Source: an uncultured bacterium
GTDB taxonomy: Bacteria > Patescibacteriota > Minisyncoccia > Phycocordibacterales > GCA-2401445
Reading direction: 5' to 3'
Assembly (NCBI GenBank): GCA_937952265.1
Contig: CALFYW010000055.1
Span: forward strand, 149,030-213,029
Length of the DNA stretch: 64,000 nt
Shown: positions 1 to 64,000 of the stretch, in pieces
How positions within the stretch are numbered: position 1 is the first letter of the stretch
How the letters are laid out: each line of letters starts with the position of its first letter
Notes under the pieces: model-generated
What the model saw: only the letters and a program-made list of their open reading frames with translations
Told to the model about the DNA's origin: nothing
The model's database searches: none
Position numbers and translations under genes: made by a program

Positions 1-855
1 AAAGAGCCCGATAATCACCAACGAACCGATAAATCCGAATTCTTCTGCGGCTACCGCGAAAATGGAATCTCCGACTGGTTCGGGAAGAAAGTTAAACTTT
101 TGAACTCCTTGTCCAAATCCCCTACCCCACAAACCTCCAGAACCGATCGCAATAAGCGACTGCTGAATTTGATACCCTGAGCCGTGTGGATCTGCTTCAG
201 GATTAAGGAAGGTCGAGAAACGATCGAGAATATAAGGTTTTGAGATAAGAAGAACGCCACTCGCGATGATTCCGATGAGGAGGATGATTGCTATATCTCG
301 CATGCGAGCTCCGGCAGTTAAAAACATTCCGAGCGCGGCAAACGATATGATTAAGAGAGTTCCCACATCTGGTTGGAGCGCGAGCATTCCCCCTACTATG
401 GCCAAGAGAATCACGATAGGGAGTAATCCAAAAGACATCTTTTGAATCTTTTCTCGTATACCTGAAAGCCATGCCGCAAGATAAATCACAAATCCAAATT
501 TGAGAAACTCGGCTGGCTGAAAGGTAAATCCGAATATTCCAACCCACCGCTGTGCCCCATTATGTTCGATACCAATCCCGGGTATGAATACGAGTCCGGT
601 AAGCATGAGCGCGCCTAGAAAAATGTAAAATGCGTGCTTTCGCCAAAATCGATAGGGTATGTTGGAAGTGATAATGAGCGCAATGGCCCCAAGTATAAGG
701 CCAATGAAAGTCTGTCGAAGAAGAATTGATGAAAAGGATGCTCCATCACGGGCATGGAGTCCCATAGATGCTGAAATAAAAATTAAGAATCCAGCAAAAA
801 GAATCGTGATAATGCAAATCAGGAATGGTTTGTCAACCGTACTTTTTCTTCGCAT
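1..855 (-). CDS. ftsW: SEDS-family peptidoglycan polymerase FtsW/RodA, N-terminal part; gene continues beyond the window start
   Basis: Minus-strand translation from ATG at 855 gives MRRKSTVDKPFLICIITILFAGF...PGIGIEHNGAQRW...AEEFGFIGSL, with hallmark SEDS motifs. It starts 7 nt after the mraY stop. It is absent from the ORF track because it is truncated by the window edge. Confidence 0.8.
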   Translation of the reverse strand, partial: MRRKSTVDKPFLICIITILFAGFLIFISASMGLHARDGASFSSILLRQTFIGLILGAIALIITSNIPYRFWRKHAFYIFLGALMLTGLVFIPGIGIEHNGAQRWVGIFGFTFQPAEFLKFGFVIYLAAWLSGIREKIQKMSFGLLPIVILLAIVGGMLALQPDVGTLLIISFAALGMFLTAGARMRDIAIILLIGIIASGVLLISKPYILDRFSTFLNPEADPHGSGYQIQQSLIAIGSGGLWGRGFGQGVQKFNFLPEPVGDSIFAVAAEEFGFIGSLVIIGLF

Positions 856-861
856 GTCTTC

Positions 862-1917
862 TTATCCAATAAGCGCGATAATGAGTCCAACCATAGCGAA
901 AATAACCGTAAGAATCCAAAATCGCATGGTAACTTTATAACCCGGCCATCCTAAGGCTTCAAAGTGGTGATGGATTGGGGCGATGAGAAACAGCTTCCTT
1001 CCAAGGAATTTCTTTGAAGCAATTTGCAAAATGACTGAAAATGAAACTGCAAAAAGCGGGAACGCAATAATCGGCAACACCGCCACCTGTTCAGTAAGGA
1101 ATGCGACTACGGTAAGGCTTGTGGTGAGGCCAAGCACGCCGGTCTCTGACATATAGAATCGTGCCGGTGGAATATTAAACCAGAGGAATGCGAGTATTCC
1201 TCCTACCACTACCGCGCAGAATGCCGCAAGGTCAATTTGGTTCTGAAAGAAAGAGATTACCCCATAGGCTGAAAAAATAATCGCCATGACCCCTCCTGCA
1301 AGGCCGTCAATGCCATCAATCACTCCTCCCGAAAATACCGCAATCATAATCAATACAAAAGTAGGTATAAATAACCAACCAAGCGCGAGTGGGCCTGAAA
1401 AAGGAATGATGATTGATGCCACCTCAAGCTTATCAAAGAACCACCATGCACCAATAAGACCAATGATTCCAACAACGAGAATCCTAATGCTTAATGGAAT
1501 TCCTCCCGCGATGTATCCGCCTTTACCGCCAACGGTAAGGAAGTCATCGATAAGCCCCAGTATTGAGGCGCTGATAAGGGTAAAGAGCGGAAGCCAGGTT
1601 TGGTTTCGACTCAGGAAATCGAGCTTGCTTGTAATTTCTCCCGGAAAGAAAAATGAAATAATCCAAATACAAGCAATCGTCAATATCACACTTCCCCAAA
1701 TAACGATTCCGCCCATACGAGGGGTATTTACCTCTTTATCTTTATGGAGTTTATTGAAAAGCGGAGTCTCTCCTCCGCCGAGTGCCTGTGTACGCGCTTT
1801 CTTTTTCCACATTTTGTGGGCGTAGAGATAGTGCGTAATGATAGGGGTAATCGCAACACCAATGGTAAACGAAATGGTTAAAGGAAAAAATACCTTAACT
1901 ACATCAATGATCATCAT
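862..1917 (-). CDS. mraY: Phospho-N-acetylmuramoyl-pentapeptide transferase
   Basis: 351 aa polytopic membrane protein with DGIDGLAGG and PIHHHFE motifs typical of MraY. dcw-cluster context next to ftsW. Confidence 0.95.
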   Translation of the reverse strand: MMIIDVVKVFFPLTISFTIGVAITPIITHYLYAHKMWKKKARTQALGGGETPLFNKLHKDKEVNTPRMGGIVIWGSVILTIACIWIISFFFPGEITSKLDFLSRNQTWLPLFTLISASILGLIDDFLTVGGKGGYIAGGIPLSIRILVVGIIGLIGAWWFFDKLEVASIIIPFSGPLALGWLFIPTFVLIMIAVFSGGVIDGIDGLAGGVMAIIFSAYGVISFFQNQIDLAAFCAVVVGGILAFLWFNIPPARFYMSETGVLGLTTSLTVVAFLTEQVAVLPIIAFPLFAVSFSVILQIASKKFLGRKLFLIAPIHHHFEALGWPGYKVTMRFWILTVIFAMVGLIIALIG

Positions 1918-2906
1918 AGTGTGTTATCTCTCTCAAGAATTTGATCCTCGTACGCAAGATACTCAAGGGCAGCCCATACCAGTTTCTCCACATCTTTAAA
2001 GCGGTCTTCATACGTTGAGCCAAGTGCCACTACCACGATGGGGTGTCCAATACCCGCGTCAAATATAACCGCGAGATTTCCTCCCGCAAGCGCGGTAAAA
2101 CCGGTTTTTGAACCCAAGAGCCCAGGAATCTGGTTTACCGATTCATTCGTATTCGTCAATTCATGGGAGAGTTCACTTAATGAGGTGATCGTGAGGTTTT
2201 GATAGCGGGTCGCATCGAGAATGTAGGGATAATGTTCTAAAATATAGGAGAATAGCATTCCTACATCTCGAGCAGATCCATAGGCGCCAGAGAGCGTATC
2301 CGTAACATCAAGCCCCGATTCATTGATGAAGTAGGTTTGCGTTAAACCAAGTTCTTTTGCAACCGTATTCATTGCATCGATAAAGTGAATGGTGCTCGAA
2401 GTGGCGGTAGTCCTGTTTTCCGGTTTCTTGGTGATAAACGCGCTACCCACGGACGCGATCGCCGACGCGCCGTCGTTTGAGGAAGTAACAAGCGTATAAT
2501 CAAGCAAATCTTTTACATCCCATTCTTCGTGCATATAAAGCCCTGTGTCTCCCTCCGCGCGTAGGTCGTCGGCTGATATCGTGATGGTGTTGTAGAGCGG
2601 AATTTTTTCAGCAGCCACCAGCGCGGTCATTGCTTTGGTTATGGATGCGAGTGGGACTTGCAGTTCTGCATTATGCGCGTAAAGAACCTTCTGCTCTCTC
2701 ACGTCGTAGACATAGGAAGCGTTAGCCATAAGCTCAAGGGATTCAAAGGGGTTTGCAAGTTGCGGTTTTTCATTTCCCGCGTCTGGTTTTTGTGCCTGAC
2801 CTACTGGTTTGGTGTTTGGAGTAAATGCGGGAATGAAAGAGAGCGTAATGATTGCCCCCATGAGGAGTGAGATCGCAAAAAATTGTCGTTGTGTTTCTGT
2901 GGTCAT
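1914..2906 (-). CDS. D-alanyl-D-alanine carboxypeptidase (S11 penicillin-binding protein, DacA-like). ORF track start is 2984; internal Met at 2906 is preferred because it avoids overlap with scpB.
   Basis: SxxK (SITKAM), SxN (SSNDGAS) and KTG (GSKTGFT) active-site motifs. N-terminal transmembrane segment. Confidence 0.85.
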   Translation of the reverse strand: MTTETQRQFFAISLLMGAIITLSFIPAFTPNTKPVGQAQKPDAGNEKPQLANPFESLELMANASYVYDVREQKVLYAHNAELQVPLASITKAMTALVAAEKIPLYNTITISADDLRAEGDTGLYMHEEWDVKDLLDYTLVTSSNDGASAIASVGSAFITKKPENRTTATSSTIHFIDAMNTVAKELGLTQTYFINESGLDVTDTLSGAYGSARDVGMLFSYILEHYPYILDATRYQNLTITSLSELSHELTNTNESVNQIPGLLGSKTGFTALAGGNLAVIFDAGIGHPIVVVALGSTYEDRFKDVEKLVWAALEYLAYEDQILERDNTL

Positions 2907-2913
2907 ATATTGT

Positions 2914-3468
2914 TTATCGTGGTGCTTCTTGACCCTCCTCTTCTTGGTGTTGAATGCGCTCGATCTCATTTTTGATATTTTCAAACTGAGGGAGCGCTTC
3001 TCTTGACTCTACGCCCAAGAATGAAAGCAGTTCAATGGTTGCCTGATAAAGAAAACCTCGTTGGTCATGTGGATTGTTAATTTTCTCAATTAAACCTCGA
3101 ATCAAAAGATTGCGAAGAATAAACGATGAGTTGACTCCGCGGATATAATCGATTTGCGATCGGGTAACAGGGCCCTGGTAGAGAATAATTGAAAGTGTTT
3201 CGAGCCCAGCACGGCCAATATCTTTTTCCAGTTCTTCTTTAGTAAGCTTCTCTATAATACCAGAAACAAGGGGTGCTGTGGCAAGCGAAACAGATTCGTT
3301 GTTCTCGATAAGCCGTATTCCCCGCTCCTGAAGTTCTTTACGCAGTGTTTCAAGAGCTTCTTTTATTTCACTAGTATTGCTCGAGAGAATTTCTGCAAGC
3401 TCGGAGATCTTCATTGGTTCCCCCTTCCAAAACAATACCCCTTCAATTTTTGCAATGAGCGTATGCAT
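2914..3468 (-). CDS. scpB: Segregation and condensation protein B
   Basis: 184 aa with tandem winged-helix ScpB pattern (ISELAEIL...TLSIILYQGPVTRSQIDYIRG). Immediately downstream of scpA. Confidence 0.9.
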   Translation of the reverse strand: MHTLIAKIEGVLFWKGEPMKISELAEILSSNTSEIKEALETLRKELQERGIRLIENNESVSLATAPLVSGIIEKLTKEELEKDIGRAGLETLSIILYQGPVTRSQIDYIRGVNSSFILRNLLIRGLIEKINNPHDQRGFLYQATIELLSFLGVESREALPQFENIKNEIERIQHQEEEGQEAPR

Positions 3469-3473
3469 GTCTT

Positions 3474-4205
3474 TTAATAACGCGGAGTTTGAACCTCCTT
3501 GCTTTCAATGTGGATATCATCAAAATCTCGATGTTGGGTAACGAGAATTATTCCTCTTTTGACCAATTCAAGCATTGCGAGGAAGCTTACGATCACGGTC
3601 TTTTTGTCGGATTCGTGGTGTGATTTCGAAAAATCTCGAAACGTGAGTTGCATCTGTTGTTGCATTTTTTCTCCCAATCGAGTAATCATTTCCTCAAGAC
3701 TGATTACTTTCTCTACCACTGTCTTTGGGAGGGTTTCCTTTTTAGGGATACGAGAAAGAAGCATCTTTATTGCCCCTTCAAGGGTCTCTTGAGTAATATC
3801 ATTTCCTGGAGTGAAGTATATGTCTTGCTGAGAGAGAATTCTCTGCCGTGGGAATAGTACTGAGGTTCCAAATTTTGATTTAATCTCTCGAGAGACATCC
3901 CTGATGCACTGATAGATCGCAAGGCGTTGCTCGAGATCTTTAATGTCAGTTTGCTCTTCTTCCGTAAGAGAGAGCGTGGGAAGCAGTGATTTTGATTTAA
4001 TGAGGAGGAGCGTTGAAGCAATAAGAATAAACTGCGCAGTATCCGCAGTAGGAAAATCATTGTGTGTTTCGATATAGGTAATAAAATCATCCGTCACTTG
4101 GGCAAGGGAAACATCATTAATGAGCAAACGCCGTTTCTCGATCAAGTTTAAGAGGAGCTCAAGTGGCCCTTCGAAGACGGATGTTTTTACGGTGTACGTT
4201 TGCAT
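3474..4205 (-). CDS. scpA: Segregation and condensation protein A (kleisin)
   Basis: 243 aa; N-terminal FEGPLELLLNLIEKRRL is typical of ScpA. scpA-scpB gene pair. Confidence 0.9.
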   Translation of the reverse strand: MQTYTVKTSVFEGPLELLLNLIEKRRLLINDVSLAQVTDDFITYIETHNDFPTADTAQFILIASTLLLIKSKSLLPTLSLTEEEQTDIKDLEQRLAIYQCIRDVSREIKSKFGTSVLFPRQRILSQQDIYFTPGNDITQETLEGAIKMLLSRIPKKETLPKTVVEKVISLEEMITRLGEKMQQQMQLTFRDFSKSHHESDKKTVIVSFLAMLELVKRGIILVTQHRDFDDIHIESKEVQTPRY

Positions 4206-4207
4206 AA

Positions 4208-5536
4208 TTACGAATGAAGTAAGGTGTCAATACGATGTATATCACGTGGAAAAAGAGACGCCTCTTTTACGTTTTCGATTCCGAGTAAGCGCGCCGTGAG
4301 GCGCTCCAAACCAGTGCCGAATCCTCCATGTGGAGGCATGCCGTATTTAAATGCCTGAAGGTAGAATGAGAATTTCTGAGGATCAAGTTTTTTCTTTTCC
4401 ATCGACCTGAGTAGTTGCTCATAATCATGGATCCGCTGCCCACCAGTAGTGATTTCAAGCCCTCGGAAAAGTAAATCAAAACCTCCCGCGTATCCAGGAT
4501 CATGAGGATCTTCATAGGTATACATCGGCCGTTTTGACAACGGGAAATGGGTAATAAAGATAAAATCCGAATTTAATTTTTCTTTTGCGTAGGTGCCAAT
4601 CCAGCGCTCATGCTGAGGTTCGAGATCGGGTTCATTGCTGATGTTTTGCCCAGTTTCTTTTTCGATCAATGCTTGTGCTTCGCGCAGTTTCATTTGAGGA
4701 ATTTGCTTCGGAATATCGGGGAGTGTTGCGTTAAGGAGTTTGAGTTCGCGCGCGACGTGTTTTTCTAAATAGGTATTGAGGTGGTGTAAGAATTGGGTTT
4801 TGATGTTTGTGATATCCGTGTAGTCACTGATAAAACCCATCTCTGCGTCGAGGCTGGTGTACTCATTGAGATGCCTACTGGTACTGTGGAGTTCAGCACG
4901 GTAGACATTACCAATCGCGAATACTCGCTCATACACGCCGACCATAATCTGTTTATAGAACTGCGGGCTTTGCGCGAGGCTCGCCTGATAGCCAAAATAT
5001 TCTGTTTTGAAAGTCTGTGCTCCACCTTCTGCGTCTTCCCCAATGATTTTTGGCGCTTGTATTTCAGTAAAGAGATTGTGATTAAAAAACTCACGAAATG
5101 CTTGCACGATCGTAGCCTGAATTTTAAAAATAGCCCGAGGGCGTTCAGCCCGTAAGGTAAATGGAAGATGGTCGAGGTATGTTTCTATACCGACATCAGC
5201 GCCTCGCTCGAATGGCAACTCCTGGGCTTTTGATAGGATGGTGATTTCTTCTGCTTCAAGCTCGAGAGTGCCATTCTGCTCACCTTCTTTAACCATCGCT
5301 CTCGGGCGCTCATGAACGGTCCCGAGTACTTGCACGCTCCACTCGGGGCGAATTGTTTGTGCTATCTGATGTACTTCTGGATGTGAAGGAAGGATAACGA
5401 CTTGGAGTTTCCCCGTGAGATCTCGTATTTCAAAAAAGATGAGTTTCCCGTGGTCCCGTCGAATGTTAATTGAGCCCATAATGAGCACCTTCTTTTCAAT
5501 GTGATTTTCTAAATCAGTGAGTAGTATTCGTTCCAT
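4208..5536 (-). CDS. aspS: Aspartate--tRNA ligase, archaeal/eukaryal-type class IIb, probably non-discriminating
   Basis: 442 aa with OB-fold N-terminus. Class II motif 3: YGMPPHGGFGTGLERL, GGQR. The size fits short AspRS2. gatB is present in the window, consistent with an indirect Asn-tRNA pathway. Confidence 0.8.
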   Translation of the reverse strand: MERILLTDLENHIEKKVLIMGSINIRRDHGKLIFFEIRDLTGKLQVVILPSHPEVHQIAQTIRPEWSVQVLGTVHERPRAMVKEGEQNGTLELEAEEITILSKAQELPFERGADVGIETYLDHLPFTLRAERPRAIFKIQATIVQAFREFFNHNLFTEIQAPKIIGEDAEGGAQTFKTEYFGYQASLAQSPQFYKQIMVGVYERVFAIGNVYRAELHSTSRHLNEYTSLDAEMGFISDYTDITNIKTQFLHHLNTYLEKHVARELKLLNATLPDIPKQIPQMKLREAQALIEKETGQNISNEPDLEPQHERWIGTYAKEKLNSDFIFITHFPLSKRPMYTYEDPHDPGYAGGFDLLFRGLEITTGGQRIHDYEQLLRSMEKKKLDPQKFSFYLQAFKYGMPPHGGFGTGLERLTARLLGIENVKEASLFPRDIHRIDTLLHS

Positions 5537-5545
5537 AGAAATATA

Positions 5546-6535
5546 TTAAGCTAATGTAACCCCAATCTTTTTTCGGATAATAGACATGGTCTTTTCTGCT
5601 TGTATTTGAGCTTTTTGAGCGCCTTTATTGAGTATGTCTTCTACTGCCCTCTTTTCTTTTTCGAGCTCACTTCGGCGCGTTCGAAGCGGAGCAATAAATT
5701 TTTCAATGTGCGCTATAAGCATTTCTTTTGATTCATGGTATCCAATATCCCCTTCTTGGTATCGCTTTCGGAGTTCATCGAGTGTTTCGGGTGGGAGGAA
5801 TAGCTTGTGGAGCGAGAAAATAGTACATGTTTCAGGATCTTTAGGCTCAGTTTTCCCTTTTGAGTCAGTAGGAATACTCATAACACCTTTTTCTATTTCT
5901 TCTGGCGAAGCGAAAAGCGGAATCGTGTTTTGGTAGCTCTTACTCATTTTCCGTCCGTCAGTCCCTGGCACGGTTTTTACGTTATCGAGAATAACTGGCT
6001 CAGGAACTGAGAATGTTTCTCCAAATGTTCGATTAAACTCGAGCGTGGTATTTCGTGCAATCTCGATATGTTGTTTCTGATCGCTTCCCACGGGAACATG
6101 GTCCGCGTTATAAAGCAGAATATCTGCGGCCATCAAAATGGGATAGGTAAACGTGCCGACATTAATCTCCTTATTTTTTTCTTTCGCGTCTTTGTATGCG
6201 TGCGCCCGCATCAAATACGGCATGGTAGTAATACAACTAAAAATCCATGCCAGCTCAGCGTGTTGAGAAACACTCGATTGTTTAAAAATCGTAGCCTGTG
6301 TTGGATCAATGCCGACCGCCAGATAATCGAGAGTGATGTCAATAATATTTTTTCTTAGTTCACTCGGGTCATGGAGGGTGGTGAGGGCATGGTAATCCGC
6401 AATGAAGATAAAAGTCTCGTAGCGTTTTTGAAGGTCCACGAGTTGCTTAATCGCACCAAAATAATTCCCAATATGTATTCGCCCGGTTGGTTTTATACCC
6501 GAAAGAAGCCTTTCCCTTTTCATGCTAAAAAGCAT
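5546..6535 (-). CDS. trpS: Tryptophan--tRNA ligase
   Basis: 329 aa class I synthetase. HIGH-type motif (KPTGRIHIGNY) and KMSKS present. Size and motifs match TrpRS rather than TyrRS. Confidence 0.9.
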   Translation of the reverse strand: MLFSMKRERLLSGIKPTGRIHIGNYFGAIKQLVDLQKRYETFIFIADYHALTTLHDPSELRKNIIDITLDYLAVGIDPTQATIFKQSSVSQHAELAWIFSCITTMPYLMRAHAYKDAKEKNKEINVGTFTYPILMAADILLYNADHVPVGSDQKQHIEIARNTTLEFNRTFGETFSVPEPVILDNVKTVPGTDGRKMSKSYQNTIPLFASPEEIEKGVMSIPTDSKGKTEPKDPETCTIFSLHKLFLPPETLDELRKRYQEGDIGYHESKEMLIAHIEKFIAPLRTRRSELEKEKRAVEDILNKGAQKAQIQAEKTMSIIRKKIGVTLA

Positions 6536-6536
6536 A

Positions 6537-6562
6537 GCAAAATTGGGCTAAAGTGGAAAGTG
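6537..6562. repeat. Copy 1 of a 26-bp perfect direct repeat, caaaattgggctaaagtggaaagtgg, with imperfect extension
   Basis: Identical 26-mer recurs at 9211-9236. Both copies lie in intergenic DNA and flank a 2.7 kb segment. Confidence 0.7.
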
Positions 6563-6739
6563 GGACTGTGGGTGGATTATGGAATTCCTCCATCTGATTA
6601 TAAAATCACAAGGTCGGTCACATCCCTTTTAAGTTTTTCGTGGTGTAATTTAATTTATCTTGGTTTATCATAATTTCGTTATCCGTTTTCTATATTGTGA
6701 GTCTTCCTATCGAATCCCCATCAGTAAGGATGACAGATA

Positions 6740-6776
6740 AGAAGAAAACCACCAGTTCATCGGGTGGTTTTTGTCT
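6740..6776 (-). terminator. Putative bidirectional intrinsic terminator
   Basis: Hairpin aaaccacc-agttcatcg-ggtggttt flanked by an A tract on one side and a T tract on the other. Lies immediately downstream of the minus-strand ORF 6787-7515. Confidence 0.5.
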
Positions 6777-6786
6777 TTTTGAATAT

Positions 6787-7515
6787 TTATAACAAGAAAA
6801 AGGCGATAAATAAAAATATTAAAATGAATGTAACTAATTTTATGAAATTAAACAAACATTGTTTCTTTCTATAAATCATACAGAGCTCATTTCCTTCGCG
6901 AACCATTTTCTGTGTAAATTTACCCTTTTTATTATGAAATATATCAATAAAAGTTTCAAGGAACACGAGCCTTTTTCTGAGGTTATACCGGTGAGAATCA
7001 AGGAATACCAAATCATTTGGAACAATGTCTCTAATCACCAATACGGGCGTTGGTGTCCGAAGGGGATACCAATTCTCATTATGTAAGCTCGGCGCTTGAC
7101 TTGTCGGATAAAGAGCTCCTAACATGAGTGCGTGTTGAACACAGTACTCCTTATTATTGAATTGTAGTTCTAGCAACTTCTCAATATCAAATTGTTTAGG
7201 AAACAGGATAATAATGGCTCCAAAATCGTCATTATCTTTTCGTGAAGAGATATAAAATTCAACACATTCTGTAATCAGTCTTGTACAATCCTGCATCGTG
7301 GCGTCCTCGGCAATTGCGGTAAAAAAGATACGTCGCTTCTTTAATGCCGCATGTACAAAAGGGCAAACTTTTCCTTCCCGAAAAGGATGGTCTGCACAGA
7401 GAAATTGCTGTACATACGGTAACACTTCTTTGTACAATGACGTCACGGAATCAGACGTATATTCCTGACCAAAAGTTTCAACTGTCCAGAAATTTGATAC
7501 TGGATCATGTTTCAT
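6787..7515 (-). CDS. Hypothetical protein, 242 aa, with Cys/His-rich segment CADHPFREGKVCPFVH and a hydrophobic C-terminal tail
   Basis: Long ORF with normal codon usage and a terminator downstream. No family recognised from sequence alone. Lies inside the direct-repeat-flanked segment. Confidence 0.55.
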   Translation of the reverse strand: MKHDPVSNFWTVETFGQEYTSDSVTSLYKEVLPYVQQFLCADHPFREGKVCPFVHAALKKRRIFFTAIAEDATMQDCTRLITECVEFYISSRKDNDDFGAIIILFPKQFDIEKLLELQFNNKEYCVQHALMLGALYPTSQAPSLHNENWYPLRTPTPVLVIRDIVPNDLVFLDSHRYNLRKRLVFLETFIDIFHNKKGKFTQKMVREGNELCMIYRKKQCLFNFIKLVTFILIFLFIAFFLL

Positions 7516-7566
7516 AGTTATCCTTTCTCGTGATATGTTAAAGAGCCGTCTCTTTTTTTGTTAAAA

Positions 7567-7600
7567 TCCCCTGAACATATGCAGGCATATGTTCAGGGGA
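7567..7600. promoter_or_regulatory. Near-perfect 34-bp palindrome (16-nt arms tcccctgaacatatgc/gcatatgttcagggga) in a divergent intergenic region
   Basis: Located between divergent genes 6787-7515 (minus) and 8007-9209 (plus). Dyad symmetry is typical of a dimeric transcription-factor operator; it could also fold as a 14-bp RNA hairpin. Confidence 0.4.
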
Positions 7601-8006
7601 TTAACATGTAAGATTGGTTATTTATATTTAAGTACTATAAGTACTACCATTTCCAACCTACGTTATGTGATTGACCCACGCAGAACCAAGAAAAAAATCG
7701 TTTGAAAAAATTTTTCTTGCGCCAGTATCGGTCGGTAAGAACATCGTCTTGTTTGTGTGGGGTAACAAATATGACAGATTTTGGATCAGCGAATTCTGAT
7801 GGCATTAATTTATCCTCCGGGTTCATATATTTTCGCTCCATCTCGTCTCTCACAGACTACGCATTTACATTATCTGTCTGTAAAGATACCAAACAAAATA
7901 AAGACTTTTTTAAATGCTAATTCTATGATAGACTCTAATCTGTATCCTGTCAATAGAAACATTAGGTACACTTTTTACAGGATCTTTTTATATTTAAAAA
8001 TGTTTT

Positions 8007-9209
8007 ATGACAAATTTGGAAAAAGCAAGACATAATGTTCTGAGAGAAAATCCGGATTTACCCATGACGCTTAGGTTTGAAGTTTCCCCATCGGAAACCG
8101 TTAACAGACTTTTATCAGTTGTGGATCTTACCCTAGATGACGAAATTAATAACAAAGAGAAAAATATAATTGGTCAAATATACAACCAAATTCTTGTAAA
8201 ATTACGAGAATATAGATTTCCTAACATTACAATTATACGCGGAAACCCTATAGTTAGTGTCGAAGATAATTTTGATAACCTTTTGTTTTCTCCCGGAAAT
8301 CCGGGCAGATCATCAACATATACGCGCTATACTGATGAAGATCATGTATTGAGAACTCATACTTCCGCACTTGTGCCGAGTACATTCAGAAAATTGCAAA
8401 ATAAGCAGAACCCAATGACATTTGTTTTTCCGGGGTTAGTGTATAGGCGCGATGTAATAGACCCCAAGCATCTAGACGTGTTTCATCAACTTGATGTATG
8501 GACTTTACAAGAAAATAAAACGTACGGCACCGCTAATAGAAAGGATTTACTAAGATTGGCAAAGGCTATATTTGAAGCCGCTTGTCCGGGCGCCACAATG
8601 ATAGTATATGAAGCACAACACCCGTACACTATTGATGGTATTGAGGTATATGCGGAAGTAGAAGGACAAAAAATAGAAGTTCTTGAAGCGGGGCTTGCTC
8701 ATCCTGGGGTCTTAAAAAAAGCAGGCATTGATCCACAGCAATACTCAGGACTTGCACTCGGTATGGGGATTGAAAGACTAATCATGGCAAGAAAAGTTTT
8801 GCCGGATATTAGGTTAATTCGTTCAGCTGATCCGCGCATTGTTAAACAAATGACCAATATGGAGAAGTTTGTTTCGGTGTCCAATCAGCCAGCTATGACC
8901 AGGGACATGTCTTATTGTGTTGACAGAAATGATACTGAGGAAGATATTTGTGAAGCAATTAAGGATGCATTTGGAGAAAATAGAGACCTTCTAGAGCAAG
9001 TAGAAGTATTAGAAAGAACGCCTTTTCAGGAGTTAAATTCAGCAGCAAGAAACAGGTTAGGAGCAAATGAAAATCAAGATAATATTTTGGTGAGAATCAC
9101 TTTACGTCACCCTGACAAATCACTTACCAAAGAACAGGCTGCGATATTGTATACTGAGGTGTATCCCAAAATCCATCAAGGAACAACGGAAGGATATCGA
9201 GTTAAATAA
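8007..9209 (+). CDS. Monomeric mitochondrial-type phenylalanyl-tRNA synthetase-like protein (PheS-like class II core fused to C-terminal FDX-ACB anticodon-binding domain)
   Basis: Motif 2 (FPGLVYRRDV...FHQLDVW) and motif 3 (GLALGMGIERLIMARKVLPDIRLI) align to PheS of this same window ([43 protein letters not shown]). C-terminal 100 aa (QPAMTRDMSYCV...ILVRITLRHPDKSLTKEQA) parallels the FDX-ACB domain at the PheT C-terminus (YPFVVRDIAIFV...YAFRLIFQDYAKTLSDAEV). The 400-aa length matches FARS2-type monomeric PheRS. Confidence 0.75.
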   Translation: MTNLEKARHNVLRENPDLPMTLRFEVSPSETVNRLLSVVDLTLDDEINNKEKNIIGQIYNQILVKLREYRFPNITIIRGNPIVSVEDNFDNLLFSPGNPGRSSTYTRYTDEDHVLRTHTSALVPSTFRKLQNKQNPMTFVFPGLVYRRDVIDPKHLDVFHQLDVWTLQENKTYGTANRKDLLRLAKAIFEAACPGATMIVYEAQHPYTIDGIEVYAEVEGQKIEVLEAGLAHPGVLKKAGIDPQQYSGLALGMGIERLIMARKVLPDIRLIRSADPRIVKQMTNMEKFVSVSNQPAMTRDMSYCVDRNDTEEDICEAIKDAFGENRDLLEQVEVLERTPFQELNSAARNRLGANENQDNILVRITLRHPDKSLTKEQAAILYTEVYPKIHQGTTEGYRVK

Positions 9210-9210
9210 C

Positions 9211-9236
9211 AAAATTGGGCTAAAGTGGAAAGTGGA
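9211..9236. repeat. Copy 2 of the 26-bp direct repeat caaaattgggctaaagtggaaagtgg
   Basis: Identical to 6537-6562. Lies immediately after the stop of the PheRS-like gene. Confidence 0.7.
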
Positions 9237-9254
9237 GATTGGGAGAGCTTCAAA

Positions 9255-10853
9255 CTACTCTGTCGTTTGGAGTTCTACAATGAAAGAAGAACCTTTCCCT
9301 TCCCCTTCCGATTCAGCCCATACTTTACCTTTATGTGCCTCAACAAGTTGGCGCGCAACATAGAGTCCGAGCCCTGTTCCAAGTACATTTACCTTGTTTG
9401 CGTTATATGCCCTGCTGAATTTTTCAAATAACACGGCAATCGTTTCTTTAGACATGCCAATTCCTGTGTCTTTGATCGTAACACGGATTTTCTGCCCCAT
9501 TCGCTTGATAGTTACTACCACTTCCCCATGAGGAGTGTATTTAATTGCATTATCAATCAGATTACCAATCACTTGCTTCATCTTTCCCATATCAGCATGT
9601 ACAAAAAACCTCGATGCTTCAGGTGGGTTAAAGTAGATTTTAATCCCTGCCCGCTTTGCGGTTGGATCGCTCTCTTTTATCACTTCATCGATAAGCTCTT
9701 TCATATCAAAGCGAGAAAAATGAAATTTCATTGTTCCTTGTTCAATACGAGATACGTCCAAAAAATCATTAACCACAAACGTGAGAGAGTTTGCTGATTG
9801 GAAAATACGATTGATAGCTTCCCGTATTTTTTCTTGAGCTATTTCTCCAAACGAGCCCTCGAGGAGGAGCGAAGAATAGCCCTTGATAGCGGTAAGCGGT
9901 GCCCTAATCTGATGTGTTGCAATGGATATGAATTCTGATTTTTGCTTATCCAATTCCCGCAATTTGCTATTGGTAGTTTTCAAATCATCTGCCAAAGACT
10001 CAATCTTCTCTCTTGAGTCTACTTCTCGATAGACCCCCTTTATGAGTAAATAACTAAAGATTGTGATTGCGATAAGAATCAAAGCCTTTATTAAGATGTT
10101 TGTTGGTGATTCTTCAATAAATATTTCAACAAAAAGTACGGTGATAATAATAATTGAAAAAAGCTCTGTAACAAGAACTTTTATATTAAATAAATGGTAT
10201 TTTAAAATAGCGATAAAAATAGCAGAAACTAGAATTACTGAAAATAGAGGACCAACCCATGTGAATTCAAAAATTTTAAATACTGGCAAAATTAAATTTG
10301 TAAAGAGTGCCAAAGAAGAAGAGATTATTAATCCTATAGAGATTAATCTGATCTGATCTTTTGATTTTTGAGATGCGTTTTCGTGTTGTTTTAAAAGTAG
10401 AAGATAAGCACCAAAGAAATAAAATATTACTAAAAGCTGATACAAGGGATATCCATTTTTTAGTTCATAGGTAGCAGTGGTTGCCTCCATCGGAGGAGCA
10501 ATGATTGAGTCAGTTAGGAATAGGAAAAATAACATTACACAAAATGGTATAAGTACAGAAAAATAAAATAATCTTCCGGAGAATATTTTATTAGGGAAAA
10601 TATTAGAAAATAAGAAAACAATTAATCCTGTAAATAACGCTGTCGAGTGTGTCCATGCCAGCCATTCAATGTCTAAAAGATAGCTTCTAGAGTAAAACCC
10701 TACAATGCTTACACACCAACCAGCCACTCCTAGAGATAAAAAACCGAACAAAATATTGAAAGAATTTCTCAGCCCACGTGAGAGAATGATAACAGAAAGT
10801 ATTATGTTTATAACAACAGTTATAAGTAGTAGTGGTATGATGATTTCTTGCAT
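9255..10853 (-). CDS. Sensor histidine kinase with multi-pass N-terminal membrane domain (HisKA + HATPase_c)
   Basis: At least 8 predicted TM helices, then H-box ATHQIRAPLTAIKGY, N-box and G-boxes (DTGIGM...GTGLGLYVARQLVEAH). No response regulator is adjacent in the window. Confidence 0.9.
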   Translation of the reverse strand: MQEIIIPLLLITVVINIILSVIILSRGLRNSFNILFGFLSLGVAGWCVSIVGFYSRSYLLDIEWLAWTHSTALFTGLIVFLFSNIFPNKIFSGRLFYFSVLIPFCVMLFFLFLTDSIIAPPMEATTATYELKNGYPLYQLLVIFYFFGAYLLLLKQHENASQKSKDQIRLISIGLIISSSLALFTNLILPVFKIFEFTWVGPLFSVILVSAIFIAILKYHLFNIKVLVTELFSIIIITVLFVEIFIEESPTNILIKALILIAITIFSYLLIKGVYREVDSREKIESLADDLKTTNSKLRELDKQKSEFISIATHQIRAPLTAIKGYSSLLLEGSFGEIAQEKIREAINRIFQSANSLTFVVNDFLDVSRIEQGTMKFHFSRFDMKELIDEVIKESDPTAKRAGIKIYFNPPEASRFFVHADMGKMKQVIGNLIDNAIKYTPHGEVVVTIKRMGQKIRVTIKDTGIGMSKETIAVLFEKFSRAYNANKVNVLGTGLGLYVARQLVEAHKGKVWAESEGEGKGSSFIVELQTTE

Positions 10854-10857
10854 AAAA

Positions 10858-11562
10858 TTATTTTAAAGCAGTGTTTAGAACAGCTTGCTTGGCGTAAAGA
10901 TATTCAGGTTTGGAAATCTTCTGAAACCCAGCTGATCTTAAGAGTGACTCTTGTTTTTGCGCACTTAGAAAGGCGTAATTTTTATTCCTGTTTTCTTTTC
11001 TTATAAGATAATTGTAATAAAAAATTCTTATAGTAGGAAGAAGTAGTCGTGTTACCTGAATAATAGTTTTTAGGGTTCCATGTTTTTTTCTCATCTTTTT
11101 TAAATGTTCCAGATATATTTTTTTAGGAGAAAATCCGTCTTGTATATTACTAAGAATGATTTTTCCCTTTGGGCGTAAGATTCTGTAGAATTCCAACAAA
11201 ACCATTTTCTGTTTCTCGGAGGAGATTGTGTAAAGTGTATTGTTTGAAATGATTTTATCAAAAGAATTGTCTTTAAAAGGAAGTCTCTTTGTTAAGTCAC
11301 CTAAAATAATTACTGCTTCAGGGTCTTTTTGTTGGTGTAGACGAGTTCCTTGGGGGGAAAAATCAAAAGAGGTGACTTTTGCACGAGTTTCTCTTAATCT
11401 AACAGAGAGATTCCCTGTTCCTGATCCTGCATCTAAAATAAGTTCTCCTTCTTTTGGATCGGCAACGTTTGTTATTTTTTCTATTAATTCCGAATACGGA
11501 ATAAGATTATTTAATAAATCGTAATCTTGAAAATATTTTTCCCAAAATTTTTCAGTTAACAT
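10858..11562 (-). CDS. Class I SAM-dependent methyltransferase
   Basis: Motif I ILDAGSGTGNLS, acidic motif II and motif III. 234 aa. Confidence 0.85.
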   Translation of the reverse strand: MLTEKFWEKYFQDYDLLNNLIPYSELIEKITNVADPKEGELILDAGSGTGNLSVRLRETRAKVTSFDFSPQGTRLHQQKDPEAVIILGDLTKRLPFKDNSFDKIISNNTLYTISSEKQKMVLLEFYRILRPKGKIILSNIQDGFSPKKIYLEHLKKMRKKHGTLKTIIQVTRLLLPTIRIFYYNYLIRKENRNKNYAFLSAQKQESLLRSAGFQKISKPEYLYAKQAVLNTALK

Positions 11563-11574
11563 AAAAGTTCATCC

Positions 11575-12336
11575 TTACTTAATAACTCCAAGCATTCTTA
11601 AGAAATGGGTATAAGGGTTTGATTTCAATCGAAATTCCCTTCCAGAGTTTTCTTTCTCAAAGATCAACTTATTGTCTGTAACTTTTGATAAATATTTTTT
11701 ATATTCTTGGGTTAGAAAGTAGAATGGGGCGACTGTGTCTGTTGGTTGATAGAAATATTTACTAAGTTTTGCATTTTTGGGATACAAAAGTGCGTAATTA
11801 TTTATAGGATGAAGAGGAAATTTTAACTTTTCCATTTTTGTCTCTAGACTATTTTTTAGAAAGAAATAACCTCCCTGTATATTATTTTCCTCGCTGTATT
11901 TCATCAGAGAATCAAGAATAAATAACATTGTTAAGTTTCGAGGTAGGAATTCACCAATTTCCTCATGTGTGGGTTTTATGACAAACCTACTTAATTCAGC
12001 GATTGACCCACTTTTTTTTAGTTCTTTTATTTGATCCGGTTCGTCAAATTTAAAAAATTTTTCAGTTGGTAATGGGTTTGTTTTAATCAAACGAATTGTT
12101 CCAAAAATTTTTTTATTAACACAGGCTATGAAATAAATACAAGAACCGTCTTCATCAAAAGAGTCTTTCTCAGATTCGTCTGGAAAATCTTTCTGATCAA
12201 TATATTCTTTTTTTAAATAGATTTGATATCTTAACCTATGGACACTTTCCTGCTCTTGTTTTTGGTCTGCTATTCCGAAGGTTAGGATATGCTCTTTGTT
12301 TTTTATTTCTAAGGTTAATGATGTGCTGACTTTCAT
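11575..12336 (-). CDS. GNAT-fold N-acyltransferase of the OlsB / N-acyl amino acid synthase family (lyso-aminolipid synthase candidate)
   Basis: N-terminal pattern LRYQIYLKKEYID...DSFDEDGSCIYFIA...IFGTIRLI...IAELSRFVI matches the Acetyltransf_5/OlsB-FeeM family signature. Adjacent to a PlsC-like O-acyltransferase. Confidence 0.6.
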   Translation of the reverse strand: MKVSTSLTLEIKNKEHILTFGIADQKQEQESVHRLRYQIYLKKEYIDQKDFPDESEKDSFDEDGSCIYFIACVNKKIFGTIRLIKTNPLPTEKFFKFDEPDQIKELKKSGSIAELSRFVIKPTHEEIGEFLPRNLTMLFILDSLMKYSEENNIQGGYFFLKNSLETKMEKLKFPLHPINNYALLYPKNAKLSKYFYQPTDTVAPFYFLTQEYKKYLSKVTDNKLIFEKENSGREFRLKSNPYTHFLRMLGVIK

Positions 12337-12354
12337 CTATATATTTTAGTGTTA

Positions 12355-13035
12355 TTACACAGACTTTGTCTCTTTGAGAGAATAAACCGCGTTCATAATT
12401 TTTTCTGCAATTTTGTGTAGGGCTTCAACGGATTGGTTACTATCTTCAGTGAATTCCATTTTTTTACCAAAAGAAACAATGGTCTTTTTTTTACCAGAAT
12501 TTTTTTCTCTCGTGTGGTGAATGTGAACAGGTATGACAGGTGTCTTTGTGTACGTTGCTAGAAACGCAACACCTCCGTGCACAATGGTTGCCCTTTCTGC
12601 TTCTGGTTTATTAAATTTCCCTTCAGGAAAGATACATAAATTATAACCCAATTTAAGAATTTGAATATGGTCTTGAAGCGACCATTTATAATCTTTCTTT
12701 CCAGGGTGTGTCGCGTATCCGCCAACAACCTCAAAGAATTTTCCACCATAAAAATAAGATCGGATGCCAAATCTTTCTGATGATTGGTAATTTTTTTTCG
12801 GAAGCGCGACAAAATAAAATGGAGAGAAACGAGAAAAGATCGGGAGTGCCGCTCGAATAAGGATCGGGTCAAGTTCAGTCGTATGATTGGCAGCAAAAAT
12901 CGCATTGGACCTCATCTCCGAGAGGTTTTCCATCCCCTTTACTTGAAAGCCTCGAGTAAGTGAGATGACTATTTTAGTGGAGATGAAAAAAAAGGGCTGA
13001 AGGAGTAAAGGCATCCAGTATAAAATTTTTTTCAT
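12355..13035 (-). CDS. Lysophospholipid acyltransferase (PlsC family; OlsA-like O-acyltransferase candidate)
   Basis: HX4D motif (NHTTELDP) and FPEG motif (CIFPEGKF). N-terminal membrane anchor. Confidence 0.75.
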   Translation of the reverse strand: MKKILYWMPLLLQPFFFISTKIVISLTRGFQVKGMENLSEMRSNAIFAANHTTELDPILIRAALPIFSRFSPFYFVALPKKNYQSSERFGIRSYFYGGKFFEVVGGYATHPGKKDYKWSLQDHIQILKLGYNLCIFPEGKFNKPEAERATIVHGGVAFLATYTKTPVIPVHIHHTREKNSGKKKTIVSFGKKMEFTEDSNQSVEALHKIAEKIMNAVYSLKETKSV

Positions 13036-13195
13036 AATGTTACTTTCCTATTTTATACCACGTCTCTCACATCCTGAACAGTTCTGGTGCAATATTTAGA
13101 CACCGGAGGCAACTATTTTTTTAACCATTTTCTTTGGCCATATGAATTTTTTTTACCTCTTGTATATCCCACTGTGTTCATTTTTACCGTATGGT

Positions 13196-13804
13196 TCAAA
13201 TTTTAACACAAATTGGAACTGTTAAATCTTTTGGTGAGACGGGAACTGAAAATAAAACCCTCGTCTTTCTATTTGAAACGTACTCTTTATTTGTTTTCTT
13301 TTTGAAATCTGAACCAGAGACAATATGTATATATCCATCTTTAAATTTCGAAGGACCATTAATAAATCCAAGAGAGATCGAAAGTTTAATTGGTCGAGAT
13401 TTGGGAGTATGCACTGAAGCTCCTCCGGACTCTCGAATATCCAAGATTGCCAGAAAGATTGCGTAATTAGGGTCATCTGTTGCGTATACGAGATTCAGTG
13501 ATTCCTTCTTCCCGTCTTGATCTACGGATGTATTTGGTTCCAACATAGTAAGCATGTTCGTCGATCCGTGAAAGAGGATGGTGCTCGATACAAATTTAGG
13601 TAATATGCAATTGTTTTTTTCGCAAAAAACATAGAATCTCTGAAGATGTCTCTTTTGTTGAATATGGAAAAGAAACTCAACCGTGCTTGAAAGTTTATTT
13701 TGTTTTTTGAAATCCTGTAATAAATTTTTGGAGATTAACGTGTTGTTTTGCATAGAGAATATAATATCAGGAAACGAAGACCCTAAAAAGAGAAGGGAAA
13801 GCAT
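13196..13804 (-). CDS. Hypothetical protein (202 aa)
   Basis: ORF only; no family recognised. Confidence 0.45.
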   Translation of the reverse strand: MLSLLFLGSSFPDIIFSMQNNTLISKNLLQDFKKQNKLSSTVEFLFHIQQKRHLQRFYVFCEKNNCILPKFVSSTILFHGSTNMLTMLEPNTSVDQDGKKESLNLVYATDDPNYAIFLAILDIRESGGASVHTPKSRPIKLSISLGFINGPSKFKDGYIHIVSGSDFKKKTNKEYVSNRKTRVLFSVPVSPKDLTVPICVKI

Positions 13805-14028
13805 TTTGCTTTCCCTTCTGTGATTTTAATATGTACTCTTCTGACTAGGTTTTACCGTATTTCCCCCAACCTTTGTCCCACCCTTTCTGCCAGTTCATAA
13901 GATTAGCAGATCGCGGCTCAGAGATTTTTATGTTACTGTCACGTTCTTGTTCTAGATCATAAGCCCTTTGGGAGAGCTCCTCGAGACTTTCTTTTTGTCT
14001 CGCAATTCGTTCCTCCAGTATTTTTTTT

Positions 14029-14394
14029 TCATAAACGGTTCTTTTGATTAGGTATTTTTTGATTCGAGTTCCTGAAGAATGCGCACCAGTATTCATTGAT
14101 AAGTGTTGCATTGGTTTGAATAGCGTGTTGTACAAGACCTTTTTCACGCAAATCTTCAAATGGAATAATGAGTTTCTTGAGATATGCCAGACCGCAAGCC
14201 AAGGGTTCCCCGGCATGCCATATGAGCTCAACACCATTGTCAAGCATGCCTATATCTTGAGCAATCCTTTCTGCTATGTGTAGTGACATTCTCCGATTTT
14301 TATCTCGATCTGGGAGGTAACAGTAACTACAGTTAAGATTGCAGAGTTGAGTTGGCTGCATGACTAGCCGTTCAATAGAAAATTTAATGTTCAC
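14029..14394 (-). pseudogene. Disrupted radical-SAM/SPASM maturase gene (anSME-like); only the N-terminal ~120 aa with intact CxxxCxxC remain in frame
   Basis: Translation QPTQLCNLNCSYCYLPDRD...IWHAGEPLACG...IQTNATLINEYWCAFF tracks the N-terminus of anaerobic sulfatase-maturase-type enzymes. Homology is lost exactly where the frame ends; homologs are about 370 aa. An overlapping ORF, 13845-14243, lies in another frame, and its C-terminus is not radical-SAM-like. Confidence 0.5.
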
Positions 14395-14573
14395 AACAAC
14401 ATCCTTTATGTTAGGAGACTCAAATAACAGATTATTTTAGTTTGTCAATTGATGCATACAAAATCGTTCTGACATAATAATAGTATATATAGAAAAACCA
14501 GTCAATAGTTTGTGGTTTAGATTATTCTAATGTGTTAGAATGAGAATTATTTATTTTAAGAAGTGTATACGAT

Positions 14574-15311
14574 ATGGAATCAGAGAAAAAAGAGAGTTCA
14601 TTATCAGTGCCTATCGCAATTATTGTTTCAGGGATTATTATTGCGGGTGCGGTGTTTTTGACCCGAAACCCGATTGCCTCTGAATTAACGGGCGCGAATG
14701 TGGGCCAAGCAGTTCCTCCGGTTGATGTTCCCGCAATTTCGAGTGATGATCACATTCTAGGTAATCCAGATGCTCCACTCGTATTTATCGAATATTCTGA
14801 TACCGAGTGTCCTTTCTGTAAAGATTTCCATGCCACCATGCTTGAAATCATGGATGAATTTGGTCCTACAGGAGAAGTAGCTTGGGTATATCGACATTTT
14901 CCGCTTGATGAGCTTCATCCAAGGGCTTCACGCGAAGCGGCAGCAACTGAGTGTGCTCGAGAACTTGGAGGTGCGAGTGCTTTTTGGGAGTTCACGAACA
15001 AGCTTTTTGAAATGAAGCCGGTTGAAACGGCAGGATTTGCGCATCTTACTGATCTTGCGGGAGAAGTTGGTGTTGGCGGAGTGGCGTTTGAAACCTGTCT
15101 TTCAAGTGGAAAATATGATGCTCAAATTGAGGAAAGTCGCGCTGAAGCAGAAAGAGCAGGCGGGCAAGGAACTCCATTTACCGTTATCCGTACCGCGGAA
15201 GATGATTTTCCGCTCGGTGGCGCCTATCCATATGAGACCGTTCGTGAAATTGTGGTGTCTTACCTTGAACAACAAAGAACACAAGGAGAGGCTCCCGCAG
15301 TTGTTGAATAG
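14574..15311 (+). CDS. DsbA-family thiol:disulfide oxidoreductase, membrane-anchored
   Basis: N-terminal TM helix. Thioredoxin-fold active site CPFC (YSDTECPFCKDFH). 245 aa. Confidence 0.85.
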   Translation: MESEKKESSLSVPIAIIVSGIIIAGAVFLTRNPIASELTGANVGQAVPPVDVPAISSDDHILGNPDAPLVFIEYSDTECPFCKDFHATMLEIMDEFGPTGEVAWVYRHFPLDELHPRASREAAATECARELGGASAFWEFTNKLFEMKPVETAGFAHLTDLAGEVGVGGVAFETCLSSGKYDAQIEESRAEAERAGGQGTPFTVIRTAEDDFPLGGAYPYETVREIVVSYLEQQRTQGEAPAVVE

Positions 15312-15316
15312 TCTTT

Positions 15317-18304
15317 TTATTTAAGATGCTCGCTCAATTTGCAGAACTCGCAATGGCGATTTGTGCAGTGGGTGTTCCAGAATGAAAGCGTGTAGATATT
15401 CTCTACAATATCTTGCAATTCTCTTTTGAAGGTCGCCACTTGATCCACCGTAATATCAAAAGACTCCTTGCGGTATCGGCCTTTCGCATCAGGCTCAACG
15501 AAATCAATTTCTCCGGTGGTCATGTTAAAACTTCTTCCCGGAAGACTATCGAGTAATAGTTTGTAGAACAACAGTTGTCGAAATATTCCCCCATCTGATG
15601 TTTTAGTCTTACCTAAGATTACATTACGGCTCTTTGGTGTCCCTGTTTTGTAATCAACCACTGTCACGTGGTTCATCTCATCGTGTTCAATTTTGTCGAT
15701 CTTTCCCCTAAGCGGAAGCTCTCTTTTCCCTCCTGGAGCTTTAAAAGAGAGAGTTACCCCATTGACGGTAAATTCATTAAGGATGTTTCGGCTCCAGTGT
15801 AGGTGGTACTGCGCTAGATACCCACCGAGTGAGTGTTTCCCTCGTTTCCGATAAGCTCGCATTTCGTTTTGGGTGAGGTATGTGTTTGAAAGATGTTTTT
15901 GAAATTGAGAAAGGAGATAGTTTTTTGGAGTCGATCTTTTTTGTTGATAGGCATCAAAAAAATCACGTAATGCTGAATGTATTGCTGTTCCGTATTGTTG
16001 GTGCGGTGTCTGAAATCGAGGAATACGCAATAGGTTAGTAAAAAAATACTCCCACGGACATCGCAGAAAATTATTGATTGCGGTAACCGAAATACCTTGT
16101 TCAATGAATTGCTTCTGCAAAAATAGACGTTCCGCTTCTTCTATTTCCTTGGGCTTCCTTTTGCTCTGCGGAGGTTCTCCTAATTCTTTCTGATCCCCTT
16201 CTTCCCGGTATGAGGTCGGAATTTCATCAAGAAAGATTGATGGGAGCAGGAGGCGCCCGTCAGCTGATTGCTCTGCGTGAGTAATGGTTACGGATTCTTC
16301 TGCTCTGGTAAGCGCGACGAAGAATAGGCGTCGCTCATCGTAGAGATCCTCATCATCTGTCTTTTCTGCTGAACCATATATAGGTAACTCGAAAAATGAT
16401 TGTTTGCGTTGGTTACCCCATGTTCCATCAACGAGGTTTGTAATAATGACATGTTTGAATTCAAGCCCTTTTGATTTGTGTGCGGTAAGGAGATGAACTC
16501 GTCCCACCCCATTTTCTACTGACCGTGATTTTAATGAAAGATTGTGAGAGATCGCACCTTCAATATAGTTTAGGAAATCCTTGAGTGTATATGAATGATT
16601 CTGCACCGAGATATTTTTTGCATAAGAAAGCAGGGAGTGCATGAGTGCTATTTTCTCAAACTTCTTTTCATGGGTAAGTAGTTTCGTAATAAACCCTGAA
16701 TCGTAAGCAATATGTTCAATGGTATCGGTAACCCCGTTATTTTTTGCATGACGATGCCACCTTTTAAGTTTCTGGTAAGTTTCGGTAAGCTGTGAGGGTC
16801 TAATAAAGGAACTGTATTGAGGGGAGACATGGTGTAATTGTTGGTAAAGACTCTTTTGTCCACCTTTTTTAGGGCGTAGTAGTTCGTAGATATCTAATTG
16901 TTCTAGGTCTAGAAAATCAAAAAATAATATCTTAGAAAGATAGCTGTCTTCTCCAAAGTATTCTATTGCTCGTAGAAGATCTAAAAATTTTTGAATGTCC
17001 GTATCCTTGAGGAGTTCGTAATCTCGGTGCGCGTAGGTGTCTATTTGATACCGGTTTAGAGTTCGCTCAATTTCATCAAGCTCCCGGTTGTTTCGATAGA
17101 TTATTGCAATCTGAGAAGGAGAAACTCCGTTCTTGAGCATACCCTGAATCTGTTCCACGGTATATGCCAATTCTTCATCGTGTGAAGCGAGCTTCGTGGT
17201 GGTAATCTTTCTTCCTTTTTGATGTTTATACGAACGTAGAGAGATATACGGCGTTCCGTCTTTTTTATTATTGTGTTGGATAACTGCATGTGATGCGTCG
17301 AGTATTGTCTGAGTAGATCGATAGTTTTTCTCAAGAATGATTATTCTCTCTTGGGGGAATCGATTCATAAAGAAAAGGAAATTTTTTAAAGATGCCCCTT
17401 GGAAACGGAAGATCGCCTGTTTTTCATCCCCTACGATAAAAAGGTTTGGTGATTCGTGGAAATTCGTTAAAAGTTCGAGGAGTTCATTTTGAGCTCGGTT
17501 TGCATCTTGATGTTCATCCGCAAGCACGTACTGGAACGTCTCCTGGAGTTCGAGAGAAATCTCCCGATTTTTTCGAAGCAGGCGCACTACCTCAATAATC
17601 ATGTCCTCGTAATCATACCAGTGTTTTTCTTCTAGCTGTGTTTGATAGAGTGAATAGATACGAGCTAATTCTCTACTCGCTTCTATTCTTCGAAGCACTC
17701 GAGCAAATTGCGCTCGAATTTTCCCTTTAAATGCACCGGTATCGTGGTGTAATTGAGGATTATGTTTTATAGCATCCCTTTTTTTGTTTAATAACTTTTT
17801 AAATTGTGGTGGATCAATATCCTCTCTTTTTAATTCTTGTATTGCTTTAAGGATAGGTTTTACGTAGTACCTTGGGTTTCCGGGTGGACGAAGGTTCGTA
17901 TCTTTAAGCGTGCTGAGGCACTGTTCAATAATGCTGATTTGATCTATTTCAGTAATGTGATGGGCGCCAATAATGCGCTTGAAGGCATGTGGAAACCTGC
18001 GGATAATCTCATTTGAAAAACTGTGGAATGTATGAATGTTGATCCGGTATGCAGTCGGGCCGATGTAGGTAAGGAGTTTCTCTCTCATTGAGTGAACTCC
18101 TGACTCAGTAAAGGTCAAGGCAAGAATGTTCCCCGGTTGTGTGTCGGTCCTCTTTAGAATCTCTACGATTCGGAGCGTAAGGATGGTAGTCTTCCCTGTT
18201 CCTGGGCCCGCAATAACCATCACAGGACCCTCAATAGTATCTACTGCTTCCTTTTGTTTTTTATCTAGTTGCTGATACGCTTTTTCAAATTTTTCTCTAC
18301 TCAT
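15317..18304 (-). CDS. UvrD/PcrA-family ATP-dependent DNA helicase fused to a C-terminal PD-(D/E)xK (RecB/Cas4-like) nuclease domain with a Cys cluster
   Basis: Walker A AGPGTGKTT near the N-terminus, then helicase motifs. C-terminal VVDYKTG plus Cys residues (RCPWEYFF...HCTNRHCEFC) are typical of AddB/Cas4-type Fe-S nucleases. 995 aa. Confidence 0.85.
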   Translation of the reverse strand: MSREKFEKAYQQLDKKQKEAVDTIEGPVMVIAGPGTGKTTILTLRIVEILKRTDTQPGNILALTFTESGVHSMREKLLTYIGPTAYRINIHTFHSFSNEIIRRFPHAFKRIIGAHHITEIDQISIIEQCLSTLKDTNLRPPGNPRYYVKPILKAIQELKREDIDPPQFKKLLNKKRDAIKHNPQLHHDTGAFKGKIRAQFARVLRRIEASRELARIYSLYQTQLEEKHWYDYEDMIIEVVRLLRKNREISLELQETFQYVLADEHQDANRAQNELLELLTNFHESPNLFIVGDEKQAIFRFQGASLKNFLFFMNRFPQERIIILEKNYRSTQTILDASHAVIQHNNKKDGTPYISLRSYKHQKGRKITTTKLASHDEELAYTVEQIQGMLKNGVSPSQIAIIYRNNRELDEIERTLNRYQIDTYAHRDYELLKDTDIQKFLDLLRAIEYFGEDSYLSKILFFDFLDLEQLDIYELLRPKKGGQKSLYQQLHHVSPQYSSFIRPSQLTETYQKLKRWHRHAKNNGVTDTIEHIAYDSGFITKLLTHEKKFEKIALMHSLLSYAKNISVQNHSYTLKDFLNYIEGAISHNLSLKSRSVENGVGRVHLLTAHKSKGLEFKHVIITNLVDGTWGNQRKQSFFELPIYGSAEKTDDEDLYDERRLFFVALTRAEESVTITHAEQSADGRLLLPSIFLDEIPTSYREEGDQKELGEPPQSKRKPKEIEEAERLFLQKQFIEQGISVTAINNFLRCPWEYFFTNLLRIPRFQTPHQQYGTAIHSALRDFFDAYQQKRSTPKNYLLSQFQKHLSNTYLTQNEMRAYRKRGKHSLGGYLAQYHLHWSRNILNEFTVNGVTLSFKAPGGKRELPLRGKIDKIEHDEMNHVTVVDYKTGTPKSRNVILGKTKTSDGGIFRQLLFYKLLLDSLPGRSFNMTTGEIDFVEPDAKGRYRKESFDITVDQVATFKRELQDIVENIYTLSFWNTHCTNRHCEFCKLSEHLK

Positions 18305-18320
18305 ATCGAGTAGCAGGAGG

Positions 18321-19589
18321 TTAATAGTTTTTCAGTTGATTTGATTCTTCGTGTTGCCGAATTTTCTCGTGAGCCTTCGCTTCAATCTGTCGGATTCTTT
18401 CTCGAGTCACCCCGAACTCTTTCCCTACTTCTTCCAATGTGTGGGTGATTCCGTCATGCAATCCATTTCGCATTTCAAGAATACGTCGTTCTTTCGGGGA
18501 AAGATCATCAAGAATATTTCGAATTTGATCAGCAAGAATACGCCGTGAGGATTCCTGGTCTGGAGAAAGAATTTTATCATCAGGGATAAAGTCTTTGAGT
18601 GTTGATTTACCGTCATCACCATCATCCCCTACGGGGCTCTCGAGAGAGACCGTGTCCTGATTTATTTTTTCAATGGTATGTATTTTTTCCACATCTACTC
18701 CCATTTCGACCGCGATCTCTTCAGGTAGTGGGTCTCGGCCAAGATCCTGGCTTAATCGTCGTACCACCTGCTTATATTTTGCGATCGTCTCCACCATGTG
18801 TACTGGTATGCGGATGGTTCTTGATTGATCGGCGAGCGCTCGTGTGATTGCTTGTCTGATCCACCATGTCGCATAGGTTGAAAATTTATATCCTTTTGTC
18901 CAATCAAATTTATCAACTGCTTTAAACAGTCCTAGGTTTCCTTCTTGGATTAGATCAAGAAGGGTGAGGTCTGGACTTCGTCCAACATATTTCTTTGCAA
19001 TTGAGACCACCAGTCGCAAGTTTGCTCGCGCCAGGAGGTTTGTTGCTTCAGTATCTCCCGCAATAATTCGCTGTGCCAACTCTCTTTCTTGTGCCGCGTT
19101 GAGGAGCGGGTATTGGCCAATCCCTTTTAGATACATTTGGATTGAGTCGTAATGATTATCACCGCCACTGTAGAGATATTTATTATTCCCTTCTGGACTG
19201 AGAGTATCAAGTTCGAGCATATTACCTCCTTCAAGCACATCAACGCCAGCAGTATTAAGTTTCTCGTAAATCTCCTCGAGGAAAATAATATCTTCTTCAA
19301 TATGTGGAAATTCTTTTAAAATTTCATCATACGTGACAAACCCACGTTCTTTTCCTTTAGTAAGAAGTCGATTGAGCCGAGCTTCTCGATCGGATGCAGA
19401 TTTCTTTCTTTTTGATGTTTTTGACGCTCGAGGACTTTTCTTCGACGCTATTTTCTTGGTCGATTTTTTTTGTTTTGAGTTTTGTTTTTTTGTAGTCCTC
19501 GATGTTCGGCTCGCTTTCTTCTTTTTTGATGATGATGTTGAGACTTTTTTCTTTGCAGTCGATTTTTTTGTTGATTTAGATTTTGGCAT
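18321..19589 (-). CDS. rpoD: RNA polymerase sigma-70 factor RpoD with lysine-rich N-terminal extension
   Basis: Region 2 ([24 protein letters not shown]) and region 4 ([23 protein letters not shown]). Directly downstream of dnaG. Confidence 0.9.
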
Positions 19590-19695
19590 AGAGATAGTGC
19601 TATTTTTGTTAGGCTTTTTTATTTTTTAAGTGGTGTTAGCGAGAGAATACCAGGCATTTTTTTGAGCCTGATCTGAAAGGTTATATTATATCATG

Positions 19696-21426
19696 TCAGG
19701 TAGCATGTAAATATTTTTGAGAAGAGAGCTGTTCTGCCGCATGATGGTATGCTTTAAGCGCTTCAGTAATCCTCTCTTCATCACCCGAGTGCTCAGCTTG
19801 GCGCAGTGCAACCGCGGCCTGCTCTTTTTCTCTAAGTAACACCTCTTTTTTCAACTCAAAAAGCAAGTCTTCCATTTCTTTCTCAAATTGTTCGGGGTCT
19901 TTGAGGCGGAGTTTTGCTTCAATTTGTGCCCGTGGAGTATCAATTTTTAATGCGCTAATTCTTTCAAATTCATCTTCTTGGGTAATTTTCTTCAACATAT
20001 CCTCCATTCGTTTTCTGTCGAATATTTTTTGGGGGAGATATTCTGCGATATGCATGAGTCTTCCGATTTGCCTTTCGACACGCTCTTTTCTTGTTCGTGA
20101 TTCTTTTGTTCTCTCTTGATTTTTTGCTCCCTCGGAGTGAGGAAGTGCTCGGGATTGAGACTCTTCGTAGTCACGCAATTCTTTTTCAAAGGTGGAGAGA
20201 TTAAGGTCAAGTTTTCGAACAATATCTCGCATAAACTCTTCTTGCACCATTCGATGAGGTATTTCCGCGACCAAGGGAATCAATCGTGCCCCGACTTCTT
20301 TTATTTGCTCATGTCGGTTATCAGCATAACGCTGAACCACTTTATCAAGAAAAAAATGAATGATTGGTTTTGGCTTTGAAAGGAGTGCTTCCCATTGCGA
20401 TGGGTCGGCTTTGATGATGGACGCGGGATCATTTCCGTTTGGTAAATCGCATACTAAAACATCAAAACCTTCTCGAAGCGCGCGAGCTCCGTTTGAAAAG
20501 AGTGAACGCTCTCCCGCGCCATCTGCGTCAAGCGCGAAATATATTTTTTGAGCTAAACGTTTAAGTATTTTGAATTGAGGATCGCTTAGGGCTGTTCCTG
20601 AGAGCGCAATCGTATTTTGCGTACCTGCTTGATGTGCCAATACCATATCGAGTTGTCCTTCTACGATGATTACCTCCTTGGTGTTTCGGATCGCTTGTTT
20701 CGCTTTGTCGTATCCATAAAGCGCATGTGACTTGTTGAAGAGAGGAGTCTCGGGGCTATTGATATATTTTGCTGATGCCGCGCTGTCTTTTGCGTCTGGC
20801 AATATTCTGCCAGAAAACGCGATGGTTCTCCCCGACGCGTCACAGATAGGAAACATGATTCTCTCACGAAATGTATCGTAGAAACCTCGCTGGCCTGATT
20901 TGCTTAATCCAACATGGAGAATATCTTGAGCTCGATGTTTTCTTTTTTGAGTGAGCCATTCATAGAGAGACTGCCACGAGGCAGGCGCAAAACCGATACG
21001 AAATTTTTTAGCGACTTCCTCCGTTACTCCCCGCTCTAGAAGATAGGCGCGCGCTCGGTCTGATTTGGTAAGAAGGAAGGCGTAGAAGCGTGTTGCATCC
21101 TCCATAATGTCAAAGAGTGTCTCTTGGTTATCTCGGTTCTGGTATTGATTGGTGAGTGTGATTCCTGCGCGTTCCGCGAGCATCCGAAGGGACCCCTTGA
21201 AATCAATACCTTCCATCTCTTGAATAAAGGTAAAGATATCACCTCCTTTTTGAGTAGAAAAACAGTAGTAGACATTCTCTTCAGGAGAGACAAAGAAAGA
21301 CGGTGTTTTTTCTTGCGAGAATGGGGATATGCCTTTATAGTTTTTTCCAGCTTTTTTAAGCGAAACGTAATCTGAGACCACGTCGACAATGCTAACCGCT
21401 TGTTTTATTCGGTCGATGTCATTCAT
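19696..21426 (-). CDS. dnaG: DNA primase
   Basis: TOPRIM motifs (EGQLDMV, YFALDADGAGE) and RNA-polymerase-like core. The N-terminal zinc-binding region is present but the canonical Cys/His ligands are replaced (SPFS...YYCFSTQ). Confidence 0.9.
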   Translation of the reverse strand: MNDIDRIKQAVSIVDVVSDYVSLKKAGKNYKGISPFSQEKTPSFFVSPEENVYYCFSTQKGGDIFTFIQEMEGIDFKGSLRMLAERAGITLTNQYQNRDNQETLFDIMEDATRFYAFLLTKSDRARAYLLERGVTEEVAKKFRIGFAPASWQSLYEWLTQKRKHRAQDILHVGLSKSGQRGFYDTFRERIMFPICDASGRTIAFSGRILPDAKDSAASAKYINSPETPLFNKSHALYGYDKAKQAIRNTKEVIIVEGQLDMVLAHQAGTQNTIALSGTALSDPQFKILKRLAQKIYFALDADGAGERSLFSNGARALREGFDVLVCDLPNGNDPASIIKADPSQWEALLSKPKPIIHFFLDKVVQRYADNRHEQIKEVGARLIPLVAEIPHRMVQEEFMRDIVRKLDLNLSTFEKELRDYEESQSRALPHSEGAKNQERTKESRTRKERVERQIGRLMHIAEYLPQKIFDRKRMEDMLKKITQEDEFERISALKIDTPRAQIEAKLRLKDPEQFEKEMEDLLFELKKEVLLREKEQAAVALRQAEHSGDEERITEALKAYHHAAEQLSSQKYLHAT

Positions 21427-21447
21427 GTGTCGTGATGACGAGAATAA

Positions 21448-24400
21448 CTAATTTTCCGCGTGCTTGCTGTGATTGTGTTCGGAAGATTCAAAGTCGCGAA
21501 CCGTTTGCACCATTTCATGTTTGGGGCTTCCGTGATATCCGGTTCCTGCGGGAATAAGGCGTCCGATAATGACGTTCTCCATAAGTCCTTTGAGTTGGTC
21601 AATACTCCCTCGAATCGCCGCGTTTATCAATACCTTAGTGGTGTGTTGGAAGGATGCCGCGGAGAGGAAGCTTGATCGGGTCAATGATACTTCTGAGATT
21701 CCAAGCACTAAGAGGTCTCCTTTTGCTTCTTCTCCGCCAGATTCTTTGGCCATTCGATTCTTTTCTTGGAGTTCTCCAAATTCGACAATATCACCAACTG
21801 AGAGATCGGTATCACCCGGATCAGTAACCTTTCGTCGGGAAAACATCTGGCGTACGATAACCTCAATGTGTTTTCGAGACATCGCTCCTCCTTGAAGTTC
21901 GTAAATCTTGCTAATTTCTTGAATGATATAGTTTTGCGCTTTCTCAATACCTGCGTACTTAAAGAGGTCTTGGATATCCGCTGATCCGTCAGTTAAGAGA
22001 TCTCCCCGTTTAACGGTATCTCCTTCTTTTACGGTAGTAATTCTCCTAAAGTGCACCTGGTATTCAGCAGGTTTTTTTATCTTGCTTCCTGCTTCAGGAC
22101 TTACGACAATCACTTTTTCTTTTCCTTCGTCCTTGATTTCAGAGACGATACCATCGATCGTGGCAATGACTGCTGGGTTTCTTGGGAGTCGGCGTTCAAA
22201 CACTTCTTCAACACGAGGCAGACCCGCGGTAATATCTCCACCTACCGTTGCGGTACCTCCTGAATGGAACGTACGCATAGTAAGCTGCGTTCCTGGTTCC
22301 CCAATAGCTTGTGCCGCAATAGTTCCAACCGCTTCTCCAACATCAACCACTTCGTTATTTCCAAGGTCTTGTCCATAACAGGTTTGGCAGATTCCCCGGA
22401 GTGTTTCGCATGAGAGCGGTGTACGCACTCGAACCGAATCAACCCCCGCATTCTCAATTGTTTTTGAGTCTTGTTTGGTAATGAAGTGTCCCTTCTTGAA
22501 TAATTTATTACCTTGAGCGTCTTTAATTTCTTCCGCAAGGAATCGTCCTCGGATTGCTTTTGCGAGAGAAAGTTCCATACCTGAAATATTTTCTTTCCTG
22601 ATGAGTGTCGACTGCTTAGTACCGCAATCTTTTTCGGAAATGATTGCGTCTTGCGCAACAACGAAAAGACGACGTGTTAAGTAACCTGCTTTCGCGGTGT
22701 TAAGTGCGGTATCCGCGAGACCTTTTCGCGATCCGTGAGTAGTGGTGAAGTATTCAATAGGAGTAAGACCTTCTTTTGAGGATGAAATTACTGGATACTC
22801 AATGACGTTTCCTGAGGTACTCGCAATAAGTCCCTTCATTCCCGCCATTTGGGTAATATTTCCAATGGTACCTCTTGCACCTGAGGTAATCATGTCGAAG
22901 ACCGAACCATTTGGATCTAGGGTTCCGGGAAGCATCTTCTCTACCTGATCTTTAGCAGAAAGCCAAATTTCAATATTTTTTCGATAACGCTCTTCTTCAG
23001 AAAGGAGTCCTTCGTTGTACTGTGCAAAAATTTCTTCAGAACGTGTTCGTGCGGCGCTGATTACTTCTCCTTTCTTCTCAGGTACTTTAATATCATCAAT
23101 ACCCCATGTGATTCCGGATCGGGTAATATAGTGGAAACCGAATGATTTGATTTTATCAAGGATTGGAGGAACCGCGTCAATGCCGTAACGGTTAATTAAG
23201 TCATCAACCAATGCTGACATCCCTTCCTTGTTGATTTCTTTATTGAGGAAGGGGTAATCATTTGGAAGCACGCTGTTGAAAAGAAGGCGTCCAACGGTTG
23301 TTTCAAAAACATTCCCTTCAAACTCTTTGTACTTTTCATTATTTGTTGGTAATACTTTAATCACCGCACGAAAACCAACAACGCCAAAATCGTATGCCGT
23401 AATCGCGTTATTTGGTGATGGGAAAATCTTTCCTTCGCCAATCTCTCCAGGGACGAGTTTGGTCATCCAGTAACAGCCGAGCACAATATCAAGTTTCGCA
23501 GAGACAATTGCCTCGCCATTACCCGGCCCTAAAAGATTTTTATTCGATGCCATGATCTCTTGCGCTTCTTTCTGCGCGGCACGAGAAAGGGGCACGTGCA
23601 CAGCCATTTGGTCGCCATCGAAATCCGCATTAAACGCGGTACAGATCAATGGGTGTACTTGTATCGCATTCCCTTCGATTAAGAGTGGCTTGAACGCTTG
23701 GATACCAAGACGGTGAAGTGTAGGGGCTCGGTTGAGCAGTACGTGCTTGTCTTTTATGACTTCTTCAAGTATTTCCCATACTTCTTCACGACCCTCATCA
23801 ATTAAACGTCCCGCGCCACGAATGTTGTACGCAAGCTGTCGTTTCAAGAGTTCCGCAATAATGAATGGTCTAAACAATTCTAGTGCCATGTGTTTTGGAA
23901 GGCCACATTCATTAAGTTTTAATTCTGGGCCTACCACAATCACTGATCGTCCAGAATAGTCAACGCGCTTACCCAGAAGGTTCTGACGAAGAATACCTGG
24001 CTTTCCTTTGAGATTATCGGAGAGTGATTTAAGCGGTCGACGTTGCGCTTGACTGATTGCCGAGAATGGCGCATTTCCGTGTCGAATTGAGTTATCAATG
24101 AGAGCATCAACTGCTTCTTGGAGAATTCTTTTTTCGTTTCGCAAAATAACATCAGGTGCGTTGATTTCAAGCAGTTTTTTCAAACGATTATTTCGGTTTA
24201 TCACTCGACGATAAAGGTCGTTTACGTCTGAAGTAGCATGGCGACCACCAACAAGCGCTACCATAGGCCGAAGGCCAGGAGGAATCACTGGTATGGTGTT
24301 CAGAAACATCCACTCAGGTCGAATTTGCGCGTTTATCATGCCTGAAATTAACGAGAGTCTTTTGTTGAGACGAACACGGTCTACCGCGTTTGCCTTTTCA

Positions 24401-25137
24401 AGCGCAACGATAATTTTTTCTTTGAGATTCTCTAAATCAATCTTTTTAAGGAGATCAAAAATAGCTTCACCTCCGATGCCCGCTTCAAACATGGTGCCAA
24501 ACTTCACTGAAAAACGGTGATAGGTTACCTCATCAAAAATAGCACCATCTCGAATACTCCCAACTTCTTTTTTGGTATGAAGCATGAGCTCTTTGAGTTT
24601 TTCCCGAGAACGTTCGTCATTGAGGTTCTTTGATTTGGTTCGGTATTCGTTGTCGATTTCCTTGAGGATTCGGTTTTTCTCACTCTCAACTACTTTGGTA
24701 ACAATGTAGCCAGCAAAATAAATCACCCGCTCAAGATCAGAGACATTAATACCGAGCAGTAAACCAATTCGTGAAGGAATACCGCGAAGAAACCAAATGT
24801 GTGCTACAGGCGTTGCAAGCTCGATATGCCCCATTCGTTCTCGACGAACAATTGATCGAGTAATCTCTACACCACATTTTTCACACACAATACCTCGATA
24901 GCGAATACCGCGATATTTTCCACAATAACATTCAAAATCTTTTTCTGGTCCAAAGATTTTTTCATCAAAGAGCCCGCCTTTCTCACTTCGCTGAGTACGA
25001 TAATTGATCGTTTCTGGTTTAACTACTTCCCCAAAAGACCATTCTTTAATACGTTCTGGAGAGGCAAGCTTAAGCGTGAGCATATTAAACTCTTCTTGAG
25101 CCACGTTTTTTGATTTTTTATGTGTTGATGTTTCCAT
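21448..25137 (-). CDS. rpoC: DNA-directed RNA polymerase subunit beta prime
   Basis: 1229 aa. NADFDGD catalytic motif, trigger loop and bridge helix regions. Follows rpoB. Confidence 0.97.
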   Translation of the reverse strand: METSTHKKSKNVAQEEFNMLTLKLASPERIKEWSFGEVVKPETINYRTQRSEKGGLFDEKIFGPEKDFECYCGKYRGIRYRGIVCEKCGVEITRSIVRRERMGHIELATPVAHIWFLRGIPSRIGLLLGINVSDLERVIYFAGYIVTKVVESEKNRILKEIDNEYRTKSKNLNDERSREKLKELMLHTKKEVGSIRDGAIFDEVTYHRFSVKFGTMFEAGIGGEAIFDLLKKIDLENLKEKIIVALEKANAVDRVRLNKRLSLISGMINAQIRPEWMFLNTIPVIPPGLRPMVALVGGRHATSDVNDLYRRVINRNNRLKKLLEINAPDVILRNEKRILQEAVDALIDNSIRHGNAPFSAISQAQRRPLKSLSDNLKGKPGILRQNLLGKRVDYSGRSVIVVGPELKLNECGLPKHMALELFRPFIIAELLKRQLAYNIRGAGRLIDEGREEVWEILEEVIKDKHVLLNRAPTLHRLGIQAFKPLLIEGNAIQVHPLICTAFNADFDGDQMAVHVPLSRAAQKEAQEIMASNKNLLGPGNGEAIVSAKLDIVLGCYWMTKLVPGEIGEGKIFPSPNNAITAYDFGVVGFRAVIKVLPTNNEKYKEFEGNVFETTVGRLLFNSVLPNDYPFLNKEINKEGMSALVDDLINRYGIDAVPPILDKIKSFGFHYITRSGITWGIDDIKVPEKKGEVISAARTRSEEIFAQYNEGLLSEEERYRKNIEIWLSAKDQVEKMLPGTLDPNGSVFDMITSGARGTIGNITQMAGMKGLIASTSGNVIEYPVISSSKEGLTPIEYFTTTHGSRKGLADTALNTAKAGYLTRRLFVVAQDAIISEKDCGTKQSTLIRKENISGMELSLAKAIRGRFLAEEIKDAQGNKLFKKGHFITKQDSKTIENAGVDSVRVRTPLSCETLRGICQTCYGQDLGNNEVVDVGEAVGTIAAQAIGEPGTQLTMRTFHSGGTATVGGDITAGLPRVEEVFERRLPRNPAVIATIDGIVSEIKDEGKEKVIVVSPEAGSKIKKPAEYQVHFRRITTVKEGDTVKRGDLLTDGSADIQDLFKYAGIEKAQNYIIQEISKIYELQGGAMSRKHIEVIVRQMFSRRKVTDPGDTDLSVGDIVEFGELQEKNRMAKESGGEEAKGDLLVLGISEVSLTRSSFLSAASFQHTTKVLINAAIRGSIDQLKGLMENVIIGRLIPAGTGYHGSPKHEMVQTVRDFESSEHNHSKHAEN

Positions 25138-25147
25138 ACGTATATGT

Positions 25148-28100
25148 TTAATTCTTTTGAGTAAAATCTTCTTTCGTCAACTGCACATCAAGCGCTAAGC
25201 CACGCAAATTGTTCAATAAGATATTGAAGGATGCAGGGGTACGAGGCTCTTCGATTGGAGCGCCTTTAACGATTGAGTCAAATGCTTGTGATCGGCCTAC
25301 AATATCATCCGATTTAATCGTAAGGATTTCGCGTAAAGTGTGGGCGGCACCATAACCAAGCAATGCCCAGACTTCCATTTCTCCAAATCGTTGTCCTCCA
25401 TTCTGTGCCTTTCCTCCAAGTGGCTGTTGGGTGATGAGCGAATAAGGGCCAATTGATCGCATGTGGATCTTATCTTCAACCATGTGGTGCAATTTCAGGA
25501 TGTACATGTATCCAATTGCGCTTTTTTGTTCAAAAGGAACCCCCGTTCTTCCGTCTAGGAGTTGGACCTTTCCGTCTTCTGGAAATCCCGCTTTCTTTAA
25601 CTCCTCTTTTATTTCCTCATCAGTTGCACCCGCAAACGGAGGCACGATCGCCTGGTAATTAAGGGTGTGAGCCGCAAGACCCAAGTGCATTTCAAGAATT
25701 TGCCCGAGGTTCATTCGAGAAGGAACACCAAGCGGAGTAAGGATCACGTCGATAGGAGTTCCGTCTGCCATATACGGCATATCTTCTTCTGGAAGGATTT
25801 TTGAAATAACGCCCTTGTTTCCGTGTCGCCCGGCGAGTTTGTCACCGACTGAGATATTTCGGAGTTGAGCAACCGTGATGTAGATGCGCTTTATGACTCC
25901 TGAATCAAGCGAGTCTCCGTGTTCACGGGAGAATATTTTTACCCCAATCACGCGTCCTTCTTTTCCGTTTGGCATGCGAAGTGACGTGTCTTTAACATCA
26001 CGAGCTTTTTCACCGAAAATAGAGCGCAATAGGCGTTCTTCCGGAGTAAGTTGTGTTTCCCCTTTTGGAGTAATTTTTCCTACTAAAATATCTCCGGCAC
26101 GTACTTCGGATCCAATGCGCACGACACCCTCTTCATCCAAGTTCTTGAGTTTTAACTCGCCAATATTCGGAATATCGTGTGTGGTTACTTCAGGGCCAAG
26201 TTTGGTATCATGCACATCAACACTAAACTCATCGATATGGATGTTTGCAAATTTGTTATTTTTAACTAATCGATCTGAAATGATGATCGCATCTTCGTAG
26301 TTAGACCCTGACCATGACATAAAGGCAACCAACACATTCTGACCAAGCGCTATTTCACCTCGATCGCTTGAAGACGTATCGGCAATAACTGTTCCCTTCT
26401 TTACCTTGTCATTGAGCGACACAATAGGTCGCTGGTGGAAAGAAGTAAAACCGTTTGTCCTGGTAAAGGTAACCATAGGGTAGTGTACTTCTTTACCCTT
26501 GGTATTTTTTATACTAATTCCTCGGGCATCAACTTTAGAGACAGTCCCTTCTTCTGTAGCAACAATGACACGTCCCGTATCAATAGCCGCGTCAGCCTCT
26601 ATCCCTGTTGCAACGAGTGGTTTTTCTGGGATAAGACATGGTGTGGCCTGTTTTTGCATGTTTGAACCCATGAGCGCGCGGTTCGCATCATCATGATTCA
26701 AGAAAGGAATCATTGATGTTGCGACTGAAAATGCCTGATTAGGAGCGACATCAATGAAATCAACCTCATTCTTTGATACGAATGCGCGGTCTCCCTTTGT
26801 TCGAACTTCAACCTGATCCTCAAGGATTTTTCCGTTCCCATCTCGTTCAATCGCTGAGTGCGCAATTGCGTACTGCTCTTCTTCCAAAGCATTTAAATAG
26901 ACAATTTCATTGGTGATATTTCCTGATTTAACTCGAGCATACGGCGTTTCAATAATTCCGAAATCATTAATGCGCGCGTAGATAGAGAGGTGAAGGATAA
27001 GCCCGATGTTCGGACCTTCAGGAGTGTGAGTAGGACACACTCGACCGTAGTGAGAAGGGTGTACGTCGCGCACCTCAATTCCCGCCCGTTCTCTCTCAAG
27101 ACCTCCCGGACCAAGAGCAGAAAATGTTCGGAGGTGTTCAACCTCTGCCAAGATATTTTCTTGGTTCATGAATTGCGAGAGTTGGTTCGTGGTGAAGAAT
27201 TCTTTAATACGCGCTTGAAGCGGACGAGGGTTTATAAACTGAACCGGAAGCGTTGCGTCGACATCGATCGTAGACATTCGGTCTTGAATGTTTCGCTTCA
27301 TATGAGACATTCCTACTCGGAATTTCTGCTGCATCATCTCTCCCATATAGCGAACTCGGCGTGATCCCAAGTGATCAATGTCATCAGGCATTGATTTTGG
27401 ATCTTTAGCCAGTACCGTAATATGTTTAATAATACTCAATACATCCTCAAGAGAAATAGTGCGGCGTTCGAGCTCTTCTTTTTCAAGACTTTTCTCAAAC
27501 CGTTTGTTAAAGCGAAAACGTCCTACATTAGAAAGGTCATAACGTTCCGGACCAAGAATCGACTGAATGAACTCTTTCGCGTTTTCAGGAGTTGCCAAAT
27601 CTCCGTCACGAAGGCGCTTGTGAATCTCTACGTATGCGTCACTCACGGTCTTTGCGGGATCTTTCGCGAGAGTTTCTTTAAGAACTGTAGCCACCTCTTC
27701 ATCTTTTTTGCCCAATGCAAGAATTGCCTCATCGGTTTCAGCGCCGAGGACTCTTAAAAGTGAAGTGATAGGAAACTTTCGTTTTCGGTCGATTCGAACA
27801 TGCAGTGTCGCGTCGGTATCTGATTCAATTTCAATCCACGCTCCTCGCGAAGGGATAATTTTTGCTCCAAAACAGCGTTTTCCTCGAAGTTCCTGCAAGG
27901 TAAAGGAAACACCAAATGAGCGGATAAGTTGCGGCACAATCACGCGCTCTACCCCGTTGATGATAAAGGTGCCATGCGGAGTCATGAGTGGAAAATCAGC
28001 TAAAAAGATTTTCTGGCTCTTTCGGGTACCTCGAGTTTTATTGTAAAGAGATATCTCCGCTTTTAACGGAATTTCATAGGTAAGCTTATTTGCTTTCGCG

Positions 28101-28360
28101 TAATGTTCATCGTATTTGGGCTCATCAAGCTCAAAATTTTTAAAAGAAAGTTCAAATTTTTTCCCCGCATAGTCAGTAATAGGAGAAAATTCTTTGAAGA
28201 TTTCACCGAGCCCTGTTTTTAAGAGGAGTTCGAAAGATTTTGTTTGGTTTTCAACCAAATCTGGAAGCGCGGTCAATGGCGGTTTAAAGTGTTTGAAATA
28301 CTTTTTTTCTGTTTTTATCATAAATTTAAGTTTTAAATTAAATGATGCAATTTTGCCCAA
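25148..28360 (-). CDS. rpoB: DNA-directed RNA polymerase subunit beta (alternative start 28321)
   Basis: 1070 aa with conserved beta subunit blocks throughout (GEMEVWAL, rifampicin-binding region and others). Confidence 0.97.
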   Translation of the reverse strand: MGKIASFNLKLKFMIKTEKKYFKHFKPPLTALPDLVENQTKSFELLLKTGLGEIFKEFSPITDYAGKKFELSFKNFELDEPKYDEHYAKANKLTYEIPLKAEISLYNKTRGTRKSQKIFLADFPLMTPHGTFIINGVERVIVPQLIRSFGVSFTLQELRGKRCFGAKIIPSRGAWIEIESDTDATLHVRIDRKRKFPITSLLRVLGAETDEAILALGKKDEEVATVLKETLAKDPAKTVSDAYVEIHKRLRDGDLATPENAKEFIQSILGPERYDLSNVGRFRFNKRFEKSLEKEELERRTISLEDVLSIIKHITVLAKDPKSMPDDIDHLGSRRVRYMGEMMQQKFRVGMSHMKRNIQDRMSTIDVDATLPVQFINPRPLQARIKEFFTTNQLSQFMNQENILAEVEHLRTFSALGPGGLERERAGIEVRDVHPSHYGRVCPTHTPEGPNIGLILHLSIYARINDFGIIETPYARVKSGNITNEIVYLNALEEEQYAIAHSAIERDGNGKILEDQVEVRTKGDRAFVSKNEVDFIDVAPNQAFSVATSMIPFLNHDDANRALMGSNMQKQATPCLIPEKPLVATGIEADAAIDTGRVIVATEEGTVSKVDARGISIKNTKGKEVHYPMVTFTRTNGFTSFHQRPIVSLNDKVKKGTVIADTSSSDRGEIALGQNVLVAFMSWSGSNYEDAIIISDRLVKNNKFANIHIDEFSVDVHDTKLGPEVTTHDIPNIGELKLKNLDEEGVVRIGSEVRAGDILVGKITPKGETQLTPEERLLRSIFGEKARDVKDTSLRMPNGKEGRVIGVKIFSREHGDSLDSGVIKRIYITVAQLRNISVGDKLAGRHGNKGVISKILPEEDMPYMADGTPIDVILTPLGVPSRMNLGQILEMHLGLAAHTLNYQAIVPPFAGATDEEIKEELKKAGFPEDGKVQLLDGRTGVPFEQKSAIGYMYILKLHHMVEDKIHMRSIGPYSLITQQPLGGKAQNGGQRFGEMEVWALLGYGAAHTLREILTIKSDDIVGRSQAFDSIVKGAPIEEPRTPASFNILLNNLRGLALDVQLTKEDFTQKN

Positions 28361-28569
28361 ACACAGAGAAAAAATGCCTTTTTAGCGAAGAGGCATTTTC
28401 TGGAGGCGTTTAGTTAGCATTGCTGCAACAACATTATGATTTATTAAAAAAGACACTAACGCCTGCGTTATTCCACCACAACTCAATCTTTCCCCAGACG
28501 GGGGAAAGTATACACGTCAGTAAATAATTGTCAAGATATACCTGTGGATAATGGATAACAAAGGTTCTT

Positions 28570-29229
28570 TTATTTTCTACTTTTTTTATGTTTTATGCGC
28601 CAGGATTCGATATCCTTATGATTTCCAGAACGAAGTATTTTAGGGACTCGGTACTTTTTTCCTTCAAAGACGAGTGTCTCAGGCCTGGTATATACGTCAG
28701 CTGAGGCAGTGCGATTCTCCTCAAGCGAAAGAGGATTTCCTAATACGCCAGGTATTTGGCGAACTATTGCATCGACAATTACAAGTGAGGGTACCTCACC
28801 GCCGGTAAGCGTGTACGGGCCAATAGAGATTTCTTGCGCGCGCAGTGCTTTACGGACTCGCGCGTCAATGCCTTCATAATGCCCCGCGATTAAAATAATA
28901 TGAGAGTGTAATTTTGCAAATTTCTTGGCGTGAGTTCGATTGAACTCAATACCTTGTGGCGCGGTAATGAGCACTTTTGCTTTTGAATATTTTTTCTTTA
29001 TTTTCTTGACCACACTAAGGATGGGCCCTGCTTTTAATACCATCCCAGGGCCTCCACCATAGGGCTTATCATCCGCTTTCCGATGTATATCAGTAGTGAA
29101 ATCACGTGGGTTGTATACTACCACTCGAATTTTTTTCTGTTTTTGGGCACGCAAAAGCATTGAGGTAGTAAGATACGGAGTCACAACCTCTGGGAATAGC
29201 GTAATAATATGAAAAGTAATCATATTCAA
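28570..29229 (-). CDS. trmD: tRNA (guanine37-N1)-methyltransferase
   Basis: SPOUT fold. HIITLFPE start, AGHYEGIDARV motif. 219 aa. Confidence 0.92.
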   Translation of the reverse strand: MNMITFHIITLFPEVVTPYLTTSMLLRAQKQKKIRVVVYNPRDFTTDIHRKADDKPYGGGPGMVLKAGPILSVVKKIKKKYSKAKVLITAPQGIEFNRTHAKKFAKLHSHIILIAGHYEGIDARVRKALRAQEISIGPYTLTGGEVPSLVIVDAIVRQIPGVLGNPLSLEENRTASADVYTRPETLVFEGKKYRVPKILRSGNHKDIESWRIKHKKSRK

Positions 29230-29291
29230 ATAAAAAATCTGTAGTATGTTTATACCACAGATTTTCTATTTTGTCATTTTATGGAGATACG

Positions 29292-29615
29292 CTAGATTTT
29301 GAGGTCATCCATTGCTTCATCAACACTCTTGCTTGCATGAGAAGTGCTTGCATGGCGTGTTCCTCCTGCAGGCTCATTGATCTTGAGGTTAACTCGAGCG
29401 TTATTCTTCATACCTACTACTCGTAGCAAGGTGCGGATTGCTTTTGCGGTATTTCCTGAACGCCCAATGATTTTTCCCATGTCCTCAGGATTTACATCAA
29501 GCGTGATCAAGACTCCCATTTCATCGACAACACGATTAATCTTTACTTCGTCCGGGTGGTCAACAAGTGACTTTACCACATACTCAAGAAACACACTGTC
29601 CTGTTCTTTTTCCAT
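29292..29615 (-). CDS. KH-domain RNA-binding protein (YlqC/UPF0109-like)
   Basis: GKIIGRSGNTAKAIRTL KH core. Position between rpsP and trmD as in Firmicutes operons. Confidence 0.8.
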   Translation of the reverse strand: MEKEQDSVFLEYVVKSLVDHPDEVKINRVVDEMGVLITLDVNPEDMGKIIGRSGNTAKAIRTLLRVVGMKNNARVNLKINEPAGGTRHASTSHASKSVDEAMDDLKI

Positions 29616-29720
29616 GATTTGCGTAGAATTACACTAAGAAATAAATCGGACACAGACATTGACCTTTTCTGCCGTTCCGTAACTATATACTATAACGACC
29701 AAGAAAGATCAGTCAATAAT

Positions 29721-30143
29721 TTATTGGGGATTCTCTACTGGCTTCTCTTCCTTTTTTACTTCTTCTTTTTGCTCACTTTCTGTAGCAGATGCGTCCTCCG
29801 TTTTAGGCGCTTCTGCTTCAGTAGCAGGGGCACTGTCATTCTTTTCTTCTTCAGCACCCTCTTTCTTTATAGGGGTTTTTCTTGGTAGCACGTTTTTCTT
29901 TTTTCCAGAAATAACTTTTTCACTTACTAAGATATTATGAAGCGTATCTGATGTTTGGGCTCCTTTTTCGATTAGTGACAAGATTCGCTCTTTATTGAGT
30001 GTTTGTTTTCCACTACGCGCATCGTAGGAACCAAGAACTTCGAGAAATTTTCCGCTCTTTGGGCCGTTGTGTGAGTCAGTTAAAACCACCCGAAATGAAG
30101 GGTCGTGCTTTCTTCCAACACGTTGTAGTCTGATTTTTAGCAT
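29721..30143 (-). CDS. rpsP: 30S ribosomal protein S16 with acidic/lysine-rich C-terminal extension
   Basis: MLKIRLQRVGRKHDPSFRVV is a canonical bS16 start. Confidence 0.9.
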   Translation of the reverse strand: MLKIRLQRVGRKHDPSFRVVLTDSHNGPKSGKFLEVLGSYDARSGKQTLNKERILSLIEKGAQTSDTLHNILVSEKVISGKKKNVLPRKTPIKKEGAEEEKNDSAPATEAEAPKTEDASATESEQKEEVKKEEKPVENPQ

Positions 30144-30200
30144 GCGGACATAGTAGCAGAATACTTGTTATCGGTCAATAAATGCCGTATTGTCTTAATT

Positions 30201-32147
30201 ATGAAGAGAAAGCGTACATCAAAGCCAAACTCACGGGTTGTTACGGGTACTATCTGGATCAGTCGTCGTGGGGTTGGCTTCTTAAAAGATCCACAGGGTG
30301 GAGAGGATATTCTCATTGAGCGAGATATGCTTACCACCGCATTTCCGGGAGACGAGGTGCGAGTGGCATTGCTTCCCCATCGTGATGGAAAACGGGGTGA
30401 GGTACTCGAGGTGCTTCGTCGGGCGCGGACCTCATTTGTCGGAACCTTAGTAAAAAAGGAAGGAGGGATCGTTCTCATCCCTGATAATCAAAAAATACAG
30501 ACACACTTTATTCTTGAGCCTTTGGGAAATCAGGCTGAGGTAGGCGATAAAGTATTTATTCGTTTTATTTCTTGGAAAGAAAATGCCCGCTACCCTCTTG
30601 GAAAAATAGAAGGAGTTTTAGGAAAATCAGGAGAACATAATACAGAAATGAACTCAATCCTACTGGATCGTGGATTTAAGGCGGAGTTTTCATCTGAAGT
30701 AGAAAAAGAAGCCAGTCGTATCGTGGAGAAAGAAGATAGAGAAGAGATGAATCAGAGGCGAGACTTTCGAGATGTACCCACATTTACCATTGATCCGGAG
30801 AATGCCAAAGATTTTGATGATGCGCTTTCTTTTCGAAAAATAGCAGAAGATCGATTTGAGCTCGGCGTACATATTGCGGATGTGTCGCACTATGTCTCTC
30901 CTGAATCCCTCCTTGATCAAGAAGCCCGAGAGCGAGGGTTTAGCGTGTACTTAGTTGACCGCACCATCCCTATGCTTCCAGAAGCACTGTCGAATAATCT
31001 CGCGAGTCTTTCCCCTAACGAAGAAAAACGAGCCTTTTCAGCAGTGTTTGAAATAGGAATAAATGGAGAGGTATATAATGAGTGGTTTGGTAAAACTCGT
31101 ATTATTTCAAGAAAGAGGTTTACCTACGAGGAAGCGCAAGAGGTTATTAATAACCATGAAGGGTCTCATGCGAATGAACTGATGCTTCTAACAAAGATCA
31201 CGAGCGCCTTGCGAAAGAAGCGTTTCTTCGAAGGTGCTATTAATTTTCAAGAGAATGATATTTCAATATCACTCGATGCTTCAGGTAAACCCGTCGATAT
31301 TAAACGAAAACCTCATCTCGGTACTCACGAACTTATTGAGGAATGCATGCTTCTTGCAAATCGGCGCGTTGCGCATTTCTTCTTTCATCATGTACAAAGA
31401 AAGACAAAAGAGAAGTCGCTCCCGCCCCCCTTTATTTACCGAATCCACGATGAACCTGATTATGAAAAATTAACCGTGCTTTTTGAATTCCTTAAAACGC
31501 TCAATCTTCCTCTTCCAAAATTCAACAAGCGTGTGAGTGCAAAAGAGATAAATGCCGTATTGCAGGCTATTGAAGGGCACGCCACTGAATCTTTGGTAAA
31601 AAATGCCACGGTTCGGTCGATGGCAAAAGCCCTTTATACCACTAAAAATATTGGTCATTTTGGGCTTGCGTTTAAATATTACACGCACTTCACCTCCCCT
31701 ATTCGACGGTACCCCGATCTTTTGGTACATCGACTTCTCTTCTCCGCGCTTCAAGGGAAACCTATTGGAGCAGACGAAATCGATGCGTATGAGGGGTATG
31801 CTCGTGAAGCATCAGGGAAAGAAGTTCGAGCCGCGGACGCTGAGCGGGCCTCAATCAAATACAAACAAGTGGAATATATGGAGGCTAAAAAGGGTGAGAT
31901 ATTTAACGGGATCATCTCTGGAGTTACTGAATGGGGACTTTATGTTGAAGAAAAAGAAAGTCGATCTGAGGGGATGGTGCATATCAGCACCTTGCCGGGC
32001 AATGATTTCTACCATTTTAATGAAAAGACTTACAGTCTGGTTGGAGAAAAAAGCAAGCGCACCTTTACCTTAGGAGACGAGGTTCGAGTATCAGTTGTAG
32101 GAACCGATTTGGCACAACGAACCATTTCTTATGAATTAGTGGTATAG
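30201..32147 (+). CDS. rnr: Ribonuclease R (RNB family 3'-5' exoribonuclease). ORF track start is 30165; Met at 30201 is preferred.
   Basis: Cold-shock/OB domains, RNB catalytic domain (FTIDPENAKDFDDALS...HIADVSHYV) and C-terminal S1 domain. Starting at 30201 leaves room for divergent promoters with rpsP. Confidence 0.9.
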   Translation: MKRKRTSKPNSRVVTGTIWISRRGVGFLKDPQGGEDILIERDMLTTAFPGDEVRVALLPHRDGKRGEVLEVLRRARTSFVGTLVKKEGGIVLIPDNQKIQTHFILEPLGNQAEVGDKVFIRFISWKENARYPLGKIEGVLGKSGEHNTEMNSILLDRGFKAEFSSEVEKEASRIVEKEDREEMNQRRDFRDVPTFTIDPENAKDFDDALSFRKIAEDRFELGVHIADVSHYVSPESLLDQEARERGFSVYLVDRTIPMLPEALSNNLASLSPNEEKRAFSAVFEIGINGEVYNEWFGKTRIISRKRFTYEEAQEVINNHEGSHANELMLLTKITSALRKKRFFEGAINFQENDISISLDASGKPVDIKRKPHLGTHELIEECMLLANRRVAHFFFHHVQRKTKEKSLPPPFIYRIHDEPDYEKLTVLFEFLKTLNLPLPKFNKRVSAKEINAVLQAIEGHATESLVKNATVRSMAKALYTTKNIGHFGLAFKYYTHFTSPIRRYPDLLVHRLLFSALQGKPIGADEIDAYEGYAREASGKEVRAADAERASIKYKQVEYMEAKKGEIFNGIISGVTEWGLYVEEKESRSEGMVHISTLPGNDFYHFNEKTYSLVGEKSKRTFTLGDEVRVSVVGTDLAQRTISYELVV

Positions 32148-32152
32148 AAAAA

Positions 32153-32190
32153 CCGCTTCTCTCGTTGTAAATAGAGAGAAGCGGTGTGCT
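32153..32190. terminator. Bidirectional intrinsic terminator between convergent rnr and ORF 32211-32666
   Basis: Perfect 11-bp stem ccgcttctctc/gagagaagcgg with 10-nt loop. T tract on the minus-strand side (tttttctatac); weaker U-run on the plus side. Confidence 0.6.
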
Positions 32191-32210
32191 GGTTGTCTGG
32201 TGGGAGGAAA

Positions 32211-32666
32211 CTAGTATCTCCTCGAAAGGAAATAACGAGCCGCGACTACCCATAGCATGGTTTGATACCGGTGTGGGAGACGTGATCGCAACCCAAAGTA
32301 CCCGCATTTCTCAAGCTCGTCATCTTCGCAGACCTCATCAAGCCAATAAATGGCAACGTGAAAGTCCTGACCCGTAACAAACCTGAGAATACAGAATGTA
32401 TCCACATTCTTAGGATCATTCGCACTTGATGTATCAAAAGATTCGTACCACGGTCGCCAAATGAGCGAGCGTGCCCACAAGTTCTCGAAGAGCTTGATAC
32501 CATTTAAAACCTCTTGTTCTAAGGCATCAAGCTCATCGGTGGTTCCGATCCGTGACAATGAGGGAACCTGGCTTCGAGTCTCTTGAAATTCTTGTAGAAG
32601 ATCTTCTTCCCATTCGACAGAGGATGATTTCCTTCTCTTAAAATCTGAAATACGAGCCGTTATCAT
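32211..32666 (-). CDS. Hypothetical acidic protein (151 aa)
   Basis: ORF with a good terminator downstream. No family recognised. Confidence 0.45.
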   Translation of the reverse strand: MITARISDFKRRKSSSVEWEEDLLQEFQETRSQVPSLSRIGTTDELDALEQEVLNGIKLFENLWARSLIWRPWYESFDTSSANDPKNVDTFCILRFVTGQDFHVAIYWLDEVCEDDELEKCGYFGLRSRLPHRYQTMLWVVAARYFLSRRY

Positions 32667-32746
32667 TCAATATCCTTTGGTTAGAATTTTTCTGTTTCTA
32701 GGATGCATTATATCACGCTTTTCTAAAAACGCAAGTGCGCTTTCCC

Positions 32747-35008
32747 CTATTTTGCCACCTGTACCGCCTCATCAAATTTCACCGAGAGTAGTCGTGAGGT
32801 TCCGTCAGATCCCATCGTTACACCGTATAACACTCCTGCTCGACTCATGGTCTCACGATTATGAGTAATTAAAATAAGTTGCGAGTCTTTTGAAAGGTTC
32901 TCAACCATATCTCCATATTTTTTTGAATTGGCCTCATCAAGCGCGGCATCGGTCTCATCGAGAATAATGAATGGCGGAGGATTGACTTGAGAGATCGCAA
33001 AAAGGAGGGCGATTGAGGTGAGTGCTCGCTCACCTCCCGAGAGCATCATTAATCCCTTTGTTTTCTTATGAGGAAGGGAAACATTCACTTCAATTCCTTG
33101 TTCTTGCTCAGGTTCTTCATCAAAGCTATTTCCTGATTTCTCTTCGAGATCTTGAAGTAACCCAGCTGATTTCTTCACTCGCTTCTCGGTGGCTTCAACT
33201 CGAATACCTGCATTTCCTCCTCCAAACATTAAGGTAAAGAATTTCTGAAACTCAGTATTTATTTTTAAGATTCCTTGTTTAAATTCTCGGTCAAGTTCTT
33301 CTTCTAAATCCTTGATAATTTTTTCAAGTGTTTCTCGGGCTTGGGTCAAATCAGTAATTTCTTTCTCAAAGAAGGCATCTCGTTCAGTAGCGTTTTGGTA
33401 CTCTTTTAGTGTCTCATCAATACCTCCCGTTCCAAGGTCTTCAAGTTTAATTTTGATACGCTCGATCTCTTTTCGTCGAATTTCTTGCTTTTCTCGAGCT
33501 TCATCTAAAGCGCCCTCCGGAGTTGGGGTTTGTTCATAGCTGAAAACCGCGCGTCCAATCAATATCGCTCCTTCCCGCTCCTCTTCTTCAAAACTCGTCT
33601 TTAACCGCACCAGGGTTTCTTTGCGCTGGTTTAGCCTTGCTTGTTTTAGCATCAGTTCATTTCGAGCCTCCAGTGTCTGTAGAAGTCCTTGTTCAATTTC
33701 CTCTACGCCTGATCCTTGGTTTTTGATGAGAGTCTCTATTTCTTGTCGTTCTTTTTCCAAATGACCCTCTTTTTCTTTTATCGATAACAGCTTATTTTCA
33801 ACCTCGCTCTTTTTTTCAAGCAACCCCTTCTTTTCTTCCTCGTGCTTTAATTGAGCACTCTGTGGATTATCCGTAAGATACATGCCGTGGAAATCTCTGA
33901 TCACTTCAGAAACACGGAGTAATATTTTTTTTATGATGGAAACATCTTCTTCCGTAAGCGCCTCTTGTATCTGCTCACCTATGTCTTTGTTGAATTTCTC
34001 AACCTGTTTTTGAGGAACGCTACCCATATGACTCTTGCTTTCTCCTTTTTCGTATACCTGAAACATTCCTTCGATCTTCCCAAGCTCACGTTCTGCTTCA
34101 TTTTTTTCGCGCGCAAGAAGAGAGAGCGCGTCATTTATTTCTGAAATTTTTTCAGAGCGTGCTTTTTCTAAAGAATTCCTCTCTCCGTGATTTATTTTCT
34201 CTCGAATCGCATTAACCTGCCCTTCAATACGATCGAGAGATTCTTTAAGTGGTCCTTCTTCATTTTTTATACTCTCTTCTTCGTGGGAAATAAATGCCTG
34301 TTCTCGGACCAGGTATTCTTTTAACAGGTCAGAGAGTGTCTTGCGAAGTTCTTCCGCCTTATGGATCTTATCCACCTGTTTTTTTAAATACTTAATATGG
34401 GGAGCAATTTCTCTTCGTAGAGACGCAATTGACTCGATATTCTCTTCCGTCTTTGAAAGTTTCCTCTCGCTTTCTTTGCGTTTATATTGGTAGATTTTTA
34501 GTCCGAGCGCGTCCTCGATCATTTCTCGCCGCTCTTTATTATTCGCATTTAAAATTCTGTCTGCTTCACCTTGAGAAATAATATGGTGTCCCGAAGCTCC
34601 AATATGCGCACCAGCAAGGAGCTCTCCAATATCACGCAGGCGCACTGAGCTTCCATTTATAAAATATTCATTAATACCGTCTCGATGCACGATTCGTTCA
34701 AACGTAACCTCATCAAAATCAAGGTTCAAAAGGCGCGATTGGTTATTAAAGGTAAGCTTTACACTTGCCCGATTTGCTCGAGGCTCAATTCGAGATCCAT
34801 TAAAAATGAGGTCTTCTCCTTTTTTTCCACGAAGTGTTTTGATCGACTGTTCTCCAAGCGCAAACCGAAACGCTTCCGCAACATTCGATTTTCCTGAACC
34901 ATTAGGCCCCACAATCGCGGTAATTGAAGTACTAAATGAAAGTACAGTCTTTTTTGCAAACGATTTAAAACCTGAAATAGTAAGCTCCTTCAAGTACATA
35001 CGAATCAA
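32747..35008 (-). CDS. smc: SMC-family chromosome segregation ATPase, short form with no recognisable hinge domain
   Basis: N-terminal Walker A head (FKSFAKKTVL...GPNGSGKSNVAEAFRFALGEQS...LIFNGS), long coiled-coil, C-terminal signature LSGGERALTSIALLFAISQ and Walker B ILDETDAALD. Classic rnc-smc adjacency. Confidence 0.85.
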   Translation of the reverse strand: MIRMYLKELTISGFKSFAKKTVLSFSTSITAIVGPNGSGKSNVAEAFRFALGEQSIKTLRGKKGEDLIFNGSRIEPRANRASVKLTFNNQSRLLNLDFDEVTFERIVHRDGINEYFINGSSVRLRDIGELLAGAHIGASGHHIISQGEADRILNANNKERREMIEDALGLKIYQYKRKESERKLSKTEENIESIASLRREIAPHIKYLKKQVDKIHKAEELRKTLSDLLKEYLVREQAFISHEEESIKNEEGPLKESLDRIEGQVNAIREKINHGERNSLEKARSEKISEINDALSLLAREKNEAERELGKIEGMFQVYEKGESKSHMGSVPQKQVEKFNKDIGEQIQEALTEEDVSIIKKILLRVSEVIRDFHGMYLTDNPQSAQLKHEEEKKGLLEKKSEVENKLLSIKEKEGHLEKERQEIETLIKNQGSGVEEIEQGLLQTLEARNELMLKQARLNQRKETLVRLKTSFEEEEREGAILIGRAVFSYEQTPTPEGALDEAREKQEIRRKEIERIKIKLEDLGTGGIDETLKEYQNATERDAFFEKEITDLTQARETLEKIIKDLEEELDREFKQGILKINTEFQKFFTLMFGGGNAGIRVEATEKRVKKSAGLLQDLEEKSGNSFDEEPEQEQGIEVNVSLPHKKTKGLMMLSGGERALTSIALLFAISQVNPPPFIILDETDAALDEANSKKYGDMVENLSKDSQLILITHNRETMSRAGVLYGVTMGSDGTSRLLSVKFDEAVQVAK

Positions 35009-35704
35009 CTAATCCCACTTTTTTTCAAGCAGTGCTTGGCGAGCTGCTTCTTGTTCAGCTTCCTGTTTTGACTTTCCTTTTCCATACCCTATGATCTCAT
35101 CTTCAAGTAGCACCCCCACTCGAAACTCTTTATCATGGTCAGGGCCAATTTCTTCAATGACCTTATACGCGGGAGTAATTCCCGTTTTCTCTTGCGCGCA
35201 TTCTTGAAACTTACTCTTTGCATCCTGCCAAAGCCCTTGCGAGAGAATCTCTTCGAGTCGTGGAAAGAGAAAACGAGAGACGAGTTTCTCTGCGGCACCA
35301 TAGCCTTGATCAAGATACACCGCGCCAATGATTGCCTCGAAAGTATTGGCAAGAATAAATTGCCGCGCTCTTCCAATATCCCGGGATTCTCCACGTGAGA
35401 GCAGAAGATACATGTTCACATCCAAAGTCTCTGCCACATTTGCAAGAGAGATTGTGTTTACTAGCGCAGATCGATACGCCGTTAATTCCCCTTCGTTTTT
35501 TTCTGGATACTTCTTAAAAAGGAAGACTGTGGTGATGAGTTCAAGTACTGCATCGCCCAAAAACTCGAGACGTTCATTGTGTGAGCCTGAAGTGAGTGCT
35601 CCTCGAGTTTCGTTTAGATATGAACGATGGGTAAATGCTTGTTTGAGAAGATCTTGATCACGAAAAGTAACATCGATTTTTTTTTCAAATTCACGCAAGT
35701 CCAT
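35009..35704 (-). CDS. rnc: Ribonuclease III
   Basis: RNase III signature ERLEFLGDAVLEL and a C-terminal dsRBD. Confidence 0.92.
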   Translation of the reverse strand: MDLREFEKKIDVTFRDQDLLKQAFTHRSYLNETRGALTSGSHNERLEFLGDAVLELITTVFLFKKYPEKNEGELTAYRSALVNTISLANVAETLDVNMYLLLSRGESRDIGRARQFILANTFEAIIGAVYLDQGYGAAEKLVSRFLFPRLEEILSQGLWQDAKSKFQECAQEKTGITPAYKVIEEIGPDHDKEFRVGVLLEDEIIGYGKGKSKQEAEQEAARQALLEKKWD

Positions 35705-35706
35705 AA

Positions 35707-36666
35707 TTATTGATTTGATTTAATGCTGATCTTTTCAACCGCTTTAGTAACAATCGGGAGAATGTCATCATAAAAATTGAGATCTTCGAGCTCTGCCATT
35801 GAAAACCACGAAGCGGCATCAAGACCTCCTGATTCTTTGAGAGAGAGTTTCTGATGCTTTGCCTGAGCTAGAAAATAGATGACCTGTTTTCTTAATTTTC
35901 CTTTTTCTGGATGGGATGCAACATATTCATTCTTTCCTATTTCTTCTTCAACGGTGATAGGGAGTTTTATTTCTTCCATAACCACTCGAGATACACCCTC
36001 TTTTGCATCTTCTTTTTCTTCTAAATGACCCTTGGAGAGGGTCCAGTGGCCAAAGACATCATGCACGAGCGCGAAGAAAATTTTTTTTTCATCATGCGCG
36101 TAAATGACCGCCCCTACCAAACGCTCAATGGGCATCTTCTCGAAAGGAACTTCAGGAGGGGCGCCTTTTTTCCCTGCTTGAGCTTTTGATTGTTCGTGTT
36201 TTCCAGGTTCTCCTATTTCCTTATAAATAGCTCCTAATACTCCATTTACAAAACGCCCGCTCGTCTCTCCTCCAAAAGTTTTTGCGAGCTCTACAGCCTC
36301 ATTGATGGCTACTTTTGCGGGAACTTGTGAGCGATCTCCAAAGAGGAGCTCGTAAAGACCGATACGAAGCACGTTTCGATCAACCACTGATATTTTCTTG
36401 AGTGGCCATTCAGGAGCGGCTTTCTCAATAATCTGATCAAGATCCTCTCTTTTCTCAACAATGTGTTTAAGCAACAGCAACGCAAAAGATCGATCCGTGA
36501 TACCAGGAGCAAATTCTTCAATATTGGCGTCAAAAATTGCTTCGTGGGAAGACTTTTGTTCATTGAAGTCCCACTCGAAAAGTGTTTGAAGAACTATTGA
36601 TCTGGACAGGTGTCGGTTTGCCATTTGATTGTAAAAAAACGAAAAGAAACGTTTAGAGAACCGCAC
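35707..36666 (-). CDS. nusB: NusB-like antitermination factor fused to a C-terminal Nudix-fold domain with a partly degenerate Nudix box
   Basis: N-terminus matches NusB (LSRSIVLQTLFEWDF...AINEAVELAKTFGGETSGRFVNGVLG). C-terminus has the Nudix pattern GHWTLSKGHLEEKEDAKEGVSRVVMEEIKL (GX5EX7R-UXEEX-U, with the RE glutamate replaced by V). Confidence 0.75.
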   Translation of the reverse strand: MRFSKRFFSFFYNQMANRHLSRSIVLQTLFEWDFNEQKSSHEAIFDANIEEFAPGITDRSFALLLLKHIVEKREDLDQIIEKAAPEWPLKKISVVDRNVLRIGLYELLFGDRSQVPAKVAINEAVELAKTFGGETSGRFVNGVLGAIYKEIGEPGKHEQSKAQAGKKGAPPEVPFEKMPIERLVGAVIYAHDEKKIFFALVHDVFGHWTLSKGHLEEKEDAKEGVSRVVMEEIKLPITVEEEIGKNEYVASHPEKGKLRKQVIYFLAQAKHQKLSLKESGGLDAASWFSMAELEDLNFYDDILPIVTKAVEKISIKSNQ

Positions 36667-36689
36667 CCTCCCTTTAAGAACCCGGTGGT

Positions 36690-36941
36690 TTATTTAGAGC
36701 TGGGAGGAGTATTTTCTTTTTGCGTACGCTTCTTTTTCCGTTCTAACTTTTTTGCAGATATTTGAGCAATATCAACCACTACTTTTCCCCGATAGCGGCC
36801 AGTAATTGGAGAGACACGATGACGGAGAGACGGAGTCGATCCCTCTCCCTCTTTATCTTTTGAGAGACGCGGCAAAGTTAAGCCGTGATGTGATCTACGG
36901 TTTCGAGTATGCGCTCGCGTATGTCTCATTCGTACAGTCAT
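36690..36941 (-). CDS. rpmF: 50S ribosomal protein L32, cysteine-less form with a basic C-terminal extension
   Basis: RRSHHGLTLPRL...HRVSPITGRYRGKVVV matches the bL32 core. Confidence 0.8.
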   Translation of the reverse strand: MTVRMRHTRAHTRNRRSHHGLTLPRLSKDKEGEGSTPSLRHRVSPITGRYRGKVVVDIAQISAKKLERKKKRTQKENTPPSSK

Positions 36942-36963
36942 AGTGCCAGTATACTGTTCATTT

Positions 36964-37554
36964 CTATTTTGGCAAGTACACCTTCTTTAGAAAGGAAACG
37001 CGGTGCTCGGGGGTAATTCCGTGTTTTTTAATTTCTTCAATATGCCCGCTGGTGCCATAGCCTTTATGGCGTGAGAAAGAAAATTCTGGATAACGTATTT
37101 CATACCTCGATATTCGCCGATCACGAAGCACCTTCGCGGCAATTGACGCGAGAGCGATAATGGGTTCTTTCGCGTCACCACTAATGATTGTTTGTTGGTT
37201 TAAGTATACGAGCGGAGCTCGTAATGACCCATCGAGAAGCACGCGCGCAAGAGGTGCAACGCGGTTTCTTTTAAGGAGACGCGCGATAAGCGTACGCAGT
37301 GAGTTTCCTATTCCATACCGATCAATACTCCGAGCTTCTACATATGCCACATCAAAAATAAGTTCTGATTTCGGCATTTCCTGTATCTTTTGAAACCAGT
37401 AGGAGCGCCCTACTTTTGTAAGCGCTTTTGAATCTTTTACGCCAGAGAAAATTTTAAGTATCTGAGGATCTCGTACCGCGCACATGCCTACGGCTACGGG
37501 ACCAGCGATAGAACCACGGCCTACTTCATCAAGGCCAATTATCCGGTATGTCAT
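36964..37554 (-). CDS. rnhB: Ribonuclease HII
   Basis: IIGLDEVGRGSIAGPVAV N-terminal catalytic motif. 196 aa. Confidence 0.92.
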   Translation of the reverse strand: MTYRIIGLDEVGRGSIAGPVAVGMCAVRDPQILKIFSGVKDSKALTKVGRSYWFQKIQEMPKSELIFDVAYVEARSIDRYGIGNSLRTLIARLLKRNRVAPLARVLLDGSLRAPLVYLNQQTIISGDAKEPIIALASIAAKVLRDRRISRYEIRYPEFSFSRHKGYGTSGHIEEIKKHGITPEHRVSFLKKVYLPK

Positions 37555-37583
37555 GTAAAGAAAGGGTGACTTTCAGGTACCAA

Positions 37584-38120
37584 TTATCGACGCGGGCCAA
37601 GTAAACAATAGTCCCATGCACCCTGGTCTGAAGACGGTAAATTAAAGGTGCTTACTTCTGAGAAAAATTGTAGAACGTACTCATAGTCGTTAATGGAGAT
37701 CTGGCCTCCGTCACACGTCCACCCTGATCCAACTTGTCGAGAATATTCAAAACAACGGTTTGAGAGAGGGTCCTGCGGAAGTGTATCCATATAGCCTCCG
37801 CTCACTAATGGAGCAAAAACTTCGTCAAATCCTTGGCCGGGGTATTGTGTATAACCACACGGATTAGGATCATCATTAGGTCTACTTGAGTAATGCCCAT
37901 TAGTAGCTCCTGGGGGATATTGACCCGTGCTTGCATGGTATACATGTAATGCCGATTGGAGTTGTTTTAATTCACTAATTCTTTTCGTATCACGAGCCTT
38001 GGCACGAGCCGTATCTAAACCAGTAAGCACGATTGAGGAAAGCAGACCAATAATTGCAACAACTACTAAAAGTTCGATGAGTGTAAAACCTGATTTTTTT
38101 TTCTGAACAAAAATCGTCAT
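37584..38120 (-). CDS. Type IV pilin / pseudopilin-like protein with prepilin N-terminal methylation motif. ORF track start is 38213; Met at 38120 is preferred.
   Basis: KKKSGFTLIELLVVVAIIGLL class III signal peptide and hydrophobic helix. Confidence 0.8.
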   Translation of the reverse strand: MTIFVQKKKSGFTLIELLVVVAIIGLLSSIVLTGLDTARAKARDTKRISELKQLQSALHVYHASTGQYPPGATNGHYSSRPNDDPNPCGYTQYPGQGFDEVFAPLVSGGYMDTLPQDPLSNRCFEYSRQVGSGWTCDGGQISINDYEYVLQFFSEVSTFNLPSSDQGAWDYCLLGPRR

Positions 38121-38136
38121 AGGTATGTATTTATAA

Positions 38137-38397
38137 TTATAATACGGGAAGCCCAGGATCAGAAATCTGTTGAGGTTTTGAGCTAGCAGGATCTTCCCCC
38201 CCAAACCCCACAAAAAAAGTAGTTACAATCATGACCATTGCTAACCCAATGAGTATGATATTCGCCTGTGAATTTGTTTTCGCAAGCTTTGCTTTAATGA
38301 GCCATTGCACCATTCTAGGTGCTTTAGCGGATGGTTCAATTCGGCTATAGAGAATCTTCCGCTCACTACTTTCTCCTTCAAATTGTACGTCTACCAT
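38137..38397 (-). CDS. Small single-pass membrane protein, paralog A (MVDVQFEG family)
   Basis: 86 aa with a C-terminal TM. Shares its N-terminal motif and about 28 nt of DNA at the start region with the adjacent ORF. Confidence 0.5.
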   Translation of the reverse strand: MVDVQFEGESSERKILYSRIEPSAKAPRMVQWLIKAKLAKTNSQANIILIGLAMVMIVTTFFVGFGGEDPASSKPQQISDPGLPVL

Positions 38398-38414
38398 AAA
38401 AAATATTTACTAGA

Positions 38415-38657
38415 CTAATAAATTAAATATATATTTTTTGAAATCCAATACAGTATCATCCCTCCCATCGCCACAAGCATTAACATAGAAAATCTGAAAA
38501 GAATTTGCTTTGCTTTTTTTTCATTTTGAGCAAGGCGCAACTTCAACAGGTACTTTACCAAGACGGGCGTACGATCTAGGACATCCGCGACATCACGTAA
38601 AAACTCACCCTCTTGTTCAAATTTTCTATTCTTTCCTTCAAATTGTACGTTTACCAT
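38415..38657 (-). CDS. Small single-pass membrane protein, paralog B (MVNVQFEG family)
   Basis: 80 aa; tandem duplicate of 38137-38397. Confidence 0.5.
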   Translation of the reverse strand: MVNVQFEGKNRKFEQEGEFLRDVADVLDRTPVLVKYLLKLRLAQNEKKAKQILFRFSMLMLVAMGGMILYWISKNIYLIY

Positions 38658-38725
38658 AAAAATGATCTGATGCGCGTCCCCTCATAGCCTGTTATAATGC
38701 CATAACGCTTACCATTAATTCTACT

Positions 38726-41700
38726 ATGCCGTCTCATTTTGTACATCTACATGTCCACACCCACTATAGCCTCCTGGGCGCGCTTCCCAAAATCCCCGAA
38801 TTAGTTAAAAAGGCAAAAGAATACGGCATGTCCTCCCTTGCGATCACTGATAACGGAAACTTATACGGAGCAATTGAATTCTATAAAGAGTGTAGGAAGG
38901 CCGATATTAAACCTATTATCGGTGTTGACGCGTATGTGGCAGCACGTACGCGCCATGACAAACAAACCGGTATTGATAATCGAAGAACCAGAGTGGTGCT
39001 TCTTGCAAAAGATCTTGAAGGATACCGTAATCTAATCTCTCTTATTACCAAAGCGAATCTTGAAGGTTTTTACTATAAACCACGAATTGATCTTGAATTG
39101 CTCGCATCACATCGAAGTGGCTTAATTGCAATTATTCCTGCTTCAAACAGCACTCTTTCCATAGCAGTTGAACAGAATGATCGCCAGGAGATCGAGCGGA
39201 TTACCACGTGGTATCAAAAGTATTTTCGAGAAAAGGTATATGTAGAGATCACCCATCACCCACATATTGAAGGACATACTGAGAAGATGGAGCGTCTCTA
39301 TAAAATTGCACAGGAGGCTAGCATTCCTGTCGTTGCATCGCAAAACGTCTTTTATCTTAACAAAGACGATCAAAAAGCCTGGGAAACGCTTCTTTCTGTA
39401 CAAACCAATCAAGCAAGCCAGGATCGGCAATTCGAAGCACAGGATGACTTCTCTTTTATTTCCGGAGAAACCATTGAATCTTTCTTCAAAGAAAATCCGA
39501 AGGCGGTTGAAAATAGTGCAATAATTGCAGAGCAGTGCAATCTCGACCTCTCTCTCGGTTCATGGGTATTCCCTCAATATGTCACCGAAAAAGGCCAATC
39601 GTACGAATCAGCATTAAGGAGTCTGGTTGAGAAGGGGTTGGTTGAACGATCTATTACAAACACCAAGGAAGTGAGTGATCGAATTGATTATGAACTTGAT
39701 ATTATTAATCGAAAAGGATACGCCCCCTATTTCTTGGTTGTTTCAGATCTCTTGCAATACGCTCGAAAGAATAAGATTTTTAGCACTACCCGTGGATCAG
39801 CTGCTGGCTCACTTGTCTCATATTTAACTTTTATTACCACCGTAAATCCGCTCGAGTACAAACTCCCCTTTGAACGATTTCTCAATCCACATCGCCCATC
39901 ACCTCCAGATATTGATATGGACATCGCGGATAATCGCCGTGACGAAATGATTGAGTATGTACGTAACCGATATGGCGACGATAAAGTTGCCCAGATTGGA
40001 ACATTTGGAACTATGATGGCCCGGGGATCAGTGCGCGATGTTGCTCGGGCACTAGGATTCCCTTATGAGGTAGGAGACCGTATTGCCAAATTAATCCCTA
40101 TGGGATCGCAAGGGTTTCCTATGACGCTTGATATTGCCCTTGAGAAGATCCCTGAATTGGCATCGATGTACAAAAAAGACGCACCAACAAAGCAAATTAT
40201 TGATATGGCAAAGAAGATTGAAGGATGTGCGCGCCATATCTCAGTGCACGCAGCGGGTGTCGTCATTGCCCCAAAGCCACTTACTGATTTTGTACCCCTC
40301 CAACTCGACCCTAAAGGAGAAAATAAAGTTATTACTCAATACGACATGCATGCTGTTGAGGATGCGGGTTTGCTTAAATTCGACTTTCTTGGAATCCGAA
40401 ATCTCTCTATTCTCGCGGATGCCGTTGAAAAAGTAGCATTACTCGAAGGAAAAGAGATCGATATTGAGAATATTCCGCTTGATGATAAAGCTACGTTTAA
40501 CCTTCTTGCGCAAGGAGAGACGACGGGGATTTTTCAGCTTAATGGGTCGGGTATGACGCGCCATCTTAAAGAGCTCCAACCAAGCACGATTCATGACATC
40601 AATGCAATGGTTGCGCTCTATCGCCCAGGACCTATGGAGGTAATCCCTGAATATATTCGCCGGAAAAACAATAAAGCGCTCGTCTCATACCTTGACCCAC
40701 GAATGAAGCGCTACCTCGAAGAATCCTATGGTCTGATTGTCTATCAGGATGACCTTCTCTTTTCCGCCGTTGAACTTGCAGGGTATAGTTGGGCTGAAGC
40801 AGATAAATTTCGAAAAGCAGTTGGGAAAAAAATTCCCGCGGAAATGGCAGCTCAAAAAGAAAAATTCAGCAAAGGAATTGTTGAAAATGGACAAACAAAA
40901 GAATTTGCTGAAAAACTCTGGAAACTGTTTGAGCCTTTTCAAGCCTATGGTTTCAACAAAGCCCATGCCGCAAGCTATGGCCGTGTTGCCTACCAAACCG
41001 CATACATGAAAGCAAATTATCCGGCAATCTACATGGCTTCAATACTCACCGCGGAATCTGGAGACGTTGAAAAAATCGGTGAAGTCGTTGCAGAGTGTAG
41101 TCGAATGAATATCCCCGTACTTCCACCAAGCATCAATGAAAGTTTTGAAGGGTTCACCGTGGTTAAAGGAGACATCGATAGTATTCGATTCGGGCTCACG
41201 ACAATTAAAAATTTTGGCGAGGGTATCGCGCACGTTATCATACAAGAAAGAGAACAACACGGACGTTTCAAATCACTCATGGATTTCCTCGAACGTATTA
41301 CAGACCGAAATCTCAATAAGAAATCACTTGAATCTTTAATTAAAGCTGGGGCTCTCGATGATTTTGAAGATCGTGGCCGCCTTCTCGGAAATCTCGATCT
41401 CTTGCTTGCATTTAACCGTGAGAAAATTAAACAAGACCAAAACCAAAACTCCCTATTTTCGACCTCATCCGAGAGTGGGCTCACTCTAAGTGCTACTAAT
41501 CCCATACCTGCTATTGAACGGCTCCAATGGGAAAAAGAGCTTCTCGGCCTTTATATTTCTGGACACCCGCTTGAATCCTACCAAAAATCACTTCATGGTA
41601 TTCCAAGCATTGATCAGGTAAAGAGTAATCTTCGTGAAGGCGTTACAGGTGTTGTTGCAGGTATTGTGGAAGAAGTGCGAATGGTCTACACCAAAAAAAA

Positions 41701-41911
41701 TGAGGCGATGGGTTTTGTTCGCATTTCTGACACTTCCTCAGGGATTGAGATGGTATTTTTCCCTAAAGTTTATCAAGAATATCAAGAGCACCTCTCTCCA
41801 GGAAATGCAATTAAGATACAAGGGCGACTCTCTAACCGAAATGGAACCCAAAGCATTATTGTTGAGAAACTAAAACCGCTTGAAAGAGACACCGAGCGCA
41901 CGAGCGTGTAA
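38726..41911 (+). CDS. dnaE: DNA polymerase III alpha subunit
   Basis: N-terminal PHP domain (HLHVHTHYSLL), polymerase core and OB domain. 1061 aa. Confidence 0.95.
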   Translation: MPSHFVHLHVHTHYSLLGALPKIPELVKKAKEYGMSSLAITDNGNLYGAIEFYKECRKADIKPIIGVDAYVAARTRHDKQTGIDNRRTRVVLLAKDLEGYRNLISLITKANLEGFYYKPRIDLELLASHRSGLIAIIPASNSTLSIAVEQNDRQEIERITTWYQKYFREKVYVEITHHPHIEGHTEKMERLYKIAQEASIPVVASQNVFYLNKDDQKAWETLLSVQTNQASQDRQFEAQDDFSFISGETIESFFKENPKAVENSAIIAEQCNLDLSLGSWVFPQYVTEKGQSYESALRSLVEKGLVERSITNTKEVSDRIDYELDIINRKGYAPYFLVVSDLLQYARKNKIFSTTRGSAAGSLVSYLTFITTVNPLEYKLPFERFLNPHRPSPPDIDMDIADNRRDEMIEYVRNRYGDDKVAQIGTFGTMMARGSVRDVARALGFPYEVGDRIAKLIPMGSQGFPMTLDIALEKIPELASMYKKDAPTKQIIDMAKKIEGCARHISVHAAGVVIAPKPLTDFVPLQLDPKGENKVITQYDMHAVEDAGLLKFDFLGIRNLSILADAVEKVALLEGKEIDIENIPLDDKATFNLLAQGETTGIFQLNGSGMTRHLKELQPSTIHDINAMVALYRPGPMEVIPEYIRRKNNKALVSYLDPRMKRYLEESYGLIVYQDDLLFSAVELAGYSWAEADKFRKAVGKKIPAEMAAQKEKFSKGIVENGQTKEFAEKLWKLFEPFQAYGFNKAHAASYGRVAYQTAYMKANYPAIYMASILTAESGDVEKIGEVVAECSRMNIPVLPPSINESFEGFTVVKGDIDSIRFGLTTIKNFGEGIAHVIIQEREQHGRFKSLMDFLERITDRNLNKKSLESLIKAGALDDFEDRGRLLGNLDLLLAFNREKIKQDQNQNSLFSTSSESGLTLSATNPIPAIERLQWEKELLGLYISGHPLESYQKSLHGIPSIDQVKSNLREGVTGVVAGIVEEVRMVYTKKNEAMGFVRISDTSSGIEMVFFPKVYQEYQEHLSPGNAIKIQGRLSNRNGTQSIIVEKLKPLERDTERTSV

Positions 41912-41920
41912 TTGACCAGC

Positions 41921-41952
41921 ATAAAAAAACGCCCAGAGAGGGCGATTTTTTA
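41921..41952. terminator. Bidirectional intrinsic terminator after dnaE, overlapping the stop of the convergent ORF
   Basis: aaaaaaacgccc-agaga-gggcg-atttttta: GC stem flanked by an A tract and a T tract. Confidence 0.5.
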
Positions 41953-42501
41953 TGCGTAACGCTTTAGTTGCATTTTTCTAAATCGAATCATTCGAGCTGA
42001 TTGGAGAACTTTCTTTCCTTTCTTTATAACAAGCGCGCTTAAAAGCAAAATGATGCTTCCGAGCACCGCATGAGAGGTGGTCAGCGTATATCCGGTATAC
42101 GGAATTTGGGTAAGCGGAACTCCTGTTATTAAAGCACTCGTAACTATTTGGCTTGTGTGAATATTACTCGTAACAATACCACTCGTTACGATTCCGCTTG
42201 TTACGATATTTCCGGCAGTAATTCCGCTACTCGTAATGGATCCATGAGGAGAAACCCTACTCGTTTTAATATGGCTTGTTTTGATATTTCCCGGAATAGA
42301 GCTTCCCGTTCCAGGAGAAGAAGTAATAATACCGGAACCTAACACACCGCTCGTATAGACACGTTCCTGAGGATCAATTTCTCCTACACGAATAGCACTC
42401 GTATAGATACAAGAAATACGGCAAGCCTCTGAAGAAGCCCCGCTTATTCCCGGGAAGAGTAGGATAAGCACGATGAGTGTCGAGAGAATAATTTTTTTCA
42501 T
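41950..42501 (-). CDS. Secreted repeat-containing surface protein; candidate sortase substrate (signal peptide, TS-rich tandem repeats, C-terminal IPYTG-like motif, TM and basic tail)
   Basis: N-terminal signal peptide MKKIILSTLIVLILLFPGISGA. Repeats ITSSGITAGNIVTSGIVTSGIVTSNIHTSQIVTS. C-terminus ...IPYTGYTL...LGSIILLLSALVIKKGKK resembles a cell-wall sorting signal. Translationally coupled to the sortase gene. Confidence 0.6.
   Translation of the reverse strand: MKKIILSTLIVLILLFPGISGASSEACRISCIYTSAIRVGEIDPQERVYTSGVLGSGIITSSPGTGSSIPGNIKTSHIKTSRVSPHGSITSSGITAGNIVTSGIVTSGIVTSNIHTSQIVTSALITGVPLTQIPYTGYTLTTSHAVLGSIILLLSALVIKKGKKVLQSARMIRFRKMQLKRYA
42130..42300. repeat. Intragenic tandem DNA repeats (units about 15-18 nt, such as actcgtaac/actcgttacgat) encoding the TSGIV peptide repeats
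   Basis: Repeated actcgt(a/t)ac motifs visible at about 42137, 42166, 42181, 42196, 42226 and 42258. Confidence 0.5.
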
Positions 42502-42504
42502 AGA

Positions 42505-43092
42505 TTAATTTTTTGGATATACCTTAATGAGCACCCCTTCAACAATATACCGGTCATTTTTATCCCCTAACGAATTACACGTTACGAGAGTAAGATCGAT
42601 ATCTTTCTCTGAAAAATCAATGTAACTGTCTTCTACCTTAGAGAGCGACACTCGCTTCACGGAGTATTCATAAACATGAGTTTGAGAAGAGATGATGATT
42701 TGCGCTCCTGTTTTCAAGTGATTAATACCATTGAATGCTTTATAGTTTTGGTTATAGACCACAGGAAGATGGCTAGTGTGCCCAAAGATAAGCATATTGC
42801 CATCCTCTCCCAAAAGCGGAGAGTGGGGGTAGCGTACCGCTCCTCGGGTAAGCGCTTGGTCAAGTACCGCGATATTCTGCTCAACTGGATTCTCTATTGA
42901 AACTGAGATTCCTTGTGAAGGAATAGAGAGACGCAACGGAAGCGCTGAGAGAGAATCAAAATCCTGAGTAGAGATATTTTTGGAGGTTGCGGGCGCTACG
43001 AAAAAGAAAAGAAAGGAGAAAAGCGCCACGAAAAACATCCAGAGCAAAAGAAGCCCTGTTTTTCGGCACAGATTTTTAATAACATTATTCAT
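42505..43092 (-). CDS. Sortase (class A/E-like transpeptidase). ORF track start is 43161; Met at 43092 is preferred because a consensus promoter lies immediately upstream.
   Basis: Catalytic His (LIFGHTSH), Cys (LTLVTCNS) and Arg (DRYIVEGVL). N-terminal TM anchor. Confidence 0.8.
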   Translation of the reverse strand: MNNVIKNLCRKTGLLLLWMFFVALFSFLFFFVAPATSKNISTQDFDSLSALPLRLSIPSQGISVSIENPVEQNIAVLDQALTRGAVRYPHSPLLGEDGNMLIFGHTSHLPVVYNQNYKAFNGINHLKTGAQIIISSQTHVYEYSVKRVSLSKVEDSYIDFSEKDIDLTLVTCNSLGDKNDRYIVEGVLIKVYPKN

Positions 43093-43098
43093 ATATAT

Positions 43099-43127
43099 AT
43101 TATACACTATATATATGGATATGTCAA
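43099..43127 (-). promoter_or_regulatory. Consensus sigma-70 promoter for the sortase operon, producing a leaderless or near-leaderless mRNA
   Basis: Minus strand reads TTGACA, then a 17-nt spacer, then TATAAT, then atatat, then the sortase ATG. Confidence 0.55.
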
Positions 43128-43184
43128 TTATTAGGTAGTGGTTTACCACCCTAATAAACACACGGCTTGCTTAGTAACTAAATC

Positions 43185-43245
43185 CCCTCCCCACCAGTCA
43201 ACCTGCCAGGTTGACTGGTGGGGAGGGCTTATTTGCTGGTTTTTA
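43185..43245. terminator. 43-bp GC-rich perfect palindrome (21-bp arms around a single C) followed by a T run; strong bidirectional terminator-like element at the left edge of the GC-rich island
   Basis: ccctccccaccagtcaacctg c caggttgactggtggggaggg, then cttatttgctggttttt. Confidence 0.6.
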
Positions 43246-43282
43246 AAGTATGCCCGAGGTCAAATCTCAGGCAGGATGCTAA

Positions 43283-43311
43283 TTGACACTATTATAATAA
43301 TCTTGTAGTAT
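43283..43311 (+). promoter_or_regulatory. Putative sigma-70 promoter driving the GC-rich gene
   Basis: TTGACA, then 17 nt, then TAGTAT. It sits in AT-rich DNA immediately before the base composition switches to GC-rich at about 43320. Confidence 0.4.
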
Positions 43312-43319
43312 TTTTTTAG

Positions 43320-43463
43320 TTACGCACCTTGTAAGAAGCAAAGTATCTGCCATAGCAGAAAGTGTCTGATTCCTCGGGCCTTTTCTGCTATGGCAAACCT
43401 GCAATAAGCAGTCAGGCCCACTGGCAAAAATCGCGACTTTCTGTCGCAGAAGAGGAGACTACC
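43320..43463 (+). ncRNA. Structured 5' leader of the GC-rich gene: 13-bp long-range inverted repeat gccatagcagaaa/tttctgctatggc plus smaller stem-loops, ending in a strong Shine-Dalgarno AGGAG
   Basis: Inverted repeats at 43340-43352 and 43383-43395. ctgcaataagcag mini-hairpin. AGGAG sits 6 nt before the ATG at 43464. Class unknown; possible riboregulator or attenuator. Confidence 0.3.
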
Positions 43464-44036
43464 ATGAGTGAGGTTACTCTCGATGTCGGCCTGGCTTACA
43501 AGATTAAGCAAGCTCTTTCCCGCAACGGAATCCCCGACGTTGCCGACCTTGATTGGCTGGTAACTGGCGACAACATCGCCAAGATGCGTCGGGTGCGACT
43601 CGGCCACGCCGAAATCGTCATCACCGAGCATGTGATCGACTGCGACGCCGAGCCGCTCATCCCGGACCGCTGGTATGTCGAGGAGCACCAGAAAGGCGGT
43701 GCATTCAAGTGGAGCGCCGAAGGCGTGACGCTCTATCTCGACAAGAGGCAGAAAAACGGAAAGTGGATCGATGGAAACGAACTCCGCCAAGCGCTGGCAA
43801 TGAAGCCAGTACTGAACGCCAATGTTCTCGATTACCTGCTCGCCCATCCGCACCTCATTCCCGAGGAGTGGAAGGACAAGGCCGTTTTCTTTTGGGGAAC
43901 GATCTACCGCGAGTGGAACGGCGACCCCTACGTCCGTTACCTCGACTGGTACGGCGATAGGTGGGGCTGGAGCGCCCGCTTGCTCGACGGCGACTGGAGC
44001 GATGTCTACAACACCGCCGCGGTTCCTGCAAGCTGA
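43464..44036 (+). CDS. Hypothetical Trp-rich protein (190 aa) encoded in a GC-rich (55-67% GC), compositionally foreign segment
   Basis: Strong RBS and ATG. ORF MSEVTLDVGLAYKIKQALSRNGIPDVADLDWLVTGDN...YLDWYGDRWGWSARLLDGDWSDVY. Followed by a canonical intrinsic terminator. No family recognised. Confidence 0.6.
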   Translation: MSEVTLDVGLAYKIKQALSRNGIPDVADLDWLVTGDNIAKMRRVRLGHAEIVITEHVIDCDAEPLIPDRWYVEEHQKGGAFKWSAEGVTLYLDKRQKNGKWIDGNELRQALAMKPVLNANVLDYLLAHPHLIPEEWKDKAVFFWGTIYREWNGDPYVRYLDWYGDRWGWSARLLDGDWSDVYNTAAVPAS

Positions 44037-44074
44037 ACTCGACTTTGGATTTTTGAGTTGTTGCACTTGAATCC

Positions 44075-44104
44075 TTTGTCCTTGGCTCCGCGCTTCGCGC
44101 GGGG
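44075..44104 (+). terminator. Intrinsic terminator of the GC-rich gene
   Basis: 10-bp GC stem ggctccgcgc / gcgcggggcc with a ttc(g) loop, followed by TTTTTT. Confidence 0.65.
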
Positions 44105-44116
44105 CCTTTTTTGAAG

Positions 44117-46171
<2,055 letters not shown>

Positions 46172-46233
46172 TCACTGAAAATATCAGTATTGGTCTCCCC
46201 AGTATACCAAAAATAGGTCTTTAATTCAACCAA

Positions 46234-48180
46234 TTATCGCACCTGCCAACCGCTTATTTCTTCTACTTTCTGGCTTATTTTCCCCATACAATCATTGACT
46301 TCAGCATCAGAAAGTGTCTTCGCGTAATCTTGGAATATAAGGCGAAAAGCATAAGAGACGCGGTCATCCTTTTTGAACGTGTCAAAAATATAGAGCTTCT
46401 GAAGCCGCACCCCGGCATGCTCCATGATGAGTTTGGAAACATGAGAGGAGGTTACTTCTTCTGGTACAAAGATAGCGATATCGCGAACCACAAACGGATA
46501 TACTGAAGGCTTGCGATAGACTACCCCCTCTTTTCCTGCCGGGAGCATACTGAGTAATTGATCGGGCGACTCTTCCAACTGTAGAGGAGCCTCTTTCGGT
46601 GCCTCCGTAAGCGAAAACTTATAGATGAGAATGCCATCCTTCACGGTGCTCTCTTTTTCAATTGGAGGTAATACCATTGAAAATGTATTTTCGATCGCGC
46701 CCCGAACTTGGTGAAGAATACTATCCGTATTGAGTTTATTATTTTTTATTCCCGATATCGCAAGCGCAACCGATGTATGTTCTCCTTCTTTTGGGAATAC
46801 CGTTCCAATCTCGAAAGCGTGTATCGCTTCCACGCCAAGAAGATCCTGATTGTGCACGTTCCGAACCATCGCCTCAAAGAGGGTGTCTTTAAGCGAAGCG
46901 CGTAGAAAGGCTCGGTCCTTTGCGATTGGGTTTAATAATTTCTGCACCCCTTCTGGAGCAAATGAGCTTGTGTAAAGCTCAGAAAATCCTTGTTGGATAA
47001 GAAAAACTTTTAAACGATTCTCATAGGAAAAATGAAAATCGAGTGGCATATCTCCTTTTTCTTTTTTAGGAAGCACTCCTTTCACATGCTCGTATCCATA
47101 GATACGCCCAACTTCATCTATAATATCTTCGGCGATCACAACATCAGCCCGTTCTGGAGGAGGGTTACTCACCACAAAACCATTATCAATGCGCGGTTCC
47201 ATCTCTAATTGAGTTAGAATTCCGAGAATTTCTTCTTCACGAAGCGAAATACCGAGCACCTCTTCAAAGAGAGTAAGTGAAGTTTTTACGCTGACCTGGG
47301 AAGGTTTTGAAGGAAACCAGTCATATCGAGATCCAAAACGCGCGTCAGGAAAAAAGTGGTGTATATATGAGATGAACTGATCAATACCTTTCTCCGCGCG
47401 AAACGGATTAACCTTGTTTTCAAAACGTTTTGCCGCGTCACTTAAAAGATTCAATCGGCGCGCTGTCTTTCTAATAGCCACTGAATCAAAATTTGCAGAT
47501 TCAATAATCACCGCATTTGTCGATGACGTAACTGCCGCACGTGCTCCTCCTTTAATCCCCGCAATGGCGAGTACTCCTTTTTTATCAGCAATCACTACAT
47601 CACTCTCTCCGAGCTCTCTTGGGCTTTCTTCACCAATTAGTAGAACTTCTTCCCCGTGAGAGGCAAAACGAATTACCAACTCACCATCCACCTTATCCGC
47701 GTCAAAGACATGGAGCGGTTGCCCCATATCAAACATGATGTAATTCGCCATATCAACTAAGGGATGAATTGATCGCTCATTGATACTCTGAAGCCTCTGC
47801 AGTATTTCAGTAAGGTCTGCTTTTAAAGGGAGCGCTATTCCTTCGACACGCTGAGCAATATAGCGCGTGGCCGGCACCCCATCCCGAACTGAAACCCGGA
47901 CTTCAGAAACCTCGTGGCTAATTGTTGGGGTTTTTAAAACACGCTCATGATAGGGAGTATTAAAGATTGCGTGAAGTTCATACGCGACGCCTTTATGGCA
48001 CAGCGCGTAGGAAGCACGGTCCGGAAGAATAGAGATATCAAAAATAGTATCTGTTTCTCCTTTTCTCACTTTTTCAATTTCAAAAGATCGGCGATTGAGA
48101 AAATCCGCAACCTCTTCTGCCTTGGGTAAAGGTTCTTTAAAAAATGAAGAAAGCCATTGATATGAATACGATGCCAGCAT
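46234..48180 (-). CDS. pheT: Phenylalanine--tRNA ligase beta subunit (short form)
   Basis: B3/B4 and B5 domains and C-terminal FDX-ACB domain. Translationally coupled downstream of pheS. Confidence 0.9.
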   Translation of the reverse strand: MLASYSYQWLSSFFKEPLPKAEEVADFLNRRSFEIEKVRKGETDTIFDISILPDRASYALCHKGVAYELHAIFNTPYHERVLKTPTISHEVSEVRVSVRDGVPATRYIAQRVEGIALPLKADLTEILQRLQSINERSIHPLVDMANYIMFDMGQPLHVFDADKVDGELVIRFASHGEEVLLIGEESPRELGESDVVIADKKGVLAIAGIKGGARAAVTSSTNAVIIESANFDSVAIRKTARRLNLLSDAAKRFENKVNPFRAEKGIDQFISYIHHFFPDARFGSRYDWFPSKPSQVSVKTSLTLFEEVLGISLREEEILGILTQLEMEPRIDNGFVVSNPPPERADVVIAEDIIDEVGRIYGYEHVKGVLPKKEKGDMPLDFHFSYENRLKVFLIQQGFSELYTSSFAPEGVQKLLNPIAKDRAFLRASLKDTLFEAMVRNVHNQDLLGVEAIHAFEIGTVFPKEGEHTSVALAISGIKNNKLNTDSILHQVRGAIENTFSMVLPPIEKESTVKDGILIYKFSLTEAPKEAPLQLEESPDQLLSMLPAGKEGVVYRKPSVYPFVVRDIAIFVPEEVTSSHVSKLIMEHAGVRLQKLYIFDTFKKDDRVSYAFRLIFQDYAKTLSDAEVNDCMGKISQKVEEISGWQVR

Positions 48181-48181
48181 A

Positions 48182-48874
48182 TTAAAATTGAGTTACGAGG
48201 CGGAGGTCTCCATTGTAGAATGCCCGAATATCATCGACGCCATACTTAAGCATGGTAAGCCGGTCGATACCGACTCCAAAGGCAAAACCTCTCCACGTAC
48301 CTGGATCAATACCCGCATTTTTTAATACTTGAGGGTGCACCATGCCCGCGCCAAGCACTTCAATCCATGGGCCACCATCACGCGAGACATCGATTTCTAC
48401 CCCCGGCTCAACGAAAGAAAAATAGCTTGGACGAAGGCGTAACGTAATATCAGTATCAAAAAACACACGCATAAAATACTCCAGAGTTCCGATAAGTTGA
48501 GGGAGTGAGGCGTCCTTACTAACTACCAACCCTTCAACTTGATGGAACTGCGCTTCGTGCGTACGGTCACTTGCCTCTTGTCGAAAAACTTTTCCAGGTG
48601 CAATAATTCGAAATGGCGGTTTATGTTTTTCCATAAAATGCATCTGCACCGAGGAAGTATGCGTGCGAAGTAGTTTTTCAGGCCCAAGCCAAAAAGTATC
48701 TTGAAGATCACGAGCCGGATGGTCCTTCGGAATATTGAGCGCGTCAAAGTTGTAGTACGGGGTTTCAAGCTCCGGACCGCGGGCAACACCAAATCCATGT
48801 TCATGGAAAATACGATACACATCAAAAATAACCTGGGTAATTGGATGAAGGTGCCCTTGTTCTTTACTCGCCAT
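48182..48874 (-). CDS. pheS: Phenylalanine--tRNA ligase alpha subunit (catalytic core only, no N-terminal coiled-coil)
   Basis: Class II motifs FRQEASDRTHEAQFHQVEG and GFAFGVGIDRLTMLKYGVDDIRAF. 230 aa. Confidence 0.9.
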   Translation of the reverse strand: MASKEQGHLHPITQVIFDVYRIFHEHGFGVARGPELETPYYNFDALNIPKDHPARDLQDTFWLGPEKLLRTHTSSVQMHFMEKHKPPFRIIAPGKVFRQEASDRTHEAQFHQVEGLVVSKDASLPQLIGTLEYFMRVFFDTDITLRLRPSYFSFVEPGVEIDVSRDGGPWIEVLGAGMVHPQVLKNAGIDPGTWRGFAFGVGIDRLTMLKYGVDDIRAFYNGDLRLVTQF

Positions 48875-48918
48875 GTAGGGGATTATATCAAAAAGTCTTG
48901 TCTCACCGAAATCTCTAG

Positions 48919-48991
48919 AGCCACCTGTCAGGCTTGAACTGACGACCTACGGTTTACAAAACCGTTGCTCTACCAACTGAGCTAAGGTGGC
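48919..48991 (-). tRNA. tRNA-Thr (anticodon UGU); CCA not encoded
   Basis: Minus-strand GCCACCTTAGCTCAGTTGGTAGAGCAACGGTTTTGTAAACCGTAGGTCGTCAGTTCAAGCCTGACAGGTGGCT. 7-bp acceptor stem, D arm, anticodon loop TTTGTAA, TTCAAGC T-loop. Confidence 0.85.
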
Positions 48992-49022
48992 ACGTAATCT
49001 GAAATCTTGCTCCAAATACACC

Positions 49023-49415
49023 CTACTCTTTTCTGTCTCCTAAATCACGCAAGGTCTGTTTGTATTCAGACACATTTTGAAGGAAAAAAGAAGCAGAACC
49101 TTTTTTCTTAAGACTTCCTTTCCCTCGAATAAGATCGAGAACACGTACCAATTTCTTCTCAAGAAAGATACGTACCTGTTGAATAATGTGCCAAAAGAGG
49201 TTAACTGACTGCGTTAATATCATTGAGAGGGAACGCTCAAAAAAATAGTATCCACTCCGTATAAGACGCATGCTACCTCGCTTAATAAAGCGGTCGAGTT
49301 GTTCCCTTTTCTCTCCAAGAAACTTTACCCCCTTTCGGTTTTCCCACCAACGGAAAAAAGACAAAGAGATGATTCCCAAAAATGAAATCACAAAAAAAGA
49401 AAAAGCAATTCCCAT
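49023..49415 (-). CDS. Hypothetical membrane protein (N-terminal TM, basic C-terminal region)
   Basis: ORF only. Confidence 0.45.
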   Translation of the reverse strand: MGIAFSFFVISFLGIISLSFFRWWENRKGVKFLGEKREQLDRFIKRGSMRLIRSGYYFFERSLSMILTQSVNLFWHIIQQVRIFLEKKLVRVLDLIRGKGSLKKKGSASFFLQNVSEYKQTLRDLGDRKE

Positions 49416-49436
49416 ATATTTTTAATTATGACAGAA

Positions 49437-49997
49437 CTACTGTCCAATTGAAAGGCGCACGAAACGGCTTACTTTAATGCGTTCTCCGAATTTTTGGATT
49501 GCGCGCTCAATAAGGTCCGCGACGCGTAAATCTGGATGCTTGATGGTCGATTGTTCGAGCAGAATATGCTGTTTTAAGATCGATTCAACTTTCTCTTCAA
49601 GAGCTTCTCCTTTCTCTGATAGTGATTCCCGAATCTTTAAAACTTCTTCCTCAGGAACCTCAGATCGATCGATAAATTTAGGGTTCATCGCCGCAACCTG
49701 CATTGCAATCTCATGCGCGAGTTCTTTAAAATCCTCATTACGCGCCACGAAATCAGTTTCTGAAGAGAGTTCTACGAGCGCACCAAGCGCTCCATTCTGA
49801 TGCACATAAGATTCGATAATTCCTGCTCCCAAATCTCGATCTGCTTTCTTCGCGGCAAGCTCGCTCCCACGACTTAAAAGCACCGCGAGTGCCTTCTCTA
49901 TATCTCCACCAGTCTCCTCGAGTGCCTTTTTGCACTGCATCACCGATACTCCAGTCTGATCACGCAATTTTTTTATATCTTCAATACGCGGTTCCAT
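49437..49997 (-). CDS. tsf: Elongation factor Ts (short form)
   Basis: UBA-like N-terminus (IKKLRDQTGVSVMQCKKALEETGGDIEKA) and EF-Ts core (ALVELSSETDFVARNE). Downstream of rpsB. Confidence 0.85.
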   Translation of the reverse strand: MEPRIEDIKKLRDQTGVSVMQCKKALEETGGDIEKALAVLLSRGSELAAKKADRDLGAGIIESYVHQNGALGALVELSSETDFVARNEDFKELAHEIAMQVAAMNPKFIDRSEVPEEEVLKIRESLSEKGEALEEKVESILKQHILLEQSTIKHPDLRVADLIERAIQKFGERIKVSRFVRLSIGQ

Positions 49998-50011
49998 AAC
50001 CCTACACACGC

Positions 50012-50719
50012 TTATGCTGGCGTCTTTTCACCATGCTGATAAGCATTAACCAAATAACCAAGTACCAATGCGATACTCTGTCGAGATGCATCATTACCAA
50101 TAACCGGATACGTAATGGTGGAGAGATTGCAGTCAGAGTTTGCAAGGGCGACAATAGGAATTTTCTTTTGTAGCGCTTCACGAACGGCTATAGACTCGTA
50201 ATCTGGATCAACCACAACGAGTGCCGCTGGCATATCCTTCATTAAAAGCAAGCCGGAAAAATGCTCTCCCAGCTCTTCAATTTCCCGATCAAGTAAAAGC
50301 TGTTCTCGTTTCGTATATTTTCGAGCAAGTTCTCCATTAGCTTTTTGTTCGCGCAACATGGTGAGTCGTTCCACCCGTTTTTTAATTTCAGAAAAATTAG
50401 TAAGCGTTCCTCCAAGCCATCGCGTTGCTACAAAAGGCATACCGAGCTTCTCTGCGCTCGCGCTAATTGCGTGCCGTGCTTCGTGTTTTCCCCCAACAAA
50501 AAGAACCTGCTTTTTCTTCTGTCCTAAAGAAAAAAGAAATTCGGATGCTTTTTGAAGATGCTTTTGGGTTGCCTCTAGATTTATGATTTCAGTTCTATTT
50601 TTGACTCCAAAAATGAAAGGCGTCGTACTTGGGTGCCGTCGTGATTTCAAATTGCCAAAATGAACCCCCGCCTCAAAAAGGGATTTCAACTCATTTTCTA
50701 CTGTCTCTTGTTTTTCCAT
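50012..50719 (-). CDS. rpsB: 30S ribosomal protein S2
   Basis: GVHFGNLKSRRHP...IFVGGKHEA matches the uS2 pattern. Confidence 0.92.
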   Translation of the reverse strand: MEKQETVENELKSLFEAGVHFGNLKSRRHPSTTPFIFGVKNRTEIINLEATQKHLQKASEFLFSLGQKKKQVLFVGGKHEARHAISASAEKLGMPFVATRWLGGTLTNFSEIKKRVERLTMLREQKANGELARKYTKREQLLLDREIEELGEHFSGLLLMKDMPAALVVVDPDYESIAVREALQKKIPIVALANSDCNLSTITYPVIGNDASRQSIALVLGYLVNAYQHGEKTPA

Positions 50720-50742
50720 GTGATAGAGAGTTTAACACACTA

Positions 50743-51714
50743 TTACGGTGTACGCAATTCATCGCCAGCGTCTTTATAGCTAAGGATCGCTTCAATGACA
50801 GGGTCTAATTTACCCCCCAAAATAGCCTCGATATTATGCCATGTCTTTTTTATTCGATGGTCAGTTACGCGGTCTTGAAGCACATTATAGGTTCTGATCT
50901 TCTCTGATCGGCTTCCAGTTCCAATCTGATCTCGACGCTCTTTCGCAAGAGAGGCTTGTTCTTTCTCTTGTATTTCCCGTGTAAGTTTTGCGGAGAGAAT
51001 TTGCAGTGCTTTCTCCCGATTTTTCTGCTGACTGCGCTCAGACGTACAACGAACATCAATACCTGAAGGCTTATGAATAATGCGAACCGCGGTTTCTACC
51101 TTATTCACATTTTGACCTCCCGCACCTCCAGATCGAGAAAACTCAATCTCTAAATCTTGTGGGTTAATGGTTATTTCGCTCTTTTCATGCAAAGGCAAAA
51201 TAGCGACTGATGCGGTAGAGGTATGCACACGACCTGATTTTTCAGTAGCGGGAACACGCTGAATTCGATGCACTCCGGTTTCGTATTGGAGACGAGCATA
51301 GACCTCCGCACCTGTAATTTCAAGCACAACTTCTTTGGCTCCTCCTAACGCGCTTAACGATTCGTTCACAAGACTTACTCCCCAACCCATTGATTCAGCA
51401 TACCGCTCATACATTTCCCGAAGTGTGTGCGCAAAGAAAGCGGCCTCCTCACCTCCTGCTCCGGCACGTATCTCCATGATAATCTTCTTTACTCCCGTAC
51501 CGGTAACATCTGCTTCTCCTTTTAGAATCTTGTCCATCTGCTCAATAAGCAAGTTCTTATCCCGCTCAACAATCTGGATCTCCTCTTGAGCAAGCTCATT
51601 AAAGCCTGATTCTTTTGACAAGAGTTTCAGTTCTTCTTCTTTTTTCATTAACGCTTCAAGTTGTGTCGCGAGAAAACTTGTTCGTTTATCTTTCTTATAT
51701 GCACTAATGTCCAT
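50743..51714 (-). CDS. prfA: Peptide chain release factor 1
   Basis: GGQ motif ([11 protein letters not shown]) and PAT tripeptide ([14 protein letters not shown]), which indicates RF1 rather than RF2. Confidence 0.88.
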
Positions 51715-51750
51715 AAAAACTCTCCCAGATCACTGGAAGTCATAAGGAGT

Positions 51751-52038
51751 TTATTCAGAAACTTTGGATGATTTTTTCTTTGGAGTACGTACCGCTTGCT
51801 TCGCGCGCATTTTGAATTTTTCAACACGACCCGCACGATCAAGCACTTTATCGGTCCCTGTGTAAAAAGGGTGGGAAGCAGCAGAAACCTCAACCCGATA
51901 CAATGGATATTCTTCTCCATCAGTCCAGGTGCCTTTTTCCTCGGTCTCAATAGTTGAATGCAGTAAAAAACGCTCATCACTTGCATTATCAACAAATATC
52001 ACGGGGCGATAATTTTTTGGATGGATCTCCTTTTTCAT
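51751..52038 (-). CDS. rpmE: 50S ribosomal protein L31, type B (non-zinc)
   Basis: MKKEIHPKNY...HPFYTG. Confidence 0.88.
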   Translation of the reverse strand: MKKEIHPKNYRPVIFVDNASDERFLLHSTIETEEKGTWTDGEEYPLYRVEVSAASHPFYTGTDKVLDRAGRVEKFKMRAKQAVRTPKKKSSKVSE

Positions 52039-52084
52039 AAAAAAATAGTATACCAGCGTAACCCCCTGTTTGCAACCTTACGCG

Positions 52085-53434
52085 CTAAAAGAGTTCAAGC
52101 GGATCAATCATCTCCTCTTGTATACGTTGGGCAATTTTCATCACCCCTTCCCCATAGAAAGAATTACGCGGTGTCCGGTTATCACAGCTTCTCCCTGAAT
52201 AATACCTACACGCGGCATCTTTCTCCGCACTGTATGTTTTCGCATCTGCGCCAAGATCACTTAAATAAATGGCTGATGCGGTAATCGCATCAATTGGCTC
52301 CCAAGGGCTTGGTGGGTGGTGAGATGTTGCATTTGCAATTCTGTCTTGAAAAATCTCCCACGTAGAAGGAATGAACTGTGCGGGCCCCATAGCACCTCCC
52401 CACCCATTTCCCCATGGACACGAGAGCGGCATGGTATTCGGATCAAGCCCCAACCCTTTCGTAATACGTAAATAAGGTTCATGGTCTCGTGTTGGCTTCA
52501 TGATTTCTTTCCAGCTTTTAGACGGAGGGTCTCCCGGGCGATTACAGGTGCCAACATTCTCACCCAAATTTGATTCTTGTGTTAAAATCGCTAAGACAAA
52601 AGCTGGTCGCACTCCTGTTCTCTCTGAGGCTAATCGAGCAAATTCAAGCGCTTCTCCAAAAGGAATAGCTGCGGAATCGCGGAGCGCGAAAAGCGCGCTT
52701 CTAATTTCTGCGGCGCGAGCCTCGCGAGCCTCAAGTACTGATTTATACGTAGCCTCCTCTTTCTTATTCAACGAAAGAAGAGACTGTTTTTGTTTCTCGC
52801 TTGTCTCGATTTGTCGTTTCTTTGATTCAATTTCAACACGAGCATCAATTTCAGCACGTTGAGTAACCGCCAGTGATTCACGCTCTTGTTCGGTAAGTGA
52901 TCGGGTTGAAACAAGTTCTTCAAATAAATTTGAAAGAGAAGATTTAAGCGTTGCGAATGAATCAACGTCAACCAAAAAAGCAGAGAGGTTCTTGTTACTT
53001 AGGATGATTTCTGGAAGGGTAAATGATCCTAATTCATTCGTCTCTCTAATCAGGTGGGAGAGCGTTTCCTGGCCACGAAGCATTTTATCTTCAAGCTGAG
53101 TGATGGTCTCATTTTTAACCCCAATATCCTCTCCTAATTGATTGATTCTGATGTTTTTTGCTCGGATACTCAAACGAGCCTCACTAATTTGAGCATTTAA
53201 AATAGCGATGTCTCGTTCAATGGAAGCGGTTTCCCTCTGTTTGTTGTGCAGAATACCTAACTGCACTTCAATTTCTCTCTCAAGTGCTGCTAATTCATTC
53301 CTCAACTCTTGCTCTCGTTGAGATACTGCGTCGGACGCAGACTGTCCAAATACTTTAGTGTTAGAAAAAAAGGGGAAAAAGAGTAACCCTAAGAAACACA
53401 CAACAAAAAAAAGATTCGTTATTTTTCTTCCCAT
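52085..53434 (-). CDS. Secreted coiled-coil protein with C-terminal lytic transglycosylase (SLT-like) domain
   Basis: Signal peptide/TM, roughly 250 aa of heptad-rich coiled coil, then ILTQESNLGEN (catalytic ES) and GAMGPAQFIPSTW blocks typical of SLT/lysozyme-like folds. Confidence 0.7.
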   Translation of the reverse strand: MGRKITNLFFVVCFLGLLFFPFFSNTKVFGQSASDAVSQREQELRNELAALEREIEVQLGILHNKQRETASIERDIAILNAQISEARLSIRAKNIRINQLGEDIGVKNETITQLEDKMLRGQETLSHLIRETNELGSFTLPEIILSNKNLSAFLVDVDSFATLKSSLSNLFEELVSTRSLTEQERESLAVTQRAEIDARVEIESKKRQIETSEKQKQSLLSLNKKEEATYKSVLEAREARAAEIRSALFALRDSAAIPFGEALEFARLASERTGVRPAFVLAILTQESNLGENVGTCNRPGDPPSKSWKEIMKPTRDHEPYLRITKGLGLDPNTMPLSCPWGNGWGGAMGPAQFIPSTWEIFQDRIANATSHHPPSPWEPIDAITASAIYLSDLGADAKTYSAEKDAACRYYSGRSCDNRTPRNSFYGEGVMKIAQRIQEEMIDPLELF

Positions 53435-53472
53435 ATGGTAACGATTTTTTAGAACACCTTGTTCAAACCAAA

Positions 53473-54123
53473 CTATTTTGAATCCCCTTCGCTTTGAGCT
53501 TCTGGCGCAGATTCTTCCTTACCACGTTTCTCTACTTCAATTGAGGAAATATCTACCGGCTCAGCCTCTTCTTTCTCTTCTCGATATTCAGTTACTAATG
53601 CAACCACTTCTTCAGGGTCTTGAAGCGCGACAACGCCCGAAGGAAGCTTAATGTCTTTGATCAAGATACGACTTTCAAAGTTAATCAGTGTATCCACCGG
53701 AACGCTGATTTCATGAGGAAGTGCCATAGGATCAGCTTCTACTTCAAGTTCATGAATTACTTTTACTAACGTCCCCCCTAAATCTTTAACTGCTGGTGCG
53801 GTACCAGTAAACACCAACGGGGTCTCGATCCTTACTTTCTTTCCCTTCTCAATAACGTAAAAATCGACATGGCGCATTTCTTCAGTAACAGGGTCTCGAT
53901 CAATATCATGGATCAAAACTGGAATTTTCCGTTCTCCCGTATCAAGCGTAATCACCAAAGATTCACCCGCCTCTTTCCAAATTTTTAAAAAATCAGCAGA
54001 AGAAACCCCGATCGCTGTTGATGGTTCCACTCTGCCATAAAAAACCGCGGGCAACTGCCCTGATCCACGGAATGCCTTTAATTTACCCCTTACTTCTCGA
54101 GGCTGAACGGCTAACGTATACAT
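53473..54123 (-). CDS. rplY: 50S ribosomal protein L25 / general stress protein Ctc
   Basis: bL25 beta-barrel N-terminus (REVRGKLKAFRGSGQLPAVFYG) plus Ctc-type C-terminal domain and acidic tail. Confidence 0.85.
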   Translation of the reverse strand: MYTLAVQPREVRGKLKAFRGSGQLPAVFYGRVEPSTAIGVSSADFLKIWKEAGESLVITLDTGERKIPVLIHDIDRDPVTEEMRHVDFYVIEKGKKVRIETPLVFTGTAPAVKDLGGTLVKVIHELEVEADPMALPHEISVPVDTLINFESRILIKDIKLPSGVVALQDPEEVVALVTEYREEKEEAEPVDISSIEVEKRGKEESAPEAQSEGDSK

Positions 54124-54159
54124 GCCCTGAGTATACTAAAGATAGGTAAAAAATCAAGA

Positions 54160-55029
54160 TTAGGAAGATTGATTGAAAAGAGAAAGTCTCTCCTTTACTG
54201 CTTTTTGAACCGCTAATAAGGGGTTTTTTAAAATTCTATATGGAGCAATCTCGTCTGGATCATCTTGAAGAGATTTTTTGAGCGCGTCTCGATACGCAAC
54301 CCTGATTTCAGTATTAATGTGAACGATACTAATACCTGATTTAATTGCTTTCACAAAGTCATCGTCGGAAATCCCTGAACCGCCATGCAAAACGAGAGGA
54401 ACGCCGGCACTCTGGCGAATTTCTTGAATACGGGTTGTGTGTATCGCGGGGTTTTTTCCATGGGTAAGCATGCCATGTAGATTTCCTACTGCGGGAGCCA
54501 GAAGGTCAATTCCTGTCTTTTTTACAAAATCTTGGGCAACTTCTGGTTTCGTAAGTACCGAGTCCTCAAACTCGACTCCTTCGGGAATCTCTGAAAGCAA
54601 TTTTGAAGAATGACCGATATTCCCCAATTCAGCTTCAATCAAGATATCGGGGTTTACCTCTCGCGCGTAGGCGACCACTTTTTTTGTGATCTCTATATTT
54701 TCTTCAACCGAGATTTTGGTTCCATCAAAGATTACCGCGTCATATCCAGCATCAATTGCTTCTTTTGCCCGATCAAATGAATACGTATGGTCCGCATTAA
54801 GGAAAATCGGAAAATCAAACTCTTCTCGTAAGCTTTTTACAAGTGCTACTGCTTGACGCACTCCCACAAAATCTCGTTCTCCTTCTGAAGTACCAATAAT
54901 GACCGGAACTTTAAGTTCTTGTGCCGCGCGAAAGATCCCCCATAATGCCTCGAGGTTTGAGATATTAAAATGACCAACCGCTACCTTATTTGATTCCGCG
55001 TCTTTAATAATTTCTCGAAGTGTTTTCAT
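54160..55029 (-). CDS. fba: Class II fructose-bisphosphate aldolase
   Basis: VAVGHFNISNLE, LNADHTYSF and VLHGGSGISDDD metal-binding TIM-barrel motifs. Confidence 0.9.
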   Translation of the reverse strand: MKTLREIIKDAESNKVAVGHFNISNLEALWGIFRAAQELKVPVIIGTSEGERDFVGVRQAVALVKSLREEFDFPIFLNADHTYSFDRAKEAIDAGYDAVIFDGTKISVEENIEITKKVVAYAREVNPDILIEAELGNIGHSSKLLSEIPEGVEFEDSVLTKPEVAQDFVKKTGIDLLAPAVGNLHGMLTHGKNPAIHTTRIQEIRQSAGVPLVLHGGSGISDDDFVKAIKSGISIVHINTEIRVAYRDALKKSLQDDPDEIAPYRILKNPLLAVQKAVKERLSLFNQSS

Positions 55030-55114
55030 ACTGACATTGTAGCATAAAAACTAATTCGTGGAGCGAATATGTTATACTGGGTGCATTATCCTATTAACTA
55101 ACGACTCAAAAAAA

Positions 55115-56116
55115 ATGGAGCAAAAAGAAATTGACTTCCTTGCATTAGGAGACATTGTTACTGACGCGTTCATTCGTATTAAAGATGCAAAAGTCCATTG
55201 TGATGTAAATCGATCTAACTGCGAGCTTTGCGTACGCTTTGGAGACAAAATCCCTTATGAAGCCGTATACGAAGTGCGCGCGGTAGGTAATAGTCCGAAC
55301 GCAGCAGTATCCGCACACCGCCTTGGACTCAATGCGTCCCTTATCACTGATATTGGGAATGACCGCCATGGTGAAGAAATCATGGAACAACTCACCACCG
55401 AGGGAATTGATCTTACCTATGTCCGAAAACACGAGGACATGGAATCAAATTACCATTATGTACTCTGGTATGAAGAAGAGCGCACGATCTTGGTAAAACA
55501 CCAAACATACCCTTACCAATTTCCTTCCTTGGATAGAGAGGTTAAATGGCTCTATCTCAGCTCGCTTGCTGAAAACTCCCTGCCTTATCATGAAAAAATT
55601 GCTGATTTCCTTGAGGCTTCCCCTCATACCAAACTCGCATTTCAGCCGGGCACTTTCCAAATGAAGCTCGGCAAAGATAAACTGAAACGCTTATACCAGG
55701 CGTCCGAGATTTTCTTCTGTAACCGAGAGGAAGCAAAACGTATTCTTAAAACTGAAACTAACGAGATTAAAGATCTTTTAACTCAGATGCGTGACTTGGG
55801 CCCAAAAATAGTAGTGATTACTGATGGCCCTAAAGGTGCATATGTATTTGATGGAGAGACCATGCTCCATGGACCAATGTATCCTGACCCAAAACCACCG
55901 GTAGATCGAACTGGTGCGGGAGATTCATTTTCCTCCACCTTTACCGCAGCGCTCGCACTTGGAGAGACGCTTGAAACCGCGCTTCTATGGGGGCCGATTA
56001 ATTCAATGTCAGTCGTTCAAGAGGTTGGGGCACAAAAAGGACTCCTCTCACGAGAGAAACTTGAAAATTACCTTAAAGAAGCACCAAAAGACTACACTCC
56101 TAAAAATATTGGGTAA
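55115..56116 (+). CDS. PfkB-family carbohydrate/nucleoside kinase. ORF track start is 55058; Met at 55115 is preferred.
   Basis: Ribokinase-fold motifs LGDIVTD and the C-terminal DRTGAGDSF signature. Confidence 0.8.
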   Translation: MEQKEIDFLALGDIVTDAFIRIKDAKVHCDVNRSNCELCVRFGDKIPYEAVYEVRAVGNSPNAAVSAHRLGLNASLITDIGNDRHGEEIMEQLTTEGIDLTYVRKHEDMESNYHYVLWYEEERTILVKHQTYPYQFPSLDREVKWLYLSSLAENSLPYHEKIADFLEASPHTKLAFQPGTFQMKLGKDKLKRLYQASEIFFCNREEAKRILKTETNEIKDLLTQMRDLGPKIVVITDGPKGAYVFDGETMLHGPMYPDPKPPVDRTGAGDSFSSTFTAALALGETLETALLWGPINSMSVVQEVGAQKGLLSREKLENYLKEAPKDYTPKNIG

Positions 56117-56118
56117 TA

Positions 56119-56394
56119 TTAACTTTCCTTCTGCTTCCTCCTCACTTTACGAGTGTAATGGAGCCAGGAAGGACCTAGAGATATGCTGTCCTCAATATCT
56201 TTCCATTCTGAACGAGAGAAGGTGGCTTTAGTGTCTTTTTCTATTCGAGCTCCAATTTTTGCAACTGCTTTTTGAAGTTCAAAAAGAGATACAATCATGT
56301 GCGCGAGGACTTCATCACGTTGTTGATCTGACAATTCTTCATGGAGGATCTTCTGAAATCGAGCCACTTCCTTTTTTGAAATCGAGATCTTCAT
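56119..56394 (-). CDS. Hypothetical small protein (91 aa)
   Basis: ORF only; downstream of the transketolase C-terminal subunit. Confidence 0.4.
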   Translation of the reverse strand: MKISISKKEVARFQKILHEELSDQQRDEVLAHMIVSLFELQKAVAKIGARIEKDTKATFSRSEWKDIEDSISLGPSWLHYTRKVRRKQKES

Positions 56395-56400
56395 ACTTAC

Positions 56401-57390
56401 CTACGAAAGCACTCGCCGAACCGCATCGGTAATTCCTCTCTCATCCATACCATAGTGTGAGATTAATTCATCCGGAGTCCCTGATTGACCAAACACATCA
56501 CGAACTCCAACAAACTGGATTGGGGTGGGCAGATTTTCTACTAAACACTCCGCCACCGCACTTCCAAGCCCACCAGCAACCTGATGCTCCTCCACGGTAA
56601 CTAACCTTCGCGCATCACGCGCGAAGGAAATAATTCCTTTCTTATCAAGAGGTTTTATCGTAGAAACATTCAACACCGAGATTCTCACTCCTTCTTTCTC
56701 TAATGCTTGCGCTACCATGAGTGCTTGATATACCAGAGCGCCAGTAACAATAATACCTACTTCTGCTTTCCCTTCTCGAGGTTTAAAAAGGAGAGATGCC
56801 TTTCCGATCTCAAAAGGGGTTGCTTCAGTGGTAATGATTGGAGTTTTTTCACGCGCCAGTCGAATGTATGTTGGGTGAGGAGTTTTTGCGGCTTCCATAG
56901 TTGCCTTTTTTGCCTCAATAGCATCACAAGGAGAAATCACTGTCATTCGAGGGATGACTCTCATAATAGCCATATCCTCGATCGCCTGGTGCGTACCGCC
57001 ATCAGGCCCTACTGAAACTCCCGCGTGTGATCCCGCGATCTTCACCGGTTGATCGTTATAACATGCGGTTGTTCGGATCTGCTCCCAATTCCGACCAGGA
57101 GAAAACATGGCATAGGAGGTAATGAAAGGTATTTTCCCCATAGCCGCCATACCTGACGCCACTGCGGCTAAATTTTGCTCCGCGACACCAATCTGAACGA
57201 AACGATTGGGAAATTCCTTTGCAAAAAGATCTGTTTTAGTTGAACCAGTAAGATCCGCGCACAATGCAACGATACGCTCATCCACTCTCCCCGCCTCAAG
57301 GAGTCCTTTCCCATACCCTTCTCGAATTGGCGCTTGCTCAACATCAGTATCAAAAATTTTCGGATTTAATTTTAATTCTTGAGGAATCAT
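56401..57390 (-). CDS. Transketolase, C-terminal subunit (split transketolase). ORF track start is 57447; Met at 57390 is preferred.
   Basis: Pyrimidine-binding and C-terminal domains (RFVQIGVAEQNLAAVASGMAAMGKIPF...GPDGGTHQAIEDMAIMR). Confidence 0.88.
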   Translation of the reverse strand: MIPQELKLNPKIFDTDVEQAPIREGYGKGLLEAGRVDERIVALCADLTGSTKTDLFAKEFPNRFVQIGVAEQNLAAVASGMAAMGKIPFITSYAMFSPGRNWEQIRTTACYNDQPVKIAGSHAGVSVGPDGGTHQAIEDMAIMRVIPRMTVISPCDAIEAKKATMEAAKTPHPTYIRLAREKTPIITTEATPFEIGKASLLFKPREGKAEVGIIVTGALVYQALMVAQALEKEGVRISVLNVSTIKPLDKKGIISFARDARRLVTVEEHQVAGGLGSAVAECLVENLPTPIQFVGVRDVFGQSGTPDELISHYGMDERGITDAVRRVLS

Positions 57391-57400
57391 AACAACAAAG

Positions 57401-58276
57401 CTAGCTATTTTCACTAATAATTCTACCTTCGAGGCTACGGAGCGCATCGAGTGCTATTTTTGCTTCTTCGGTATTAGGTGGTTTTCCATGCCACTCATAT
57501 TTACGTTCAAAAGCAGGAACGCCTTTCCCGGGAATAGTATTCGCGAGAATCATTGTTGGACGGTTAAAGACAGCTTGCGCTTGTTCAACCGCGTCAACAA
57601 TTTCTTCAAAATTGTGACCATCAATTTCAAGTACGTGCCAATTCCACGCTTCCCATTTTGCCTTGAGTGGCTCAAGCGGCATTACATCCTCAGTGTACCC
57701 GTCGATCTGAATATTGTTGCGATCCATAATTGCAATTAAGTTATGGACTCCTTCTTTCCCCGCAAGCATTCCTGCCTCCCAAATATTTCCCGCATCCATC
57801 TCTCCGTCACTAACTAAGCAATAGAAGAATTTTGATGAAGACGTTCCGTGGTCAATACGATCCGCGAGTGCCATACCGAGAGCTTGCGAAAGCCCTGATC
57901 CAAGAGGACCCGAACTGGTCTCAATTCCGGGAAGCCATTCTCGATGCGGATGCCCTTGGAGTCGGGAAGAAAACTTACGCAACGTCATAAGCTCTTTAAC
58001 AGGAAAATAACCCGCATGTGCCATCGTTGCGTAAAGAACGGGGCAAATATGTCCATTTGAGAGAATTACGCGATCTCGATCCTCCCATTCAGGGTTTTTA
58101 GGATTGTGTTTTAAGATATGGAAATAGAGCGCCGTAAACACGTCCGCCATCCCAAGTGGACCTGCAGTGTGCCCAGACCCCGCCTCAAGAAGCATTTCTA
58201 TAATTGATTTCCTTATCTCGTTTGAAACATGGACTAACTTTTTCTTCTTTTCTTCATCAAGCATAAGTCTCTCCAA
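57401..58276 (-). CDS. Transketolase, N-terminal subunit (TPP-binding)
   Basis: SGHTAGPLGMADVFTAL TPP motif and GDG-type motif (VSDGEMDAGNIWEA). Confidence 0.9.
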   Translation of the reverse strand: MERLMLDEEKKKKLVHVSNEIRKSIIEMLLEAGSGHTAGPLGMADVFTALYFHILKHNPKNPEWEDRDRVILSNGHICPVLYATMAHAGYFPVKELMTLRKFSSRLQGHPHREWLPGIETSSGPLGSGLSQALGMALADRIDHGTSSSKFFYCLVSDGEMDAGNIWEAGMLAGKEGVHNLIAIMDRNNIQIDGYTEDVMPLEPLKAKWEAWNWHVLEIDGHNFEEIVDAVEQAQAVFNRPTMILANTIPGKGVPAFERKYEWHGKPPNTEEAKIALDALRSLEGRIISENS

Positions 58277-58946
58277 TAGTTTTAAATTGAGCTAATGTTT
58301 TTTCAAAATTACCACTATGAAGCAGTGCGGATCCCGAAACTAAGCGCCGTGCCCCAGCGTTAAGGAGTTTCTCTGCCGTACCCAAACTCACTCCTCCATC
58401 AACACTTATTATAAGTTCTGATCTGTGTTTTCGCAAAAGGTTGATCTGCTCCACTACTCGATCATCAAACGCTTCGCCTTGATATCCAATTCGAGCAATA
58501 CCCATACACTGAACAAAATCGATATCCTCAAGATACGGGACCACCTCATTCACTGAGGTATCAAGGCCAAGCGCAATTCCAATTTCAGTATCTGAACCCG
58601 ACTCTCGAATCATCTTCAAAATACTCCTCATCTCCTTGGTGCTTTCAATATGCACAATGATACGCTTCACCCCTAGCGCGAGCCAGAGGTCCATCACCTC
58701 TTCGGGTCTTTCAATCATGAGATCAATCTCGTAAGAGAGGCCTGCGTACAAAGGAAGTCTTTTTCCTTGATCAAGAAAATTTTTAAGGCCCTCTCCGGTA
58801 TATGGCCAACTCACCGAAGGAGTAAAACGTCCATCTACCACATCAATCTGCATTACTGAGACTGACCCGCTAACCTGTTTTGCAATACGGGCAATCGTCT
58901 CAAAAGAGTTAGGGATCACGGCTGGAATAATTTCAATGCTACCCAT
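58257..58946 (-). CDS. rpe: Ribulose-phosphate 3-epimerase
   Basis: MQIDVVDGRFTPSVSW, plus a TIM barrel with its metal-binding His/Asp pattern. Confidence 0.88.
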   Translation of the reverse strand: MGSIEIIPAVIPNSFETIARIAKQVSGSVSVMQIDVVDGRFTPSVSWPYTGEGLKNFLDQGKRLPLYAGLSYEIDLMIERPEEVMDLWLALGVKRIIVHIESTKEMRSILKMIRESGSDTEIGIALGLDTSVNEVVPYLEDIDFVQCMGIARIGYQGEAFDDRVVEQINLLRKHRSELIISVDGGVSLGTAEKLLNAGARRLVSGSALLHSGNFEKTLAQFKTIGETYA

Positions 58947-59409
58947 ACCGTTCTATCTTTTTTATACGACGAATATGGCGTTCTTCTTCTGAAAATGGTG
59001 TTTGGAGCCAGATCTGAAGCGCTTCTTTGGCATCCGCTTCATCCAAGAAACGAGCTCCCAAAGAAAGAATGTTTGCATTATTGTGCTCTCGAGATACCAC
59101 TATCTCATGAGGCACACTACGCCCATCTTTAGGTTCATACTGTCCATTAAATACTACCGCTCGAATTCCCGAGATCCGATTTGCGGCAATGGCTTCTCCT
59201 TGACCAGAACCGCCGATCACCACACCTCGTGATGAAGCATCAGAGGAAACGGCGTTGGCGGTTGGAAAAATAAAATCGGGATAATCATCTTCTGGATCAT
59301 ACTCATGAGCGCCATGATCTTCTACTTCATGTCCCATCTCTTTAAGGAAAGGGATCAGTTTTTCTTTCAGCTCAAAGCCAGCATGGTCAGCACCAATATG
59401 TATCTTCAT
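58939..59409 (-). CDS. rpiB: Ribose-5-phosphate isomerase B
   Basis: MKIHIGADHAGFELKE and VIGGSGQGEAIAANR match the RpiB/LacAB family. Confidence 0.9.
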   Translation of the reverse strand: MKIHIGADHAGFELKEKLIPFLKEMGHEVEDHGAHEYDPEDDYPDFIFPTANAVSSDASSRGVVIGGSGQGEAIAANRISGIRAVVFNGQYEPKDGRSVPHEIVVSREHNNANILSLGARFLDEADAKEALQIWLQTPFSEEERHIRRIKKIERYG

Positions 59410-59441
59410 ACCACTATTTTACTATGAAGTATGGTAAGCGT

Positions 59442-60875
59442 CTACCCTCCCAATTTTTCTCTTAACAAGGTTTGCAATTTTTGAGGATTTGCGCTTCCCT
59501 TGCTTGCTTTCATTCCCTGTCCAACAAGAAACTGAAGGGAGGCGTCTTTACCTGTCCGATAACTTTCGGCGACCTCTTTATGTGTTTCGAGTATTTCTTC
59601 AACCAACTCTTCAAGTTTATCTGAGTCATTCTCCTGTAGAAGAGATGATTCTCTCGCAATAAGTTCAGGATATCCTCCTTGCTCATACATAATTTTCAAA
59701 ATATCTTTCGCTCCCCGAGAAGAAATCTCTCCATGAAGCGCCATGTGAATCAACTGAGCAAATGATTCGGAAGAAATTGTATTTGGTAAATCAAAATCAT
59801 CTTCCCCCGCTCTTTCTCGGAGCATTCCGAAAAGATCACTCACCATATAATTGACTGCGGTGCGAACAAAATCTTTTTGATCCTCTTTTCCTTCCCAGAC
59901 TTTCTCAAGAAAATCAGAAAAAATTTTATTACGTACCAAGATCTCACTCTGCTCAAGAGATATGCCGAGTTTCTGATACCGCGATCGCCGTTCCTCTGGA
60001 AGCTCCGGAATTGTCTTTTTTATGGAATTAATATCGAACTCTTTTATGTCCCCAAATACAATACGAGGGAGATCAGGATCCGGGAAATAGCGATAATCTT
60101 CAGAACTCTCTTTTTTTCGTTGCGCGATAGTCTTCTGCTTCGCTTCATCCCATCCACGCGTCTCTTGCACTACCAATTCTCCTCCCTCGAGTAATGATTC
60201 CTGGCGTTTCTGCTCAAACGCTATCGCGCGTTCAACCGCTCGGAATGAATTTAAGTTTTTCACCTCAACCTTAGTGCCTAATACATTCTTCTGAGAAGAA
60301 AGTGAGATATTTGCCTCAATACGCATCTCGCCCTTCTCCATGTTCGCATCACTAATTCCAAGATAACGCAACAATAACTGGAGCTCTTTCGCAAAATAGA
60401 CTGCCTGTTGAGAGGAAGTGATGACTGGCTCAGTTACAAGCTCCATGAGAGGAACTCCAGCACGATTAAAATCGACGAGACTTGACCCATCGCCCACATG
60501 AAGAGAGCGCGCCGTATCTTCCTCAAGGTGAATACGAGTGATAGCAACACCCGCAAGCAATCCCTCTGATACAAGCGGGTATGCATACTGGCTAATTTGA
60601 TATCCTTTAGGGATATCTGGATAAAAATAATTCTTCCTTTCGAAATAAGTTTCAGGCGCAATTTTACCTTTAACCGCACACCCTATGGCAAGAACACTCG
60701 CCACTGCTTTTTTATTGATGGTGGGAAGCGTCCCCGGATGCGCCATACATATGGGACAAATATGAATATTGGGTTCTTGTTCATGGGGGTTATTGCGAGA
60801 TGCGCAAAACATTTTTGTGTTTGTTTTGAGTTCCGCGTGAATTTCAAGACCAATAGTGGTGTAATAGGTAGTCAT
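59442..60875 (-). CDS. gatB: Asp-tRNA(Asn)/Glu-tRNA(Gln) amidotransferase subunit B
   Basis: IGLEIHAELKTNTKMFC N-terminus and conserved GatB core. 477 aa. Confidence 0.93.
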   Translation of the reverse strand: MTTYYTTIGLEIHAELKTNTKMFCASRNNPHEQEPNIHICPICMAHPGTLPTINKKAVASVLAIGCAVKGKIAPETYFERKNYFYPDIPKGYQISQYAYPLVSEGLLAGVAITRIHLEEDTARSLHVGDGSSLVDFNRAGVPLMELVTEPVITSSQQAVYFAKELQLLLRYLGISDANMEKGEMRIEANISLSSQKNVLGTKVEVKNLNSFRAVERAIAFEQKRQESLLEGGELVVQETRGWDEAKQKTIAQRKKESSEDYRYFPDPDLPRIVFGDIKEFDINSIKKTIPELPEERRSRYQKLGISLEQSEILVRNKIFSDFLEKVWEGKEDQKDFVRTAVNYMVSDLFGMLRERAGEDDFDLPNTISSESFAQLIHMALHGEISSRGAKDILKIMYEQGGYPELIARESSLLQENDSDKLEELVEEILETHKEVAESYRTGKDASLQFLVGQGMKASKGSANPQKLQTLLREKLGG

Positions 60876-60878
60876 GAA

Positions 60879-61799
60879 TTAATGATGATTTAATGCAAGC
60901 GCTTTTTGAGCAAGCAATATCGCTCCCTCGCGAGATCGGGCAGCAGCACGAAACCGCTTATTGTGGCAAAATACCGCATCCGAAACCCCGCTAATATCCG
61001 CAAGTTCCGCATCTCGTTTTCCCGCCCATGTTACTGGAAAAGGGTGACGATGATCAAATGAACGGGGTTCCGTTCTTACTGCCGCAATCTTCCAATAACC
61101 TGTTTTGCCTAGATCGGGTTGAATAACATAAAGCGGTTCAAGTTTTGAGGAAAGCACTCGTTCCCATGGAAAATTTTTTTCAAGAATAATGATCCTTTTG
61201 TCAGGAGTACGCTCATATGCCTCAATCACGTACTGCTCTGCTTTATGACTTGCGTTGGTATGGAGAATTTCACGATCGAGCACTAGTTTTGCAAGCTCAA
61301 GAGCTTTCATAAATGCTCGATCATAATCCTCATCACTTTTCGCCTCTTCCCAGGTAGGGCGCAAGATATACATAATATCTTGAATAAGATACGGGTAAAG
61401 GTCCTCATTCATTGACTCAAAGATACTCACTCCATTATCGAGCGCGTCAATAGGCTGTATTAGTTCACGATCAAGTTCTTGAGCTACTTTTTGGGAACCG
61501 GTTCGAATGGCTCCATAATGTTTCCAAACCAATCCAAATGATGCATAAGGAATCCCATTCTCACGAGCTCCCGCACCTGCTTCTTGGTGGTGGTCAAAAC
61601 GATTCTTCTCTGGGTCATATACCGCTCCTACATCGACCACCATGTCTCCTTTTTGAATATGGTGAGGATCTCTGGTTCGTATAATCTCTACTTGATTCTC
61701 TCCGAGGCGCTCAATATCAGGAAGAGAAAGCAGTACTGCTACCGCAAAGACGTCATCTGCATGAAAAACACCGCTATGAGTAATAATGGTTTTTTTCAT
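60879..61799 (-). CDS. MYG1/UPF0160-family metal-dependent hydrolase
   Basis: The N-terminal ITHSGVFHADDVFAV motif is characteristic of the MYG1 family. Confidence 0.75.
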   Translation of the reverse strand: MKKTIITHSGVFHADDVFAVAVLLSLPDIERLGENQVEIIRTRDPHHIQKGDMVVDVGAVYDPEKNRFDHHQEAGAGARENGIPYASFGLVWKHYGAIRTGSQKVAQELDRELIQPIDALDNGVSIFESMNEDLYPYLIQDIMYILRPTWEEAKSDEDYDRAFMKALELAKLVLDREILHTNASHKAEQYVIEAYERTPDKRIIILEKNFPWERVLSSKLEPLYVIQPDLGKTGYWKIAAVRTEPRSFDHRHPFPVTWAGKRDAELADISGVSDAVFCHNKRFRAAARSREGAILLAQKALALNHH

Positions 61800-61800
61800 A

Positions 61801-62175
61801 CTAATAGTAATGAATTACGGAGGATCTATCTTGAGTACGTTGTATAAATTTGTCCCCTAGCCACTTCACTACTGACACGAACAATGCTCCGAGAAAAGCG
61901 GATCCAAAACCACTTACCAAGAATCCTTCTACGAACGAAGCCACAAACCAAAAAAGGAGTGCGTTAATCACGAGTGTAAAGAGGCCGAGGGTTAAAATGG
62001 AGAGAGGTAGTGTGAGTAGTATAAATAATGGCCGAAGCGTGAGGTTAACGATACCTAAAATTATCGCGACAATGAGCGCAATATAAAAATTCACTACCTC
62101 AATTCCTGGTAGTACTGTTTGCGCTAAGAGAAGCGCGAGTGCCACAATAAACCATCGAGCAATAAGTGTTGCCAT
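61801..62175 (-). CDS. DUF360 / phage-holin-4-like four-TM membrane protein
   Basis: 124 aa, four hydrophobic helices. Pattern similar to YvlD/DUF360 proteins. Confidence 0.65.
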   Translation of the reverse strand: MATLIARWFIVALALLLAQTVLPGIEVVNFYIALIVAIILGIVNLTLRPLFILLTLPLSILTLGLFTLVINALLFWFVASFVEGFLVSGFGSAFLGALFVSVVKWLGDKFIQRTQDRSSVIHYY

Positions 62176-62200
62176 ATGTGTGATATATTAACAATCCTTT

Positions 62201-63985
62201 TTAGCGAATTCGCAAAGGGTAGCAGACATTACAGACACCGAAGACTTCGAGCTTTTCAAGAAATTTAATTACCGTTAACACGAACTCGGAATGGCTCCAC
62301 GTAAGTGGCGAGACAGATACTTGCTCACCCGTAAATGGATTAATTTGTTCCGAGAGCATTCCGCTTGAAAGTGCGTGTCGGAGAACCCAATCAAGCGTCT
62401 CGCGAACCTCTTCAAGCTCTTGAGGAGTCTCCGCTGACTGAATTTGATACTGTGCAACCCAGAGAGTCGTAATAAACCAAGGATTTCCAGGAATCCCTGA
62501 ACCCTGAGTAAAATAACGATCTCCTTGATATCGTGCAATCCCGCCCTCCTTAGTATGACAAGCGAGTTCTTTTTTGACAACCTTATATGCTTCTTTAAGT
62601 AATGGATCATGGTGGGTAAGCACTCCAAACCGAAATACCCCATAAAAACTAGACGTGTCAATTGTGGTGTCGTATCGCTTCTCTCCACGCGAATCCACAT
62701 TGATTAGTTTATAAAAATAGCCGGCTTCTTTATGTACTAAGTGTTTTAAAATCGCTTCTTTTATGGTACTGCTCTCATGCCGATACCGATCGCGATCTTC
62801 TTCTTTTCCCAAGAGATCAGCAAAACGAGCAGCGGCCTCAAGTCCCCCGTAGACCGAACATGCGGTATAAGTGCTTATACCGTATTTTTCTTCCCACAAA
62901 TCATAACTTGGAGCAGGCAACTTGGTATGAGGTTCTCGGTATACGACAAGAAAATCAGCAACCTTTTGAATCAAGCTATTATAGATGCTCTCAATAAACT
63001 CAAGATCCTTCGTGACTAAATAATGCTCCCAGAGTGTTACCAAAATTAACGCGGTCTCATCTTCTTGAATGGCAAGTTGCTTTCTTCCCTCTTTATCAAC
63101 CCAAGGATGCCATGAACTGCCGAGAGAGAAATCCGCTCGATACTTATGAAGCAAATATCCTTCAGGAGTTAAAACGGTATTGATAAACTTATAGAATCGG
63201 GCCGCAAGGTCAAAATAACCCGCCTTATCTAATGCGAGCGCAATATAAGCTCCGTCACGAGGCCAGAGATATCCGTATGTATCAAGCCCATATTGAAAAA
63301 TATCCGAATCCCCCGAAGCAATAAGCGCCCCGTGATTATCAGCATGGGCCCGAATAATAAAGAGGGATTTTTTAAATAACGCTTCGATTTCAGGGGAAAG
63401 ATATTTGAAGACGAAATTCCTTTTATTTACCCACGCATGCCAGAAATCACTAGTGGTTTTAATAAGATGCGCGGGGGTTTTACTCAGAATATAATTATTG
63501 AGTTCGCATACATCTTGAATAAGTTCTGCGCTGAGAACCCAATAATAAAATTCCCATGTACCACCAGGAGAAAGAGACTCACTGAAACCGATGGTCGAAT
63601 CAACGGACCCATGCTCAATTGGATTCCTTGAGAGTGCTCCTGTCTCTGCTTCCTTCCACGTACCTTCTTTCCCATGAGCATGCATAATGCCAACACTGAA
63701 TTCATCGATGTGCTTCTCTCCATTCATGCCAGAAACCAAAAATACCCGCCTGCCTTTATAATGCACGACTGCGTGGCGATCAGGGTCATAGTATGCGGTT
63801 AATGCGGAACTTGTCTCACTAATACGAAATTGTTGATTGAAAAAGATTTTAATATCTCGCTTCTCTTTCGCTAAATTCTTTACACGGACATTTCGTATAA
63901 AAATATTGCTTTCATTATATACGGCATCAGTAAAAGAGAGTGCTAATTGCAACTTCTCATTGTGCGCATGAATATCGCCCACCAT
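62201..63985 (-). CDS. Glycoside hydrolase family 15 (glucoamylase/glucodextranase-like); the reading frame stays open to the window end, so the true N-terminus may lie beyond 64000
   Basis: (alpha/alpha)6 catalytic-domain motifs (GYLWPRDGAYIALAL, LWEE...GISTYT). Translation upstream of Met-63985 remains open to position 64000. Confidence 0.85.
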   Translation of the reverse strand: MVGDIHAHNEKLQLALSFTDAVYNESNIFIRNVRVKNLAKEKRDIKIFFNQQFRISETSSALTAYYDPDRHAVVHYKGRRVFLVSGMNGEKHIDEFSVGIMHAHGKEGTWKEAETGALSRNPIEHGSVDSTIGFSESLSPGGTWEFYYWVLSAELIQDVCELNNYILSKTPAHLIKTTSDFWHAWVNKRNFVFKYLSPEIEALFKKSLFIIRAHADNHGALIASGDSDIFQYGLDTYGYLWPRDGAYIALALDKAGYFDLAARFYKFINTVLTPEGYLLHKYRADFSLGSSWHPWVDKEGRKQLAIQEDETALILVTLWEHYLVTKDLEFIESIYNSLIQKVADFLVVYREPHTKLPAPSYDLWEEKYGISTYTACSVYGGLEAAARFADLLGKEEDRDRYRHESSTIKEAILKHLVHKEAGYFYKLINVDSRGEKRYDTTIDTSSFYGVFRFGVLTHHDPLLKEAYKVVKKELACHTKEGGIARYQGDRYFTQGSGIPGNPWFITTLWVAQYQIQSAETPQELEEVRETLDWVLRHALSSGMLSEQINPFTGEQVSVSPLTWSHSEFVLTVIKFLEKLEVFGVCNVCYPLRIR

Positions 63986-64000
63986 TGTCTCAGGGGCATA

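Follow-up and report, generated by a model that had tools for sequence, protein, structure and literature searches.

Does the sortase gene of an uncultured Patescibacterium, directly followed by a gene for a small secreted repeat protein, belong to an enzyme with its own dedicated substrate, and what would such a pair do at the cell surface? The question is raised by a 64,000-nucleotide stretch of genomic DNA (hereafter, the window), in which an earlier note had recognised the two genes and a repeat tract in the second. Patescibacteria (CPR) are ultrasmall, mostly epibiotic bacteria, with surface proteins that presumably serve in attachment to the host. Sortases are common among them (Meheust et al. 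2019, PMC6744442); in the literature searched, neither a recognition motif nor a cognate substrate was found for any CPR sortase, and a preprint of 2026 about a pilus in CPR refers to sortase as background only.

All features of the locus are read from the minus strand. The first gene (42505–43092; ATG at 43092, stop at 42505) encodes the sortase of 195 amino acids, and the second (41950–42501) encodes the presumed sortase substrate of 183 amino acids, for which the public gene call gives the same product. The substrate gene starts 3 nt past the sortase stop codon and lacks a Shine-Dalgarno sequence, from which we infer that its translation is coupled to that of the sortase. Downstream of it, a hairpin (41944–41930; CGCCC-TCTCT-GGGCG) with a T-run, together spanning 41923–41944, has the form of an intrinsic terminator; the hairpin is common to the convergent dnaE gene, for which it can likewise be read as a terminator, on the plus strand. 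The two genes form a self-contained, tidy operon that is closed by this terminator. A longer, GTG-initiated reading frame for the sortase (218 amino acids, start at 43161) was rejected because the promoter itself would have to encode its extension, because homologues begin about 14–20 residues before the membrane helix, and because the public gene call has 195 amino acids.

Upstream of the sortase gene lies a sigma-70-type promoter (43099–43127), composed of TTGACA (43127–43122), a 17-nt spacer and TATAAT (43104–43099). It had been described as perfect and as ending 6 nt before the ATG, and both statements hold: the promoter scores 12 out of 12, with 6 nt between the end of the -10 element and the start codon. 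It is the sole exact match to TTGACA-17-TATAAT within the 64-kb window, where a search allowing up to one mismatch returned two matches as against 0.41 expected. Transcription from this promoter would probably start at or beside the A of the sortase ATG and, thus, yield a leaderless mRNA. This reading, likewise proposed in the earlier note, is supported by the position of the -10 element, by a peak at the same position among other genes and by the promoters of relatives, and it is not specific to this operon. A -10-like hexamer starts exactly at -12 in seven of 50 window genes, compared with two at most at any other position, and Shine-Dalgarno sequences are few among the window genes; the sortase gene itself has its -10 element at about -12 to -7 and no Shine-Dalgarno sequence. 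In seven related loci (L003, L006, L017, L025, L028, L041 and L044), promoters of a similar type abut the sortase start codon. It is plausible, therefore, that leaderless initiation is a genome-wide habit rather than a peculiarity of the sortase operon. Leaderless genes of Actinobacteria and Deinococcus carry a -10 box 6–7 nt upstream of the start codon, and GeneMarkS-2 distinguishes a “bacterial leaderless” class of genomes. The pattern described here resembles theirs in having TAnnnT at -12 to -7 from the A of the ATG, no Shine-Dalgarno sequence and recurrence across the genome; it differs in that the host is a Patescibacterium.

The gene order pheT-gyrB-X-sortase is conserved in relatives, which marks the sortase locus as evidently old and vertically inherited. 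A high-GC open reading frame upstream of the sortase gene was considered as the counterpart of a protein with a transmembrane segment and a CARDB-like domain that occupies the same slot in relatives; the two are unrelated, and the frame has no match in Pfam, NCBIfam or PHROG. An Rfam scan of positions 41800–44200 gave chance-level matches only. Elsewhere in the window are genes for a glycosyltransferase of family 4, to which MraY belongs in Pfam, and for a D-Ala-D-Ala carboxypeptidase; hence, the host is likely to possess a cell wall.

The product of the first gene matches the sortase family of Pfam (PF04203, 65 bits, cutoff 26.6) and TIGR01076 of NCBIfam (41.8 bits, cutoff 39.35). A membrane anchor at the N-terminus (residues 14–35, nt 42988–43053) precedes the catalytic domain, which begins at about residue 51 and contains His105 (42778–42780, in IFGH), Cys172 (42577–42579, in LVTC) and Arg181 (42550–42552), the triad noticed at first sight and invariant in an alignment of 28 sequences (A1). 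The AlphaFold2 model, with a mean pLDDT of 83, predicts the sortase beta-barrel fold. A Foldseek comparison of this model with the PDB gave 130 chains at E ≤ 0.001, and the 50 listed are sortases throughout, their target-normalised TM-scores lying between 0.6 and 0.8. Judged by these profile and structural matches, the protein is a genuine sortase, for which transpeptidase activity on a PxTG-type peptide is predicted.

Classification by HMM, suggested in the earlier note as a check, places the enzyme in none of the named classes A–F or GN. The NCBIfam class models remain below cutoff for class E (37.8 vs. 160 bits), class D (34.7 vs. 165), class C (31.2 vs. 160), class F (22.2 vs. 166) and class GN (19.2 vs. 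158), and class A is not among the matches. The best Foldseek matches in the PDB belong to classes A, E and D, with E-values of about 1e-10, and class C chains rank lower. As no class cutoff is reached, the acceptor, be it the cell wall or another protein, cannot be read from the class. In the reading that we favour, the enzyme belongs to a clade specific to Patescibacteria.

The second gene product begins with a signal-peptide-like stretch read from the sequence (MKKIILSTLIVLILLFPGISGAS, residues 1–23, nt 42433–42501), which consists of MKK, a hydrophobic core and PGISGAS, and for which AlphaFold2 predicts a helix at residues 2–15. A short head with two cysteines follows, and then a TS-rich pentapeptide tract (residues 58–132, nt 42106–42330), recognisable by a lag-5 periodicity of the peptide. 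The C-terminus comprises the motif IPYTG (residues 133–137, nt 42091–42105), directly preceded by V-P-L-T-Q, a hydrophobic membrane segment (AVLGSIILLLSALVI, residues 145–159, nt 42025–42069) and a K/R-rich basic tail of 24 residues (KKGKKVLQSARMIRFRKMQLKRYA, beginning KKGKK; residues 160–183, nt 41953–42024). The secreted neighbour with an IPYTG motif, a transmembrane helix and a basic tail, as first described, is therefore present, and it has the tripartite C-terminus of a sortase substrate, with proline at motif position 2, threonine at 4, glycine at 5 and isoleucine in place of the leucine at 1. The AlphaFold2 single-sequence model shows a confident helix at residues 142–182 and a pLDDT below 50 for residues 20–140. 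Within the 64-kb window, only one open reading frame combines PxT[GAS] with a hydrophobic C-terminus, namely this immediate neighbour of the sortase, and we consider the protein very probably to be the substrate of the enzyme. A candidate peptide over the PYTG site is Abz-PLTQIPYTGYTL-Dnp.

Over residues 128–164, the protein matches the LPXTG anchor models PF00746 (13.6 vs. 20 bits) and NF033073 (16.8 vs. 48) weakly and without reaching their thresholds, and no match to TIGR01167 was reported for it. The pair in the window is captured neither by an NCBIfam sortase class model nor by an anchor model of Pfam or NCBIfam. A word-indexed search of 5.8 billion proteins for homologues returned the substrate itself only, and an exhaustive HMMER search over 1.84 billion representatives returned just low-complexity look-alikes with LLTGG, LVWSG or IPTSG repeats.

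Whether IPYTG is a sorting motif or a chance string can be judged from 80 loci in Patescibacteria genomes that encode a related sortase, in which a neighbour was counted as a partner if it carried [LIVF]x[LI][S/A]x[VILM]PYTG with a hydrophobic segment behind it. A search of related genomes for such motifs beside sortases had been called for in the earlier note, and its outcome is positive: partners occur at 63 of the 80 loci, nearly always downstream on the same strand. Among the 17 loci without a partner, the sequence available downstream is shorter than 3 kb in 14, so that most are explained by contig ends that cut them short, and another shows IPQTG in an equivalent context; no alternative C-terminal motif was found in loci seemingly lacking PYTG. 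In six-frame reading frames of the loci, PYTG appears 72 times, compared with 0–12 times for each other PxTG tetramer, and only about four of these 72 occurrences lie outside the context of motif plus hydrophobic segment. Furthermore, the clades of the sortase co-vary with the subtype of the signal. Across 39 distinct tails, the proline, tyrosine and threonine are invariant, the glycine is kept in 38, a leucine at -3 in 37 and a valine at -5 in 31, and the proline, threonine and glycine stand 4–8 residues before the helix. The resulting family consensus, V-x-L-[S/T/A]-[A/Q/S]-[V/I/L/M]-P-Y-T-G, accommodates the V-P-L-T-Q-I-P-Y-T-G of the window, and a further protein (P0079) has an LTQIPYTG identical to that of the window substrate. 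These comparisons strongly support a sortase-substrate relationship and mark IPYTG as a conserved sorting-type motif. Its description as a non-canonical variant of LPXTG is fair, although the departure is modest, since proline, threonine and glycine are kept and a relative with LPYTG (L012) passes the LPXTG_anchor model TIGR01167 (20 bits, cutoff 15.9). Among the other PYTG partners are proteins with PKD or Ig-like surface domains. When the alignment of the C-terminal signal served as a profile query, 20 proteins were retrieved, all annotated as “hypothetical protein”, a number that is not a census of the family, and the literature searched contains no paper tying PYTG, VPYTG or IPYTG to a sortase.

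Several characterised systems offer points of comparison. With class A SrtA of Staphylococcus, Streptococcus and Bacillus anthracis, the enzyme shares the N-terminal membrane anchor, the His-Cys-Arg triad, a TLxTC-type motif (LTLVTC) and the predicted fold, with streptococcal SrtA as best Foldseek match and 2kw8 as best sequence-profile match in the PDB; its neighbour resembles class A substrates in the succession of a putative signal peptide, PxTG, helix and basic tail. It differs from class A in matching no class A model and in scoring far below the cutoffs of those class models that it does match, in a motif with isoleucine or valine at position 1, an almost invariant tyrosine at position 3 and a conserved upstream V-x-L-S-x, in being genetically paired with one substrate instead of obviously serving many scattered ones, and in a host that is not a Firmicute. 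Class E of the Actinobacteria, which recognises LAxTG, and class D provide the best-scoring class models, SrtE of Thermobifida fusca and SrtD of Clostridium perfringens rank high in the structural comparison, and the motif is again a variant with a change away from Leu/Pro; however, the scores are about one quarter as high as the curated cutoffs (160–165 bits), and PYTG keeps the proline at position 2 that LAxTG lacks. The organisation of one sortase, one adjacent cognate target and a lineage-specific variant motif is also that of the class GN (“marine”) system, whose model TIGR03784 is matched with 19 bits against a cutoff of 158 and from which the present pair differs in motif, taxon and target protein family.

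The operon is real, and it is a lineage-specific variant of a known sortase system. On balance, we hold it reasonably probable that it comprises a sortase and a wall-anchored PYTG substrate, expressed from a leaderless promoter and with a repeat at the protein level. In the course of events that we envisage, the consensus promoter would fire a transcript from at or next to the sortase ATG, the N-terminus of the sortase would hold the enzyme in the membrane with its catalytic domain outside the cell, and the substrate would be translated by re-initiation past the sortase stop codon. The substrate would comprise a signal peptide, the two-cysteine head, about 14 pentapeptide units, the LTQ-IPYTG site, the transmembrane helix and the basic tail. 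By analogy with LPXTG systems, the C-terminal helix would retain the protein in the membrane after Sec export, the sortase would cleave between Thr136 and Gly137 with formation of a thioester through Cys172, and the ectodomain of about 113 residues would be transferred to an amino group of a peptidoglycan precursor and, in this way, become covalently fixed to the wall. Against this proposal stand the sub-threshold scores of the window substrate in the anchor models, an ectodomain without homologues or a confident structure, and the locus of the closest sortase relative whose flank is complete (L049), which has no partner gene at this position. A further difficulty concerns the part behind the motif, which should be disposable in a sorting signal that is cleaved and discarded: in most relatives, 80–344 amino acids follow the motif and are conserved beyond what such a signal would need, with cytoplasmic ends of the form IDPFIxSQIxR or a helical domain ending in FTGVKLALAQAFE, and the motif may therefore be used differently.

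This difficulty gives room for a more far-reaching, tentative reading, to which we assign a rather low probability. It states that the operon of the window is the minimal representative of a sortase system not yet described, restricted to Patescibacteria and in effect a new class, with co-evolving V-x-L-S-x-[VI]-P-Y-T-G partners, in which cleavage would both fix the ectodomain to the wall and free a membrane-tethered cytoplasmic domain. The conserved transmembrane-plus-cytoplasmic part left after cleavage in most members might then have a function of its own, e.g., in signalling or assembly. Such a dual outcome of cleavage is not known for characterised sortase substrates.

The same long tails, which are unexpected for a discarded peptide, also underlie the view that PYTG and the helix constitute an uncleaved juxtamembrane module of bitopic membrane proteins, the sortase acting on other substrates or using the site for regulated shedding or signalling and not for wall anchoring. 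It would agree with the sub-threshold anchor scores of the window substrate and with the finding that neither the signal nor the long tails of the partners are covered by any model of Pfam or NCBIfam. Yet, the residues that are essentially invariant are those of a sortase site, 4–8 residues before the helix, the motif is found almost exclusively beside this sortase, and the two co-vary. Short-tail relatives with 22–50 residues after the motif, like the window substrate, resemble classical sorting signals, one of them passing TIGR01167, and the tail in the window consists of 24 basic residues with no conserved domain. We, thus, regard the uncleaved module as unlikely for this operon.

Less likely again is that the sortase acts as a pilin polymerase. 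Class C sortases join pilins head to tail into covalent fibres, and their pilus-assembly loci encode pilins with IPQTG, VPPTG or YPxTG variants, as in the pneumococcal rlrA islet. Applied to the window, Thr136 of one repeat protein would be joined to a lysine of the next subunit to give a covalent surface fibre. As in pilus loci, a dedicated sortase adjoins a single small substrate and isoleucine or valine is tolerated at motif position 1; in six relatives (L040, L042, L047, L053, L066 and L083), two PYTG proteins flank the sortase in a manner that resembles clusters of major and minor pilins, and the mature window substrate has two lysines, in the units IKTSH and IKTSR. Several observations speak against a pilin polymerase. 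Between the membrane helix of the model (residues 3–31) and the barrel, only a four-residue helix (47–50) and no lid is seen, although the linker up to about residue 50 is modelled with low confidence and residues 36–44 have a pLDDT below 50. Class C chains are not among the best structural matches, and the class C profile is missed by a wide margin. Moreover, neither a YPKN-like pilin motif nor an E-box is visible in the substrate, and no Ig-like pilin domain was detected or predicted for it, the latter on a low-confidence single-sequence model. That the mature part serves as a filament or an adhesin is speculation.

The repeat tract, finally, comprises about 14 units of the form I-x-T-S-x, e.g., IKTSH, IKTSR, ITSSG, IVTSG (twice), IVTSN, IHTSQ and IVTSA, and the peptide is identical to itself at lag 5 in a fraction of 0.38 of positions, compared with about 0.05 at other lags. 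The earlier note had described TS-rich peptide repeats encoded by 15–18-nt DNA tandem repeats; this is borne out only in part, by the five-residue periodicity of the peptide. Tandem Repeats Finder detects no array within the gene, even at a score of 30, the 15-nt registers are just 60–80% identical, no exact DNA repeat exceeds 10 nt and the longest one is not tandem, and the two identical IVTSG units differ at three synonymous sites. The periodicity, thus, exists at the protein level only, and the repeat would be kept by selection on the protein and not as a hypermutable DNA tract. A pentapeptide-repeat or beta-solenoid fold for the tract is an idea only, as PF00805 was not matched in the Pfam scan at E ≤ 0.1 and the structure model is not confident. 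A contingency locus, in which slipped-strand mispairing at 15-nt repeats would alter the length or phase of the surface protein, is highly improbable with DNA repeats so degenerate and with identical peptide units that use different codons, despite the 15-nt periodicity of the coding sequence and despite a different sortase-neighbour protein of a relative in which an exact 63-nt unit is present in two copies (L003, L005) or one (L004) on contigs otherwise identical, such that repeat-number change, or assembly collapse, does occur in this class of proteins. All eight contigs that contain the gene encode an identical 183-amino-acid protein; they represent one population with 0–2 SNPs in 4.1 kb and are, hence, weak evidence on copy-number variation.

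Taken by itself, the window yields a modest result, namely a sortase operon of ordinary appearance whose single substrate is an orphan. In addition, the analysis draws attention to a signature of leaderless genes across the genome, in a lineage whose translation initiation has hardly been studied. The pair may also be of interest for protein engineering, as a possible orthogonal sortase and tag. For the Patescibacteria, the analysis provides a predicted and testable sortase-substrate pair, together with a predicted motif, [V/I]PYTG with its conserved flanks, by which Paceibacteria-type genomes could be screened for candidate wall-anchored proteins.

A sortase gene and the gene for a repeat-containing protein form one unit on the minus strand of the window, flanked by the convergent dnaE (38726–41911, plus strand) and, on the other side, by gyrB (44117–46162, minus strand). 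The promoter is composed of the −35 hexamer TTGACA (43127–43122), a 17-nt spacer and the −10 hexamer TATAAT (43104–43099), and is separated by six nucleotides (ATATAT) from the sortase ORF (195 codons, ATG at 43092 to TAA at 42505). After three intergenic nucleotides (TCT) follows the ORF of the presumed substrate (183 codons, ATG at 42501 to its end at 41950) and, 6 nt further, a GC-rich hairpin (41944–41930) with a T run after it. The earlier note located and described the promoter and the two genes correctly. The promoter agrees with the consensus at 12/12 positions and is the sole exact copy in the 64-kb window; if one mismatch is tolerated, the count rises to two, versus 0.41 expected from shuffles.

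The 195-aa product is a sortase. It scores 65 bits with Pfam PF04203 (cutoff 26.6) and 41.8 with the generic NCBIfam sortase model (cutoff 39.35), and an alignment with 27 homologues (34–44% identity) shows no variation at His105 (IFGH), Cys172 (LVTC) or Arg181, which bears out the catalytic triad claimed initially. An N-terminal membrane anchor is located at residues 14–35. A 218-aa, GTG-initiated version was rejected, because the homologues begin 14–20 residues ahead of the membrane helix; it is also contradicted by the public gene call of 195 aa. The AlphaFold2 model built on this alignment (mean pLDDT 83) has its best solved-structure matches in sortases of streptococcal class A, Thermobifida fusca class E and Clostridium perfringens class D, all with E about 1e-10 and TM-scores of 0.6–0.8 relative to the target; the closest PDB sequence profile is 2kw8 (54 bits). 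Since every NCBIfam class model stays far below its curated cutoff (class E, the highest, reaches 37.8 bits versus 160), classification by HMM confirms a sortase, but one that fits no named class.

In the presumed substrate, a signal-peptide-like N-terminus (MKKIILSTLIVLILLFPGISGAS) leads into a short stretch that contains two cysteines; then come about 14 pentapeptide units of the form I-x-T-S-x (residues 58–132), the IPYTG motif (133–137), a hydrophobic stretch (145–159) and a Lys/Arg-rich C-terminal tail of 24 residues. Single-sequence structure prediction is confident for the C-terminal helix (142–182) and unconfident for residues 20–140. For the mature part, the sole match in 5.8 billion clustered proteins is the protein itself, and the matches in 1.84 billion representatives are all unrelated low-complexity pentapeptide repeats. 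Concerning the repeats, the earlier note had proposed 15–18-nt DNA tandem repeats prone to slipped-strand length variation. The periodicity of the peptide is strong (identity of 0.38, 0.34 and 0.33 at lags 5, 10 and 15 versus about 0.05 at other lags), but a tandem repeat at the DNA level is not found: Tandem Repeats Finder reports no array in the gene even at score 30, the 15-nt registers are 60–80% identical, and the longest exact repeat is 10 nt and not tandem, leaving no suitable DNA substrate for slippage, so that the slippage proposal fails. The unit IVTSG occurs twice, as ATCGTAACAAGCGGA and as ATCGTAACGAGTGGT, with three synonymous differences. It is selection on the peptide that preserves the pentapeptide repeat. 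The identical 183-aa protein, and with it the same repeat number, is encoded on eight contigs that come from four or more samples; since these contigs differ from the window by only 0–2 substitutions across 4.1 kb, this invariance says little. In a relative, a different PYTG protein beside the sortase contains two copies of an exact 63-nt, 21-aa unit (GWDTVGYYDMSSPTYDxGYDx) on two contigs (L003:5427–6320 and L005:5427–6320) and one copy on an otherwise identical contig (L004:5427–6257). This long exact repeat differs from the tract in the window, and the difference in copy number could be a real polymorphism or an assembly collapse.

Comparison among relatives speaks in favour of IPYTG as a sorting motif rather than a coincidence. 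Homologues of the window sortase occur in Patescibacteria. According to published work, over half of CPR genomes have a sortase family (PMC6744442). When one genome was taken per species, 80 loci with a homologue of the window sortase were obtained, all labelled as Patescibacteria, Paceibacterota or Parcubacteria (Kaiser-, Adler-, Nomura-, Campbellbacteria), generically as "uncultured Saccharibacteria", or as uncultured bacterium. The motif predicted in the window recurs beside the sortase in 63 of them, counted as [LIVF]-x-[LI]-[S/A/D..]-x-[V/I/L/M/A/T]-P-Y-T-[G/A] with a hydrophobic segment within a few residues; the neighbour ORF lies nearly always downstream on the same strand. In 14 of the 17 motif-less loci, the sequence available past the sortase is shorter than 3 kb, and only L049 and L085 have a full flank and yet no partner. 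The remaining one, L029, encodes a partner (1776–3893) with FLYLSQIPQTG in an equivalent context (FLYLSQIPQTGLSLGP..), the sole case of IPQTG in place of xPYTG; this partner shows that tyrosine at position 3 is strongly preferred without being obligatory. Each of 39 distinct tails has P, Y and T; G is found in 38 of them, while Leu occupies −3 in 37 and Val occupies −5 in 31. V-P-L-T-Q-I-P-Y-T-G of the window agrees with this consensus, and the same LTQIPYTG is present in P0079, a metagenomic protein that is unrelated. Counted over all six-frame ORFs (100 aa or longer) of the sortase loci, PYTG occurs 72 times, about 68 of these in the motif-plus-hydrophobic context, versus 0–12 for each of 21 control tetramers including other PxTG variants, and 25 for the reversed control GTYP. 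Furthermore, when the sortase domains are placed on a neighbour-joining tree, its clades match the subtypes of the signal (VTLSxVPYTGLEL, VYLS[SQD]xPYTGL.., LYLSQIPYTGL[DE]L and VSL[SA]QIPYTGFEA), a pattern that co-evolution of enzyme and site would produce. One LPYTG relative passes the LPXTG_anchor model (20 bits versus 15.9), and other partners bear PKD or Ig-like domains, which are typical of surface proteins. Apart from the substrate, no ORF in the 64-kb window has PxT[GAS] followed by a hydrophobic C-terminus. Given motif co-occurrence, conservation, enrichment, co-evolution, surface-type relatives and uniqueness in the window together, the sortase–substrate relationship of the predicted pair is well supported.

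The PYTG family differs from textbook LPXTG signals in several respects: position 1 can be I, V, L or M, Tyr is nearly constant at position 3, conservation extends to four upstream positions, and the window protein falls under the threshold of LPXTG anchor models. In addition, most relatives' partners extend well past the helix. The residues after the motif fall into groups of 22–50, 80–112, 131–164, 213–268 and 307–344, and in most relatives (L010–L089) the partner runs 80–344 residues beyond motif and helix (e.g., L031:6449–9748, L039:1511–5386, L011:7634–9667 and L014:7806–8846). The cytoplasmic ends of these tails are conserved, with ..IDPFIxSQIxR in the shorter class and, in the longest, a helical domain closing with ..SPFTGVKLALAQAFE; no Pfam or NCBIfam model matches the tails, and the length classes follow the sortase clades. 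Such long tails are unusual for a sortase sorting signal and the most unusual thing in this analysis; they form the basis both of a reading in which a conserved domain is retained after the cleavage site, and of the alternative that PYTG plus helix is an uncleaved juxtamembrane module. In the window protein, 46 residues follow the motif, which places it in the short, classical-looking class. Its sortase branches deeply, near those of L069 and L089, two Campbellbacteria-type loci in which the partner's motif is followed by 29 residues; the reading of the window operon as a sortase with its substrate is unaffected by the relatives' tails.

Beyond what the analysis itself establishes (domain identities, motif, gene-pair conservation, promoter and terminator), the substrate would be exported by Sec, held in the membrane by its C-terminal helix, cleaved between Thr136 and Gly137 via a Cys172 thioester, and transferred to a peptidoglycan amino group. 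A cell-wall acceptor is plausible, because the window encodes a family-4 glycosyltransferase (862–1917; the Pfam family includes MraY) and a D-Ala-D-Ala carboxypeptidase (1914–2984). Polymerisation of the substrate into a pilus by the sortase is less likely, no positive sign of it having been seen: the sortase model shows no lid, though with low confidence in the linker region, no pilin motif is visible, and the class C score is low.

The −10 hexamer of the sortase gene spans −12 to −7 relative to the A of the ATG, which is the usual distance of this element from the transcription start. In 7 of 50 window genes, TAnn[AT]T begins at exactly −12 (e.g., minus-strand starts 10853, 12336, 30143, 43092, 55029 and 59409), compared with at most two at any other position from −60 to −6; Shine–Dalgarno cores are rare among window genes. 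TTGACA-17-TAnnnT ending 6–10 nt ahead of the ATG is also found at several orthologous sortase genes (L003, L006, L017, L025, L028, L041 and L044). Because the arrangement recurs in this way, the leaderless transcript proposed earlier is a reasonable inference, but it reflects the general style of the genome rather than a peculiarity of the operon. In the literature searched, leaderless transcripts are seldom mentioned together with Patescibacteria, in one paper only in passing. The substrate gene has no Shine–Dalgarno sequence and starts 3 nt past the sortase stop codon, and coupling of its translation by re-initiation is plausible.

The gene order pheT-gyrB-X-sortase is common to relatives with 43% identical sortases, and the locus of the closest sortase relative (L049) reads gyrB-X-sortase...dnaE; given this shared order, the sortase locus is old and vertically inherited. 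In relatives, a conserved gene lies directly upstream of and divergent from the sortase (L003:3141–3911, L006:3109–3909 and L049:1915–3309, all minus strand) and is absent from the window; its product has an N-terminal anchor, a high content of Tyr, Asn and Thr and a faint CARDB-like match, and may be part of the same surface module. Its slot is filled in the window by an unrelated island of 57% GC (43320–44100; genome 42%) between gyrB and the sortase promoter, which may be a foreign insertion. Each strand of the island contains a long ORF, and the 224-aa one on the plus strand (43362–44036) looks more protein-like than the 248-aa minus-strand ORF of the public gene call; the island ORFs have no match in Pfam, NCBIfam or PHROG. 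Between island and promoter lies a perfect palindrome with 20-bp arms (CCCTCCCCACCAGTCAACCTG.CAGGTTGACTGGTGGGGAGGG, 43185–43227), unique in the window and terminator-like on both strands with weak T-runs, with no meaningful Rfam match. Some relatives encode a small Cys-rich secreted protein (170–196 aa; L003:4696–5286, L006:4711–5223; no Pfam match) between sortase and PYTG protein, which has no window counterpart. A 209-aa protein with a type IV pilin-like N-terminal methylation motif (PF07963; 37584–38213, minus strand) is encoded 0.5 kb upstream of dnaE, so the organism also has type IV pilin-like surface proteins.

The literature search returned no paper connecting PYTG-type motifs with sortase, and no curated Pfam or NCBIfam model covers the signal. 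The window operon is ordinary in its logic; it is best described as a minimal, orphan-substrate example of a sortase clade that is specific to its lineage and has [V/I]PYTG as its predicted cognate signal. For a phylum that is still poorly understood, the motif and the pairing of the genes are annotations that are new and can be tested.

What the first reader, a model, noticed from the sequence alone, without database searches (positions are those of the whole stretch)
43185..44110. GC-rich single-gene expression unit, precisely bracketed by strong terminators, inserted between the sortase operon and gyrB
A roughly 0.8 kb stretch is 55-67% GC against a roughly 40% GC background. The composition switch coincides almost exactly with a predicted transcription unit. 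On the left is a 43-bp perfect palindrome terminator, then an AT-rich host-style promoter (TTGACA-17-TAGTAT), then a 145-nt structured leader with a 13-bp long-range inverted repeat and a perfect AGGAG RBS. The 190-aa Trp-rich ORF (YLDWYGDRWGWSARLLDGDWSD) matches no family I recognise. A textbook GC hairpin plus T6 terminator closes the unit. Such an insulated, compositionally foreign cassette looks like a recently acquired accessory gene: a candidate anti-defence, immunity or toxin-like factor, or a hitchhiking phage/plasmid gene. Its neatness also raises the possibility of assembly chimerism or engineering.
Basis: seen in the sequence. Interest (0 to 1): 0.85.

Follow-up and report, generated by a model that had tools for sequence, protein, structure and literature searches.

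The report
Orphan DGR variable-protein gene, Patescibacteria
The GC-rich gene is a stand-alone copy of the hypervariable ligand-binding protein that diversity-generating retroelements rewrite in Patescibacteria; its odd composition is a family trait rather than a sign of foreign DNA, and the element's template repeat, Avd and reverse transcriptase are absent from the window.

Summary
There is a 190-aa ORF (43464-44036) at 58.6% GC and 74% GC3 in a 42% GC window. It has a consensus-like promoter, a structured leader, an AGGAG RBS and a GC hairpin followed by T6.

The interpretation does not hold. The protein belongs to a very large Patescibacteria family (more than 2,600 clusters at 50% identity). 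In 32 of 80 related genome loci, its last ~123 nt (VR) are repeated downstream as a template repeat (TR). 195 of 205 VR/TR mismatches fall at TR adenines, and bAvd and reverse-transcriptase genes follow. That is the hallmark of a diversity-generating retroelement (DGR).

The window copy keeps all the target-side parts but has no TR, Avd or RT anywhere in 64 kb, so it is an orphan or remote target.

The GC excess is family-wide and confined to the coding sequence. UTRs and the adjacent RT gene have host-like composition, so the excess does not mark recent import.

Two independent assemblies span both junctions, which rules out a chimera.

Two side observations may be new. One is a conserved, covarying 5' leader RNA with no Rfam match. 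The other is the unexplained GC3 bias restricted to the coding sequence.

The parts
43185..43227 (.). Perfect 43-bp palindrome (21-nt arms) between the divergent sortase and VP promoters. It is local to this genome and is not a conserved part of the VP unit.
   Evidence: Only about 8 of 75 related loci have a perfect hairpin of 10 bp or more in the equivalent position. Nucleotide similarity to relatives starts only at 43346. Both Logan contigs break inside it.
43283..43311 (+). Sigma-70-type promoter TTGACA-17-TAGTAT of the VP unit. The -10 hexamer ends 30 nt before the leader motif.
   Evidence: About 24 of 30 related loci have a promoter matching at least 10 of 12 consensus positions, ending 24-31 nt upstream of the leader motif.
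43342..43427 (+). Conserved structured 5' leader RNA. P1/P2 is a long hairpin at 43348-43395, followed by small hairpins at 43400-43410 and 43411-43425. A further hairpin at 43433-43447 lies just before the RBS.
   Evidence: The covariance model R1 scores 79.7 bits here. It hits the same strand upstream of the VP gene in most of the 80 related loci, by my count about 55. In the alignment, 90% of cells are paired against 39-49% for slid controls, 14 of 24 pairs change on both sides, and G-U pairs are conserved. The MFE fold has z = -3.5. There is no Rfam match.
43453..43457 (+). AGGAG ribosome-binding site, 6 nt before the ATG. It is unpaired in the predicted fold.
   Evidence: Sequence; fold.
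43464..44036 (+). DGR variable-protein (VP) gene, 190 aa. It has an N-terminal three-helix segment (aa 1-53) and a conserved core of about 135 aa (aa 54-190).
43906..44031 (+). Variable-region (VR) equivalent: the last 42 codons, YREWNGDPYVRYLDWYGDRWGWSARLLDGDWSDVYNTAAVPA. The 3' end at 44012-44031 is GC-rich and IMH-like.
   Evidence: It aligns with the VR/TR pairs of relatives. It carries NNC codons where family TRs have AAC. It differs from the TR consensus at 10 of 28 A-positions and at 12 of 85 non-A positions. It has a one-codon insertion relative to the 123-nt family TR.
44041..44080 (+). Imperfect extended hairpin in the 3' UTR, conserved in position in related VP genes.
   Evidence: Folds of the window and of 20 complete DGR loci.
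44084..44112 (+). 10-bp GC-rich hairpin plus T6. This is the terminator of the VP unit. It is also the counterpart of the GC hairpin downstream of VR that DGR retrohoming requires.
   Evidence: Equivalent GC hairpins, often with 4-nt GAAA loops, occur in complete DGR loci. The requirement is described in PMC3240598. Nucleotide similarity to relatives ends at 44112.
43320..44066 (-). Spurious 248-aa antisense ORF. Public annotations call this ORF instead of the VP gene.

Best explanation
The unit is a stand-alone ('orphan') copy of the variable-protein gene of the DGR lineage that is restricted to Patescibacteria.

**Canonical cassette in relatives.** The order is: promoter, structured leader, VP gene with a C-terminal 123-nt VR, two 3' hairpins, TR, avd on the opposite strand, and RT. 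TR RNA is reverse-transcribed with misincorporation at adenines, and the cDNA overwrites the VR. This rewrites the ligand-binding face of a small protein that is probably C-type-lectin-like.

**What the window keeps.** The whole target-side module (43283-44112) is intact:
- the consensus-like promoter;
- the conserved leader RNA and the RBS;
- a complete ORF with all family-invariant residues;
- a VR with the NNC codon signature of past adenine mutagenesis;
- the GC-rich VR 3' end and the downstream GC hairpin/terminator.

**What the window lacks.** There is no TR, Avd or RT from 43 kb upstream to 20 kb downstream.

**Inference.** The gene is expressed as an ordinary, probably strongly transcribed, cytoplasmic or non-membrane binding protein. 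I judge its VR to be static in this population (roughly 2:1 over being a remote target of a DGR elsewhere in the genome).

**On the GC anomaly.** The high GC is a codon-level GC3 trait of the whole VP family, not a mark of recent import.
For: **Shown: family identity.**
- Homologues are 77% identical at E about 1e-91.
- 366 species-level genomes encode relatives.
- 32 of 80 loci have a VR/TR pair.
- 195 of 205 mismatches fall at TR adenines.
- RT follows in 22 of the TR-bearing loci.
- bAvd (PF22296) lies on the opposite strand between TR and RT.

**Shown: the window is an orphan.**
- No TR by self-blastn at word size 7.
- No RT (tblastn E > 8).
- No Avd.
- 30 of 63 informative related loci are likewise orphans within +/-5 kb.

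**Shown: the target-side module is conserved.**
- Nucleotide similarity to complete DGR loci spans exactly 43346-44112.
- The promoter position is conserved.
- The leader shows covariation.
- The 3' hairpins are conserved.

**Shown: the VR looks static.**
- Five contigs from several samples carry identical VR sequence.
- These include a strain that differs by 2 SNPs in the sortase.
- A Logan contig runs unbroken through the VR.

**Shown: the GC trait.**

**Literature.** DGR clade 2 is cellular and restricted to Patescibacteria, and its targets lack recognisable domains (PMC8144416). CPR DGR targets have unclassified VR types, and non-adjacent targets are known (PMC5758913).
Against: - The rest of the genome could not be searched. 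The window covers only 64 kb of a 247-kb contig, and other contigs are unseen. A TR-Avd-RT that services this VR in trans therefore cannot be excluded.
- The hairpin loop is not the GRNA tetraloop, and the hairpin sits 52 nt from the VR, against 4-34 bp in phage DGRs.
- Identity of the VR among assemblies is low-power evidence, because consensus assemblies hide minority variants.
- No expression data exist.
Confidence: 0.85

Rival explanations
1. It is a remote (trans) target of an active DGR located elsewhere in the same genome. On this reading the VR is still being diversified, and the conserved 3' GC hairpin and IMH-like end are kept for retrohoming.
For: - All target-side cis elements are intact.
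- Non-adjacent and remote targets are documented for DGRs (PMC5758913).
- Metagenome surveys miss remote targets (PMC8144416).
- About half of the family loci lack a nearby TR/RT yet keep intact ORFs and leaders.
Against: - No TR, RT or Avd lies within -43/+20 kb.
- The VR is identical in all five recovered contigs, including a slightly different strain, and there is no assembly break at the VR.
- The one-codon insertion in the VR relative to the family's 123-nt TRs would need a matching TR.
- Wu et al. found remote targets only outside the CPR set.
- A degenerate TR pattern found nothing in JGI metagenomes. That collection does not appear to hold this organism, so the result is uninformative.
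Confidence: 0.3
2. One reading: a recently acquired, compositionally foreign accessory cassette (anti-defence, immunity, toxin, or a phage/plasmid hitch-hiker).
For: - Strong compositional contrast with the host.
- The genomic context of homologues varies between genomes.
- There is 83% nucleotide identity, UTRs included, to a copy in another MAG.
Against: - The GC excess is family-wide in hosts of 32-60% GC, is limited to the CDS, and is absent from the linked RT gene.
- No defence, phage or toxin family matches.
- The family is almost absent from viral collections.
- Homology to DGR targets explains the Trp-rich variable C-terminus.
Confidence: 0.05
3. An assembly chimera or an engineered insert.
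For: The boundaries are neat. Logan contigs break at the left palindrome.
Against: - Two independent SPAdes-type assemblies from different samples span both junctions. They are 100% and 99.9% identical to the window.
- Breaks at a perfect palindrome are an expected assembler artefact.
- Hundreds of natural homologues have the same architecture.
Confidence: 0.01

Closest known systems
Variable (target) proteins of the Patescibacteria/CPR DGR clade ('clade 2' of Roux et al. 2021, PMC8144416; CPR set with unclassified VR types of Wu et al. 2018, PMC5758913; Paul et al. 2017, from memory, paper not held)
   Same: Homologous at up to 77% identity to proteins with verified A-biased VR/TR pairs next to bAvd and RT. 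It is small, has no TM segment or known domain, and carries a C-terminal VR with an AAC-derived NNC codon pattern. The hosts are cellular Patescibacteria.
   Different: This copy has no TR, Avd or RT within 64 kb. Its VR carries one extra codon. It shows no sign of ongoing variation.
Mtd of Bordetella phage BPP-1, TvpA of Treponema denticola, and other CLec-fold DGR variable proteins
   Different: There is no detectable sequence similarity. The protein is much smaller. The hairpin is 52 nt from the VR with a 3-nt loop rather than a GRNA tetraloop, and it doubles as an intrinsic terminator. The protein is not a phage tail-fibre protein or a lipoprotein.
IS200-type minimal insertion sequences (analogy considered only for the anatomy: terminator-like palindrome, structured leader, single small ORF)
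   Same: A compact unit of about 0.9 kb with an upstream palindrome, a structured 5' leader and one small gene.
   Different: There is no HUH/Y1 transposase signature or Pfam hit. The palindrome is not conserved in relatives. The unit is single-copy in the window. The protein is a DGR target homologue.

Membership tests
DGR variable (target) protein | Homology to proteins whose C-terminal VR has a cognate TR with mismatches at TR adenines | tested here: met
   E about 1e-91 and 77% identity to P0006/L004. 32 of 80 loci have VR/TR pairs. 195 of 205 mismatches fall at TR adenines.
DGR variable (target) protein | VR codon pattern consistent with adenine mutagenesis (NNC codons where the TR has AAC) | tested here: met
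   The window VR has GAC/TAC/GGC/AGC/CGC/GTC codons at the family's AAC positions. It differs from the TR consensus at 36% of A positions and 14% of non-A positions.
DGR variable (target) protein | C-type lectin (or Ig-like) fold that presents the VR | tested here: inconclusive
Complete DGR cassette | Template repeat (TR) matching the VR in the same locus | tested here: not met
   Self-blastn of 43340-44120 against the 64-kb window finds no second copy.
Complete DGR cassette | DGR-type reverse transcriptase | tested here: not met
   tblastn of the L002 RT against the window gives a best E of 8.1. The same query finds the RT in 22 related loci.
Complete DGR cassette | Accessory protein Avd | tested here: not met
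   tblastn of the L088 bAvd (PF22296) against the window gives a best E of 2.2. The same query finds Avd in about 30 related loci.
Functional DGR recipient site (Guo et al. 2011, PMC3240598) | IMH: a GC-rich element at the 3' end of the VR | tested here: inconclusive
   The window has CACCGCCGCGGTTCCTGCAA, and the family has CCCCGCYGCGGTGNNNGCAA. Function and match to a cognate TR are untestable without the TR.
Functional DGR recipient site (Guo et al. 2011, PMC3240598) | GC-rich hairpin/cruciform (7-10 bp stem, 4-nt GRNA loop) shortly downstream of the VR | tested here: inconclusive
   A 10-bp GC stem is present at 44084-44106, and its position is conserved in complete loci. However, the loop is TTC, not GRNA, and the distance is 52 nt against 4-34 bp.
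Functional DGR recipient site | Observed VR heterogeneity in the population | tested here: not met
   One sequence only was found on five contigs from several samples or assemblies. Read-level data were not available.
Any Rfam family (for the 5' leader) | Covariance-model match | tested here: not met
   cmscan at E <= 1 over 42000-45000 returned only two chance hits, on the palindrome and the terminator.
IS200/IS605 insertion sequence | HUH Y1 transposase, conserved terminal hairpins, multiple copies | tested here: not met
   No Y1_Tnp hit, single copy, and the palindrome is not conserved.

The most novel reading that the evidence does not exclude
The VP genes of Patescibacteria DGRs may form a tightly conserved expression module that has not been described. 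It has three parts.

1. A near-consensus promoter at a fixed distance.
2. A covarying, multi-hairpin 5' leader RNA of about 85-120 nt with no Rfam counterpart. This would be a candidate riboswitch-like or protein-binding regulator of the hypervariable protein, or a handle used by the DGR machinery.
3. A coding sequence under strong codon-level selection for GC3 (65-86%). The bias stops exactly at the CDS boundaries and is not shared by the adjacent RT gene.

On this reading, orphan copies such as this one persist because the module has a function independent of ongoing diversification.
Probability: 0.45. Interest if true: 0.55.

Novelty: new member of a known kind. Interest (0 to 1): 0.4.

Why it matters
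- **Annotation.** The result turns an apparent 'foreign cassette' into an annotated element. The family has more than 2,600 clusters, no Pfam model, and only 'hypothetical' labels in public records. It can now be labelled as the Patescibacteria DGR variable protein. Public gene calls at this locus annotate the wrong strand.
- **Caution on composition.** A sharp GC island is not by itself evidence of horizontal transfer. Here it is a gene-family trait.
- **Leads for follow-up.** The conserved leader RNA and the CDS-restricted GC3 bias are concrete, testable leads on how DGR targets are expressed in ultra-small bacteria. The roughly 50% share of orphan copies raises the question of whether CPR DGRs commonly act in trans or leave frozen variants behind.

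Tried and rejected
- **Curated protein libraries.** Pfam, PHROGs, NCBIfam and PADLOC scans of the protein gave nothing significant.
- **Solved structures.** A PDB sequence-profile search gave nothing.
- **Fold searches.** Foldseek against PDB and viral BFVD gave nothing significant. The afdb50 library was unavailable.
- **IS200-like element.** I considered this because of the palindrome, structured leader and small ORF. I rejected it for three reasons: there is no transposase signature, the palindrome is not conserved, and the unit is single-copy.
- **Foreign-origin explanation of the GC.** Rejected, because the RT and UTRs have host-like composition.
- **Regional mutational or gene-conversion explanation of the GC.** This is disfavoured because the bias ends at the CDS boundaries. 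A-avoidance is also disfavoured, because A is not depleted at codon positions 1-2.
- **Empty-site test.** Not possible, because the nearest sortase homologue is 45% identical.
- **Extending the view beyond the window.** Two edge-gene look-ups failed because there was no exact product on record.
- **Degenerate TR pattern in JGI metagenomes.** No hits. The organism is apparently not in that collection, so the result is uninformative.
- **The palindrome as a repeated REP-like element.** Only this copy exists, plus one unrelated palindrome at 7565-7602.
- **Paul et al. 2017.** The paper could not be read.

Full report

- The ORF at 43464-44036 (+) encodes 190 aa. Its GC is 58.6% (codon positions 62/39/74%), against 42.4% for the window. 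It is the highest-GC 573-bp stretch in the 64 kb, z = 4.3.
- Its GC3 of 74% compares with a median of 37.5% and a maximum of 49% among the 39 other long ORFs.
- The consensus scans recover four features: the 43-bp palindrome at 43185-43227, the TTGACA-17-TAGTAT promoter at 43283-43311, the 10-bp GC hairpin at 44084-44106 and its T6 run.
- The leader folds into a long hairpin at 43348-43395 plus smaller ones, with z = -3.5. The AGGAG RBS is left free.
- The neighbours are a sortase (42505-43092, minus strand; Pfam E = 7e-18) and gyrB (44117-46162, minus strand).
- One correction is needed. The left palindrome sits between two divergent promoters; the sortase promoter at 43127-43099 is a 12/12 consensus match. 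Nothing obvious therefore transcribes into the palindrome, and 'bracketed by terminators' is only half true.

**Identity of the protein.** Curated libraries are silent: Pfam, PHROGs, NCBIfam, PADLOC and a PDB sequence profile all gave nothing. The protein is nevertheless far from unique.

- A word-indexed search found 1,237 homologues.
- An exhaustive HMMER search found 2,646 clusters at 50% identity. Some proteins carry 3-4 tandem copies of the core, which corresponds to residues ~54-180.
- Where a source gives these proteins a name at all, it is 'hypothetical', and they come from Patescibacteria (Paceibacteria, Moranbacteria, Kaiserbacteria and others).
- A scan of one genome per species found 366 encoding stretches. 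I fetched 80 loci.

**The decisive result.** Nucleotide comparison of the window with those loci showed that the last ~120 nt of the gene match a second place about 320-440 bp downstream of the homologue in many loci.

- Pairing the two copies locus by locus gave ~123-nt repeats whose mismatches are almost all at adenines of the downstream copy.
- In 13 ungapped pairs, 195 of 205 mismatches are at TR adenines, although A makes up only 26% of the TR.
- The downstream copy is rich in AAC codons, and the gene copy has NNC codons at those positions.
- Next comes a bAvd gene (PF22296) on the opposite strand, and then an RVT_1 reverse transcriptase.

This is the defining signature of a diversity-generating retroelement. 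The gene family is its variable (target) protein.

The published picture fits:

- A DGR clade is restricted to cellular Patescibacteria, and its targets carry no recognisable domain (PMC8144416).
- The 'CPR set' has unclassified VR types (PMC5758913).

**What the window has and lacks.**

Present:
- Nucleotide similarity to complete DGR loci runs from 43346 to 44112 and then stops.
- The VR equivalent at 43906-44031 keeps NNC codons at the family's AAC positions. It differs from the family TR consensus at 10 of 28 A-positions and at 12 of 85 other positions. It has one extra codon.
- Its 3' end keeps the GC-rich CCGCCGCGG element.
- The two 3' structures seen in 20 complete loci are both present: an imperfect extended hairpin, then a strong GC hairpin that often has a GAAA loop.
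- Guo et al. showed that a recipient VR needs an IMH, a GC-rich hairpin and TR homology (PMC3240598). The window's hairpin fits in stem length and composition. It does not fit in loop sequence or in distance from the VR, and it also looks like the unit's terminator.

Absent from the whole 64 kb:
- a TR;
- an RT (best tblastn E = 8);
- an Avd.

The window copy is therefore an orphan. This is common in the family. Of the 80 loci:
- 22 are VP-TR-RT;
- 10 are VP-TR only;
- 30 have neither TR nor RT within +/-5 kb;
- 17 are cut by contig ends;
- 1 has an RT match but no TR.

**Static or remote target?** I could not search the rest of the genome. The window covers 64 kb of a 247-kb contig. The edge look-ups failed, and a degenerate TR pattern found nothing in a collection that evidently lacks this organism.

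The evidence available favours a static copy:
- The identical sequence occurs on five contigs from several samples or assemblies.
- One of these is a 54-kb contig from another sample that differs by two SNPs. Both SNPs lie in the sortase and none in the VP.
- A Logan contig runs through the VR without a break.

This evidence is suggestive but low-powered. I put about 2:1 on 'frozen orphan' over 'remote active target'.

**Composition.** The GC anomaly is not a foreign-DNA signal.

- Homologues exceed their flanks by 10.4 points on average. 70 of 83 loci show an excess above 5 points, in hosts from 32 to 60% GC.
- In 23 complete cassettes the VP averages 56.9% GC. The adjacent RT (42.8%) and the VP-RT spacer (46.3%) match the flanks (46.2%).
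- Across 48 loci, GC3 is 65, 74, 75 and 80% from the N-terminus to the VR. The 160-nt leader and the 100-nt 3' UTR are both 45%, the same as the host.
- The bias therefore acts at the codon level within the CDS. I have no tested explanation for it. A regional mutational process, recent import and simple A-avoidance all fit poorly.
- One side effect is a stop-free antisense frame of 248 aa. Public annotations call this frame instead of the real gene.

**The leader.** The 5' UTR is conserved at the nucleotide level, more so than the N-terminal coding region.

- I built a covariance model from 17 sequences. It finds the motif on the sense strand, 60-150 nt upstream of the VP start, in most of the 80 loci (about 55 by my count). 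Scores run up to 99 bits, and the window scores 79.7 bits.
- In 31 sequences, 90% of cells pair, against 39-49% for slid controls. 14 of 24 pairs show double changes.
- Two G-U pairs are nearly invariant. This argues for RNA on the sense strand rather than a DNA cruciform. One caveat applies: the alignment was fitted to the model.
- A near-consensus sigma-70 promoter ends 24-31 nt upstream of the motif in about 24 of 30 loci.
- Rfam has no match.

The promoter, leader, CDS and hairpins thus form one conserved module. The upstream palindrome is not part of it.

**Rivals.**
- Assembly chimera or engineering is excluded by the two independent assemblies that span both junctions. The Logan breaks at 43198 and 43222 fall inside the perfect palindrome and are an assembler artefact.
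- A phage origin is unsupported. There are 3 relatives in 2.9 M viral contigs and none in GenBank phages.
- The IS200-like reading fails on the transposase, copy number and conservation of the palindrome.

**Verdict.** This is a new member of a known kind: an orphan variable-protein gene of the Patescibacteria DGR lineage. The residual interest lies in three things:
- the undescribed conserved leader RNA;
- the unexplained GC3 bias restricted to the CDS;
- the high frequency of orphan copies.

Noticed in passing
window 43320-44066 (-): Public gene calls (ENA ERZ869940 and ERZ869942, also NCBI) annotate a 248-aa antisense ORF here instead of the 190-aa VP gene. The high GC3 of the VP gene creates the long stop-free antisense frame.
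   Followed up: yes
window 43342-43427 (+), and about 55 related loci (for example L026:4867-4950, L012:4850-4933): A conserved, covarying 5' leader RNA lies upstream of DGR variable-protein genes. It has no Rfam match, and a near-consensus promoter ends 24-31 nt upstream of it.
   Followed up: partly
VP coding sequences in L004-L083 and in the window: GC3 of 65-86% is confined to the VP coding sequence. The UTRs and the adjacent RT gene have host-like composition. No explanation was found.
   Followed up: partly
window 7565-7602: A second perfect palindrome (18-nt arms, AATCCCCTGAACATATGC / GCATATGTTCAGGGGATT). It starts with the same AAATCCCCT as the one at 43185 and also lies in a divergent intergenic region.
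   Followed up: no
L003 (starts at window 43198) and L085 (ends at window 43222): Both Logan contigs terminate inside the 43-bp palindrome. SPAdes-type assemblies read straight through it.
   Followed up: yes
L017:4863-6530 and L083:4438-5562: Tandem VP paralogues. In L017 each copy has its own leader motif. Elsewhere, single proteins carry 3-4 copies of the core domain (P0121 at 481 aa, P0122 at 804 aa).
   Followed up: no
L006, L022, L033, L041, L054, L073: Loci with VP and an A-biased TR, and in L006 and L033 also an Avd match, but no detectable RT within 5 kb downstream. These may be decaying cassettes or may use an RT encoded elsewhere.
   Followed up: no
window 41950-42501 (-): A 183-aa protein next to the sortase. 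It has a signal-like N-terminus, repetitive GI(V/T)TS motifs and a weak match to the LPXTG anchor motif. It is probably the sortase substrate.
   Followed up: no
L028:1002-1089 (+): A weak extra hit of the leader model (36.7 bits) upstream of an unrelated 177-aa ORF.
   Followed up: partly
L004-L083 (locus list): Many VP loci lie within a few hundred bases of a contig end. This is consistent with assemblies breaking at hypervariable VR/TR repeats.
   Followed up: no
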